A stretch of 64,000 nucleotides of DNA from Macrostomum lignano (Eukaryota). Location: NCBI GenBank assembly GCA_002269645.1, contig NIVC01002355.1, positions 62,001 through 126,000 of the forward strand, in the 5' to 3' direction. Of the stretch, positions 1 through 64,000 are shown piece by piece. A program made the translations under genes and the position numbers. The notes under the pieces are model-generated. The model did not search any database and was not told where the DNA came from. It worked only from the letters and a program-made list of their open reading frames with translations. The first letter of the stretch is position 1, and each line of letters starts with the position of its first letter.

Positions 1-1227
1 AGAATACCTCAGGCCCTTCGTAAAAACTGTTGCATCATAATGCCAAGGCTTTAAGATAGTCGGACTTGAAGCAGAGAGGAATACAAGCCCGTTTTATCTC
101 TCTCTTTTCTCTCAGCCCTGTGTGGCTCTCCCCCACCCCTGGCTTGTCTGCTCTGCTCTGCGGGCCACTCTGATTGGCGTTGCTCCTTACCCTGCTTCCC
201 TTTCTCTCCTCTTTTTGTTCGGGCCGGTTTTGAGTATATTTATTAGCCGACTCAGCTGGAGTTGAGTTTGCTCCTGCTTCGCCCGGTTTTGATGCCAATT
301 GAGATTTAAAAGCTTTTCAAATAAAGAGACGCAGTAGTGGAGTCTGCAAAAATCCATTTCATTACGAAGTGACTAGAAATAAACAGACTAAATACCAGCG
401 GCAAATACAATCAAGGCTGTTGCAATTCGAACTGACTCTACCGGTAAGTGCTTCCTGTATTTATCCTTTCGGAATTGACAGAACTGCTACCATACTCCTA
501 TCAGTAAAGGCCAGCGCGTACTGTCTACTTTACACTAGGCCTGCTCCGTTTTCAACGAGCCTGAAACCAATATTGTTCATAATGAAATCGAAAAGGTGTC
601 TAGCGATTCAGCTTTCCCAGAGTAGCTTTGTAAATGTACTACTAATTGAGGGCAATTATCGTGTTTTTTATTTTATTAGCCGACAATCGCTCACGCTTCT
701 CGATGCGGGACTATTATGCAGTAGGACGCAACCATGGAGAACTGAAGTAGAAGTACACATTTTTTTCGACTCCGCGGTTTTAGGGGCCAAGAAATTCTTG
801 GCTGGGAAAAACAATCCTAATTACGTCTAGTATTGATGCTGCAATAAACAACTCGAGTCGAAGGACGCTTCCCACAAAACTCGTAAAATTTTCGCACAAA
901 GTGCTCCGGAAAGATGGGATTTTTTGCGGGAGACCCTCCGCCGCGTCGCTGCTTCGTGCTCGCTGCCACCCCGCTGCCTTTGCCCCCTGTCTGCTGATTG
1001 CACTTCTTAATATAATGGTTGCAGTTCAATTAATTTTTTTTAAAATGGTTTAACCGTTCGATCAGAAAATGTTAAGATTCTGTACGAGCCTAAACGGCAT
1101 TGTGGCTAAGAAATTGCTTAGAAATTGAAATCGATACTTTTGCATGATCGGTTGCTTGTGATCAAAATTGGCACAGTGAAAAGCCCTTGAAAAACTAGCC
1201 AGCACCACGCCTACGCCTTTGTTAAGC

Positions 1228-2895
1228 CAGCAGGGGCTTTAGCACCAGGGGCTTTAGCACCAGGGGCTTTAGCACCAGGGGCTTTAGCACCAGGGGCTTT
1301 AGCACCAGGGGCTTTAGCACCAGGGGCTTTAGCAGCAGGGGCTTTAGCTCCAGGGGCTTTAGCAGCAGGGGATTTAGCAGCAAGGGCTTTAGCACCAGGG
1401 GCTTTAGCACCAGGGGCTTTAGCACCAGGGGCTTTAGCACCAGGGGCTTTAGCACCAGGGGCTTTAGCACCAGGGGCTTTAGCACCAGGGGCTTTAGCAC
1501 CAGGGGCTTTAGCACCAGGGGCTTTAGCAGCAGGGGCTTTAGCTCCAGGGGCTTTAGCAGCAGGGGATTTAGCAGCAAGGGCTTTAGCACCAGGGGCTTT
1601 AGCAGCAAGGGCTTTAGCACCAGGGGCTTTAGCACCAGGGGCTTTAGCACCAGGGGCTTTAGCACCAGGGGCTTTAGCACCAGGGGCTTTAGCACCAGGG
1701 GCTTTAGCACCAGGGGCTTTAGCACCAGGGGCTTTAGCACCAGGGGCTTTAGCTCCAGGGGCTTTAGCAGCAGGGGCTTTAGCAGCAGGGGCTTTAGCAG
1801 CAAGGGCTTTAGCACCAGGGGCTTTAGCACCAGGGGCTTTAGCACCAGGGGCTTTAGCACCAGGGGCTTTAGCACCAGGGGCTTTAGCACCAGGGGCTTT
1901 AGCACCAGGGGCTTTAGCACCAGGGGCTTTAGCACCAGGGGCTTTAGCACCAGGGGCTTTAGCACCAGGGGCTTTAGCACCAGGGGCTTTAGCACCAGGG
2001 GCTTTAGCACCAGGGGCTTTGGCACCAGGGGGCTTTAGCACCAGGGGCTTTAGCAGCAGGGGCTTTAGCTCCAGGGGCTTTAGCAGCAGGGGATTTAGCA
2101 GCAGGGGCTTTAGCACCAGGGGCTTTAGCACCAGGGGCTTTAGCACCAGGGGCTTTAGCACCAGGGGCTTTAGCACCAGGGGCTTTAGCACCAGGGGCTT
2201 TAGCACCAGGGGCTTTAGCACCAGGGGCTTTAGCACCAGGGGCTTTAGCACCAGGGGCTTTAGCACCAGGGGCTTTAGCACCAGGGGCTTTAGCACCAGG
2301 GGCTTTAGCACCAGGGGCTTTAGCACCAGGGGCTTTAGCACCAGGGGCTTTGGCACCAGGGGGCTTTAGCACCAGGGGCTTTGGCACCAGGGGGCTTTAG
2401 CACCAGGGGCGCCAGCACCAGGGGCGCCAGCACCAGGGGCGCCAGCACCAGGGGCGCCAGCACCAGGGGCGCCAGCACCAGGGGCGCCAGCACCAGGGGC
2501 GCCAGCACCAGGGGCGCCAGCACCAGGGGCGCCAGCACCAGGGGCGCCAGCACCAGGGGCGCCAGCACCAGGGGCGCCAGCACCAGGGGCGCCAGCACCA
2601 GGGGCGCCAGCACCAGGGGCGCCAGCACCAGGGGCGCCAGCACCAGGGGCGCCAGCACCAGGGGCGCCAGCACCAGGGGCGCCAGCACCAGGGGCGCCAG
2701 CACCAGGGGCGCCAGCACCAGGGGCGCCAGCACCAGGGGCGCCAGCACCAGGGGCGCCAGCACCAGGGGCGCCAGCACCAGGGGCGCCAGCACCAGGGGC
2801 GCCAGCACCAGGGGCGCCAGCACCAGGGGCGCCAGCACCAGGGGCGCCAGCACCAGGGGCGCCAGCACCAGGGGCGCCAGCACCAGGGGCGCCAG
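1228..2895. repeat. 15-bp minisatellite, ~110 units (AGCACCAGGGGCTTT, switching to AGCACCAGGGGCGCC after ~2408)
   Basis: Direct reading of the tandem units; explains all the PGAKA/KPLVL/STRG ORFs in the track. Confidence 0.97.
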
Positions 2896-2959
2896 ATGAT
2901 GCAATATAATGCTACTTTTACGTAATTACTAAGCATACCAACCATCAATAGCCGCCTTC

Positions 2960-3345
2960 TCTTGCAGTTCGCAAAGGTGACCAGGCGGGCAGGGGGGGGG
3001 GGGCTTGCGGAACGGGGTGTTCGCCAGGTCTAACTGGTCAAGCAGGTCCTCTAGCACATCGGTGTTGGGGTTCTCGCGTCCAGCGACAAAGGGCGAGCGC
3101 TTGGACCACTGCGGAACTGCATTCAGGTCTCCGAACACCGCCAGCGTGTCGCGATTTGGCACCTCTTCCAGCTGCTCAGCCAGGCAGTCGAAGAAGGTAC
3201 GACCCTCCTCGGGGTGAGCAGCGGTGGGTGCGTACGCGCGGGAACAGCCGGATGCAGCGGGCTTGCAGGCGCAGGTCAACCCGCATCAGTCGCTTGGACA
3301 GCGAAGTGCAGTGCACGCTCTGCTCAAAGCGCGGTCGAGTTCCTG
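2960..3345 (-). mobile_element. Frameshifted fragment of a non-LTR retrotransposon (RTE-like) APE endonuclease region
   Basis: Translations LSKRLMRVDLRLQARCIRL and AYAPTAAHPEEG...VFGDLNA...NPNTDVLEDLL..LDL.NT.FRKP match the YAPT, GDxNA and L..NT.F.K motifs of LINE endonucleases. Confidence 0.8.
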
Positions 3346-4029
3346 CTACATTTTCGCTCATAACTTTTGTTTCCATTGTCAGTTTTTAATGATATTAAAG
3401 TTAACATAAAGAAGAGAGTTGTCGATACAAAATTGTGCAAAATTATGTCATTAGGATTATCAGATTGAGAGATGTAATGAAAAGTACCACTACTTTTGGG
3501 ACAGCTCCCGCATAATGGCTTTCAAATATAATGGCTCGCAAATATTATGGCTTTTGGGACAGCCCTCGCCCCTCGCAAAAAAGTCGACCTCGCAGTCGAT
3601 GCAAGTCGACTTGCGCCTGCGCGCCCGCTGCATCAGGCAAAAGCTCCATTACTTTTCGAAAGTATGTCTTGCATTAAATCAAATGCGCGTAAGCCCAGAT
3701 GGGCTGCAAAAGCTATATCTATTGTGCTCCTCTGTCAAGCCAGAGTTGGATATTCATTATCAATTGGTTGATCATCGATAATTCTTGATTGAAGCAGGCT
3801 CCATTATATTTAAAATTTCGATTTTTATAGAGGAATCATAACAACGATTTAGACTAAAATCGTCGTTAGATTGCGTTTAAATTGTGTAGTTTAGACTCAG
3901 TTGAACGTTAGAACATTTTTGATGAATATATTAAAATTGAGTTTCAATTTTCAGTTTGTTCAGAGTATACTCGAGAATCAAACACATTCCGTGACGAAAT
4001 TAATCCAACGGTTTTGGTCAGTTTTGCAC

Positions 4030-4795
4030 CTAGTTGACGATGGTGTAGAGCTCAAGTTCGCAGATGTTGAGCGATTGCGAGAATCGATGGGCGATCCGGA
4101 ACGTGCTACCAAAGGCGTTGCAGCTAAACGAGCCAATTTTATAGGTCTTGACCTGGTTCAACACGTTGCACACGACGCCGTCCACCTGTAGGTTGACATT
4201 ACTCAGCCGGCCATCGCAGCAATCCTGCCGGTTGTAGATCGTGACGTAGGAGATGAGGGCAGGAGCCGCCAGGTGCGCCTCCCACCAACCGGCGTATCCG
4301 TCGAGGGTATGAGAGCAGGATTTATAGTACAAATTGGGATTCTTGTTTCCGTCGATGGCTCGTTCGCACACGTGGCCGCCCTGATCGGAGCTTTGGTTGC
4401 ACCCGGCGATTTGGAGCATTTCTGAAGGTACGAGAGGATTTTATTTACAAATTATTTTACGTGATTTCAACCTAGAAAGAAGGTTATCACAACATGATGC
4501 CCTCACCGCTCTTTATAGTGTACACATCACACTCATCCGAGCGCTCCCACACGTCACTAAAGAAAGCTGACAAGTCGAAGACGCGGCACAGGCCCTTCAA
4601 CCAGTTGAAGCCGAAGCAATTTGACTTCTTCGTGCAGATTTCTGCGCAGTTCAGTCGGTTGTTGCTCGGCGTGGTTTCTATTGCGACAGGAGCCGAAACG
4701 CTGCGCTGTTTGACAGCAGTGAACACGATTTTGGCATCGAATCGCTCCAAAACGCCAGCAAAGATCAGCAGAAGTAAAAGGTTCGTGCAATGCAT
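4030..4795 (-). CDS. Secreted PAN/Apple + F-type lectin protein, copy 1 (exons 4795-4507 and 4421-4030; 85-bp phase-1 intron)
   Basis: Signal peptide MHCTNLLLLLIFAGV; PAN Cys pattern CAEIC..CFGFNW..LC..W..C..Y; donor G|GTGAGG and acceptor TTCAG|AA join in frame; exon 2 has AIDG, CSHT, WW and an exact HX26RXDX4R fucose motif (H..RQDCCDGR). Confidence 0.9.
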
Positions 4796-7700
4796 TATTG
4801 GTTCTATTCAGCCGTACACGGTTTGCGAGGGGAGTCTCTATAGATGATCGCCGTTTGCATTTTAGCTGCGACTTCAAGAGCAACTGATATACTGATGAGG
4901 TCTTGGCTTACTTTTTGCTTGTCGCACGTATTATTGGATCCGCGGTAGATAAGCCAATAATTTTTCTCGGATTATCTATATAAAAATGTAGTTTTTAATA
5001 CAAAAAGACAGAATTTTGTTGATTCATGATTCATGTGTTTTTGGAAGTCATTTTTTAGCATGCAGAATCTGTTTATTTCTCATATAAGAGTCTAGTCAAT
5101 GCAGGAACTTGAGAGAGCAGAGATAACCAGGATGCTCGTCTCGTCAAACGACGGTTGAAGCCAGAGGCTGCTCTGTAACTTCCTGTTTCACGGTCGCTAG
5201 GATATGGTAAAAACCAAGGCTGCAAAGAAGCCTTTCGGTTGGACTTTCTGGTTCTGCTCGCATTTCCCATCTTCTACAATGATGCATTGCTTTGCAAGCC
5301 GGATGGTGGGAAACTTTTGCACTGCACTGGGTTGAAAGGTTTTTATTGTTGATATTGTATTCAGGGGCAATCTGCATAGGCTTCTCTGGCGCATCGTATT
5401 AAGCAAAGTAAAAAAAGTTTACTGCAGTTTTTTCCCTTCATTCGTTTCCTACTTCTCCCTTCCTGCTCAGCATATGAAATTTCCATGAGACAAGAGTCTG
5501 TATCGGTAGTGAAGGTTTCTTCTTTCTACGTATTCTCAATAATTTTTGTATTGTCGATTTGATTCTAGCCGAAAAATCTCAATAAAATTTTTCCTGACAA
5601 AATTGTCATTTTAACTTGAATTTCGACACATCTGAAAATCAACAAGATGTAAAAAAGAGAAGATCACGAAGATTGTCGGAGAAATTTGAAATTTTGGCAA
5701 ACAAAAACTATAACTGAAAAGCATCAATGCAGTACGTAGTACGTGTGGATAATTCTGAAGTCAGTTATTCCTCAAAAATCATCTTTCAGAAAAAACAGTG
5801 CGGAGAAGCTGTGCAAACTAAAAATTAGGCCAAAATTCACTTCTAAGCTCACTTGCCCTGCTTGTTACATCTCAAAACGCTTGAGGGCGACTTAAGCTGA
5901 CTCCACTAGCTGCTGTGTCTGTAACCAGGCTGTTGCCAGTACGTCCTCTGCTCTGCCTCGACTATTTTGCTAAACTGCACTACACTGCACTACACAACTT
6001 CTTTGATAGCCGCATTGAATGTAATTTTGAGTTCACGTTCAGAAATTGGCGATATGTGTCTTGTCACACCCTGAATTCATGAACCGCATTGTCAGGGAAA
6101 GGACCAGTCTGCCCCCCACCCCCTATCTTTACAGCCTAGACATGGCAATGAGTTCTTTACTGCAACAATTTGTTTTCTTCGAATACGCAACAAAGTATAA
6201 CGCAGTGCAGTGGGAAGAACGACGAGGAGGTCAAAGCGTAATAAAATGAAGGTAAAAAGCTGAGAACATTTTAGAAAATATAGAATAATCAATGTCAGTG
6301 TCACAAACTAGAGCATAGTAAAATTACTTCTTACGAGATTAAAAATGTTTATGTTGAAAAAGTGTGAGAAAAATTAAATAGTATTAAAACAATATCTAAA
6401 AATAAGACTTCTTATAGACTGTTAAAAATTCTTTTACTTTTTGAACAGGCTTCTTATTAACTCTTCAAAATACGGGTGTTGAACTCTCCGGTTGCTTTAA
6501 CAACAAAGATACAGGCGACCCATATAGCTGGAATTCGCACGGACTCAACTCCTAGGCGACTTACTAGGCGAACTCGACTGCCGTAGCCAAAGCTTTTGAG
6601 CGCCAGCACAGAGAAGTACTGAACCCTGCTGTCCTCCTTGGCACATTCCATGCCGTTGACGAATAGAGTAAATTTGTTGAGATTTTCCAAGCTCATGTCA
6701 AGCCTGTTGTAGATGCGACAGCCGTCGTTTCAGCCTGCCATCAGAGACAAATTCAGATTTGTGTAAGAAAACGAAATCTTGCTGAAAAAAAGTAGATATG
6801 TTGAACAATCGGCAGGAAGAGCGCTAGCCATCGCTTGCCAGTAGAATTCGAAACAGACATATCACTGAGTCCTGCACAGCAGGGATCACTGCAGCTCGCT
6901 CTGTACGGCTTGCACAGACTGGTAGGGTGTCGGCATCATCAAAGCATCGGAGCTCGCTAGGTTGAAGCATTTCTTATCGAATAGGTGATAGCGATGGACC
7001 CAATAAGCTTCAAATTGCGCTAGGATTGCTTCAATCTTAGCTCACGACATTCAACAGCCTTTGTGAGTTTCTGAAACTGCAGAAAACTCTAATTAACGTT
7101 AATGGAATCTCTGATATTTTTATAATTTGAATGGTCAATTCTACGCCCAGCTGCTATGCCACAGGTATTTTGCATCGCATTGTTCACCCCAGAGACCAGA
7201 TCTGTAACTGTCAGTAGGACTTGAGCAGGCTGTCAAATGCGGTGAAACCGGCACAGCAACTGGGCCTACCAAAGCCCAAGGCTTTGTAGCTGTTTACTGC
7301 GGCTGCTAGTTATTAAAGTTAATCAAAATGCATTTACAGGTTCTTATCAAAATCGGAATCAGAAAAATTTCACTGGATCTGACCCCCCTAAGATCGCGGA
7401 CGAGCAGCAAGGTCCTATAGCTAAGAAAAGACGGTGAGAGACTTAGAATTAGATTAGATAATCCGAGGAACAAGTTTACTCCATTCAAACTAGCTCACCA
7501 ACCCAGATCTTTCTGTTTCCGACTAGGAGAGCTCTGGATCAACGTGCTAAATAGTGTCTTTTTATTGTCAATCTCGAATTCATAGCCGAAAAAGGACTTT
7601 TTGCAGGGGGTTCTTGTAAAGACGAGACTACGAGCTCTAGGGCTGGGGTGTTCTATTATATTATTAAATTCCTCTATGCAAGCTTCTGGCCATAAATGTG

Positions 7701-8127
7701 ACTACAAACTCTCCAAAAGCACTGATTCAGAGCAGTCGTGGCCCTCTGCAGACCCTAACTGGTGAATTCTATATCAAATAAGCCGATTTGATGCCTGTGT
7801 GAGCACTAAAGTACAAGACAGTGTTGAATTCGAATTTAAAATGATTGATTTGTTAATCGACTGAAAACTGTTTGACCATTGGGTGCACTGGAAGCCTCAC
7901 CATAGTTACTCAGCTGAGGTCGTATTGCCGATCAAAGAACGATAGCGCAATAAATTATCCTGTCAGCTTTGACTTTCTCGCTAAATTTGCCTTATCAAAT
8001 GTAGAGATCTCCAAGCATAGTAGCCTACTAAAAGTAGCAAGATAAAAACATGAATACCATTTAAAACTAACATGCGTCATACTCTATTTTCAGTAATGCA
8101 TGCAATATCACGTAAACAGCGAGTGAT

Positions 8128-9590
8128 TGTTACATAGTCCAAAAAACCGGTTTTCAACCTAAATTTCCAAATATGGTAAAGGTCAAGTTAAATGCGATCT
8201 AGGCTTCACCCCTTTCCTATGTAAAACCCCACCGGTCAAGAGACAAAGTTCATCTTTTGACTCTTATCAATAAAACCAGTTTGAAGCTCAAGGTCGAATG
8301 AAATCGTGTATAAATACAAGCAAAAATCCGAGCTGAAACCTCAGACTCGGAGAAGCCTTAAGAGATCTCAGGCTTAGCCAGAGTTACTAAGCAAGGCTAT
8401 ATCTCTGAGAGAGACAAACACCAATTGGTAAGCCTTTGTTCGAGTCTTTGTTATTTGAAGTCTTTGTTGTTCGATTATTGAGAGCTGTGTCATTGCCGGC
8501 CGTTACTGATAAGTCGATTTATTGAGTTATTGAATTTGAGGCCTCCCTATTCCTAAGGGATTGGATAGGATCTGCGGATCGATTCCGATACTCTTAGTCG
8601 ATTACTGACTGATTGATTTTGGTACCCTAGAGTAACCGATAGGAGCAAACGACTCCGATTCCGTTATTTCTAGAAGAAGACGCCCTTTCGGAGGACCTCG
8701 TTATTGTTATAGAGTTGACTTTGTTATTAGGGCGCATCTCTGCACTCGAGGAATATATTGATTTCTGCACTCGAGGAATATATCGATTTCTGCACTCGAG
8801 GAATATACTGACGTCGACGGACTAAGTTATTAAGCTCTCATATTCGGCCGATTCTATAATTCAAGAAGACCACTCCGGAGGAAGAATATTTGAAGAGACG
8901 AGCTCGGAGAACCTGCCCGACAAAGAAGAGGAGCCCGCATCAGTAAGTGAACACTGAACTTTGTTCCCAGGCTTGAGGTCTGGAAGTGGGAGTTCGTACG
9001 TTTAGACACTAGATTAATTTCTCTCTCTCTTCTCTTTCTCTCTCTCTCTTTCCCTCTCTCTCTAGTGTGCTAAAGCGAACTCTTCACAAAGAGCTTAAAC
9101 TAATTCAGAGCTGTAGGGGTTCATTCATTCATAAATTGCTACTGTAAGAAGAGTAACGCAAACACGCACAGCAAAACTTAAACTATGAATCATGTTACTA
9201 TTTATATTTTGCAAAGTTTGTGTATAAGTACAAGCGAAAATCCGAGCTGAACTCTCAGACTCGGAGCAGCCTCAAGAGGTTTTGAGCTTTGCTAGAGCAG
9301 CCAAACGAGGCTATATCTCCGAGTGAGACCAATACCAATTAGTAAGCCTTTGTTGAAGTCTTTGTTCTTCGATTATTGAGAGCTGAGTTATTGCCGGTTG
9401 GTTGAGTTATTGATCAGTGGATTTCTATTGAGTTATTGAATTGAGGCCTCCCTATTCTTTAGGGATTGGATAGGATCCACTGGGCCGATTTCGATACTCT
9501 TAGACGATTTATTGATTTGAGTGACTTAGTACCTTAGAGTAACAGATAGGAGCTAACGACTCCAACTCCGATACGGGTGAAACGTGAGTC
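8128..9590. repeat. Pair of diverged ~350-bp direct repeats (~8305-8665 and ~9220-9570) with an internal 3x26-bp tandem (8739-8815); LTR-like relic
   Basis: Collinear blocks GTATAA.TACAAGC.AAAATCCGAGCTGAA...GGCCTCCCTATTC...GACTCC in both copies; TATA-like start; CTGCACTCGAGGAATATA triplicated. Confidence 0.65.
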
Positions 9591-10344
9591 ACGTGATTTT
9601 TCCACACCCCGTATCGCTTATACACACGACAGCCCCGCATGTCAGGTGGCTTCCAAAAACCTTAATCAAATATCTGATAGTAGGAATCAATCAGGAAAGA
9701 TCGAGGATAGAAACAGCAAATAGCTTGTAGATAAGAGGGAAGGAAAAATGCCATTTTAATTACATTAGTAATGACAGTACAAAGACAGGGGATTTTTTGC
9801 CGACACATCTGGGCTGAAAGTCCGTCCTCACTACTGCTTTATGGAAAAGTACGTCTACTTTCCTATTATAGTTACTGCTTGATCCGTATCAACTCGTATC
9901 TGTCTCCACCAAATATTGCTTTTGGTGACAGAGTGCTCGCTGAGAGATAACGACAGCTTCAGACAGCCAATCTCTACAGTGGCTTCCATGTTTCGGGAGT
10001 ACAGCAGCTGCTCAGCAACGCGGCAGTATCATTAAGAGCTGGAATCCTGTCTAACGAGCCCCCGTCAGGAAACATTCTGTATATACACCCCTTTCATTCT
10101 AAAATGTTTGTCTATTCAAGTTGTGTTCCTATCGACAATTAGGCCTGTAGCATGCAGTAGTTGGGTGGGAGGAATTAAGGCAGCTGGTGACACTCGTGCC
10201 TGAGAGAATGGCAAGCTGACAGCTTGACAACAAGGCTTAAATTAAGCCTGCTTAGCTGAGTGCGTGCGGAAAAGCAGAAAAGTTGAATTTCTGGGCTGAT
10301 GCAATTCAGCACTAAAGCGGTATGGGGGGATGGGGAGACGTTGC

Positions 10345-10410
10345 CCATCAAGAGACAGGGGCGCCCATCAAAGAGTCAGGGGCACCCATCAAAAGACAGG
10401 GGCTCCCACC
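10345..10410. repeat. Short AAGAGACAGGGGCGCCCA-type minisatellite of a dispersed repeat family (related runs at ~37610-37670 and ~42965-43010)
   Basis: Same motif recurs 1-3 times at each of three loci. Confidence 0.55.
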
Positions 10411-10510
10411 CAACACCAAACACAAAATATTGAGATATAAATGACACCAAATAGTTGCGCCCGTTACGGTTCCGGCTTTTTCCAAAAATAAAATTACTGC
10501 GTACGCCACT

Positions 10511-10780
10511 GCGCCGTCGGCGACTCCAGCTCGCAGGCCATCTCATCCGCGCCGAGTCGTACTGCCCACAGCCGGTGCAGGAGGTGCTGCTGCTCACGCT
10601 GCAGGCACCCTACCGGCGAGGTCAAGCGCGAACTCGGCGTTACGTCGACTGTCTGCTGGCTGACGCCGGCGCGCCGGACACTGCCGGTGGCGCGGCCTTT
10701 GTTCGCGCCCAAGCCATGAAGCGCGCCCTGTGACGCTGACTTTTGCCATCCTGACAGCGTATTTTGTTGTTGTTGTTGTT
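10511..10780 (+). mobile_element. 5'-truncated RTE-like LINE 3' end with (GTT)n tail and 10-bp TSD
   Basis: LRRRRLQLAGHLIRAE...PYRRGQARTRRYVD C-terminus; GTT tail; GTACGCCACT at both 10501-10510 and 10781-10790. Confidence 0.9.
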
Positions 10781-11214
10781 GTACGCCACTAGGCACTGCA
10801 GATCGTGGATGGCATGCATGCAGGGGGATGTCTGATAGAACAGATTTAATCCGTTGTATTCGCGTCGACCAAAAGTTTTTCGAGAAGGTCGACTGAAGGT
10901 AAAATCGATTTTAAATTGACGTTGTTTCCAGCCCTTATAAAGCATGTCAAGCATTTGCTGGTTAATAAAATACTAGTTAGATAGTCATTTAGTTTGGAAA
11001 AAAACGACCTTTAACATTTATTTTTTCTACAGATGCACTTTTACTAAGGATTCATGATTGACGGCTATTTCGCGTGAGTGATCAGGCAACAGCCAATGAA
11101 AGCCATCGCGCACTTAAATTCTAAGAAGTCTCACTGATACGTGAAAAGTTAGCTTTAAAAGCTGAATATTTGTACCGAATCCTGTTCAGCAGGTTATATC
11201 AAGCTAGTAAGCAA

Positions 11215-12013
11215 ATGGCTAGTAACTTTAATAAAGTTATTTCCCTGCTACTCTGTGGCACAGTTCTGCTTGGTGACGTATCGCAGCAGCAGGTTACATT
11301 CAAGCGTTTTAAACAGCGCAGTTTAATCGCTCCAGCCTCCATCGGATCTGCCGCTCTAGACAGACTGTTGTGCGCTGAGCACTGCTCAAAAATACCCAAC
11401 TGCTACGGATTCAGCTGGTTGCTGCATCTGTGCCGATTCTTCAACCGGACAGCGTATAGAACCAAGGCCTGGCATCCATCGGCCAGTTGCGACCTATACT
11501 CTCGGCCACTCGGTAAGGCTTCTGCTGTCCGACGTAATTATTTTGTCTCCTTCAATTAGCTTATAACTGAAATTCCCTTCCTTTCGAATCCCAGTAGACA
11601 GTGCGGAATTGCAACAGCTTGACTTCTCTGGCTGCCAGCAAAGTTCGCAGCGACGCGACGCCTCCTGTGTGCGCGCCATCAATGGAGATGCCAAGCAAAA
11701 CTTCAAGTACGGATCCTGCTCTCACACAAGCGAGCGACCGGAAATGTTTCCAGCCTGGTGGGAGGCTAAGCTGCGGATTGCTGCTCATGTCTCTTTCGTC
11801 ACCATTTACAACAGGCAGGACTGCTGCGCTCACCGTCTCAACAAATTCTCGCTGCAGGTGGACGGCGTCGAGTGCAACCGAGTGAGCCTGAGACTGCCGT
11901 TCTCCGTGGCCAACTTTAGCTGCAATGCTTACGGCAGCCGAGTTCGAATATTGAGCCTGAAAGATGATAGCCTCACTATCTGCGAGTTTGAAGCCTTTGG
12001 ATTCTACAAGTGA
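11215..12013 (+). CDS. Secreted PAN/Apple + F-type lectin protein, copy 2 (exons 11215-11512 and 11595-12013; 82-bp phase-1 intron)
   Basis: Signal peptide MASNFNKVISLLLCGTVLLG; PAN Cys pattern; donor G|GTAAGG and acceptor CCCAG|TA in frame; CSHT...WW...YNRQDCCAHR motif (H-X29-R). Confidence 0.9.
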
Positions 12014-13727
12014 GGAGAAGATGAAACCAGGTGGTCTGATTGGCATGAAGTCTATAAAAATTTTACCATAATTTACTACTAGCTGACTTTGGGATTTAAT
12101 TCAAAGCTTTCCGCCAAAGCTTAAAACAATTAACTCTAGTAGAGAAAGAATGTAACTAACAGTTTTACATTTATCTACATAACGTGTATTTTGTTCAGTA
12201 AAAATAAAGGGTTTTTATGCTGTAGCTTAAAAGCACTTAGTGCTCTCATTACTTGATGTTTTAGCTGAAACACAATTATCGATTATAAAATCGTATGTAG
12301 GATTATTGATCAGTCAATCCTTAAGCTTTTTCTACTCCTTGTCATGAGGTTTTAACCAAATACTGAAAGTGATCTGCTAAACAGCTTTTTGGGTTTGCGC
12401 ATGATCTGGTAAATGTTTGCTTTGTCTGGCAGCCTTTTTGATTTATATAGCTTTGCTATTCCAGCTTGTTGGTTGTATAACACTACTGAGTCTCTTTTTT
12501 TCTTATCCTTCTTCTGGTTCATTCTGCTGTACTTCTCATATTCCTGTCTTATGTGCAGAACTCTGATATCTTCTGCATAGCAAGGCTTAGAAGCTTAGGA
12601 TGCATGTATCGCGTTATCGCGTTATTTCCTGCACATTCTCTACTGACTAGTAACTTCTGTTATGACTAGTAACTTTTCCAATAAGAGCTTATTGACGAAT
12701 TCAGACTCAGCCTGTAATTTTTGTTCCAATCTTGTATGTGAGGAATATTGTAATTAAAGAACACACTTTTAAATAATCAAAGCTGAATAGATTTTATTTG
12801 TTTTTAAACTCTTCCGTTTATTATTTAACTGTTTGCTTAACATTGTTGTGCTTAATGTTTAGATTTTTACCAGTTTTTAGCAATAGTCAAAACACTATAC
12901 CTCAGCTCAAGTCTTCCAATAGGAGCACTTATCGGTCCGGTTCATCCTGCTTGACGCCCTGCAGTTGAAGGACTAGGCAAACTCCTTGTTGTGAGACATG
13001 ACGCTGTCAACTCTGAATTGGGTAATGTCTTGGGGTTCGAAATATTTGCCTTTCCAAATTTTTATTATCTGTCTGTACGCGAGCTGTGCTGCCAGTGCAA
13101 AAAGCATCTCTGACTGAGCTGGTTTTGGTTTGAAGATCCGGTTGAGCAGAGACCATCTTCGGTTTGGCTGGAGTTGCTCAGCTCAATGAATGCCTTGGTG
13201 GCCAGCTCTAGGATTTGTAGATTCACACAGGCGTGCATATGAGATGGGAGGTGCATCCGGTTGCTTTCAGGAAGCCGCAACTTACTTGCATTGTCTGCTT
13301 GCGAGCGTTTAGTTTGAATATTTTCAAGACTGATACTAGCTGGTGCCATCGTTTAATTTGAAGCTTCAAAATTTTCTAGGTTAAAATGTTTGCCGAAAGA
13401 GGAGTCTGTAGGTCTTTCTTGGTACTCATGAGTAAATTTATTATCAGCGGCAACAAGAACAGCTGAGCTGTTTAGCAAACATCCTGCTATTTTGCCCACC
13501 TCCTCTGTGACCAGCCGTTGATTCGCGCTATACTTTGCTGATTTTCGTAAGGACCTGCCAAAGAGACGCACTGAACATGCTGACCTGCCGGGCCGTATTA
13601 ACTAGGTCTGGACTTGCACTGTTGAAAATTGGTGCCGTGAGCAGCCCAAGTGGAATGGAAATAACATTGAAACTGCAGACTGGAGAAGTGCACAAATAAG
13701 AGTATTCCAGCTTTGTGTCGTTTTTTT

Positions 13728-14078
13728 ATTAAAGGCAGGGGGGTTGTGTGCACCCTGGCGCACTTTAAGCGACATGTGCACACAACCGGCGAGAGGCATT
13801 ACTGCCCATTCCGCCGACTCCCCTGAGCAGGCATAAAAACGCGCGGATACGTACGCAGGCACTCACTCAGGAGTGTACAGCGGCCCTAACTTTATTTTAT
13901 CGTTAGGCATGTACACTTCACTGGGCCTTGGGGGGTTGGCTCTCAAGGCCGTTAATTGCACGAGCAGAGCCAAGCCGAGATTCCAATTTAGCCCCAAATT
14001 AATGTGACTGCACTTGGAATCGAGCCTGGGTCGCTGGCACACCAGAGCCTGCGCTAGACCGCTGGGCTACGGCCCCCC
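13728..14078 (-). mobile_element. tRNA-derived SINE, family A, copy 1
   Basis: ~340 bp near-identical to 23767-24123 and, inverted, to 59570-59921; A box TAGCCCAGCGG and B box GGCTCGATTCC in the head; perfect 12-bp 3' stem GGTTGTGTGCAC/GTGCACACAACC. Confidence 0.88.
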
Positions 14079-15371
14079 TTCCGGCTTAGTGTAGTCAATG
14101 GATCCTTAATGAGGAGTTTTAGAAAAAAATGTGCTGCTCAGAAAGAGCTTGATTCCCCATTGGGATAAAAGACTCATCCAAAACAAAGAACAAAATCTGT
14201 TTTGGTCAGATGGTCAGGATTGTCAAATGGTTTGGCATAGGCTTGAACAAGAGTCGCGTAGGTGCTTTTCAACTCTGAAAAGAATTTGGCAGATTCTCCT
14301 TCGTCGGACAGTTAAAAAAAGTCAGCAGTGTAACGCAAATCTCTGAATTCTTGTGAATTTTCAGCTGTCCATCAAATCTGAAACATTATACTCTGCGAGG
14401 CGATTTTTTTCACGAGTTCAAACACTTTGACGGCCTTTGCTACCTCGCTTGAGTTTTATTATGCGCTTTTGTACATTGTCGTCACCACTGGTTGCAGCAG
14501 TTCCACTGATGTCTTGACGCGGCTCTGAAAAACCAGCTTCTCTGCTGTTTCGCGGCTTCTCAGCATCCAGTCGGCTAAAATGGCCTGCTACTTGAACCGC
14601 TAAAGTGTTCTTAATAGAAAAAGCGTCCTATTAACAGTTTTCGGAACCAGTTTTTTAATTAATTCATCCCATTTAGCATTAGCCAAAATACACTTGATAA
14701 AGTTATCCAGGACGTCTGTCCGTAATATCGAATATTCAGATATGAGAAAATATTTTGCCATCGTATTGTTGAAACAACCATCAGTTTTGGAACTCGAGAT
14801 TAGATTACTAATGCTAAGCCAGATCGATAATAAATTAGCAAGTTTCAGCTCAATCGGTCTTGTCACATTCCATTCTCTAAGGAATCGAAAAAATTCTCCC
14901 AATTTTGCCAAGTAAGCATACTAAACAAGCTATTCTCAAAACTTTGATGTGATGTTGCACCTGACGCAAAGATTAAATACTCTTTTAAAAGAATCAAAAG
15001 CTCAAGTGGTAGTAAGCCCCGCTTAGCTTTAGTTGCTGTGGTACAATGGGACGCGGTCTCAAAGGAGAACGACATGGGCACGCCCGCCCTGACAAGCTGG
15101 TTAAGCAGCTCACCAAAGGCGGATCAGCATCAGCATCGATTGGCGGTTGAGCATCATGCTTTGTTCAGATCCTGCTTTCCTGTTTTGCAAATATGAGAAA
15201 GCAAGAAGTATTGCACGGCACAAACGGTTGCGTATTGCGGAAGAAAAGCATTTTTTTCGATTTCTGATGCACAGAAAAGCAGACCAACCAAGTCCAAGCT
15301 GGAACTCCTGGAGTTATCAAGGGCGTCCCGCTACTCGTAGCAATCTGTGCTTGGCATGAGAAAACTGGGCC

Positions 15372-15600
15372 AGATGTGCGCAACCCACAGCTCAGCCGCA
15401 GCTATTGCTTGGCGCAACTGAAGACTGCGCACGGCTGTTCGTTTCTACACTGTTACCCATTTTACAGCTGGGTAAACTGAAGCAATGCAGAGTCAAGTTA
15501 ATTGCCTTGCTCAAGGACACGAATTGCTCAAGTGGGATCGGGAATCGAACCCCTGACTTTCAAGTCGTGAGTCCGACGCTCTAACCACTAGGCTAGAACC
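15372..15600 (-). mobile_element. tRNA-derived CORE-SINE (MIR-like central domain)
   Basis: A box TAGCCTAGTGG (15595-15585), B box GGTTCGATTCC (15551-15541), then (plus strand) CCCATTTTACAGCTGGGTAAACTGAAGC...TTGCTCAAGGACAC resembling the MIR CORE consensus CCCATTTTACAGATGAGGAAACTGAGGC...TTGCCCAAGGTCAC. Confidence 0.8.
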
Positions 15601-16541
15601 CCTCCTATATCAGCATTAGCTAGGTATAATTGAGGGTGTGTGTGGCGTGCCTCCAGTCCTTGGACTGAACGCAGCCTTCAGATGTGCCGCGCAATAGCTG
15701 CGACTGAACCCATTAGGCAGGTGTAATCAGTTATTCGACAGAATTTTAAAACAGTAAAACTTTACAACGCGTTGACAAGTTGTGTTACAAGTAGATTGTC
15801 TTTGCTAGAAAAACAAGTCTAGTAATTTAAAAAGCACTGATAAACTTAATTTTATTTTACTCACCAAGCAAACGGCTTCACGAGATCTTTGAGAGAGTTT
15901 TCCCGAGTTTTGTTTTGTAAAATACACCTAGACTAAAAAGAAATTATAGCCAATAATAAATTTCGATTTCAAACTTGTTAAAATATTCAATCGCTGGATA
16001 AAATATTTTTTTCTTTCTAAATTATTTGTTTTGATCTGCTCGCATTTAATATTGCTATTGCCCGCCTGCCACTCGGGAGCCATCACTTATCGCAACTTGG
16101 TTTCAAGCTGTCGCAAAGTGAATACTCGATTTTCCAGCGATAGAAGCTTGCAGCTCTAGCAATTAATTGTATCGCCACGTTAACTTACAAACAAAACCTT
16201 TTAGGGTTGGGGTCAGGGTTCGGGTTTAGGTAGTCACGTCTCTAACATGATAAACGACAGTTTTCGTGAAGTGCCAATTTTTCGGTGGGTCGCTTTCCAG
16301 GACGAAAATTTCATAAGACTGTGATAAATAGGCAATTAGATAATAGCATGCACGGTGAGCAATTATTTAGGCCCTAGACAAACCTACTTGGAGCGTCAGA
16401 GATTTTAAAGCTATTGGCCCTAATTGCCTATCGCCGGTCGGCGAGTTCTACCAGTCTTTCTCCAATAGCCGCAGGTACAGTACAAGAAAAGAAAGAACAC
16501 GAGGGAACGCGAACCGAGAGATTTAGAGAGTGATAATCCTA

Positions 16542-17354
16542 TGTGATACAAACTGATAATTGGCTAGACGATTTAATTTGACACATTCAATAGTTACAAG
16601 ATTCAAATTCAAAGCGGCGCAGATAACTAGAGTTGACAAAACGACGATAACGGTTAATAATAATAATTAGATTACGCAACTGGCAAGCAGATCTCAGCTG
16701 AGAAGAAGAGGAAGAGGAACCGAACACGACCACGGAGAAGACTCCTAACCCCTGGCCTAAACCAGAACCTACACTCAAACGAGAGCCCTGCCGAACCGAC
16801 CGTTCAACGGAGTACCGACTAAATTCTATCGGCACTGCCCTTCAGTGTGACACTGAGGCCCTCGGGGTCGAGGCCGCGTACTTGATCAGATCCGGCAGTC
16901 TCTATCTAACCGCGCTTAATAGCGACGACGTCAGACAAGGATGCCGAATCGTTACGCTACAAGACTGAAGCGGTTGGGCGGGGGACAAAAACACGGACCG
17001 GGGGTGATGAAATCAAAACGCCTCAAAGCGCGAACCAAAGGGAAACAGCTAGGCCACCGGCCGGGAAGCTGGAACACAAACTAAAACCGGGGACGAAGCA
17101 GGAAAGAGAAGGGAAAAAGTGAGATCCGATTGCCAAACACACTTTCATATATAGTCAGAGTCACAACCCCTCAAAACCCCCCTCAAGCCGGGTGGTGGTC
17201 GTCTGGCCGGCCGGCTTGCTTAAGCCGAATTGCACTGTGCCCGCGGCGCCGGGTAGAATTGAAACTTGCCGCGTGCCAGGGTCCAGGCCGGTTCTGATTG
17301 GCTGACCGCGCAAAGCTGGGGTTCGCAGACAACTCAACCCTCCGCTGAGTCACA
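16542..17354 (-). mobile_element. Candidate solo LTR (~810 bp)
   Basis: TGTGA...TCACA termini; on the minus strand AP-1-like TGACTCA, CCAAT box (~17300) and TATATA (~17150) in U3 order; no clean TSD. Confidence 0.4.
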
Positions 17355-18026
17355 ATGGCGTCTGATTTCTAGCCTGTTTACGCAAAATTGATTCTAACTA
17401 ACAAGGAAAAAGTACACCAAAAACGTATGACTAAGCTAAAGCAAAATAACAATTTAATAACAATAATGCAAAACCTAACTAATAGAATACAAGGCTATCG
17501 CAAAAGATGCTCACACTACAAGACCGAAGTTTTACAGCGTACGTTCGTAGAAAACCTAGCAAGGGCCATGCAGAATTTTCGGAATTTGTGAAATTTCGGT
17601 CTTATGAAGGACCATGCAATAGTTTTCAGCGTTTGCATGTGGATTGCGATCTGCACTCTACTACCGGTAGTGCATTCTGTTCAAGCTGAGTATCAGGCTT
17701 TGGCCAAGAACTACTAGACTAGCAGTAGCAACACTCGGAAACGGTGAAACGTTTTGAAGGCCGGCTTGATTCAGCACGATGAATGCATGCGCAATGGACA
17801 AAGTATTTGCTGGAGCTTCAAAAAATTATTTCTTTTGAGCTTCATGATATCAAGTTGTAGCACTAACGATTCAGCACTCGTATCAAGTCGGTTATTGCGA
17901 AATGATGCTGAAAAAACTGCGTGTCTAGAAAGTGATGCTTTGGGGAAGAGCTTCACTCAAAATTCTGGTTCAAGATTTCCTTGGATGCGTGGGATTGGCG
18001 GGTTTGGAGAAAATCGTAAGGGAAAA

Positions 18027-18810
18027 AGGACAGTGAAGGACAGTGGAGGACAGTGGAGGACAGTGAAGGACAGTGAAAGACAGTGAAGGACAGTGAAAGA
18101 CAGTGGAGGACAGTGGAGGACAGTGGAGGACAGTGGAGGACAGTGAAGGACAATGGAGGACAGTGGAGGACAGTGGAGGACAGTGGAGGACAGTGGAGGA
18201 CAGTGAAGGATAGTGGAGGACAGTGGAGGACAGTGGAGGACAGTGAAGGACAATGGAGGACAGTGGAGGACAGTGGAGGACAGTGGAGGACAGTGGAGGA
18301 CAGTGAAGGACATTAGAGGACAGTGAAGGACATTAGAGGACAGTGGAGGACAGTGGAGGACAGTGGAGGACAGTGAAAGACAGTGGAGGACAGTAGAGGA
18401 CAGTGGAGGACAGTAAAGGATAGTGGAGGACAGTGGAGGACAGTGGAGGACAGTGAAGGACAGTGGAGGACAGTGGAGGACAGTGGAGGACAGTGAAGGA
18501 CAGTGAAGGATAGTGGAGGACAGTGGAGGACAGTGGAGGACAGTGGAGGACAGTGGAGGACAGTGGAGGACAGTGGAGGACAGTGAAAGACAGTGGAGGA
18601 CAGTAGAGGACAGTGGAGGACAGTGAAGGATAGTGGAGGACAGTGGAGGACAGTGGAGGACAGTGAAGGACAGTGGAGGACAGTGGAGGACAGTGGAGGA
18701 CAGTGAAGGACAGTGGAGGACAGTGGAGGACAGTGGAGGACAGTGAAGGACAATGGAGGACAGTGAAGGACAGTGGAGGACAGTGGAGGACAGTGGAGGA
18801 CAATGGACAG
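18027..18810. repeat. 10-bp minisatellite GGACAGTGGA/GGACAGTGAA, ~78 units
   Basis: Direct reading; explains the LHCPPLSSTV ORFs. Confidence 0.97.
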
Positions 18811-19223
18811 CGGCAAAAAACAAAACCCATAGCAGAAAACTTGCTTAAGGAGAAAAATAAAATTCCAGCTTAAGCTACTGTAGCCTCCCGCATGGGTTAC
18901 TTCTTCGGGACCCACAGAAGCTGTCTGTCAGAGAGAAAAGTTTGTCTTAATTTGTGCAATATCCAGCCATGCCAGGGTCTCCCTGGCATGAGAATGAAAG
19001 CTTAGCTGCTCTGAAGCTCGATCCCGAATGGCGAGATGAATTTGGCGCTAACTACAATAGCTTAGGAATTTTTTCATTTAAGTAAGTTCATTTTCTTTCT
19101 CTGCTTCTCCATCGGACGCAGGCCGAGAACTCTGACTGGGAACCTGTGGGTCGCAACTTCCCAACATGTTAGGCTGCAGGCCAGCGCACCTGAGGAAAAG
19201 GGCGCACAACAAGTGCAAAGACT

Positions 19224-19369
19224 TGGATCGAGTGCAACCGAGTGAACCTGACGATGCCGTTCTCCGTGGCCAGCTTCAGTTGCTTCAGTTAACTTCGGGA
19301 GCTGAGTTCGAGTTCAGAGTCTCGTCACTAATTAATCACCTGCTTTTGAGCGAAGTTGAGGTATACTAA
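19224..19369 (+). pseudogene. 3' relic of F-type lectin exon 2 (paralog of the 25302-25693 exon)
   Basis: ATCGAGTGCAACCGAGTGAACCTGACG...GAAGTTGAGGTATACTAAAATTCTGCGGCATC nearly identical to the end of copy 3 and its 3' flank; frameshifted; 5' part missing. Confidence 0.85.
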
Positions 19370-21399
19370 AATTCTGCGGCATCATTCTTAGTTCGAACAG
19401 ATTGTGGCTGAGCAATGATTCTAGTGTCATTTTTTGACGCCACGCATGCAGCTAATTGCTGAAAAGACGAATGAAAGCATCGATAAATTCAGCAAACTTA
19501 TAGAAATTAAACAACCAGCCTATGAATACTCATTTTAGTATATAGGATTCATTAAATTGTTTTTTTATACGTCTTAAAAGTTTTATTAACGAATGTGTTT
19601 ATTTTATCTCCAACACAAAGACAAAAACGATAATTTTATATTTCAGCTCTGATACTCGTAGACTTGTCTGTATTTAATTTTTAAAAAGGAAATTTTTATT
19701 ATAATGCAATTTTCAAATTTAATTTTTTTTAAACTTTTCAAGTTCTCTACATGTGAAAATTATTTTGCATTCTTCAATAAAACTGAATTTCGACTTATTC
19801 CAACTATGGATTGATAGGGACTTTCGCCTCAACTGACATTGCTGAACGTGTGAACGTGTGAAACGTTTCGTTGTCAATCGAAAATGAAATAAACGAGACA
19901 GGTGAAAAAGTAGTAGTAATTCTGGTCCTAAGTCCTAAAAGGTAATAAAAAGTAGTTAAAATTTAATTGTCAGAGTTTTTTGTCATGTAAAATATAGTTT
20001 AAGTAAAAAAAAGATTCAGACTAAAATATGGCGCTTTGTTCCACTATATGGGCCGCATTCGTGTAGTTTCTACGGATTCTAATGCGAGCACTTTACTAAC
20101 GTATTGCAAAAATCTGCCCCTTTATCTGAGCTATGGCTTGAAACAACAGAGGACTTTGTTTTGAGAAGGGTTAGGATTTGACAGATTGCATTGTATTAAT
20201 GATTGCATTTAGCAGCGCAAGCGCTCTCTCATTTATGCTGGACTTCATCTACAACTGATATGACTAGAGAGAATTTCTGGGCAGTTTTTAATCTAAAATA
20301 AAATTCGAAAAATATTAAGCAGAGATAAATATGTTTTTCTCAATTAACACTGAAATTACTAAGAATGCTAAGATTTCTCACTGTGGCTGTGTGTTTGGTT
20401 GCGTCAGATGAAAATCACAGGTTCTTCTGTCCGTGTACGCTCGTATATAGCCATAACTTTTGTTATTCTTGTTGGCCAAGGGGCTTTGGGAACTGTCACA
20501 AGGTGACAGCAGACAAAGATAAAACATCAGTCATGCCCATCTCTCTGACCCTTCAGCAAGCACATGGATACGGAAGCGAGCACTAGCGCTCAAACGCGGT
20601 GTACAGCGGTTTTGAATTTCTCATTGTCATCCATGTACACATTCTGTGCCTTTTAGGTTGGCCCCTTATGGGGCCCAAGGCGCTACGGATACCCGTCGAA
20701 ATTCGCTCAAACATTCAAAGCTGTGTTGTACTCGCACGTACGAGCTTGGACATCGATTTAATGTTTCTGAGTTCTTTTTCCAGGCTATTTTTCCTACTGA
20801 AAAATGGCAATCAAGAAAATTTCTGGCGAACTATTCTTAAGTAGAGGAAGGTGTCTCGGGTGTGGCCTGGTAGGTCTTCAAATCCCACCGCTGCCACCAG
20901 TAAAGTACAGGTACTCACGCTGTGCCTTTGGCTTTCGCAGTTGCTGCTTCTCGAAAGCTTTCTCTCAGTAGCGTGGGTAGTACTGCCACCAGTCCGTCGG
21001 GTCTCGGCCTTTGGTGATGTGAGCTTATGTCGGAACGTTATAACTAAGACGAGCGAATACAGCACCGAGTGCAGATTTGCAGATTAATGAACAAGGTATT
21101 TATAGGCAGGGAATCCCCAGTGCGCCAATGTGCGCAAGACCTTGCGACTCCGTTCGTTTGAAGTCGAAGGAGCCACTTGAGTCAGAGATTTCACCTCGGA
21201 GAAACTCCCAGCTCTATTATACAAACAGCGGAGACAGGCGGCTGAGCGGTCGAAGTGAAAGCAATATGTGCAGCCAAACCTATCAATTTTGCCGCATTTT
21301 TGAGCTGAAAGTCTTCGCTTGATTGTTAACTTGATTCTCAAGTTATTAAACAGCAAAACCAACAAAATACAATGTCAGATAAGATCTTAATAATCACAA

Positions 21400-21750
21400 G
21401 AAGCTTCACAGAGCTTGTCTCACGGCTTGGTCGCGAAGACAGACCGCTACACCGACGAAATCCGGGGCGCCAGAATCAGGCAGCAGGCAGTCGAAAAAAC
21501 GCCGAGTGCGCGCCTGTCAGTTCCGATAGGGTGTCCGTGGCGTCAGTAGCAGCGCATCCAACAGTACGACTCGGCGCAGATAATGTGGCCTGCCAGCTGG
21601 AGTCGCCGACGGCGCAACAGATCGGTGGGTCGGACCAGGCCGGCGCGGCGATACAGTGCTGCGCTGCAAACTCGCTCGTCGCGGATCATAAAGGCGGCGC
21701 GCAGCAGGCCAGCGTGCGCCACGATTTGAACTGCAGGACGGTCTCAACCT
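21400..21750 (-). mobile_element. Degenerate RTE-like LINE 3' fragment
   Basis: Homologous to 10511-10780 and 40759-41180 (AHAGLLRAAF...RRRLQLAGH...); more diverged, with stops. Confidence 0.8.
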
Positions 21751-23766
21751 CTTCTCTCGGCGTTATTACGATAGGATTTTTTGTTATTATTAGTACCTTG
21801 AATTAACTCTTGTACTTCCGATAATCCTATAAAGCCTTTGTGCGTTTGCTGCGATCTCTATCAATCTCTAAAATGTGTATTTTGAAAAGAAATTTTCCAG
21901 TGAAAATAATTTTAAGTAAAGAGCCTTAAGAAATTTACAATTTTTTTGCATATTGAAGGTTTAGCTGATCAACAAACAACGGTTTAAATCAAATAGCAGA
22001 AAGCACAGGTCGTATCTACAAAATTTCGGGTTTAAAACTTGATTTGCCCATTGGCAACTAAAGTAGTGCAAATATTCCGTGATAATGTTTTATTTTAATG
22101 CGTTGAGTTCAATGTAAATTATTTAAGCTAATAGATGCATCTATCTTACTAATTTTTTCAAAGTAAGTAGAGAGTTTGGGGTTTAAGTTTAAAACAAAAA
22201 ATATTTATTGCATAAGACAGAAAAGCCCCAAATCTTTTTAACTTAAGCGCATTGCAATACAAAACTCTTTCGTAGTTTTCATTGAATCTGCGGCGTCATT
22301 GCAGACCCTGTGGAAAGCAGAATTGGCCATGCAGGTTCATTGAGCCAACGCACTGAAGCGCGTCAGAAACTTTTTCGCTTTGGAAGCAGAAAATTCTGAG
22401 GAGTTGAGGAGGCAAGAGGAGAGGCCTTCTGCTGGGACACTGGTGGTGAATCCTCGCTCACCTGAAATGTAAAGCATAGCTGCGTCATTGACTGACTGGG
22501 TATAGGTCCGTGCCAGTGTAGTGAGCCCTGGTGGCTCACTATGGGGTTGTCGAGCGATTCCAGCCCTTATTGGCGCGCTTGTAAGTGCTCAGGAGCCAGC
22601 GCAATGGGCACGTTGTGGGACGTAATGTCGCCAGGGTGTCAAAAACTTTATTGCAATCGTTAAGGAGCCAGGACTTTTCGGTGGAGACTCGCATTTTTGA
22701 GGCTGTTGTTTATTTGAGTAGTGTTCTGGTGGCTACTAAGCAATGGGGGCGCCAGCACCAAGTCAACAAATTTGATTACCGATACAAAACAATCGTGTTT
22801 TCCTGAAATTCAAGCTTTGCTTTTCAAGATTTGCAATATTTAACAAACATTAAAGTAATTTTAAATTTAATCTAACAGTTTTGATTCATTAAAATACCTT
22901 CTGAATTTTTTACTTTGGAATCCATCTGGGCGTAATTTTGTTCAAGATGCATGCAAGCTGAGTAGCAGCCTCTGGCGCGGAAACTTTTGCTTTCATATTT
23001 TCCCACAGTTATCTCTGGGACTGCGACCTGCTCTTCACGGGGAATGGATGAGCCAAGGATGCCTTGAACAAGGATCTGAAGTGCCACAGCTCTTCCCCGA
23101 ACACTCATCAATCCCCGATGCAATACGGCTGCCGGCAGATTTTTAGTTCAACGCTCGGCAAATAGGGAAGTGTTTGCGTTGCTTTTAATAAAGTTATCGT
23201 AACTTCTGCTTGGTCAACTCAATTTTGACCGGTACGGTTGATCCACAGATTCTTGTATCTGTGGGTTGATCTCGCTTTAAAAGTCGTGAACTATTAAATT
23301 ACGAGAGTGATAGTTTGGGGAAGAGCTCTACTCCAGATTCTTGGTTCAAGATTTCCTTGGATGCGAAACGAAACAATTGGTGGCAAATCTTTCTGCAAAA
23401 AAGTTGCGCTATTCACTTAAAGCGCCGGACCGTGACGCTTTGGGGAGGACTTGGCGGGTTTGGAGAAAATCGGAAGGGGAAGGAGGACAGTGGAGGCCAG
23501 TGAAGGACAATGGACAGTGGCAGAAACTACAGCTGCATCCTTTGCAGAAACTTGCTTAGCGAAAAAATGGAATTCAAACTCAACTACTGCCATCTGCATG
23601 GGTTACTTCTTTTGGATGCACAGAAGCTGTCTGCCAGAGAGAAAAATTGTCTTAATTTGTGCAGTATCCAGCCAAGACAGGGGACTTGGGTGGTCTTTCT
23701 CGAAAACAACTTACGGTTTTACGCAGAGCGTAAAGTTTTTACTTAAGATCGAACTTACCATAGAAC

Positions 23767-24123
23767 ATTTTTTTATTAGAGGCAGGGGGTTGTGTGCACC
23801 CTGGCGCACTTTAAGCGACATAGGCACACAACCGGCGAGAGGCATTACTGCCCATTCCGCCGACTCCCCTGAGCAGGCACACAAGCGCGCGGATACGTAC
23901 GCAGGCACACACTCACACAGGAGTGTACAGCGGCCCTAACTTTTTTTATCGTTAGGCATGTACACTTCACTGCGCCTTGGGGGGTGGCTCTCAAGGCCGT
24001 TAATTACACAAGCAGAGCCAAACCGAGATTCCAATTCAGCCCCAAATTAATGTGACTGCACTTGGAATCGAGCCTGGGTCGCTGGCACACCAGAGCCTGC
24101 GCTACCGCTGGGCTACGGCCCCC
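23767..24123 (-). mobile_element. tRNA-derived SINE, family A, copy 2, with 11-bp TSD
   Basis: Same sequence as copies 1 and 3; TACCATAGAAC at 23756-23766 and 24124-24134. Confidence 0.9.
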
Positions 24124-24947
24124 TACCATAGAACTTACGAGTACGCAAGTTTCGAGAAAGACTCCCCTGACATGGGAATGGGGGCTTATAGTAGCTCTGC
24201 AGTTCGATTCCAAACTTGGCGACATAAATTTTGGGCTCGTGCACTAAAACTCACTTTCCATGAATTTTCATGGGATTCGTGGGATGAGGACCAATCTTCA
24301 AGGCACAGAGCGTGTGATACTGTCTGACGATGAGAAATCAAGGCCACTGTACACCATACATGATTCGACTTGCGGGCAATAATGCACGAGATCCCCAGAA
24401 AACCGACAAACCAAGAGAAGGAAGGATGCCCATGGGCTTTAGCTTTCAGAAGACATCAAAATACCAGAGTTAAGGACTCAAGCCATGCTGCCGCCAGTAC
24501 TACTTGTGAATTCAAATACTTGGCTGCGATGGAAGCCATGCTTAAACTATAAAACGAAAAGTTTTCCATTCACTTTATCCATCAAAGCGTAACGCGAGTA
24601 AAATGGTTTGCAGGCAAAGATTGAGAGGGAGAGAGGGGAGAGAAATAGACAGCAAACGGGCCTTCACCCCTGGCTCCCCTCAACTGTGAGTTGTACAGAA
24701 ATGGATAAAATCACCATGCCGGAATAAACAAACATAAGCATACGCACTCGAGCCCCGTCCAATGCAGTGCATGCAGGTCAAGCCGCAGACCAATTGGCCA
24801 CATGGACACAAGTGTAGCCCCACCGCTAGCCAATGCCAACAAAGCTGCAGCTGTAGTAAGACGTATGGGTTGCGATAAAAAGCATAAAAAATTGCCTCTG
24901 GCGTTTTGAGCTGGCCTCAGTACGGAAGTAGTCAAGAAAAGTTGAAA

Positions 24948-25693
24948 ATGCCCTCGAAAACTCTACTCTTAGCTTTGGTGGTCATCCTGGCTGCTCGACC
25001 GTCAACTCAGGATCCTGTTTTTCAAGTGGTAAAAATGGGTGCATCTGAGGCTCCAGCGGTCGCTAAATCCGTGCCCGGCTTCAGTGCGATCGACTGCGCT
25101 ATGAAAGGCGCTGAAACTACTGGCTGCTTTGGCTTTAATTGGCTGCAAAATCTTTGTGGTCTTTTTAACATTAGCTCCTATGAGAATGCCTGGACGGGCT
25201 GCAACAACTGCGACGTTTTTATTCTACCTAGTAAGTAAAATTTTCGACTCATATCTATAACATAGAGATGTAGTTTTGTATTGCCGTATTGAAATTTTCA
25301 GTGCCCCAGAAGAAGAGAGCAGCCAACTGCACGCAGAGTTCCACGTACTCCACTACGAATCACCTAAGCGTTTGCGAGAGCGCGATTGACGGAAACAGGT
25401 CGCAGCTGACAGCTCTCTGCAGCATCACGCAAAATGGTCCAAACGAGTGGTGGGAAGTGGAATTGGTCAACGCTACTTGGATCAAGTATGTCACCATCTA
25501 CAACAGGCAGGAGTGCTGTCAGGAGTGGCTCAACAAATTATCGCTGCAGGTGGACGGCGTCGAGTGCAACCGAGTGAACCTGACGGTGCCCTTCTCCATT
25601 GGAAACTTCAGCTGCAACGCCTTCGGGAGCCGAGTTCGAGTCCAAAGTCTCGTCACAAATTATCTAATTTTGTGCGAAGTTGAGGTATACTAA
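24948..25693 (+). CDS. Secreted PAN/Apple + F-type lectin protein, copy 3, with non-canonical sugar-binding triad (exons 24948-25230 and 25302-25693; 71-bp phase-1 intron)
   Basis: Signal peptide MPSKTLLLALVVILAA; donor A|GTAAGT and acceptor TTTTCAG|TG in frame; F-lectin hallmarks AIDG, WW, YNR.ECC, LCEVEV; CSHT changed to CSIT and the last Arg changed to Trp. Confidence 0.88.
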
Positions 25694-26439
25694 AATTCTG
25701 CGGCATCATTCTTAGTTCGAATAGCTTGTGGCTGAACAATGATTTGCAATCGCTAAATTAGCAAACGTACGAGCGTATAGAATCAAAGAACCGCTTAAAT
25801 TGTAGGTGATATTTTTACTTGTTTTTGTGCACTTCTTAAAAATTTTTATCCTACAACGTATATATCTTCACTCCAACTTAAAGCCAAAAAGTGATAGTCT
25901 TAGATTTCAGCTTTGATATTTTCTACTTTTCTGCTAATTTTAAAAACAAATTATTCTTCTAACCCTTTATTCCACTTCAAACTTTTTTAAGTTTTCAAGT
26001 TCTCAAAAAGTTATTCTACATTACGAGTATTCAATAAAACTGGACTTCGAATAATTCCAACTATATGGATAGCTACGTCAGGACTCCGTCTCAAAAATTA
26101 TTTTTCCTTTACCAGCCGTAGATGCAACCAACTCTGACGCATTCAAATATATAAAAAAAAGTAAAAGCGTGGATTCTTAAGCCTCAATTAAAAATTCCGA
26201 AACGTTGAAGAGTGCTTCAATCATAAATCGACACACCAATAGCCGCTGATTTACCCAACTTACTCGACATCGCTGGGAAATGCTTTTTCACACATTACGC
26301 CGACGAATGCCGAAATTATACGTCAGCTGAACGGCAGTGCAATTTAAAAGTACCAATTTGCTAGCCAAATCGATGTGTTGGAAAGTCGAGAGGTCGGACA
26401 GCGCTGCTGACATCGGATTGATGCACGGGAGTGCATTTA

Positions 26440-27785
26440 CGAGGTGTATTCAAAAAGTTCTTTTCGGTGCCTTACAAAACTGAACACAAAACAACTGGAA
26501 CTATGAAAACACTGTTAGATTGCTTAACATGATTCTGTCACTCAACATATTCACCGCCAATGTCTTTGCACTTCTGCCAGCGATTTACCAGGCCTCTGAT
26601 TCCGGAACTCACACCACTCGCGTCCGTTTGGCGAACAGCTTGATTGCATGCAGCTTCGATGTGCTCGACGCTGTCAAATCGAATGCCCCGAAGGTGCTTC
26701 TTCACAGATGGAAATAAGAAGAAATCGCACGGCGACAAATCAGGCGAATAGGGTGGATGTTGGAGCACTTCCCAGCCCCATTTGCTCAGGAGTTCCACGA
26801 CGTTGTGCTTGCGATGTGCTGGCGCATTGTCGTGCAGCAGGATCACGCCAGATTCCAGCAGACCAGGGCGCTTCTTTCGTATTGCTGGGCGCAGCTTCTC
26901 CTGCAGAATCCACTTGTAGTAGTCCCCATTGACGGTGGTTCCTTGTGGGACTGCCCAGTTCAGCAGGATTCCTTGGGAATAAAAAAACATGACGTGCATG
27001 ATCTTTATCGCGCCCTGCTTCCTGATGGCCTTCTGAGGTCTTGGAGAATGTGCTGGAAGCCATTCGGCAGACTGGGCCTTTGTCTCAGGATCCCAGCTGT
27101 AAACCCACGTCTCGTCTCCAGCAACAATTCTTGATAGAAAATCCTCCCCTTCTCGATGGAACCGACGCAGGTGGCTGCTTGAAGCCAGAGTTCGCTGCAT
27201 CTTTTGCTCACCTGTCAGCAGGTGTGGCACCCACTTGCAGAACTTTTTCTGTAGGAGAAGACGCTCAGTCAGAATAGTGTGGACGCTTCCTACTGACACA
27301 CCAACGTCTTCTGCCAACTCTTCGCAAGTCCGTCGCCGATCATCATCCAAGAGCTCTTGCACTTTCTTCGCAACAGTCTCTTTGGTTGCAGTCATCGGCC
27401 TTCCAGAGCGGCCATTGTCCTCAACGCTCTCTCTTCCCTCAGCGAACAGCCGGTACCATTTTCGAGCTGTCTGCTCAGTTGGTGCACAGTTGCCAAGCAC
27501 TTGCTGAAGCTCCCTAAACATATCCGGTGGCTTTTTTCCTTGCAGAAACTGAAACTTCATCAAGCTTCGAACGTCTTGCTTTGAAAATGATTCAGCCATG
27601 GCCAAGAAATTGAGTGGCAGCTGATAGAAATGTTCGCTGCTCTAACATAGTTGCAAACTGAGACTTAAAACCCTAGGAACGTTTAGGCCATAGACATAAC
27701 TTGGTAAAATCGCTAAAATTCTGTTTACAACGCTTTTTAAAAATAAATGCCAAAGGACCGAAAAGAACTTTTTGAATAAACCTCG
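26440..27785 (-). mobile_element. Full-length mariner DNA transposon (1346 bp), TA TSD
   Basis: ~30-bp TIRs CGAGGTGTATTCAAAAAGTTCTTTTCGGT / CGAGGTTTATTCAAAAAGTTCTTTTCGGT with 1 mismatch; TA at 26438-39 and 27786-87. Confidence 0.96.
26538..27605 (-). CDS. Mariner transposase, DD34D, uninterrupted 355 aa
   Basis: WVPHLL, GDETW, HDNA and YSPDLSPCD motifs with exactly 34 residues between the 2nd and 3rd Asp; N-terminal HTH region. Confidence 0.96.
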   Translation of the reverse strand: MAMAESFSKQDVRSLMKFQFLQGKKPPDMFRELQQVLGNCAPTEQTARKWYRLFAEGRESVEDNGRSGRPMTATKETVAKKVQELLDDDRRRTCEELAEDVGVSVGSVHTILTERLLLQKKFCKWVPHLLTGEQKMQRTLASSSHLRRFHREGEDFLSRIVAGDETWVYSWDPETKAQSAEWLPAHSPRPQKAIRKQGAIKIMHVMFFYSQGILLNWAVPQGTTVNGDYYKWILQEKLRPAIRKKRPGLLESGVILLHDNAPAHRKHNVVELLSKWGWEVLQHPPYSPDLSPCDFFLFPSVKKHLRGIRFDSVEHIEAACNQAVRQTDASGVSSGIRGLVNRWQKCKDIGGEYVE

Positions 27786-29339
27786 TAGCAGTGACAAAAA
27801 TGTCAAGGAGTTGGAATTTCATCGTTGATTGACTGGTAAAAGTTAAAGTTGTGCTGGGTAAGCGTACATGGGGAAGGCGTTGTTTTATTGTTTTATCCTA
27901 ATGCGGTGGTCCCATTCTCATTTTTACGCTCGTATAACTCCCCTCTAGCCTGCAGAAAGGACTGAAAAACGCACAAATGTGCTGAACTGACATTCTTGAA
28001 CACGTAGTCGATCAAAAACGAAATAAACGAGACAGGTAAAGTAGTAGCAAATGTGGTCTGAAATCTTAAAATATAATAAAGTACACTCGTAATAAAATCG
28101 TCCCGAGTTTCTGTCTTGTACGAAAGGGCCTCAGCATTGTGCGATTTAAATGCTGTTTAAGTAAAACAAATAATTAAATACTAAAACAAAGTTCCGTTTC
28201 ACTAGCTCGTATTCGTGTAGTTTTCTATGGATTCTAATGCGAAAACATTACTGACGACAGTAGCATATTGCTAAAGTCTGCCACTTAGTCGGAGCTGTGG
28301 CCTGAAACAACAGAGGGCACTGCTGAGGACTGGGCCAGTTTTGGCTTGAGACAGCATGAGGCGCGAACCTCAGACCAAAAGCAGAATTCAGATAAAAAAT
28401 GGTAAACATATGAGATACATGAAACAGTGGGAGAAATGAGGAAATGTTTGTAATGGTAGCACTTTGTTAAATAGTATACGACTTGGAAAATTAGACATAG
28501 TATGATATATCATCATCGATTTACTTTGACAGCTAGTACGATATGTATTTGTGAAATCGAATTTCTCTATCCTAAATTCACTATAATAAGCGTATTAGCG
28601 ACGGCAAACACCAATGGGAAGCTTTTTGGCAAACGGTAAAACAAATAAAATCAATGTCCAACAGTTCGCACCTGCTTCAATTCAGGCCTTTTACTGGTTG
28701 TTAACTTGCTGTTAACTAGGAGTAAATATCACCCCGTAAAAATATAATTTAAAATTGATTGAAACAGTGGTAAACGAGTAAAGTCGGCGCTCTCAAATTT
28801 AAAAGTTTGCTTTTCATCGGCAAATCATCGTTAAGAGACTTATCGAGTTTGGCGGGGAAAAAACTGAAACCAATAGGAATCGACAAGAATGACAGTATAA
28901 AATAGTTCATTCGTTCTCGTATCTAAAGAGCACTCCACTAAAGAACTTTAGCAAAAATGTGTTCCACAATCCTATTCTCGTGGCTAATACTCGTAATTTT
29001 ATCATTCAACAGCTCGCAGTAGGTCAAGTTTGATTTGGTTAAAAAGGACAGCGGCACAGCTTCAACTGCCATGGAGGCTGCATCAGTCGGCAATAGAGTA
29101 GCCTGTGCAGTCAGGTGTAGCCAACAGACAGCTTGCTTCGGTTTCAGCTGGGTAACGCAATCTGTGCAGGCTGTTCAATGTCAGTGCCTATCTTCGAGCA
29201 GACTGGCAAAATTCATCCAAATGTAGCCTCTACACACGAGCTTACGAAAAAGGTATGCTTTACTAATTGCCGCTGCAAATCGACGCGACAAGAGGCCATG
29301 AGGGAAGCCTGAGGTAGCCCATAGTTTTAGCAATACCCT

Positions 29340-30712
29340 GATGGGCGTCGCCATGGATTTTATGGTGGGGGGACAAAGCCAAGAATTCTACATTTTTTAA
29401 TCCTACATCCTACTCATTTTAGCACCGCAGGCACTCATTTTAGCACCGCAAGCATTCATTTTAGCGCCGCAGGCACTCATTTTAGCGCCGCAGGCACTCA
29501 TTTTAGCGCCGCAGGCACTCATTTTAGCGCCACAGGCACTCATTTTAGCGCCACAGGCACCATTTTAGCACCGCAGGAACTCATTTTAGCGCCAAAGGCA
29601 CTCATTTTAGCGCCGCAGGCACTCATTTTAGCGCCGCAGGCACTCATTTTAGCGCTGCAGGCACTCATTTTAGCGCCGCAGGCACCATTTTAGCGCCGCA
29701 GGAACTCATTTTAGCGCCGCAGGAACTCATTTTAGCGCCGCAGGCACTCATTTTAGCGCCGCAGGCACTCATTTTAGCGCCAAAGGCACTCATTTTAGCG
29801 CCGCAGGCACTCATTTTAGCGCCACAGGCACCATTTTAGCGCCGCAGGAACTCATTTTAGCGCCGCAGGAACTCATTTTAGCGCCGCAGGAACTCATTTT
29901 AGCGCCGCAGGAACTCATTTTAGCGCCGCAGGCACTCATTTTAGCGCCGCAGGCACCATTTTAGCGCCGCAGGCACTCATTTTAGCGCCGCAGGCACTCA
30001 TTTTAGCGCCGCAGGCACTCATTTTAGCGCCACAGGCACTCATTTTAGCGCCACAGGCACCATTTTAGCACCGCAGGCACTCATTTTAGCGCCGCAGGAA
30101 CTCATTTTAGCGCCGCAGGAACTCATTTTAGCGCCGCAGGAACTCATTTTAGCGCCGCAGGCACTCATTTTAGCGCCGCAGGCACCATTTTAGCGCCGCA
30201 GGCGCTCATTTTAGCGCCAAAGGCACTCATTTTAGCGCCGCAGGAACTCATTTTAGCGCCGCAGGAACTCATTTTAGCGCCGCAGGCACTCATTTTAGCG
30301 CCGCAGGCACCATTTTAGCGCCGCAGGCGCTCATTTTAGCGCCAAAGGCACTCATTTTAGCGCCGCAGGCACTCATTTTAGCGCCACAGGCACTCATTTT
30401 AGCGCCACAGGCACCATTTTAGCGCCGCAGGAACTCATTTTAGCGCCGCAGGCACCATTTTAGCGCCGCAGGAACTCATTTTAGCGCCGCAGGAACTCAT
30501 TTTAGCGCCGCAGTCATTCATTTTAGCGCCGCAGGCACTCATTTTAGCGCCGTAGGCGCTACGTTTTTGTCGCTATGCAGCAAAATTATTGATTTCCACA
30601 ATGGGCCACAAGGTGGGGTGGGGGGCACAAAGCACTGGCATGTCCCCCCAGATCTTTTACTGGGGGGGGGGGACATGTCCCCCCTGTCATCCACCCGTTG
30701 GCGACGCCCCTG
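29340..30712. mobile_element. Non-autonomous hAT-type MITE with 8-bp TSD and internal 20/21-bp tandem array (~55 x GGCACTCATTTTAGCGCCGCA, 29410-30560)
   Basis: Termini GATGGGCGTCGCCA / TGGCGACGCCCCTG (12/14 match); AATACCCT at 29332-29339 and 30713-30720. Confidence 0.88.
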
Positions 30713-31656
30713 AATACCCTAATATAAACAGGAAAACTTGAAAAGTCTGGTTCCGTACAGCAATCCGACGCTACATTTCATCGACGGATATCGACGGATA
30801 AAGACGTCATACGTCGGTTGAACGTCGGTATAATGTAGAAATACATATTTGTCAGCCAACATCGGATTGCTGTACGGGATTCCGTTGTGCGGGACACTGT
30901 TATTGGTATTCTTACGAGCTAGCATCAGTACAAATTAGCATTTACATGTATATGCTCGTATGGTTTAAAACGCATTCCAGAACGCGCTGTTCTACGTACC
31001 ACCGGCTGTAACCAGAGCTCAATGCACACAACGCATAGCTGTGACCTGGCCATCGATGGCAACAGGGACCAGTTCAATTCTAGCATTTGCAGCGCTACAG
31101 AGTCTGCCGCCAACCAGTGGTGTGGGAGATGCAGCTCGCAAAGAAACAACACTTAGCCAACAGGGCCAAAAGCAGCAAGAGGGAAGGCACAGGCGTGGCG
31201 ACAAAGTCAGCGGACGAAACGAGTCCTGCGATAGCGAATATATTTTAGGATTTGAGGCGATTAAAAGGGAAGTCACGAAGCAACGGAATAAAAGCATTAC
31301 AAGAAAATTAATAAAAAAAATTTTACGAGCCAAAGCGCTCTCGCAGCGCGCACGAGAGAGCGTGAGCGCACAAATAAAAGGGGGCCGACGCCGCCCACCC
31401 CCAACCCAACACCCCCGCCTGCCGGCCGGCACCCAGCACCCCACCTTGCGGCAGGGATGCACACGCGCGGGCCGCACGCACAGACGGGCGGAGGGGGCGG
31501 CACCGTCGGCTAAACACGATTACAGAGCCGGTTAAAACCGGCCCCTGAAATCGCAACCTTAGCCAACAGGGCCAAAAGCAGCAAGAGGGAAGGCACAGGC
31601 GTGGCGACAAAGGCAGCGGACGAAACGAGTCCAAAAATCCCAAACCAGGGAGGAGG

Positions 31657-32685
31657 TCACGTTGAGGGGAGGAGTGAAGCCAGGCGCAGCGGCGCACCGC
31701 GCTCAACCGAAGGCGGTAGGTACCGCTCTACAGCGCTGCTTGCCCAGTCACCGACTCGCATGATTGAATCGATGGGGATGCCGGCCTCCGCCGCGGATGT
31801 AGCGCCACCTCGACGCAACGAGTGCCCAGAGAACCTGGCTGGCTCGGCGAACCCGGCCTGTCGAAGTGCCGCGGACAGGCGCCTCGCGAAGGTGCGCGCG
31901 GTGAGCGGTGCGGTGGACCGTCTGTTTCGGGTACTGAACAAGTGATGCTGGGCGTCCTGCGGTCGGTTAATGCGCAGCTGCTTCTGGAGCGCGGTGACCG
32001 GGCAGAGTGGATGTCCGTCTGGGAGCTGCGGCAAGAAAACTCGGTGCTGGCGCGCCCCGAACTGGTTGGTCTTTGACCTCGGAATGACGAGGATGACGCC
32101 CGCCCTTGACGGCCGGATGCAGCTCGCACTGAGGTCTCGCTGCGGATCGAACCGGCCGGATACGCACAGGTTGGCTCGCCGCAGCATGGCCCACCAGCCC
32201 ACGATGCAGGCGCACCAGAATGCGCAGTCCCTGGGCTCTTCAGGTCGCAGCACGCCGTGCAGCCGCTGCAGGTCGGCCGGCCGCAACGCTCGTTTGCTCC
32301 TTGGGGCGGCGCCGAGGAGCCGGCGGGCGCCGCGCAGGGCCAGCTGAACCAGTGGCTGCCTCATCGGGTCAGCCACGCTGTTTGATTTGTAGAGCCAGGA
32401 CACGGCGGCGAGGTGGCAGGATAGGCTGCTGACTGAGAACAGCCGGTTGTTCGCCAGCTCCGCCAGGTAGTTGCACACGTCGGCGGGCTGCGCTGACAGC
32501 GGTTGAAGTCTGTGGGCGGCGCAGAATCGCATCCAGGACGTGCACTGGCTGGCGTAGGCGGAGCGAGTTGAGCTGGCGAAGCCTTGGCTGAGCAGTCGAC
32601 GTGCCGGTGCGGAGAGGCCGGGAACCGGGACCACAGGAGGCGGACCTGAAACAGAAGGTGGGAGGCAGCGGCAGAGCTCAAGCAA
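31657..32685 (-). CDS. Tyrosine recombinase of the Ngaro element
   Basis: Catalytic residues R (AMLRRANL), K (SKTNQ), HSLRRGGA, GDW, and Y (VERYL); ORF uninterrupted but its first ATG lies inside the N-terminal core-binding region. Confidence 0.93.
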   Translation of the reverse strand: MLELCRCLPPSVSGPPPVVPVPGLSAPARRLLSQGFASSTRSAYASQCTSWMRFCAAHRLQPLSAQPADVCNYLAELANNRLFSVSSLSCHLAAVSWLYKSNSVADPMRQPLVQLALRGARRLLGAAPRSKRALRPADLQRLHGVLRPEEPRDCAFWCACIVGWWAMLRRANLCVSGRFDPQRDLSASCIRPSRAGVILVIPRSKTNQFGARQHRVFLPQLPDGHPLCPVTALQKQLRINRPQDAQHHLFSTRNRRSTAPLTARTFARRLSAALRQAGFAEPARFSGHSLRRGGATSAAEAGIPIDSIMRVGDWASSAVERYLPPSVERGAPLRLASLLPST

Positions 32686-32699
32686 GCGGAGGCAAGCAA

Positions 32700-34368
32700 G
32701 CTGGTTGGCACATAGCAGGTGCCATAGAAGCGAAACAGAAAGTTGGCAAGCTGGCTGGGGTCATGCGCTCTGGACAGCGGGTCTGCGAGCAGCTGGAAGC
32801 GGCCAGGCACATGGTGCGCGCGGACGATGATGTCGCGTTGAATGCAGGTCAGGGCGACGCGCTTCTGCAGGTCGGCAATACCTTGGTGCTTGGCGGAACC
32901 CGAGTTAATGATGCCGCAGGCGGCGGTGCTGTCAGTGTAGACTGCAACCGAGCAGCCGCTGAAGGCTTCTTGGTGCTGCAGAATCGCAACCAGCGGGGCG
33001 GCGCACTCCTTGAGGTTGATGTGCAGCTCCTTGAACGCGCCATCACAGTCGGACTGCCAGTCGATGTAGAGCCAAACCGGTTCTCTGTCGACGAAATGCA
33101 GCACAGCACCGCCTCCAATGTCAGGCGTCAGACTCAATCGCTCCAGCCGGCCGACGCGAGGGCCAGGCAGCTCTAGGCGGCAGCGTGCTCAACGCGGTCA
33201 TCCACCACCTCAGCTGCAACTGGAGCTCCTCCGTGACGCCGACCCTGTCGGACGGATGCGCCAGGCTGTTGACCAGCTCGATCAGCGGCCGCAGGAAAGT
33301 TCGCCCGTGCTGGGCGGCAGTGCACAAGTGGCTGAGGTGTCCGAGCAGCTTCTGCAGTTCCGCCTTGCACAGGCTCCTCCGCGAGAGGCAGGTGTCAAGA
33401 AGCTGAAGCTTTTCGGCTTTGTCGGCTGGGAAGGAAAGACTGGCTTGCACGGTGTCGATGTCAATGCCGAGGAATCGCAGCTTTGTCGTCGGCGGCACCG
33501 ACTTTTTCTCGTTGATGGTGAAGCCAAGCCTGGTGAGCAGGTTGCGCAGCTCGTGGTAGGCCCTGTCACACTCGGCTTTCGTCCTGGCCATGACGAGGAA
33601 GTCATCGATGAAAACGACGGTTGCCAGGAACCCCTTGCGACACATCATTCGCCGGGCCGCTTGCGTGAGGCGATGGAAAATGCTGACGGAGGCTCTGCTG
33701 CCGAATGGTAACCGCGTATCCACCAGGAAGGTTGAGCAGCCATTGCCGAAGTCCCAGTGGATGCCGGTGGCTTGGTAGCACTGCGGAGAAATTGGCACGC
33801 TGCGGTAGGCTGACGCGATGTCCACCTTTGCCATAAACCAGCCGGGCTGCATCATCCTGACGGCCTCGTCGACGGAGGTGAAGCGGAGACGCCGTTGTTG
33901 GGCATAGTGATCGTTCAGGCTGCAGCCGCGAGGGACGGAGCAATCATGGATTAGCCGGATGCCGGAGCTGTCTTTCGGAATGGCTCCCAGCGGACAGACC
34001 ATCGCAGGCTTGTCCACGACTGGGACGTACCTCCCGAGCCGGATTTCTTCTCCGATAACAGCTTGGACTTGGTCGCGATTCCGGTTGACGGACTGGTAGT
34101 TGCTGCAGAGACACGGCGTAAAGTCGAAGTCATCGACAATGGAGAAGCCGCTCTCGATGCCGTCGAGAATAAAATCAGCGTCGGGGTCGCCCACAAGCTC
34201 GGAGCGCCAGGCGTCGATGCAGAGATCGCCCACTGGCTGCGTCAGATCGGACATCCGCACTGGAGGCTTGACGATGCAGGGCACGGGAGCGGGCTGAGCG
34301 AGGCAGTTAAAAGCAGGAGGGGTAAAATCGGTTTCGCGCGCCGTGTCGGCGCGCTTGCTCAGTTTTTT
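32700..34368 (-). CDS. Pol (reverse transcriptase + DIRS-type RNase H); one frameshift at ~33125
   Basis: RLIHDCS, KVDIASAYR, RLPFG, FIDDFL and FLGIDID in RT; ESDA/DIGGGAV...HINLKE...YTDST...HVPG..QLLADPLSR in RNase H; frame is open back to the slippery site at 34368. Confidence 0.92.
34336..34368 (-). promoter_or_regulatory. Putative -1 programmed ribosomal frameshift signal
   Basis: A_AAA_AAC heptamer (34368-34362) directly before the gag TGA; 7-nt spacer; perfect 8-bp GC hairpin GCGCGCCG-ACA-CGGCGCGC (34354-34336); the -1 frame is the RT frame. Confidence 0.75.
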
Positions 34369-35376
34369 GCGTGATTTTGCTCGGAGTGGCTGCCCTCACA
34401 GATTCGGCAGGCATGGAGGAATCGGCAGTTGCTCCTCATGCAGCCGTTGGTGCTGTTGAAGGACAAGCACAGCTCGCGGCCTGAGGATGTCCGCGGACCC
34501 ATGACGCGGCTCTTGTTGCTAGGCTGGTTTCGCTTGGCTGTCTGATTGTACTGGTCCGTCTTAATGCTGAGCAGGTGCCTGATCGACATCTGGGCGCAGT
34601 CTTTGCCCCAGCGAAGGCTGTTGGCTGCGCGGTGCTGGCGGTAGTCATGGTCGAATCTGATGAATCTGGTGCGCTGGGAATCTGTCGAATAGCTCGGCCA
34701 CCTGGACATTGTACTGGGCGTAATCTTTGACTTGCTCAGTTGTGCTGTACACTTGGCCCTTACTGGTCACCTGCGGCGCTGTGTCTTCAAGTATCTGAAG
34801 CAGGACCTTCATACTGCCGGCGAACCACTGCCCAATTGTCATGCCGTCCAGCTTGGTCGTCGACTTCTTGAGCACGAGGCCGCCAGAGCTGCCCCTGGTG
34901 AGCAGCTCGTCAGCCTGGCCTGACAGATCATTGACAAAGTCTCTGACGAGTAGACACGGCTGCCCGACCGGCCGGGGGTTGGCTCTAGCGCTGACGGGGC
35001 CTGTTGGGTTGATAAGTTCAGCGAAAAGATTCTGCTGCTCACCTGATTCTGTACGAGCAGTCACGACGGCGCGTTCACGAAGCTCTCGCTCGCGTGTTTG
35101 AAGCTCTAGGAGCTGCAGCCGTTTCTGCGCCCGCCGAATCTCGCCGTCCAGGTCCGCCTCCCGTGGGTCCCGGCCTTGGTCTTGGAGCTCCTCCTGCGCA
35201 CAGGGCGATGCCGATGCCGATGTCAATGCCGATGTCCCGCCGTCTTGAAGCTGTGACTGCCCCTCGTGTTGTCTCAGTCTGGCTTGCAAGGCCGACTTAT
35301 TGCCTGCGGTTGAGAGGCCTCAGCTACCCAGCTCACTCTTGAGTTGTTTGACTGTTAGTCGGTCCACACGATGCAT
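34359..35376 (-). CDS. Gag (ORF1): N-terminal SAP domain, coiled coil, C-terminal Cys/His finger; disrupted by TGA at 35322-35320 and a +1 shift at ~34660
   Basis: MHRVDRLTVKQLKSELGS*GLSTAGNKSALQARL fits the SAP consensus; CLSFNSTNGCMRSNCRFLHACRICEGSH is a DIRS/Ngaro-type Gag finger. Confidence 0.82.
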
Positions 35377-37130
35377 GATAGACAGAGCCAGAAAGTCGCA
35401 AAAAAAATTTACGAGCCAAAGCGCTCTCGCAGCGCGCACGAGAGAGCGTGAGCGCACAAATAAAAGGGGGCCGACGCCGCCCACCCCCAACCCAACACCC
35501 CCGCCTGCCGGCCGGCACCCAGCACCCCACCTTGCGGCAGGGATGCACACGCGCGGGCCGCACGCACAGACGGGCGGAGGGGGCGGCCCCGTCGGCTAAA
35601 CACGATTACAGAGCCGGTTAAAACCGGCCCCTGAAATCGCAACCATCAAGTACGTCACCATCTACAACAGGCAGGACTGCTGCGCTTAGCGGCTCAACCA
35701 CTTCTCACTGCAGGTGGACGACGTTGAGTGCAACCGAGTAAACCTGACGAAGCCGTTCTCCGTGGCCAACTTCAGCTGCAACGCCTTCGGCAGCATGGTC
35801 CGCGTGCAAAACTTGCAGGCTACATTTCTTAACGATTTGAGGGTTTGAAATTTAGGACTAGAGCATGCAAATGTCGTCACCAACAATTAAACTTACTGAA
35901 CAAAATAATTTGAAATACATGTAGTAATGTCCGATTTTATTATAATCCTATGTCGTTGTCACATAGAGATTCCAATTTCTTAACGTTAACGTAAATGCGC
36001 TTTAACGAGTCACTACCTGAAGCGAACAAAAGTTACAAGAGTATGTTTTAAAAAATAAATATTTTTGGTCACTTACCTTGAAACTCGGGGGTAAGCAAAC
36101 AATTTTAAATTAAGGGCCAGATACAGAATCCAGCTCATGACTGCAGACCAGAGAGAAGAGAAAAAGAAGAGAGGGTAAAGTGGGGAGATGAGAGAGGAGA
36201 CGGGAGAGGAGGGAAGAGAAGAGAGAGGGGAGATGGGATATGAGAAAACAGAGGGAGAAAAGGAGACAGCTAAGAACAGACACAAGACTTGAGCGGACCC
36301 GAATCGCTATTGTGAAGTTTTAAAGTGCTGTGGCTATAAGCCAAGCCGAACCATAAACAAAATGGTTTGCCTCCCAGCGCACCGTACGCTTTAGCAATCT
36401 ACGTGTAACGAGAGCAAGCTAGGCTTGCAGAAATAAATATATAATGAGACAAGAGTCGAAGATCGGCTGGTTTTAATTTAGTCTTAAGTTCGTGACTTGT
36501 TCCTTTGACTTGTCATAAAAACAAAAGACACAACACAAAGGACCCGAGGGCCGTATAGAGAGGCTTCGTGGCCGCAGGCCGAAGCTTGCCGGCCGACCCC
36601 TGTTTTAAAACAAAGCTTCTAAAATTCTAAAGTGCAAGCATGAAACCAAGAAAAAATTTGGAAATATATAATTTACTATGTTACAACAGCCTCTGCAGAG
36701 AGTACTTGAATCGTCGGACTGATTCATAATGAGATTTATTCGGAATAGGAAGATGTTATTTTTGTTTAAATACCGTTAATAAGTTAAAAACGAAGGATTT
36801 AGAATACTGCATATAGCTTGTTTGGAAAGAAGACTATGACCATGGTAAAAAGCCAGTCGAAAAAATTTTATCATGATTAGTTACTGCAAGTAGAAAAGTA
36901 ATGTATTAACATGCATTCATAGTGGCCAATCAAAATCCAAGGTCATCCAAGCAAATGTAAAGCGTTCAAACTTTATCAATTATAAAGGCAGAGATCAGAA
37001 ACAGACGGAATATTCAGGCTTTTTCAGGAATCTACAACTGAAATTATTCATAAAACCGAAGTTGACTAAGTGGTTAATCATGCGAAATAAAGTTATAATA
37101 CTTCTATTCCTTTCTGCCAGTAGAATCACC

Positions 37131-38614
37131 ATGGCAACCATTGCTACTATACCTATTTAATCGTTAAATCCAGCAGCCCAGTTGCTCCCCCATCGATGGA
37201 GGAGGTGGTGCAGGACGAAAACCCGCTGTTTTGCGCTAGAAAATGCACGAATCAAGTGTTGGGCTGCTTCGGCTTCAGCTGGATCCAGGGACTGTGTCAG
37301 TTCTTCAATCTCTCCGCGTTTTATAATTCGACTTGGGACAAGTGTGATGCTGTTGACTGCAAATTCGATGTTTACAAGAGACATTTCGGTGAGCTTTGAT
37401 CAAAATAATGACACGAATATAGACAATTGGAGTAGCAACAGTAGACAAATTGGCCGCGGCCCCCAAAAAAATTGCGCTACACGAAAACCTCCAAAAACTG
37501 CATGATAAGGCCCACCACGCAAGCTCGACGAATCGCAGTGCCTACACTTTTGTTACTTTTTGGACATGGCATCAACCGGTCTAAAAGACAGGCTTGTGGC
37601 ACTTACCAAGAGCCAGGGACACCCACCAAGAGACAGGGGGCTCTCACTAAGAGACAGGGGCGCTCACCAACGTTCTGCCAGAATGTCTTGTTTTTCAATA
37701 AGCGCCCATGTGTTCCATACACCTAGTGTACCAATCAGCACTATGCCTCAGTGCGGTCTTGTCAAGCTTTCAAATTTCATTAGCACGCCGATCTCTGACT
37801 TTGGCAGCCACTGCCAGCAGCCTTATCCAAATCTTCAAAAAATAGCACCAGGGTGCTATGGACACCGACCTGCTGTGGACTATGGCACAGATGAAGCCTC
37901 GACAGTGTGCAAATCTCAACTGCGAGTTGCTTTCAACAGTTTCTTAAGTACTCAGTCATCACCCCGACGCCGTCGGCACCTTCTGCAGGTAGCCGTCTTG
38001 GCAAAATCATTGACTATCTGAACGTTCCAGATAGCTAGCGACATCAAGTTGCTCCTTTGCTCCGTTCAGGAGCAGCAAAACTTTTCTAGAGAGGGGGGGG
38101 CGAATTTTACTTTGTATAAAAAACGCGGCTTTTTTTTGTACTTTTACTGTTAAAAACTGTGTAAATAACTCCTAAATCTCATGATGGCTAAAATAATCAA
38201 TCCCGCTATCAAATCTTAGAACCGCGTCGTTTGAACACTTCAAACTGCGAGCAGAGCAGCCTGATTCACGATGGCGTCTGCACTCGAGCTATAGACGGCA
38301 ACACTGGCCAAGATTACACCACGGGATCCTGCTCCCACACTGAATACGGCTACGGCCAGTGGTGGATAACACAAATTTCTGCTTCTGCTCTTGTTTCCTA
38401 CGTCACCATCTACAACAGACAGGACTGTTGCGCCTACCGGCTGAGAAAATTCTCGCTGCAGGTGGACGGAGTCGAATGCAACCGAGTGAACCTGACGGAG
38501 CCGTTCTCTCTAGCCAACTTCAGCTGCAACGCCTTCGGCAGCCGAGTTCAGGTGCAGAGCCTTCTGCCATATGCTCTTACAATCTGTGAAATAGAGATTT
38601 ATGGGATTGTGTGA
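37131..38614 (+). pseudogene. PAN + F-type lectin copy 5; intact exon 2 and PAN core but broken signal-peptide region (exon 1 to 37388; exon 2 38220-38614)
   Basis: ATG at 37131 stops after 9 codons; in-frame ORF from 37196 encodes FCARKC..CFGFSW..LC; phase-1 intron 37389-38219; exact HX26RQDCCAYR motif. Confidence 0.75.
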
Positions 38615-40164
38615 TGTAACAATGACGGCGATGTCAAACTCCTAGATCTGGTCTGAATATCAAAGCAAGATACATGTAGACAAAAAAATCGACAAAATGA
38701 CCTCATTGTTTCTAATGAATCAACACAATCAGATAAGCCTCTTCAATTGAGCATCGAGTAAAGCTATCAATGACACTTTACGAGCGTAGACAGATCCTTG
38801 TAACTGAACTTGACTGAACAAATTACTCAGTTAAACTCAAATTACTAAAAGTTTAAGCCTCAATAAACAAAAAATTCTTGATTGCATCCTCAACGAATTT
38901 GTTATTTGGCTTTGAAACTTTATTTAGACACAACAAAATTAAAAAAGAGTTTGACGAAAAGAAGATAACATAAAGAGATGTGTCACGATCTTTTACGATT
39001 TGTCTTTGCTGTGCAGCAATTCCGCAACCATCATGATGATTTTTCCAGGAACTTAGTCTAATGTACAGGCAAAGATCTTGCAACAAGGAAAAAACCTGCT
39101 TAACGATTTCAGGAACACAGGTACATGCAATTGTCATTGACTGACATACAAAAAGCAGAAATTGAGGCAGGGTGTGGCTCCCTAGTGCAGCAAAGATAGA
39201 GTTTCTTGTCAGCTTTTAGCTTTTGTTAAAATCTTAGCGATCTTTGCTAAAAGCTTCTACAAGTACACCATGAAAGCATCTGTTAAAAGTGCTTTTAGTT
39301 CTGCTGTAAGTCCGAATCGAAAGCTTGTCTAGATGGATCACGAGCTCACAGAAGAAACTCAACATCCAGTCGAATTCACATCGGAGCACTTTGCTAGTCC
39401 AGTTGACTGCTAAACCGAGGACCGTAAAGACAATAAGCGATCCGAATCGCTTCATTATAACAGTCATTTTTTTTCCATTTTCGCCTTTGAAATTGGAACT
39501 CAAAAGTTTTATATCCAATCCAAGAGCAATAGAAAGCAGCCTTCACTTTAGGTCTAGCTGCATACAATACTTTTGTAAAATACAAGATTTAAAAAAGGAC
39601 GTAAAGCGTTCTGTGACTGATTTTCCTGATACTACATGGCTTTGACTATCATGGTGTACTCTATACGAGCTTACTTTTTCAAAAATGAAGCTTGGCAGAC
39701 TGCTTAGTTCTGTGCAGTCTGCTTCGGATTCTACTGCCTGGTTGATTCGTGCCGACTGTTCAACGCGTCTGCCTTTACCAGCAATCAATGGCGAATCGTT
39801 TATCATTCTATCGACGTCCATTTTCAGTAAGTTGCGCACGTAATGTACATGTAAAGTGAAACCAGAGTTTACCCTTGGTTTTCTCAGTTTACTCATAGTT
39901 TACTCATAGTTCAGTCAAAGTTTACTTCAAGTTTATCCATCGCTTACCGTGATAAAGCAATTGTATCAGGATACCCGCAACGAACGGTGGGTGGATTATA
40001 AAGAAAAGTAGTAAAAACTTAATTACAATATCATCCTATCTTAACCATGCTTTCACTAAACAGATCTCTTCGAAATTCGCAAGAGATGTAGCTCGCAGTA
40101 GTGTTAGAGAAAGAGAGAGAGATAGTTCTTGTGCAACTATTGCTCGGATTATAACAATGAAGCT

Positions 40165-40505
40165 GGACACTGTTGAAAACCTATCGACGGAAGCACATGC
40201 AAGTCAATTTTTGGGGGATCGTGCAGCCACACTCTACAAGCTGGAAATCAATGGTGGGACGGTGAGAGGGGCAGCTGGCCGCTATATCGTTTTGTCTCTT
40301 GCGTCACCATCTCAACGGATTCTCTCTGCAGGTGGATGGCGTTGTGTTAACCAAGAGAACCTGACGGAGCGGTTCTCTAGCTGTGTGGCCAATTTCAGCT
40401 GCACCGCTTTCTGGAGCACAGTTTAGTACAGAATCTGCTACATGTACATGCTACAGTAGTTGATGCGCTGAACATTTGCGAGGTGCAAAACTATGGACTT
40501 TACGT
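40165..40505 (+). pseudogene. Highly decayed F-type lectin exon 2 relic
   Basis: Recognisable pieces ATCGACGGA (IDG), GGATCGTGCAGCCACACT (GSCSHT), CAATGGTGG (QWW), GTCACCATCT, CTGCAGGTGGAT, GCCAATTTCAGCTGC, ATTTGCGAGGTG (ICEV); many indels. Confidence 0.8.
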
Positions 40506-40758
40506 TCGTAATAGGCCCCAGATAAAGTTAAGTTAATCTTCTAGAAGGAAAATCCTAAATAAAACATCCTTTATGTGATGACCTGCGATACATTTTTGTG
40601 TTGCGGTGTGGTAAAAAATATTTACAGTAGGAAAAATCAAATAAAGCTAATGAAATACGAGTATTAGCATTGCATTCGAATTTCGTGTATTTCCGTTTTT
40701 TTCTACCATTTCTCTAAATGGAATATGCTTTCATGTAAAATTATTGTGCAGGAAACTC

Positions 40759-41180
40759 AACAACAACAACAACAGAGTACGCTGTCAGTTCGCAAAAGCA
40801 GCGTCAGATGGCTCGCTTCGAAGCTTGGGCGCGAACAAAGGCCGCACCGCCGGCAGAGTCCGGGGCGCCGGCGTCAGCCAGCAGACAGTCGACGTAGCGC
40901 CGAGTCCTCGCCTGTCCCCGCCGGTAGGGTGCCTGCAACGTAAGTAGCAGCACCTCCTGCACCAGCTCCGGACAGTAGGCCTCGGCGCGGATGACGTGGC
41001 CTGCCAGCTGGAGTCGCCGACGGCGCAGCAGATCGCTAGGACGGGCCAGGCCGGCGCGATGATAGAGCGCCGTGTTGGTGACTCGCTCGTTGCCGATCTT
41101 GAAGGCGGCGCGCAGCAGGCCAGCGTGCGCCGCGTCAACTTGAGCCTCGAGCGAGTCTGTCATCGTCCAGGTCTCGGCGT
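40759..41180 (-). mobile_element. 5'-truncated RTE-like LINE with (GTT)n tail and 12-bp TSD
   Basis: NAETWTMTDSLEAQVDAAHAGLLRAAF...QASKRAI; TGCAGGAAACTC at 40747-40758 and 41181-41192. Confidence 0.9.
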
Positions 41181-43098
41181 TGCAGGAAACTCGATATGTA
41201 TTTAAATACGAGTCGCATTTAGAAGCACTTTTTTATTAATCAGGCTATACATGTATATGTGTTTGAATCCTGAACTTTCTTGGTTTTTTAATATTTCCAA
41301 TGATAAGTGAATTATTTACGAGCTACGTTGCGCCTTGTTCATTCCAGAAGACCTTGGCTGCTTGAACCTATAAATTTTTGTTTTATCGAATAAGGTTGCC
41401 CGTTCAGAAGTACGAGTATTATCCCTGTTGTAGGCACTCAGTCAAAAGTCTGTTAATTCAGTCAGTCAGTTTTCCTCTACATTTATTTGCCTCGGAGTCC
41501 ACCCGCCCCGCCTAAACCAACGTACCAGTACCAACCGATTCCCAAGGAAAGAAACTGGAGAATTCGGAATCCACCTCCGACCCAGAACTTTGCGGATGTA
41601 TGACTTGGGCAATTTGAATAGCAAAAGATGAAGTCTGCTATTGTTCGACTTCCATTGTTTCTCTAGCGGAGAGGATCGCCTATGCAGGAAGATCACTTGC
41701 TATTGACATCCGCAGCGTGGCGTCGCTCAGCGGACGACCGCATCCGTCTCTCTCACAGTCTTCTGTCACAAGCTTTGGGAAAGAAATTCCAGTGTCCCCG
41801 AGGTACCGTGGTCTGGAAAAATGGATGAAAAGCCTTTATGGCAAAGGAGCACTATTAATACTTTATTAAACGTCTTATTAAAGCTCTGGTAATAGTGAAG
41901 GATTTACCACTAGCTTTGAAACGAGACCAAGTTTAGCAAAAGTGGCTTTGATGCTCGGAAGTCCAGAATATTGCGCAAACGCACTTAACCGCGTTTCTCC
42001 GCCTATCCTGTTGTCAAGTTTTTGAATGTCACTCCCATAGCTAATTTTGTATCCCCAGCAGTGCATGCTTCCTTCTTTGGTTACTACGCCCGTACAAGAA
42101 TCCAACATAGCTAGGACCAAAAATCCAGATTACATATGTAACACTAAGTGTTACGCAGTGCGAGATCAAACCACGAAAGCCCCCGCGGGGCAGTGATCGA
42201 TATATTTATTAGCGTCACTTTACATGATATGACATGACACGACATATGGCACTTTACATGATGTATAGTGAAAGTCATTCATTTAAAATCGACATGATGA
42301 TTTAGCGATATTTGAGATATAGATGCCAATTCCTGTGTACTTAGAGGAGGAACCCCTCAGGAATTACATGTGTATAAGATAATCATATGAGCATGCTTAG
42401 AAGTTTTATTTTTGTAACTCTTTTCGCTCAACTTTGAGCTCGAGTTTTCCTTGGACTCATACAGCATGAAGTATTCAATATATGTACATGTCTGTATGGC
42501 ATACAGAAGTCAAAAAGGTATTTTCGTGTAGTCAACTTCGACGGTCTGAATTGTACAATTCAGACGTCTGTCTTAGTCCAGCAGGGCAACCGCGCGGCAA
42601 CCGCGCTAGAGGCAACCTCGCGAATAAAATTCATTGAAAGAATTAAAGAAGTGCGATTTCCTCTTTGTTTGCGGAAGAGGCGAATTATAATTACTGCAAG
42701 CATGCGGGAGTCTTTTGTTTCACTAAATTTTTACCAGGTTAGTTTACCTCCAGGCGCTCAGAATAATTACGAATTCTAAAATGGAATGTACCTCGTACAT
42801 GTAGTCACGGGGGCGCAGCCAGGAAGAATGGCAAAAAGGGGCCAAGCTTGACGAAATGACAGGAGCTCAACGTACGTCCTTGCTTATGCCACCCAAGCTC
42901 TCTTGGACTTGGCGGCGGTCTAAGAGACTGGTTAGAGGTTAGGGGTCGCAAACTACATTTGAAAGATAGGGGCATCATCCAAAAGACAGGGGCGCCCACC
43001 AAGAGCACCCAATGAGACATCAAATATTGGGACCCCTTTAAAAGGTTGCCAACTCGCTTAGCTTTGATTTTCTGACAATCACACATTACCTAGAATGT

Positions 43099-43511
43099 CA
43101 ATTGGCCTCGCCATGAAGTTTATGGTGGGGGGACAAGCCAAGAATTCAACATGTACATGTACATGAATAAATTTTGGCACTCATTTTGGCACCGCAGGCA
43201 CTCCTTTTGGCGCCACAGGCATTCCTTTTAGCGCCGCTGGCACTCATTTTAGCGCCTCAGGCACTCATTTTAGCGCCGCAGGCATTCCTTTTAGCGCCGC
43301 AGGCATTCATTTTGGCATTCCTTTTAGCGCCGCAGGCACTCATTTTGGCGCCGAAGGCGCTATATTTTGGCCCCTTAAAGAAAAATTGTTGATTACCACA
43401 AACGACTTGCACAAGGTGGGGTGGAGGGGACAAGCATTGGCATGGTCCTCCACCCAAGCTTTTCCTGCTGGGGGGATATGTCCCTCCTGTCCCCTCAGTG
43501 GCGACCGCCTG
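43099..43511. mobile_element. Older, short copy of the satellite-bearing hAT MITE (~10 internal 21-bp units)
   Basis: Termini GGCCTCGCCATGAAGTTTATGGTGGGGGACAAGCCAAGAATTC and GTGGCGACCGCCTG homologous to 29340-30712; same internal unit. Confidence 0.8.
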
Positions 43512-45218
43512 CAGACAACAAATTTTTTATATAGGATTTTTTATTGACACTTTATAATTCGACGAATGCAAAAATTTACAGTTTCTTACGGTGTGTCACA
43601 TTAAGCAAGTTCATCAACATATATTTTGATAGTAGTGAAGTTTCAAACTAAAACTAACAATTTAGGATACTTTTTAAGTTTATAAAAGTATTTTGTTTCA
43701 AAGTTTTATAAAAACTTTGTTATTTTTATGCATCCTATTTAAACAGCTTACTTTTAGTTTAGTAATTCTTAAGCATTTTTCCATCATGGTTTTTAAGTGG
43801 ACCGCCCGACCAAATTACATCAGCAGTGCACAAATGGAGCTTTGAGAACATAGATGTTTGTGGCGTGACGAGTCATAACTTCTCTTCTATTTTTTCTATT
43901 GTTCGAATATCTATAAGTTCGTAAACTTTAGGAGAACTTTTTAAAAACCCATTTTGGCATTGACATTTATTGTATTGATTATTGAATTAGGTGCCTAATT
44001 GCCTTTTGGCTTTTATTAATGCTTTAATTTCAATAAAATAAACACTGGACTTTGAAAAACTTACATTTAGCAACATGTTAAAGCTTCCACCCAAAACCTT
44101 TGTTCTAGTTGTAACTTTCCACTTTCTCCTCACAGTGTAAGGTAGTGAGTGCATTGTGGTGCAAATTTCATCACCCACCCTTTAGTTTAGAGGGGATTTA
44201 TGTGAACTGCGTCACTTAGAGCTGAGATCTGAAAAAAGGTGGCCTCTTTCTTTGGGTAGAAAATTAAAAATATTGCTGAATCTATATTAAATAAAAATTC
44301 TAAAATCAAATTTGGTATTTTTTTGTCCAGAAATTTTATAACTTAGCATTTAATAGGCCTAGCTATTTAATATTTATTTAATAGTATATTTATATCTAAC
44401 CTTGGCCCTAGGGCTTTTTATTTGATATCAAATTCTATCAATTCTATTAGGCCTAAATATCTAGATTCTAGATTCTAGGTTATAGTTTCTTGGCAATATA
44501 AACAAATTGGACTAGCTATATTTTTTATTTAAAACCTTTTATATCAATTTATAGCTTGTAATAGGCCCATTTTTATCTTTATAATTAGAAACTTAAGACT
44601 AAAATATATTTTGTTGAAAAATTATCATTAAATATGTTTTAATTTATAAGAGATGATAGAATGTTCTTGTAGTTTTCTAAAATATAATTATACTTACACA
44701 GTAATATAAATCAAGCACTTGGTCACTAAAATAATCTCCATTACCCGCAATTATCATGTGCCAACACTTAATAAGCTTCTCAATTTCTATCTATAGAATT
44801 CTAATATCCTGGTCAAAAATAGGCCATTATGTATTCTGCCACATCCATCTTACAGTCCTTATATCTCTATCTAATTATCACCTATTTCTATCACTATTAA
44901 ACTTTTTGCCAACAATACCTTCCATTCTGAGTCTTGACAAAGAACTATAAGACCACTATAATGGCCTGAGTGTAATTATGCATTTTAGAGAACTGCAAGA
45001 ACTTTCCATTGTAATTTATATTAATAATAATAGTAAATCATTTTAGTTTTTACTAAATGATTAACTGTAGCAGCAATTTATTTTTAATGCTAAAATAAAT
45101 TTTTGCTCTGTCTTATCTTATAAAACTGAATATTATTTCAGCAGTGCCTTAAAAAGGACCAAATCGCTTGTGGAGACCATTAGTGGTTGAAACAAGGTGA
45201 GATCCAACCTACTTAACA

Positions 45219-48200
45219 ATGTCTCAGCATGGCTCTGACAAGACTGACGACCTGCTAGAAGGTCTGGACCCCCTGCTGGCACAAAGTGCCCAGCTGACAG
45301 AGCGCAGTGAGGCAGCATTGAGCGACTTCAGCACTGTGTCCCGCCTGCCAGCTGTCATTGACGATGTACAACCATCCACCTCGTCGATGAGGCCCCCGCC
45401 ATCCCTGTCACTGTCGGGCAAGCCTCCGCTGTACACTTCCTCGGCCTCGACTTCCGGTTTTGTGTCGTCCAGTTCTGCCATGGCGGGTTCCCGAAGTCAC
45501 ACAGTCAGGGCCGGTGCTCTGTACCATGATGGAGTGCTGTCTTCCTATGGTGCTGCCAATGGGACCTCTGGCATGTAGGTCCTTGGAATCAATGCTGTTA
45601 AAATGGTAGAACGCAAATTTTTATTGAAAATTTTCAATAATAAACTTAAAATCTTCAGAACTTCGTCCGCTGGTCCACTGACAAGTTCAACTGGTACTTC
45701 AACCACTGCTGCCGCAGCCATGGCCATGTATAGGAGTAGCAGCGCTTCTCGGCTGATGGACGGCAGAAACAGTTTGTGAGGCTCGAATTGGAATTCTGCT
45801 TAACTTTTTAATTCTTGTTTTCACTAGATTAGCAATCCACTCTGTTTCAATTGATCTGTGATTAGCTAGATTAGCAATCCATTCTATTCCAATTGATCTG
45901 TGATTGGCTAGATTAGCAATCCATTCTATTCCAATTGATCTGTGATTGTCTAGATTAGCAGTCCATTCTATTCTAATTGATCTGTGATTGGCTAGATTAG
46001 CAATCCATTCTATTCTAATTGATCTGTGATTGGCTAGATTAGCAATCCATTCTATTCCAATTGATTTGTGATTGGCTAGATTAGCAATCCATTCTATTCC
46101 AATTGATCTGTGATTGGCTAGATTAGCAATCCATTCTATTCCAATTGATCTGTGATTGTCTAAATTAGCAGTCCATTCTATTCCAATTGATCTGTGATTG
46201 GCTAGATTAGCAATCCATTCTATTCCAATTGATCTGTGATTGGCTAGATTAGCAATCCATTCTATTCCAATTGATCTGTGATTGGCTAGATTAGCAATCC
46301 ATTCTATTCCAATTGATTTGTGATTGGCTAGATTAGCAATCCATTCTATTCCAATTGATCTGTGATTGTCTAGATTAGCAATCCATTCTATTCCAATTGA
46401 TCTGTGATTGTCTAGATTAGCAATCCATTCTATTCCAATTGATCTGTGATTGGCTAGATTAGCAATCCATTCTATTCCAATTGATCTGTGATTGACTAGA
46501 TTAGCAATCCATTCTATTCCAATTGATGTGTGATTGGCTAGATTAGCAATCCATTCTATTCCAATTGATCTGTGACTGGCTAGATTAGCAATCCATTCTA
46601 TTCCAATTGATTTGTGATTGGCTAGATTAGCAATCCATTCTATTCCAATTGATCAGTGATTGGCTAGATTAGCAATCCATTCTATTCCAATTGATCTGTG
46701 ATTAACTAGATTAGCAATCCACTCTCTTTCAATTGATTTGTGATTGGCTAGATTAGCAATCCATTCTATTCCAATTGATTTGTGATTGGCTAGATTAGCA
46801 ATCCATTCTATTCCAATTGATCTGTGATTGTCTAGATTAGCAATCCATTCTATTCCAATTGATCTGTGATTGTCTAGATTAGCAATCCATTCTATTCCAA
46901 TTGATCTGTGATTGGCTAGATTAGCAATCCATTCTATTCCAATTGATCTGTGATTGACTAGATTAGCAATCCATTCTATTCCAATTGATGTGTGATTGGC
47001 TAGATTAGCAATCCATTCTATTCCAATTGATCTGTGACTGGCTAGATTAGCAATCCATTCTATTCCAATTGATTTGTGATTGGCTAGATTAGCAATCCAT
47101 TCTATTCCAATTGATCAGTGATTGGCTAGATTAGCAATCCATTCTATTCCAATTGATCTGTGATTAACTAGATTAGCAATCCACTCTCTTTCAATTGATT
47201 TGTGATTGGCTAGATTAGCAATCCATTCTATTCCAATTGATCTGTGATTAACTAGATTAGCAATCCATTCTATTCCAATTGATCTGTGATTGACTAGATT
47301 AGCAATCCATTCTATTCCAATTGATGTGTGATTGGCTAGATTAGCAATTCATTCTATTCCAATTGATCTGTGATTGGCTAGATTAGCAATCCATTCTATT
47401 CCAATTGATCTGTGATTGACTAGATTAGCAATCCATTCTATTCCAATTGATGTGTGATTGGCTAGATTAGCAATCCATTCTATTCCAATTGATCTGTGAC
47501 TGGCTAGATTAGCAATCCATTCTATTCCAATTGATCTGTGATTGTCTAGATTAGCAATGCATTCTATTCCAATTGATCTGTGATTGGCTAGATTAGCAAT
47601 CCATTCTATTCCAATTGATCTGTGATTTGGCTAGATTAGCAATTCATTCTATTCCAATTGATCTGTGATTGTCTAGATTAGCAATCCATTCTATTCCAGT
47701 TGATCCGTGATTGGCTAGATTAGCAATCCATTCTATTCCAGTTGATCTGTGATTGGCTAGATTAGCAATCCATTCTATTCCAATTGATCTGTGATTGGCT
47801 AGATTAGCAATGCATTCTATTCCAATTGATCTGTGATTGGCTAGATTAGCAATCCATTCTATTCCAATTGATCTGTGATTGGCTAGATTAGCAATTCATT
47901 CTATTCCAATTGATTTGTGATTGGCTAGATTAGCAACCCATTCTATTCCAATTGATCTGTGATTGTCTAGATTAGCAGTCCATTCTATTCCAATTGATCT
48001 GTGATTGACTAGATTAGCAATCCATTCTATTCCAATTGATGTGTGATTGGCTAGATTAGCAATCCATTCTATTATAATTGATCTGTGACTGGCTAGATTA
48101 GCAATCCATTCTATTCCAATTGATCTGTGATTGTCTAGATTAGCAATGCATTCTATTCCAATTGATCTGTGATTGGCTAGATTAGCAATCCATTCTATTC

Positions 48201-51200
48201 CAATTGATCTGTGATTTGGCTAGATTAGCAATTCATTCTATTCCAATTGATCTGTGATTGTCTAGATTAGCAATCCATTCTATTCCAGTTGATCCGTGAT
48301 TGGCTAGATTAGCAATCCATTCTATTCCAGTTGATCTGTGATTGGCTAGATTAGCAATCCATTCTATTCCAATTGATCTGTGATTGGCTATATTAGCAAT
48401 GCATTCTATTCCAATTGATCTGTGATTGGCTAGATTAGCAATCCATTCTATTCCAATTGATCTGTGATTGGCTAGATTAGCAATTCATTCTATTCCAATT
48501 GATTTGTGATTGGCTAGATTAGCAACCCATTCTATTCCAATTGATCTGTGATTGTCTAGATTAGCAGTCCATTCTATTCCAATTGATCTGTGATTGTCTA
48601 GATTAGAAATCCATTCTATTCCAGTTGATCCGTGATTGGCAAGATTAGCAATCCATTCTATTCCAGTTGATTTGTGATTGGCTAGATTAGCAATCCATTC
48701 TATTCCAATTGATTTGTGATTGGCTAGATTAGCAATGCATTCTATTCCAATTGATCTGTGATTGGCTAGATTAGCAATCCATTCTATTCCAATTGATCTG
48801 TGATTGGCTAGATTAGCAATCCATTCTATTCCAATTGATTTGTGATTGGCCAGATTAGCAATCCATTCCATTCCAATTGATCTGTGATTGGCTAGATTAG
48901 CAATCCATTCTATTCCAATTGATTTGTGATTGGCCAGATTAGCAATCCATTCCATAATACAGCTACAACGTCAATTACTATTTCACTATTCTCTCCAGCA
49001 ACTCCAACGGTGTCTCCAGTCAGCTCAGCAGTCATTACACGGGCCAGTCGCAGCAGGCGGCAACATCAAAGTACCACCATCAGCAGCATCAGCAGCCTTA
49101 CAGTGGGGCTTCATCACTTACTCGGCCACCAGCGATGCAAACGCAGCCTTCGTCATCATATTACCAGTCAGCTCATCATGTACAGCAGCAGCAGCAGCCT
49201 TCAATAGAAAGGTGAGCTCTGGAGGTGTGGGAGGAATTCCGTGTGGTTTAAATATTGAAGTTCACATTTTCAAGGAGTGGTTTACCATATGCAAGCGATA
49301 CAGTACTTATTAATGCGACTATTGGGGCTTGGCCGTTGGCTCGTTAAAAATGTTACAAACAGCTTACTGATTCATCAAGTGACGCAGATGCGCTTTAGAC
49401 CCTACGGCCCCTATAAAAGCGTCACTAATTCGTCTAATTGACTCATAAGAGCAATTATTTGACGACTCTAAGACATTCACCAAGGTATCGTTTTCATCTG
49501 TTCTCAGATCCGGCATCTCGTCAGTTGGCGGCAACAGCGCTGGCGGGCAGACGGCCATCAGTGTGGAGACCATCGAGCGAGTCAGACGAAGTTTGCATCG
49601 TCGGTTGAGCGGCGGCGGTGGCGGCAGCAGCGAGGCCGGAGCTGGAGCCGCAGGCGCTGATGCAGAATTGACCAGCTCCACCCAGAACGGTCACGCAGCC
49701 GACCGAGCTGAAGGCGTTCGTCAGGCTTTCGAGTTGCAGTTGAATCGGCTGAAATCTGAGCTCGATGAAGAGCGTCGGAAGCGGCAGGAGTGCGAGACTC
49801 AGCTGCGGTCCAAGCAGCAGGAGGCCTTCAAAAAGGACCAGGAGCTGACAGGTCTCAGGGCGGCCTGCGAGAGAAAAGATCAGACTGTGAGTTGGGTGAA
49901 GGCGTGAGACTTGCATGATCTTGTATGTTGAGTTAATTGGGCTGAATCTGCTAGCTAAATCTACCAGCTAAATCTACCAGCTGAAGCTACCAGCTGAATC
50001 TACCAGCTGAAGCTACCAGCTGAATCTACCAGCTAAAGCTACCAGCTAAAGCTACCAGCTGAAGCTAACAGCTGAATCTACTGGTCAGCTAAAGCTACCA
50101 GCTAAAGCTACCAGCTGAAGCTACCAGCTGAATCTACCAGCTGAAGCTACCAGCTGAATCTACCAGCTAAAGCTACCAGCTAAAGCTACCAGCTGAAGCT
50201 AACAGCTGAATCTACTGGTCAGCTAAAGCTACCAGCTAAAGCTACCAGCTGAAGCTACCAGCTGAAGCTACCAGCTGAATCTACCAGCTGAAGCTACCAG
50301 CTGAATCTACCAGCTAAAGCTACCAGCTAAAGCTACCAGCTGAAGCTAACAGCTGAATCTACTGGTCAGCTAAAGCTACCAGCTAAAGCTACCAGCTGAA
50401 GCTAATAGCTGAAGCTACCAGCTGAATCTACCAGCTGAAGCTACCAGCTGAAGGTACCAGCTGAAGGTACCAGCTGAAGCTACCAGCTAAAGCTACCAGC
50501 TAAATCTACCAACTGAATCTACCAACTGAATCTACCAGCTGAAGCTACCAGCTGAAGCTACCAGCTGAATCTACCAACTGAATCTACCAACTGAATCTAC
50601 CAGCTGAAGCTACCAGCTGAAGGTACCAGCTGAAGCTACCAGCTAAAGCTACCAGCCTCAACTAATCCGCTGCTTTTGGGGCCGACTCCAACGGCAGTAG
50701 CTATATAGCTATATTCGCTTCTTAACTTGTAACCAAGTTTGTCTTTAGAGTTGTAGGTGAAAATCTGTCAATAATTTCGAGAATTCAAACGCACTTTTTC
50801 CTTTTTTATTATTTCTTCAATAGTCGTGCATGCAGTAATATCTTGTTTCGTAAGCTAGTAAGTAGTATATGCGAAAATTTTCTCACTTGTTAGTAATCAG
50901 TTATTATTAGTTAGAAGTTTCACTTGCTATTATGACTGAAAATTGTGTATACAATCTCGAGTCACACTTAAGCTTCTTACGGTGTTCTTTCATTCTCATT
51001 CAATTTGAACGTCAATCATTCTAAGGATACCCCTCACTTTTTCTAAGAAATGCCCCCCCAATAATTTTCAGAGTGGATCCTGTAGCTTTCTAAGAAATGT
51101 TTCTAGGAATAGGCTTTTGAGATGGGGCGGAGAAATGAAAATTTTTCTGGCGGTTGGGCGTTTTTAAACTTTGAATTTCCGCCGGCGTTCGCACGTTCGC

Positions 51201-54200
51201 ACGAGTTAAATCCGGAGAATCGCGCAGACGAATCACAACGAAGTTTTCTCCTGTTTTACTCCGACTGCCGGGTTCGGCAGTCCGGGGGGAGGGTAGTTGC
51301 AATCGTAGGCGAGCGGTCTGTTAGCGGCACGGTAGTTCAAATGGTAGACACCGGAGACTCTGACACCGTGAATTAATGCGTCGATATGCTGAGCTGATTA
51401 CTATCAGTAGGGTAGAGCTGCCACCACCGTAATTCTCGTATTACGGAACGCAATTAGTCTCAGAGCTTCTTTGAGTTGAGAACGTTAATTGTTTTACGCC
51501 CCGTGGGCAAATGACTTAATATAAACTACCGGGGCTTCAATTACTTAATGAAGATAAATTAGTCGATAAATGTGAGCTGCTTATTATTATTAACGGCTAG
51601 TAAAAGAGTATCAAACAAAATTAATTAAAATTAAAGGTTACTTGAGACGCGACGCTATTAGAGATTTTGGCGATCCGGCGGAAGAGAGAATGAGGAGAGG
51701 ACCGAGAGGAAGCTAGATTGCGCATGGTTTCCAGCGTTAAAATAGTTATGCAAAGAAAGCAAGCAGTACATTGATTGGAGCATGCATTGGTACCACAAAA
51801 GGGGCAACTCCGGGAGCCACGAATGGCGCATCATGTGAACAAAATTAAACAAAATAATAATGAACTTAAACATATGCAAAAGTAAATGACCACGGGAAGG
51901 GGCCACAACCGGGAAAAATACAAACCACACAAGGGCGCAAGAGAGGACCAACCAAAGGGGCAAACCCGGGAGCAGTAGATGGGCGGAAACACGTCATGGG
52001 GCATCTCAGGTTGGACAGAGGAGACCAAACCCGGAAAAAGAAAAAAACACGGTGGTAGCCCCACCTACCACACTTTGTTACAATCGCCTCACTTATTTCT
52101 TAGAATCGGTCCTATGCATTTCTAAGAATTGTTACTGTAAAATTTTTCTAAGAAGAATGAATTTCTCTGAGGCGTTCTTAAATTTTCTGCGAAGCTTTCT
52201 AAGAATTTCTCAGATGCTTTCTAAGAATTTTTTCGATGCTTTCTAAGAATTTCTCAGATGCTTTCTAAGAATTTTTTCGATGCTTTCTAAGAATTTCTCA
52301 GATGCTTTCTACGAATTTCTCAGATGCTTTCTACGAATTTCTCAGATGCTTTCTAAGAATTTTTCCGATGCTTTCTAAGAATTTCTCAGATGCTTTCTAA
52401 GAATTTCTCAGGTGCTTTCTAAGAACTTCTCAGATGCTTTCTAAGAATTTTTTCGATGCTTTCTAAGAATTTCTCAGATGCTTTCTACGAATTTTTTCGA
52501 TGCTTTCTAAGAATTTCTCAGGTGCTTTCTACGAATTTTTTCGATGCTTTCTAAGAATTTCTCAGATGCTTTCTACGAATTTTTTCGATGCTTTCTAAGA
52601 ATTTCTCCGATGCTTTCTAAGAATTTCTCAGATGCTTTCTACGAATTTCTCAGACGCTTTCTAAGAATTTCTCAGATGCTTTCTACGAATTTCTCAGATG
52701 CTTTCTAAGAATTTCTCAGATGCTTTCTAAGAATTTCTCAACGATCTTTTTAGAATCACCCGCACGCTATGCTAAAGTCATCCGAGTTATTTCTTAGAAT
52801 CGCTCCTACGTGATTCTAAAAGCTGTCAGCAAGCTTTCAAAGAGTTTATTTAACGATTTCTAAGAATTGCGTCAAAACTTTTATTCAGATCCGGCAGCTG
52901 GAAGACTCGACCGAGAAGCTGAACGAAAACTGGCGCCGAAGAGACGCCGAACGCGAGCAATCGGCGCGCCGCGTCACTGAACGCGCCAGCGCACTGGAAC
53001 ACGAGCTGGCCAACGCCAACGCGCGCGCTCGCCAATCGCAGCAGGAAATCGGCGCCGCTGCGCAGCAAACCGAGCGCCAATTGCGCGACTGGCGCGCCAG
53101 AGCCGAAGCTGCCGAGGCGAACGCGGCGCGCGCCGCGGAAACTGGCGCCACCGAGTTGGCGCGCGTCCGGGAGGAGCTTCGACGCGAAGCTGAGGCCCGC
53201 GCCAGCCTGGCTGCCGAGCTGGAAGCGGCGCGCGCCGAGAAGCGCAACACCGAGGCGTCAGCGCGCCAACGCGAGCGCGTTCTGGAAGCGGAGGCGCGCG
53301 GCTGGTCGGAGCGCCAGGCGGAGTGGCAGGCGCGCCAGGCTGAGACGGAGCGCGCCAGGCACGCCGAACGAGAAGAGCTGGAGCGGGTGGTGGCGGATTT
53401 GAAGCGAGCCCTGGATCAGGTCGGCATTTGTAGATTTGGGAATGGATTTCTGGGATCTCGAAATTTTGGAATGGGATTTTTGAAATCTCAAAGTTTGAGA
53501 ATGGGATTTTTGAAATCTCAAAGTTTGAGAATGGGATTTTTGAAATCTCAAAGTTTGAGAATGGGATTTTTGAAATCTCAAAGTTTGAGAATGGGATTTT
53601 TGAAATCTCAAAGTTTGAGAATGGGATTTTTGAAATCTCAAAGTTTGAGAATGGGATTTTTGAAATCTCAAAGTTTGAGAATGGGATTTTTGGGATCTCA
53701 AAGTTTGAGAATGGGATTTTTGGGATCTCAAAGTTTAAGAATGGGATTTTTTGGGATCTCAAAGTTTGAAAATGGGATTTTTTGGGATCTCAAAATTTGT
53801 TATTGGGATTTTTGGGACCTCAAAGTTTGAGAATTGGATTTTTAGAGTCTTAAATCTTTTGAATGATATTTTGGGATCTAAAATATTTCAGATATGTGGA
53901 TTTCTAGCTATCAAATTAATTTTCCCCACCCGCAGGCCCAAGCAGATCTTCGCCGTTCAGCCTCGGAGCAGGAGCGCCTATCCAGCGAGCTTAGTGACCT
54001 CCAGTCCGCCTGGGAGGCTCGCGAAGCCCAGCTGGAGCCCGCCAGGCGCAAGGCCGAGTCCGAGGCGCGCGCCAGAGCGGAGCGCGAAGCCGCCGAACGG
54101 CTGGAGGCGGCGCGCGCCGATTGGTCCCGGCGCGAACGAGCTGCGCGCGACTCAGCGCAAGCAGAGATTCGAGGCCTGCGGGAGCGCTGGGCGAAGGAGA

Positions 54201-57200
54201 AGGAGACGCTGAGACGGCGGTTCGAGGAAGAGCTGGATGCCAGGTGACTAGTGATAGCGGCGCTAGATTGATCAGAGTAGGGCTAGATTGATCAGATATG
54301 CGTTAGATTGATTGGGGTGGCGCTAGATTGATATGGGTGGCGCTAGATTGATTTGAGTGGCGCTAGAGATGATTGGAGTGGCGCTAGATTGATTAGAGTG
54401 GCGCTAGGTTGATTGGAGTTGCGCTAGGTTGATATGAGTGGCGCTAGATTGATACGGGTGGCGCTAGGTTGATATGGGTGGCGCTAGGTTGATATGGGTG
54501 GCGCTAGGTTGATATGGGTGGCGCTAGATTGGTACGGGTGGCGCTAGGTTAATATGGGTTGCGCTAGGTTGATATGGGTGGCGCTAGGTTGATATGGGTG
54601 GCGCTAGATTGATACGGGTGGCGCTAGATTGATATGGGTTGCGCTAGATTGATTAGAGTGGCGCTAGGTTGATACGGGTGGCGCTAGATTGGTACGGGTG
54701 GCGCTAGATTGATACGGGTGGCGCTAGATTGGTACGGGTGGCGCTAGATTGGTACGGGTGGCGCTAGATTGGTACGGGTGGCGCTAGATTGATATGGGTT
54801 GCGCTAGGTTGATTAGAGTGGCGCTAGGTTTATATGGGTGGCGCTAGGTTGACTAGATTAGATTAGTTAAATTAAAATGGCGCCAATTAGGCCGCATAGA
54901 ATTTAGAATAGAACTCACTGACCAGCTTCAACTCTCCCCAGATGCGCCGAGATGGAAGGGCGACTTCGGTCGGCGCGCGAAGAGAACGAAGAGCTGTCTA
55001 GGCGGTGCGAGCACTGGAAGGAGCAGAAGCGGCATGCGGACCAGCAGCGACTCCGAATGGCCGGTCTGGTGCAGTCGGTAATGCAGGGCCAGTGCAACGA
55101 CGCTCTGAGCATTCTCAGCGGTGGTGGCGGCGGCGTCGGTGGTGCCGGAAGCGATGTCGGTACGGGCCAGCAGCCCATGTCGGCGAGATCAAACGTCACC
55201 CAGGATTCGGTCGGTTCCGCTGGTGACGGCTCGGTGAGAATCGAACTTCGACGTGGACCCCAGCTCGAGGCCGATAAACCGTACGAAGCGTCTTCTTCGG
55301 CCGTTCAAAACTATGACTCATCTGACGGTCATACTGGTCATGTGTATGACTCATCTGCCGGTCATACTGGTCATGCGTATGACTCATCTGCCGGTCGTAC
55401 TGGTCATGCGTATGACTTATCTACTCGTCATACTGGTAATGCGTATGACTCATCTGCCAGTCATACTGGTCATGTGTATGACTCATCTGCCGGTCGTACT
55501 GGTCATGCGTATGACTTATCTACTCGTCATACTGGTAATGCGTATGACTCATCTGCCAGTCATACTGGTCATGCGTATGACTCATCTGCCGGTCATACTG
55601 GTCATGCGTTTGACTCATCTGCCGGTCATACTGGTAATGCGTATGACTCATCTGCCGGTCATACTGGTCATGCGTATGACTCATCTGCCGGTCATACTGG
55701 TCATGCGTATGACTCATCTGCCGGTCATACTGGTCATGCGTATGACTCATCTGCCGGTCATACTGGTCATGCGTATGCCTCATCGAACCGTCATAGCAAT
55801 CACGCGTATGACAACCAACTAGTTAATTATGACGGTCAGGCCAATGACTTATTAGCTGGTCAAAGAAGCATTGCATCCGCTGGTCAAAGAGCTCATGCAT
55901 ATGACGCATCATCTGGTCGCGCGGCTCAGGCGTATGACTCACTAACTCGTCATACATATGACTCATCCGTGAATCGCGCTTCCTTTGACTCGCATTCGCA
56001 TGACTCACCTCGATCAGGAAAAGGTCATCAGCCAGTTTCTGACTCATTAGGGACCAGAGGGCCCTCCGCCACCGCCAGTCATGGTCACGGATCGCCCGCT
56101 AGAAAGCCGAAGTCAGATTTGGCTGCAGCCTATGACTCATCACCTCTGCATGGAGTCTCGTCCTCTGACGTTATCGATGAGTCATTCAGGCCCGCCGCCA
56201 TCGGCAGAGAAGCCACTGCTGGGTCCGTGGTTTTGTCAGCTGAAAGTCGAACCAACAACCAACCGTTGACGCAAAACAGCAGTTCTTCCTATGACTCATC
56301 AATGAGTCACGTCGCTAATAAGTACGAATTGACGATGAAAAACTCCAGCAAACAAGTTTATGACTCACCAGGCGCTCATGCCAGCAAGTATGACTTTCCG
56401 ATGACCGCTAAAGCTAGCAATCAGACCTATGACTCATCAGGGGCTCATGCAAGCTTCCATGACCCTCAAATGACCGCTAAAGCCAGCAATCAGACCTATG
56501 ACTCATCTGCAGCTCATGCCAGCAAGTATAACCCTCAGACGACCGCCAAACCCAGCAACCAGGTCTATGACTCACCAGGGGCTCATGCCAGCAAGTATGA
56601 CCTTCCGATGACCACTAAAGCCAGCAATCAGTACTATGACTCATCTGCAGCTCATGCCAGATTCAATGACACTCCGATGAGTACCATAGCTAGCAACCAG
56701 ACCTATGACTCATTGCTGACTCACACCTCTAACAGTTATGACCCACCGATGACCAAAGCCAGCAGTAGTAGCTATGCCTATGACTCATCGGTGACAGCTC
56801 ACGTAGCCAGCAAGTATGACCCACCAGCGACCCGAGCGGATGACTTGTTGATGACCCGCACAGATGCCCAGCAGGCGTATGACTCATATTTAGCCAAGAC
56901 TCAGACAGCTGCTAGCAGCGGAGCAGCAGTGCCTCGTCTCGATCTGGGACTTGATCGGCAGGAGGACAACAAAACTGACCAACATCCGGGTGATGATGAC
57001 CTTGACAATGCTGACGGATATGGTGTGGCGCAGCAGCAGCACCAGAGGCTGCCGCAGCTGGACCCAATTCTCGAAGCGGACACGCCCAGAACAGACACGG
57101 CCAGATCAGTCAAGCAGCTTATTGATCTTCCGTCTCCTCGTGCTGCTGCTGCTGCTGCTGAACCGGCACCACCTTTTCATCAGCTGATGCGCTCGGTGGC

Positions 57201-57279
57201 CGAAGCACTCGGCGATGGCGAAGCTCCAGACGGAGCGGGCGACGGTCTGGAAGACGCAAATTCTGATAGAAGTTTTTAA
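45219..57279 (+). CDS. CNTROB: Centrobin-like centriolar coiled-coil protein; exons 45219-45574, 45659-45775, 48999-49211, 49508-49886, 52889-53419, 53936-54243, 54942-57279
   Basis: All six GT-AG junctions keep frame (phases 2,2,2,0,0,2). LKSELDEERRKRQECETQ...AACERKDQTIRQLEDSTEKLNENWRRRDAER and QQRLRMAGLVQSVMQGQCNDALSILS parallel human centrobin segments as I recall them (LRDALDSEHTRRKHCE...AADRKKDTMIEQLDKTLARVVEGWNRHEAER; EQRVELVERLQAMLQAHWDEANQLLS); needs BLAST confirmation. Confidence 0.72.
45826..48953. repeat. 42-bp satellite (GATTAGCAATCCATTCTATTCCAATTGATCTGTGATTGGCTA), ~74 units, in centrobin intron 2
   Basis: Direct reading; explains ORF 48485-48955. Confidence 0.97.
49945..50655. 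repeat. 13-bp minisatellite CTACCAGCTGAAG and variants, centrobin intron 4
   Basis: Direct reading. Confidence 0.95.
51081..52082. mobile_element. Candidate solo LTR or other ~1-kb insertion in centrobin intron 4
   Basis: TGTAGC...GTTACA termini; imperfect 4-bp flanks ATCC/ATCG; TATA-like ATATAAA ~51520; sits between TTCTAAGAA-rich repeat flanks. Confidence 0.35.
52170..52740. repeat. 22/23-bp minisatellite ATGCTTTCTAAGAATTTCTCAG, centrobin intron 4
   Basis: Direct reading. Confidence 0.95.
53440..53830. repeat. 30-bp minisatellite GAATGGGATTTTTGAAATCTCAAAGTTTGA, centrobin intron 5
   Basis: Direct reading. Confidence 0.95.
54255..54855. repeat. 20-bp minisatellite GGCGCTAG(A/G)TTGATATGGGT, centrobin intron 6
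   Basis: Direct reading. Confidence 0.95.
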
Positions 57280-57449
57280 CACTGAATTGAAATGTGTTTT
57301 TTTAAAAACATTTATCAATTAGAACAAATAAGCGTTTATTTCTACTGATATCGAGTAGGCTAATGCAAAAGGGTGTTTGACAAAATGTGATTTTGGTTAA
57401 AATTTAGGGCACCTGTAAGACTCCCTGTAAGACTCTCTGTAAGAGTCCT

Positions 57450-57795
57450 GTCTCTAACAGGCTACGAGTCCTGTGCCTAACAGGTTAGACTTGTGTCTAA
57501 CAGGTTAGACTTGTGTCTGACAGGTTAGACTTGTGTCTAACAGGTTAGACTTGTGTCTAACAGGTTAGACTTGTGTCTAACAGGTTAGACTTGTGTCTAA
57601 CAGGTTAGACTTGTGTCTAACAGGTTAGACTTGTGTCTAACAGGTTAGACTTGTGTCTAACAGGTTAGACTTGTGTCTAACAGGTTAGACTTGTATCTAA
57701 CAGGTTAAGAGTCATGTATCCTACAGGTTATGTGTCCTGTATCTAACAGGTTAAGAGTCCTGTGTCTAACAGGTTAAGAGTCCTGTGTCTAACAG
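57450..57795. repeat. 20-bp minisatellite TCTAACAGGTTAGACTTGTG
   Basis: Direct reading. Confidence 0.93.
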
Positions 57796-58238
57796 AATGT
57801 TTATAATTATCTAACGCACAAAACAGGTCCAGTGCCAGTTTAAACCTGACTTTTCCGTCCCAGGCTGTGGCTTTAACTCGAATCCCCACTGCATTGCCGA
57901 TTGGTTTTGCAAAGCATTCAACACCAATTTATAATTTTTACTCTGTTATAGTTTATAGATATTGCACTGGCTGTAACTAAGCAGCCCGTATTTAATAGAA
58001 AACCGGCCTTTATATTTATTGCTACTGTCAGTGATAACTTCTGTTAATTCCGTCTTGTTTTTCAGTTTATTTTTTTACCTTTCAATGCCTTTTTTACGTT
58101 ATTTGCGATTTTGTACTCTGTCGGTGAAATTGCGCTTCGTCAGTAGTTGTTTTGCATCAACTGTTTCTCATTCGAAATTTGGTTGTGCAATAAGTAATAA
58201 ATGCTTTTTTGTCAGCTTAACTAACTAGCTTTTTATTA

Positions 58239-58617
58239 GGGGTGTTGCAAAAGTTTCTGGACTTTGAAATGAGGTGAAATTTTAGTAGTTTATACTCAGC
58301 AACATCGAAAAGTTGCCATCACAGAAGATTCCAGAAGTGCAGGTAAATTCTCTCAATCTTGGCGAGTGACGCAACTCAGCTACGCCGCGACAGACTTGAG
58401 TTCAGGAATGAAGTGGGGGAGCGGTGTGCGAGGGTTGGACGGATTAAAGCTACCCCAATCAGTTTTCTCGTATCTTTTCAGACTATGAGATCAAAGGAGA
58501 ACCAACGGCATCTCATTTTGGCAACAGTGACAGTGGTAACTCAGTTGCGGGTATCATTTAATCACTCCTGTCGTTCACAGAGGTAACACAGTCCAGGTAC
58601 TTTTCTCAACACCCTCG
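58239..58617. mobile_element. Degenerate Tc1/mariner-derived MITE
   Basis: Imperfect TIRs GGGTGTTGCAAAAGTTTCTGGAC and (reverse complement) GGGTGTTGAGAAAAGTACCTGGAC; TA on the left. Confidence 0.5.
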
Positions 58618-59569
58618 TCTCATCTATCATAGGCTGGCCTTTGCGTAGAGACTGCCTGTCGCTTACACTTGCTATTGCCTGTAGTTGAGCCCATGTTCCC
58701 TGATCTGCTTGTGCCTTTCTGTTTTCTTCTATATTTTCAAAGCTGCATATTTTAGGTTGCCTTACATGTAGATTAGATCAACAATATTGATTTAAATTGC
58801 TGCTGATGTACAATTTTTTATGATCTACACTAATCAGGTGTCTGTTGTAAGTTTTGCGACTTTTTTGCGGGCATAATAGCAGTTCAGGTTGTACTTTTGT
58901 TGGCTTGCTGAATCATGCTGAAAATTACGGTTTTCGATAGTTAAAGTTTCTGAATATGCTTGCGGATCTTGTGGCTTTAGAAAAATGAGGCTTTGTGAAT
59001 CTCCAGAAATAATGATGTTTATCTATTCTCTTTGTCTGTCTGTCTGTCTGTCTGTCTTAGTATCTGTCTATCTCTGTCTGTCTGTCTGTCTGTCTGTCTG
59101 TAATAAGTCCGATAGCTGCACACTACGTAAAAAACAATAAAACAAACTTTTACAAAAGCATTACTAATAATCCAGCATTCCTTTGCTATCTAAACTGATT
59201 ATATTTTCTGACGCGCTGCAAACTGCCTGTCGATTTGTTGTCTCACTGCATGAGCCGGGGCAACTTCTAGCTGTAAGATCAAAAAACAAATTTCTTACTA
59301 AAATAAAAAAATAAATGTAGCGATTTCACTTGATCATTTTGAATTTTGAAATCATCTACGCTGATAAATACTCATGCGGTTGATATTATCTCAGTGTCTT
59401 TATATGTCCAGTAGCAGTTTCTCAAGTCGAAACGCCCTGCTAGCTTCGTGTGATCGTTTCATGACAAAAAAATAAAATCGTACATTGTGTGCTTTAAAAT
59501 GTAGAAATTCTGTTTTTCTGAAAAACATCGATAAGAAAAATATAGATAGATGGATAGATAGGTAGATGG

Positions 59570-59921
59570 GGGGCGTAGCCCAGCGGTAGCGCAGGCTCTG
59601 GTGTGCCAGCGACCCAGGCTCGATTCCAAGTGCAGTCACATTAATTTGGGGCTGAATTGGAATCTCGGCTTGGCTCTACTCGTGCAATTAACGGCCTTGA
59701 GAGCCAACCCCCCAAAGCCCAGTGAAGTGTACATGCCTAACGATAATATAAAGTTAGGGCCGCTGTACACTCTGTGAGTGTGTGCCTGCGTACGTATCCG
59801 CGCGCTTGTATGCCTGCTCAGGGGAGTCGGCGGAATGGGCAGTAATGCCTCTCGCCGGTTGTGTGCCCATGTCGCTTAAAGTGCGCCAGGGTGCACACCA
59901 CCCCCCGTGCATCTAAAAAAA
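59570..59921 (+). mobile_element. tRNA-derived SINE, family A, copy 3
   Basis: A box 59576-59586, B box 59617-59627, short A tail; flanked by GATAGATAGGTAGATGG at 59553-59569 and 59922-59938 (TSD-like, but within a GATA microsatellite). Confidence 0.9.
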
Positions 59922-60550
59922 GATAGATAGGTAGATGGATAGATAAATAGATTGATTAATTGATTGATTTATTAATTGATTTATTGATGGATTGATTGAT
60001 CTAGGGACTTGTGCACGAAAATTAATCTAGGGGGGGGGGGGTTGCTGAGCACCCTGTGTGAGCGAGACCAAAGATTCCTTACGAGAACAGGACCCGCGCA
60101 AATTGTCGTGTACTAGACCTGACACAAGCAATAATGCTACTGCCCTGATGCTTCATGTTGGAGCACGAGCTAATTAGTTCGCCTCAAATAATATTTCAAA
60201 AATAGCTTTCGGGGTTTGTACTTTTAATAATAATAATTACTATTATTACGTCGTATTATTATATTTCGCTACAGAATTTTTATTGAATAAAATTCAGAGC
60301 TTTAAATAAATTTACTGTCCACAAAACGCCAGTGTTGAGTTGAGGGTCTTCAATACCTAACCAGCTGAATTTCACCTCTATAATTATTATATCTGCAAGC
60401 CCATAGACCAATTAGCGATTTCACCCGCGATCTGCCTGAGAAAGTGTTTTGAATGACTATTGGACTATAATTATCTTTATCTAGATAAGATAAAGCGTAA
60501 GCGGACTTTTGATATCACCTTACAATAATTATTTAATTAGGCAGGTAATT

Positions 60551-62805
60551 AGACAATCAAATTCGGTCTGCAAGATGTTTCTATTACGCTTAGCTAAGGT
60601 GGACTTCAACATGATTTTTAATCAAGGTTTTCGCCTACTGCTGACCGTGACCTCCGTGACCTGCTACGCACTGCTGGTGGTCATTCACGTGTTCATGCTG
60701 AGGCCCATGTTCAAGATCTGCGGCAAGGCCTGCTTCAGCTTGATCAGTCGCTGGTTCTTCGCCGAGGACATCCAAAATCCTCTGTCAGCGATTCATAACG
60801 AAATTGCGGCCGTCTGCTATCTGACCAATGTGAGTAGTGGGAAGCTCTTAGTGAGCTGCTGTGCCTGTTGCTATTTACATTTATATGCAGCCATTTGATT
60901 GTAGGGCTAGTACGCTCGTAGCTTTATTCTGTAAACTAATCATGTAGGTAATTTATGTCAGATGCTTCCATTGGATAATGGATCGTTGATGAAAATTGCT
61001 GTAAATAAAAGGCGTGTCAATGTCAATACAGTTCAAGGGTTGTCAGATGCTGCAATTGGGTGTCAGAGGCTGTAATTGGATGTCAGATGCTGTAATTGTA
61101 TGTCAGATGCTGTAATTGGGTGTCAGATGCTGTAATTGGGTGTCAGATGCTTTAATGCGCGTGTCAAGATGCTGTAATGGGAGTGTCAGATGCTGTAATA
61201 GGGTGACAGATGCTGTAATGGGGTGTCAAATGCTGTAATGGGGTGTCAGATGCTGTGATAGGGTGTCAAATGCTATAATGGGGTGTCAGATGCTGTAATA
61301 GGGTGTCAAATGCTATAATATTGGGTGTCAAATGATGTAATAATGGATGTCAGATGCTGTAATTAGATGCCGGATGCTGTGAAGAGGTGTCAGATGCTGT
61401 AATTGGGTGTCAGATTCTGTAACCTGGCAAGTCAGGACAAACCGCTGCACACAGCGCACCCCGCCGAACCGCAGGTGCAGGACATGACGGTGCTGTCATT
61501 CGGCCTGCTGTTCTGCGCCATGTTCCTGGTAGAGCTGTGCCTGCTTCAGCGCAAGCGACGCCAGCTGCTCTCCCTGCTGATGCCGAAGGATTCTGACAAG
61601 AAGCAGACCAACCAGCGGAAGCAGCCCGCCACCGCCTCAGCAGCCGCCGCCGCCGCGTCGGGCGAAAATTCTGGCGACAAACCCGATGCGAAAATCATGC
61701 GACAGCGGCTGCATCGGAGGTCCTCCACGACGAGGTTCATCGGCCGACTGGCTCTGCTCATACCGTCAGCATTCTTGTCCACCGTGCACCTGATCTGCTC
61801 GCTAATCACTTACCTGCTGTTTCACCTGGTGCTGCCAACTTTGGCTGCAGATGTTCGCAAAACTAACGAGAACTACTTGGAGGCGATCAAATGGCGATCG
61901 TTTATCTACGTGAGCTGGGGTTATCGGTAGTGTTTGTTCTGGAACTGTTAGTAGGGCTGCCCCTGCAGCTAGCTGAAGTATGGATTCGTCTTGGCTGGAG
62001 TGGAGGGTCTTAGAGCTGAAATTGAGGTTGTGAGTCAGCCCTGAAGTGAAGGACGTGAGCCTGCCCTGAAGTGTAGGTTGTGAGTCAGCCCTGAAGTGGA
62101 GGGCGTGAGCCTGCCCTGAAGTGTAGGTTGTGAGTCAGCCCTGAAGTGGAGGGCGTGAGCCTGCCCTGAAGTGTAGGTTGTGAGTCAGCCCTGAAGTGGA
62201 GGACGTGAGCCTGCCCTGAAGTGGAGGGCGTGAGCCTGCCCTGAAGAGTAGGTTATGAGTCAGCCCTGAAGTGGAGGGCGTGAGCCTGCCCTAAAGTGTA
62301 GGTTGTGAGTCAGCCCTGAAGTGGAGGATGTGAGCCTGCCCTGAAGTGTAGGTTGTGAGTCAGCCCTGAAGTGGAGGGCGTGAGCCTGCCCTGAAGTGTA
62401 GGTTGTGAGTCAGCCCTGAAGTGGAGGATGTGAGCCTGCCCTGAAGTGGAGGGCATGAGCCTGCCCTGAAGTGTAGGTTGTGAGTCAGCCCTGAAGTGGA
62501 GGACGTGAGCCTGCCCTGAAGTGGAGGACGTGAGCCTGCCCTGAAGTGGAGGACGTGAGCCTGCTCCGAATTCGCAAACGTCACTCCCTTGCCAAAGACA
62601 CGCACCAGTACCAAATGACTCTCACACTGGAATCGCAACACTTGAATTCCAGCTGTTCCTGTCGTTCTTCCAGTGCGGCTTCTACTGGTCCATGGCGGGC
62701 ATCAACACCAGCATGCTGAAGGCCATCTACAACCGGTCTAGGAGGCAGGACCAGTTCAGGCGAATGAACGCCAGCGTGTTCACGGAGGGAAATACAATCA
62801 TTTGA
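60551..62805 (+). CDS. 3' exons of a multi-pass membrane protein, GPCR-like (exons ~60551-60829, 61475-61909, 62674-62805); 5' exons not identified
   Basis: In-frame phase-0 junctions AAT|GTGAGT, CGCAG|GTG, TAC|GTGAGC, TCCAG|TGC; four hydrophobic helices with a long basic loop between the 2nd and 3rd; INTSMLKAIYN plus an amphipathic RRQDQFRRM tail. Confidence 0.55.
61040..61420. repeat. 20-22-bp minisatellite GTGTCAGATGCTGTAATTGG in an intron
   Basis: Direct reading. Confidence 0.9.
62025..62565. repeat. 25/50-bp minisatellite (GCCCTGAAGTG-based dimer) in an intron
   Basis: Alternating GCCCTGAAGTGTAGGTTGTGAGTCA and GCCCTGAAGTGGAGGGCGTGAGCCT subunits. Confidence 0.92.
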
Positions 62806-64000
62806 TAAATAGCGGTGCTCAATCTCAAAAAAATATTTTTATAGAGAGTTTATGTATAACTTTTGCAGTTTTTGCATATTTTTAACGGTAGTGCTCTATG
62901 ATACAGTAAGACAAGTATAGGGCAATTGTTGCTATGTACTTTTTAACTAGGGAGACTGTAGCTAAGGCCACCGTTGCTATAGAAACCGTAGCAAATTGAC
63001 ACCGTTGCTATAGAAACTGTAGATAAGGTAAACGCCGCTTATGGAACTTTATTGTCGAGGGCAATAGCTATAGTATCTAAATTGAGAGCAGCGTTTCAAA
63101 AATTTAATATTGAGATACGGATCCGAGGGTCAATTGCTGCTAATTAGTGGCTGTTAGAGCAAGGTAAATGATGCACTTTATAAAGACCTTTTTAAGGCGT
63201 CTTACTTTATATTTTGTCAGCTGAAAAAACTCACTACTTGTCTACGGCTCGAAAAAAGCAGATTTATGTAGAAAAAAAATGGAATTTTTTAGTATCATTA
63301 GAATTAGAAAAATAAAAACAGGTGAGAAAGTTAATTAAATAAGTTTATTTACAGCGTACATGGCTGCTAAACTGCTAAAAGCACACTTTTATACTCATAG
63401 ATCATTACATTCCCTAGGTGCTATGGACCTAATGTATCTCTTTAAAGATCAACACCGTCTATTTATAGTTTAAGTCCAGCAGCATGAACGATAATTGCAT
63501 GCCTTTTCGTGCCATGACGCAGTTGCCTGGGTTAAAAAACGTTAAAACCGTTAAAAAAAGTAAGCAAGAAAACAAAAACAAAAGGCAAAAAAACAAACAA
63601 GCAGCAAACTTGAAGAAAACGTTTCAACATTCCAATAAATGGCTGGAAACTGCATAGCAAATAGGAGAATCTGCCATCTATGCTTGTACTTTAGCAGTCC
63701 TTGAATCTTAACTGAAACAGATTTCTTTTGTTTTTGATAACACTGGTTTAGGAGCTGAATAAGATTTAAATTAATGTAATAAACATGTGCAGTGTAATCT
63801 GAATAAATATGGAACACACTGAGTGTGATTAAAGAAACTTCACACAGTGTTTTCTTGTCGTGAGTTTTTTTAATTTTTCATTGAATGGTTGCGTTGCTCA
63901 GTTGAGCCGGACCGACAGAAGCACCAGTGACGTCACGGCACCGACAGAGGCGATGATGATGGAATGCTCCCCGTGCACCGACCTGCCCACCTTGAAAACT

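Follow-up and report, generated by a model that had tools for sequence, protein, structure and literature searches.

A predicted −1 frameshift signal at the gag–pol junction of a Ngaro-type retrotransposon from Macrostomum lignano

Structure of the element

The window, a stretch of 64,000 nucleotides from Macrostomum lignano (contig NIVC01002355.1, positions 62,001 to 126,000), contains on its minus strand an element spanning 35644-31152, with the order A1, ORFs, B1, A2, B2. Its parts are as follows:

35400..35644, minus strand: split direct repeat A1, forming the element's 5′ end (245 nt, with 99% identity to 31314-31558)
34359..35376, minus strand: gag-like ORF1 with an N-terminal SAP-like domain and a C-terminal Cys/His zinc finger
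33121..34395, minus strand: reverse transcriptase (RT) part of the pol frame (RVT_1, E 1e-16), broken near 33121 in the window copy
32361..33188, minus strand: RNase H part of pol, which in the window copy stands in a different frame from the RT part
31657..32760, minus strand: tyrosine recombinase (YR) ORF (Phage_integrase, E 9e-9; Phage_int_SAM_4, E 2e-6)
31558..31632, minus strand: repeat B1 (75 nt, 99% identical to 31152-31226)
31314..31558, minus strand: repeat A2, partner of A1
31152..31226, minus strand: repeat B2, the element's 3′ end, partner of B1

The gag-like, RT/RNase H and YR ORFs follow one another in that order on one strand, with weak matches for gag (SAP, E 2e-4, under the curated cut-off) and for the RNase H part, where RT_RNaseH at E 0.055 is the only Pfam match at E ≤ 0.1. 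The "TDA" motif of the RNase H part and its downstream consensus agree with the RT alignment that was used to find relatives (below). Among the five element ORFs scanned, no family match to DNA adenine methylase was obtained at E ≤ 0.1, and the absence of this methylase is the criterion that sets Ngaro apart from DIRS1 and PAT. By its split direct repeats, its ORF order and the missing methylase match, the element fits the Ngaro type as defined in the available text of PMC3783388 and PMC3266345. The arrangement (gag, RT/RNase H and YR; A1...B1-A2-B2; no methylase) is that described for the Ngaro superfamily of the order DIRS (PMC3783388, PMC8547959, PMC9210276, PMC3266345), with the difference that a gag-pol expression signal is not given in the accessible portions of those descriptions.

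The element splits an exon that encodes an F5/8-type-C, lectin-like domain (window 30971-31120 and 35639-35815), domain residues 7-57 matching one flank and 66-124 the other. Further domains of this type, some of them broken, lie at 4036-4434, 11606-12004, 25304-25690, 38192-38611 and 40165-40500. Adjoining the element's 3′ end is a minisatellite that extends from 29311 to about 30600 and consists of 21-nt units, with a 20-nt unit at about every sixth copy and a higher-order period of about 125 nt. Two 36-nt inverted repeats, 1.3 kb apart (26438-26473 and 27752-27787), possibly belong to a small DNA transposon.

The window copy is broken at three places: by an early gag stop at 35322-35320, by a frame break near 34662-34667 and by the break near 33121, which is private to this copy. 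For comparison with family members, contigs from four of 24 listed public runs (X1, X3, X5, X6) were set against window positions 33000-35500. In the deepest contigs of all four runs the junction region 34336-34370 is unchanged and all three breaks differ from the window; every difference is accounted for in the contigs of X1, X5 and X6, and one difference in X3 is unlisted. The RT frame is open near 33420, where the family contigs carry an in-frame indel. Because the deep contigs keep the junction and differ at the breaks, the −1 offset between gag and pol described below is the form of the family and not decay of the window copy, which is itself unable to make Gag-Pol because its gag is broken upstream. 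A separate observation concerns record 4 of run X1, in which a run of 28 foreign letters abuts the gag zinc-finger region at an acceptor-like site (about 34452-34455); their source does not lie in the window and is possibly another copy or a spliced-in host exon.

The gag–pol junction of the window copy

Three features lie at the end of gag:

34362..34368, minus strand: slippery heptamer A_AAA_AAC, an X_XXY_YYZ sequence in gag phase, conserved in relatives
34359..34361, minus strand: gag stop codon TGA, immediately 3′ of the heptamer
34336..34354, minus strand: 8-bp all-GC hairpin (−16.7 kcal/mol), a candidate stimulator, not general in relatives

The C-terminus of gag reads N-H-A-K-N-stop on the minus strand, and the pol frame lies at −1 relative to gag, open from 34395 to 33124 (424 codons). 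The initial annotation had described a slippery heptamer ending gag, a perfect 8-bp all-GC hairpin 7 nt behind it and a −1 frame that would open into the RT ORF after a slip, and had read the transframe peptide as NHAK(N/K)LSKRADTAR. All of this is borne out, as is the ATG about 10 codons into the RT ORF, which at 34254 is the first of the pol frame (10 codons past 34284). The stem pairs 34354-34347 with 34343-34336 around a 3-nt loop. A_AAA_AAC is also the heptamer of the MMTV/HTLV gag-pro junction.

In the coding region of the element this heptamer is the sole strict one in any frame; the whole element holds 11, the 10 others all in its non-coding ends. Ten of about 4,470 25-mers in the element fold as well as the junction hairpin, six of them being the hairpin itself and four lying in the terminal A repeats, and in the coding region it is narrowly the most stable 25-mer (−16.7 vs −16.2 kcal/mol for the next). 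Taken as 30 nt, the hairpin has a z of −3.0 against dinucleotide shuffles; the stability of the wider 131-nt junction region is not unusual (z −1.18). The class of the heptamer and the distance to the hairpin fit the general definition of −1 frameshift sites, with a spacing of 5-9 nt, in the available text of PMC3542737.

Junctions in related elements

Relatives were sought with an RT alignment of 47 sequences as query. Of 238 metagenome matches the best 80 were taken, and prokaryote assemblies supplied a further 11 loci; a search of viral contigs with the RT alignment returned no relative. Three loci were dropped for lack of an RT anchor, which left 89 rows including the window, and after removal of 8 rows without a gag zinc finger 81 were classed. 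In this sample pol lies in the −1 frame in 43 rows, in the same frame in 29 and in the +1 frame in 9. Exactly one stop separates gag from pol in 28 of the same-frame rows, and the remaining one (L062) is fused. After clustering at 85% RT identity, with L057 and L073 (both with short RT) and L062 (fused) left out, 71 non-redundant rows were obtained: 37 in −1, 25 in the same frame and 9 in +1. L060, a close relative of the fused L062, has UAG-G at the junction. Loci L081-L089 are Ngaro-type contigs within prokaryote assemblies (Sedimenticola, Ca. Thiodiazotropha and Flammeovirgaceae bins) and are probably contaminating host DNA.

A strict in-phase heptamer occurs in the last 15 gag codons of 33 of the 37 −1 rows and of 1 of the 34 others (1/25 same-frame, 0/9 +1), an enrichment with a Fisher p of 1e-14, a value that ignores relatedness among rows that are not phylogenetically independent. 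The background in gag bodies is 37 of 1356 windows. In the other two phases the −1 rows carry a heptamer in 0/37 (phase 0) and 6/37 (third phase) cases. If GGA is allowed as XXX, 34 of the 37 rows have a reachable site, which is A_AAA_AAC in 27 of them and lies 0-2 codons ahead of the gag stop in 25; L009, L046 and L074 are without one. Phase and position are kept at about 47% RT identity. The choice of codons is likewise specific to the junction, Lys-Asn being spelled A_AAA_AAC in 28 of 35 gag-tail cases vs none of 26 in gag bodies. In a tight clade of seven rows the heptamer varies and stays slippery-like (G_GGA_AAA, G_GGU_UUU, G_GAU_UUU, G_GAA_AAC, A_AAA_AAC). A long-branch clade of four loci (L073, L074, L075, L078) has pol in −1 and no heptamer.

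For a second data set, the 28 proteins whose N-termini are long enough were taken from 120 homologous RT proteins. At the position of the signal 15 of them show KK, as the A run would be read in the −1 frame (control windows, 16/600), 3 show VFV, the print of the +1 signal (control windows, 1/600), and 10 show neither.

Downstream of the heptamer we found no general structure in the relatives. Mean folding energy there shows no excess (MFE z −0.09, n=34; synonymous-shuffle z −0.14), hairpins of −10 kcal or better occur in 6/34 rows downstream vs 3-4/34 upstream, and crude pseudoknots in 53% vs 41%, as scored by a rough heuristic that covers nearby pairings only. RNAalifold gave no consensus structure in a 15-row clade; a 7-row clade yielded just a distal hairpin, in which a single, doubtful pair covaries. 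The hairpin of the window is the strongest among 68 rows, and the linker that holds it exceeds that of most relatives by about 100 nt; it may therefore be a local solution or due to chance. RT identity between the window and its nearest relative in the set is 53%; the contigs of the family are near-identical. Because the relatives have no enrichment of near hairpins or pseudoknots, a role for the hairpin is plausible for the window family only. The heptamer of the initial annotation is conserved in relatives, and the deep family contigs carry the whole junction unchanged; a near hairpin is not enriched among the relatives. In all three classes the last 60 nt of gag before the signal show a weak excess of folding (synonymous-shuffle z −0.4 to −0.7), which may mark an upstream element or else follow from the Cys/His codons.

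The rows in which pol is not in −1 have junctions of two other kinds, neither of them noted in the initial annotation:

Same frame, single gag/pol stop (mostly UGA-C or UAG-G): L001, L019 and 26 more loci
+1 frame, UUU_CGU at the gag/pol junction: L002, L016, L017, L031, L036, L039, L047, L048, L072

Among the 25 non-redundant same-frame rows the stop is UGA-C in 10, UAG-G in 10 and UAA in none, vs 4/46 for the two contexts together and 18/46 for UAA at other gag stops; of the stops at pol/YR, 19/97 stand in those contexts. UUU_CGU is present in gag phase within the overlap of all 9 +1 rows, mostly inside CGU_UUU_CGU, and in 0/62 others; in gag bodies this spelling accounts for 4 of 45 Phe-Arg cases. 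The alternatives used by these relatives are likely a leaky stop codon or a forward-slip signal, as judged from their sequences.

On a quick, unrooted RT tree the three junction labels need 11 changes (shuffled mean 28.2), and well-supported branches force at least 4 changes for the −1 class and for the stop class. Rows of the −1 and stop types interleave, and a single clade of stop rows is rejected at a p-AU of 4e-10; a branch with a support of 90 sets the +1 rows apart from the rest. Across the group, −1 slippage and stop readthrough have likely replaced one another repeatedly at the junction, with likely a single switch to +1 slippage at UUU_CGU.

Expression of the recombinase

Two candidate splice sites join gag to the YR ORF:

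35037..35045, minus strand: splice donor in gag, exon ending at 35043, phase 1; the only donor of the element scoring ≥5 with a rough matrix
32645..32665, minus strand: splice acceptor at the YR ORF's start, exon starting at 32645, phase 1; the best acceptor of the element

A 49-nt contig (record 28 of run X6) joins 35070-35041 to letters identical to 32643-32625. This GT-AG junction, 35043|32645, places 328 YR codons in frame behind 111 gag codons; the evidence is this one contig at depth 19, from a run whose kind is guessed. With splice-site matrices that are our own rough approximations, an acceptor-like site (score ≥5) was found at the YR start in 34 of 43 rows, in phase 1 in 32 of those 34, as compared with 2, 0 and 4 of 43 in control windows. 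The best gag donor has the phase of the acceptor in 20 of 25 rows, a match of little weight as runner-up donors are often in phase 1 too. The frame relation of pol and YR varies (23 in −1, 15 in +1, 3 in frame; a few rows are mis-parsed on permuted contigs), and no strict heptamer was found in any listed −1 overlap of pol and YR. Poulter and Butler 2015, as quoted in the available text of PMC13003380, had suggested that the YR ORF is expressed by frameshifting; here, by contrast, the slippery site is at gag/pol, and the junction with YR appears to be spliced.

Discussion

We propose that the heptamer at the end of gag is very probably a programmed −1 frameshift site that gives a Gag-RT/RNase H fusion. 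On the unspliced RNA most ribosomes would stop at TGA and release Gag, and a smaller share, with tRNA-Lys and tRNA-Asn at A_AAA_AAC, would slip and continue as ...AK(N/K)LSKRADTAR into RT/RNase H. A separate spliced RNA (intron 35042-32646) would give Gag(N)-YR, in which the first 111 gag codons are joined to YR. The sequences themselves show the anatomy of the junction, its frame relations, the conserved phase and codons, an unchanged junction in deep family contigs and one spliced contig; the slip itself, its frequency and any help from the hairpin are what we infer from them; that the GC hairpin stimulates the slip is predicted with little better than even confidence.

Pol could instead be made alone from ATG 34254, by an internal start, by reinitiation or from a shorter RNA, with the heptamer being incidental. 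The ATG does stand ahead of the conserved RT start, and the initial annotation had listed it as an alternative start. However, a conserved pol ATG was not found: any ATG between the signal and the conserved RT start is present in only 14 of 68 rows, and among the 120 homologues the annotated start lies anywhere between 2 and 58 residues ahead of the anchor. In the near-identical L074 and L078 the heptamer is replaced by an AUGA overlap of stop and start, but a stop-restart there was not upheld, as the AUG is missing from their sisters L073 and L075. An internal start would also leave the codon-level selection for A_AAA_AAC unaccounted for, and we regard it as improbable.

That gag and pol are joined by splicing, like the recombinase, is a shade less credible. 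The element does splice, as the X6 contig indicates, a pyrimidine-rich stretch ending in CAG can be seen by eye near 34300, and UAG-G is also acceptor-like. Yet acceptors scoring ≥5 precede pol in only 1/37 −1 rows, 3/25 same-frame rows and 2/9 +1 rows vs the 34/43 at the YR start, the site near 34300 scores below 5, and UGA-C, which makes up half of the stop class, is unable to serve as an acceptor. The four runs list no joint that spans the gag-pol junction, a weak argument since contigs drop rare forms.

The A run itself invites the explanation that RNA polymerase or RT stutters on six A residues and adds a base, with no ribosomal slip: among the 34 reachable sites, 27 read A6C and another 2 read A6U. 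Stutter should ignore codon phase, yet none of the 37 sites is in phase 0, variants such as G_GGU_UUU, G_GAA_AAC and C_CCA_AAA are without a long run, and no added base is listed at 34362-34368, as far as contigs tell; we give this explanation very little credence. That active copies have gag and pol in one frame, the −1 offset being decay with a chance heptamer, is next to negligible: the window copy has its three other breaks and L062 is fused without a stop, but the family contigs contradict it and the offset is common to 43 of 81 classed rows.

Programmed −1 frameshifting at the end of gag compares most directly with that of retroviruses and LTR elements, for which a general definition (PMC3542737) and a 2003 survey of LTR elements, as summarised in PMC5009743, were available in part. 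The likeness consists in the in-phase X_XXY_YYZ sequence at the gag end, a spacer within 5-9 nt and, in the window copy, a stem. The difference is that the window element is without LTRs, protease and DDE integrase, and its relatives without detectable near structure. For the stop class, UGA-C corresponds to readthrough type II (alphaviruses) and UAG-G to type III (gammaretrovirus gag-pol) in Table 5 of the available text of PMC3542737. These contexts account for 20 of the 25 stops, but they are seen in relatives and not in the window, and a 3′ structure was not detected. The UUU_CGU of all 9 +1 relatives resembles the UUU_CGN motif of +1 frameshifting in influenza A PA-X and plant amalgaviruses (available text of PMC5052127), with the difference that here it stands, in relatives only, at a retrotransposon gag-pol junction.

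Recoding mechanisms and the Ngaro superfamily are themselves already known. Our literature search found no report of such recoding signals in Ngaro/DIRS elements, though an earlier remark in the primary Ngaro literature is possible. None is given in the available portions of PMC8547959, PMC3783388, PMC6681497, PMC3266345, PMC9210276, PMC7192593, PMC9341512 and PMC5009743, the last of which leaves the DIRS order unmentioned in the first 300,000 of its 449,034 characters.

Taken across the group, we consider it likely that the Gag:Pol ratio of Ngaro-type elements is set by recoding, mostly without detectable near structure, that a single lineage has repeatedly exchanged the mode (−1 slippage, readthrough at UGA-C/UAG-G, or +1 slippage of the PA-X type at UUU_CGU), and that Gag-YR is made in addition by splicing. 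The expression of overlapping ORFs in tyrosine-recombinase retrotransposons has so far been largely guesswork; the sequence data place recoding at gag/pol with exact sites and suggest splicing for the recombinase. For annotation this means that a stop or frame break at a Ngaro gag/pol junction should not count as decay. Three modes of recoding at one homologous junction, with at least four forced switches, would be a rare comparative system for the replacement of signals, and the UUU_CGN motif for +1 slippage, which we found described for RNA viruses only, would be extended to a retrotransposon. If the proposal is true, a retrovirus-like plan, with a recoded pol and a spliced third gene, would operate in an element that bears no LTRs, and its relatives would constitute a natural library of interchangeable signals.
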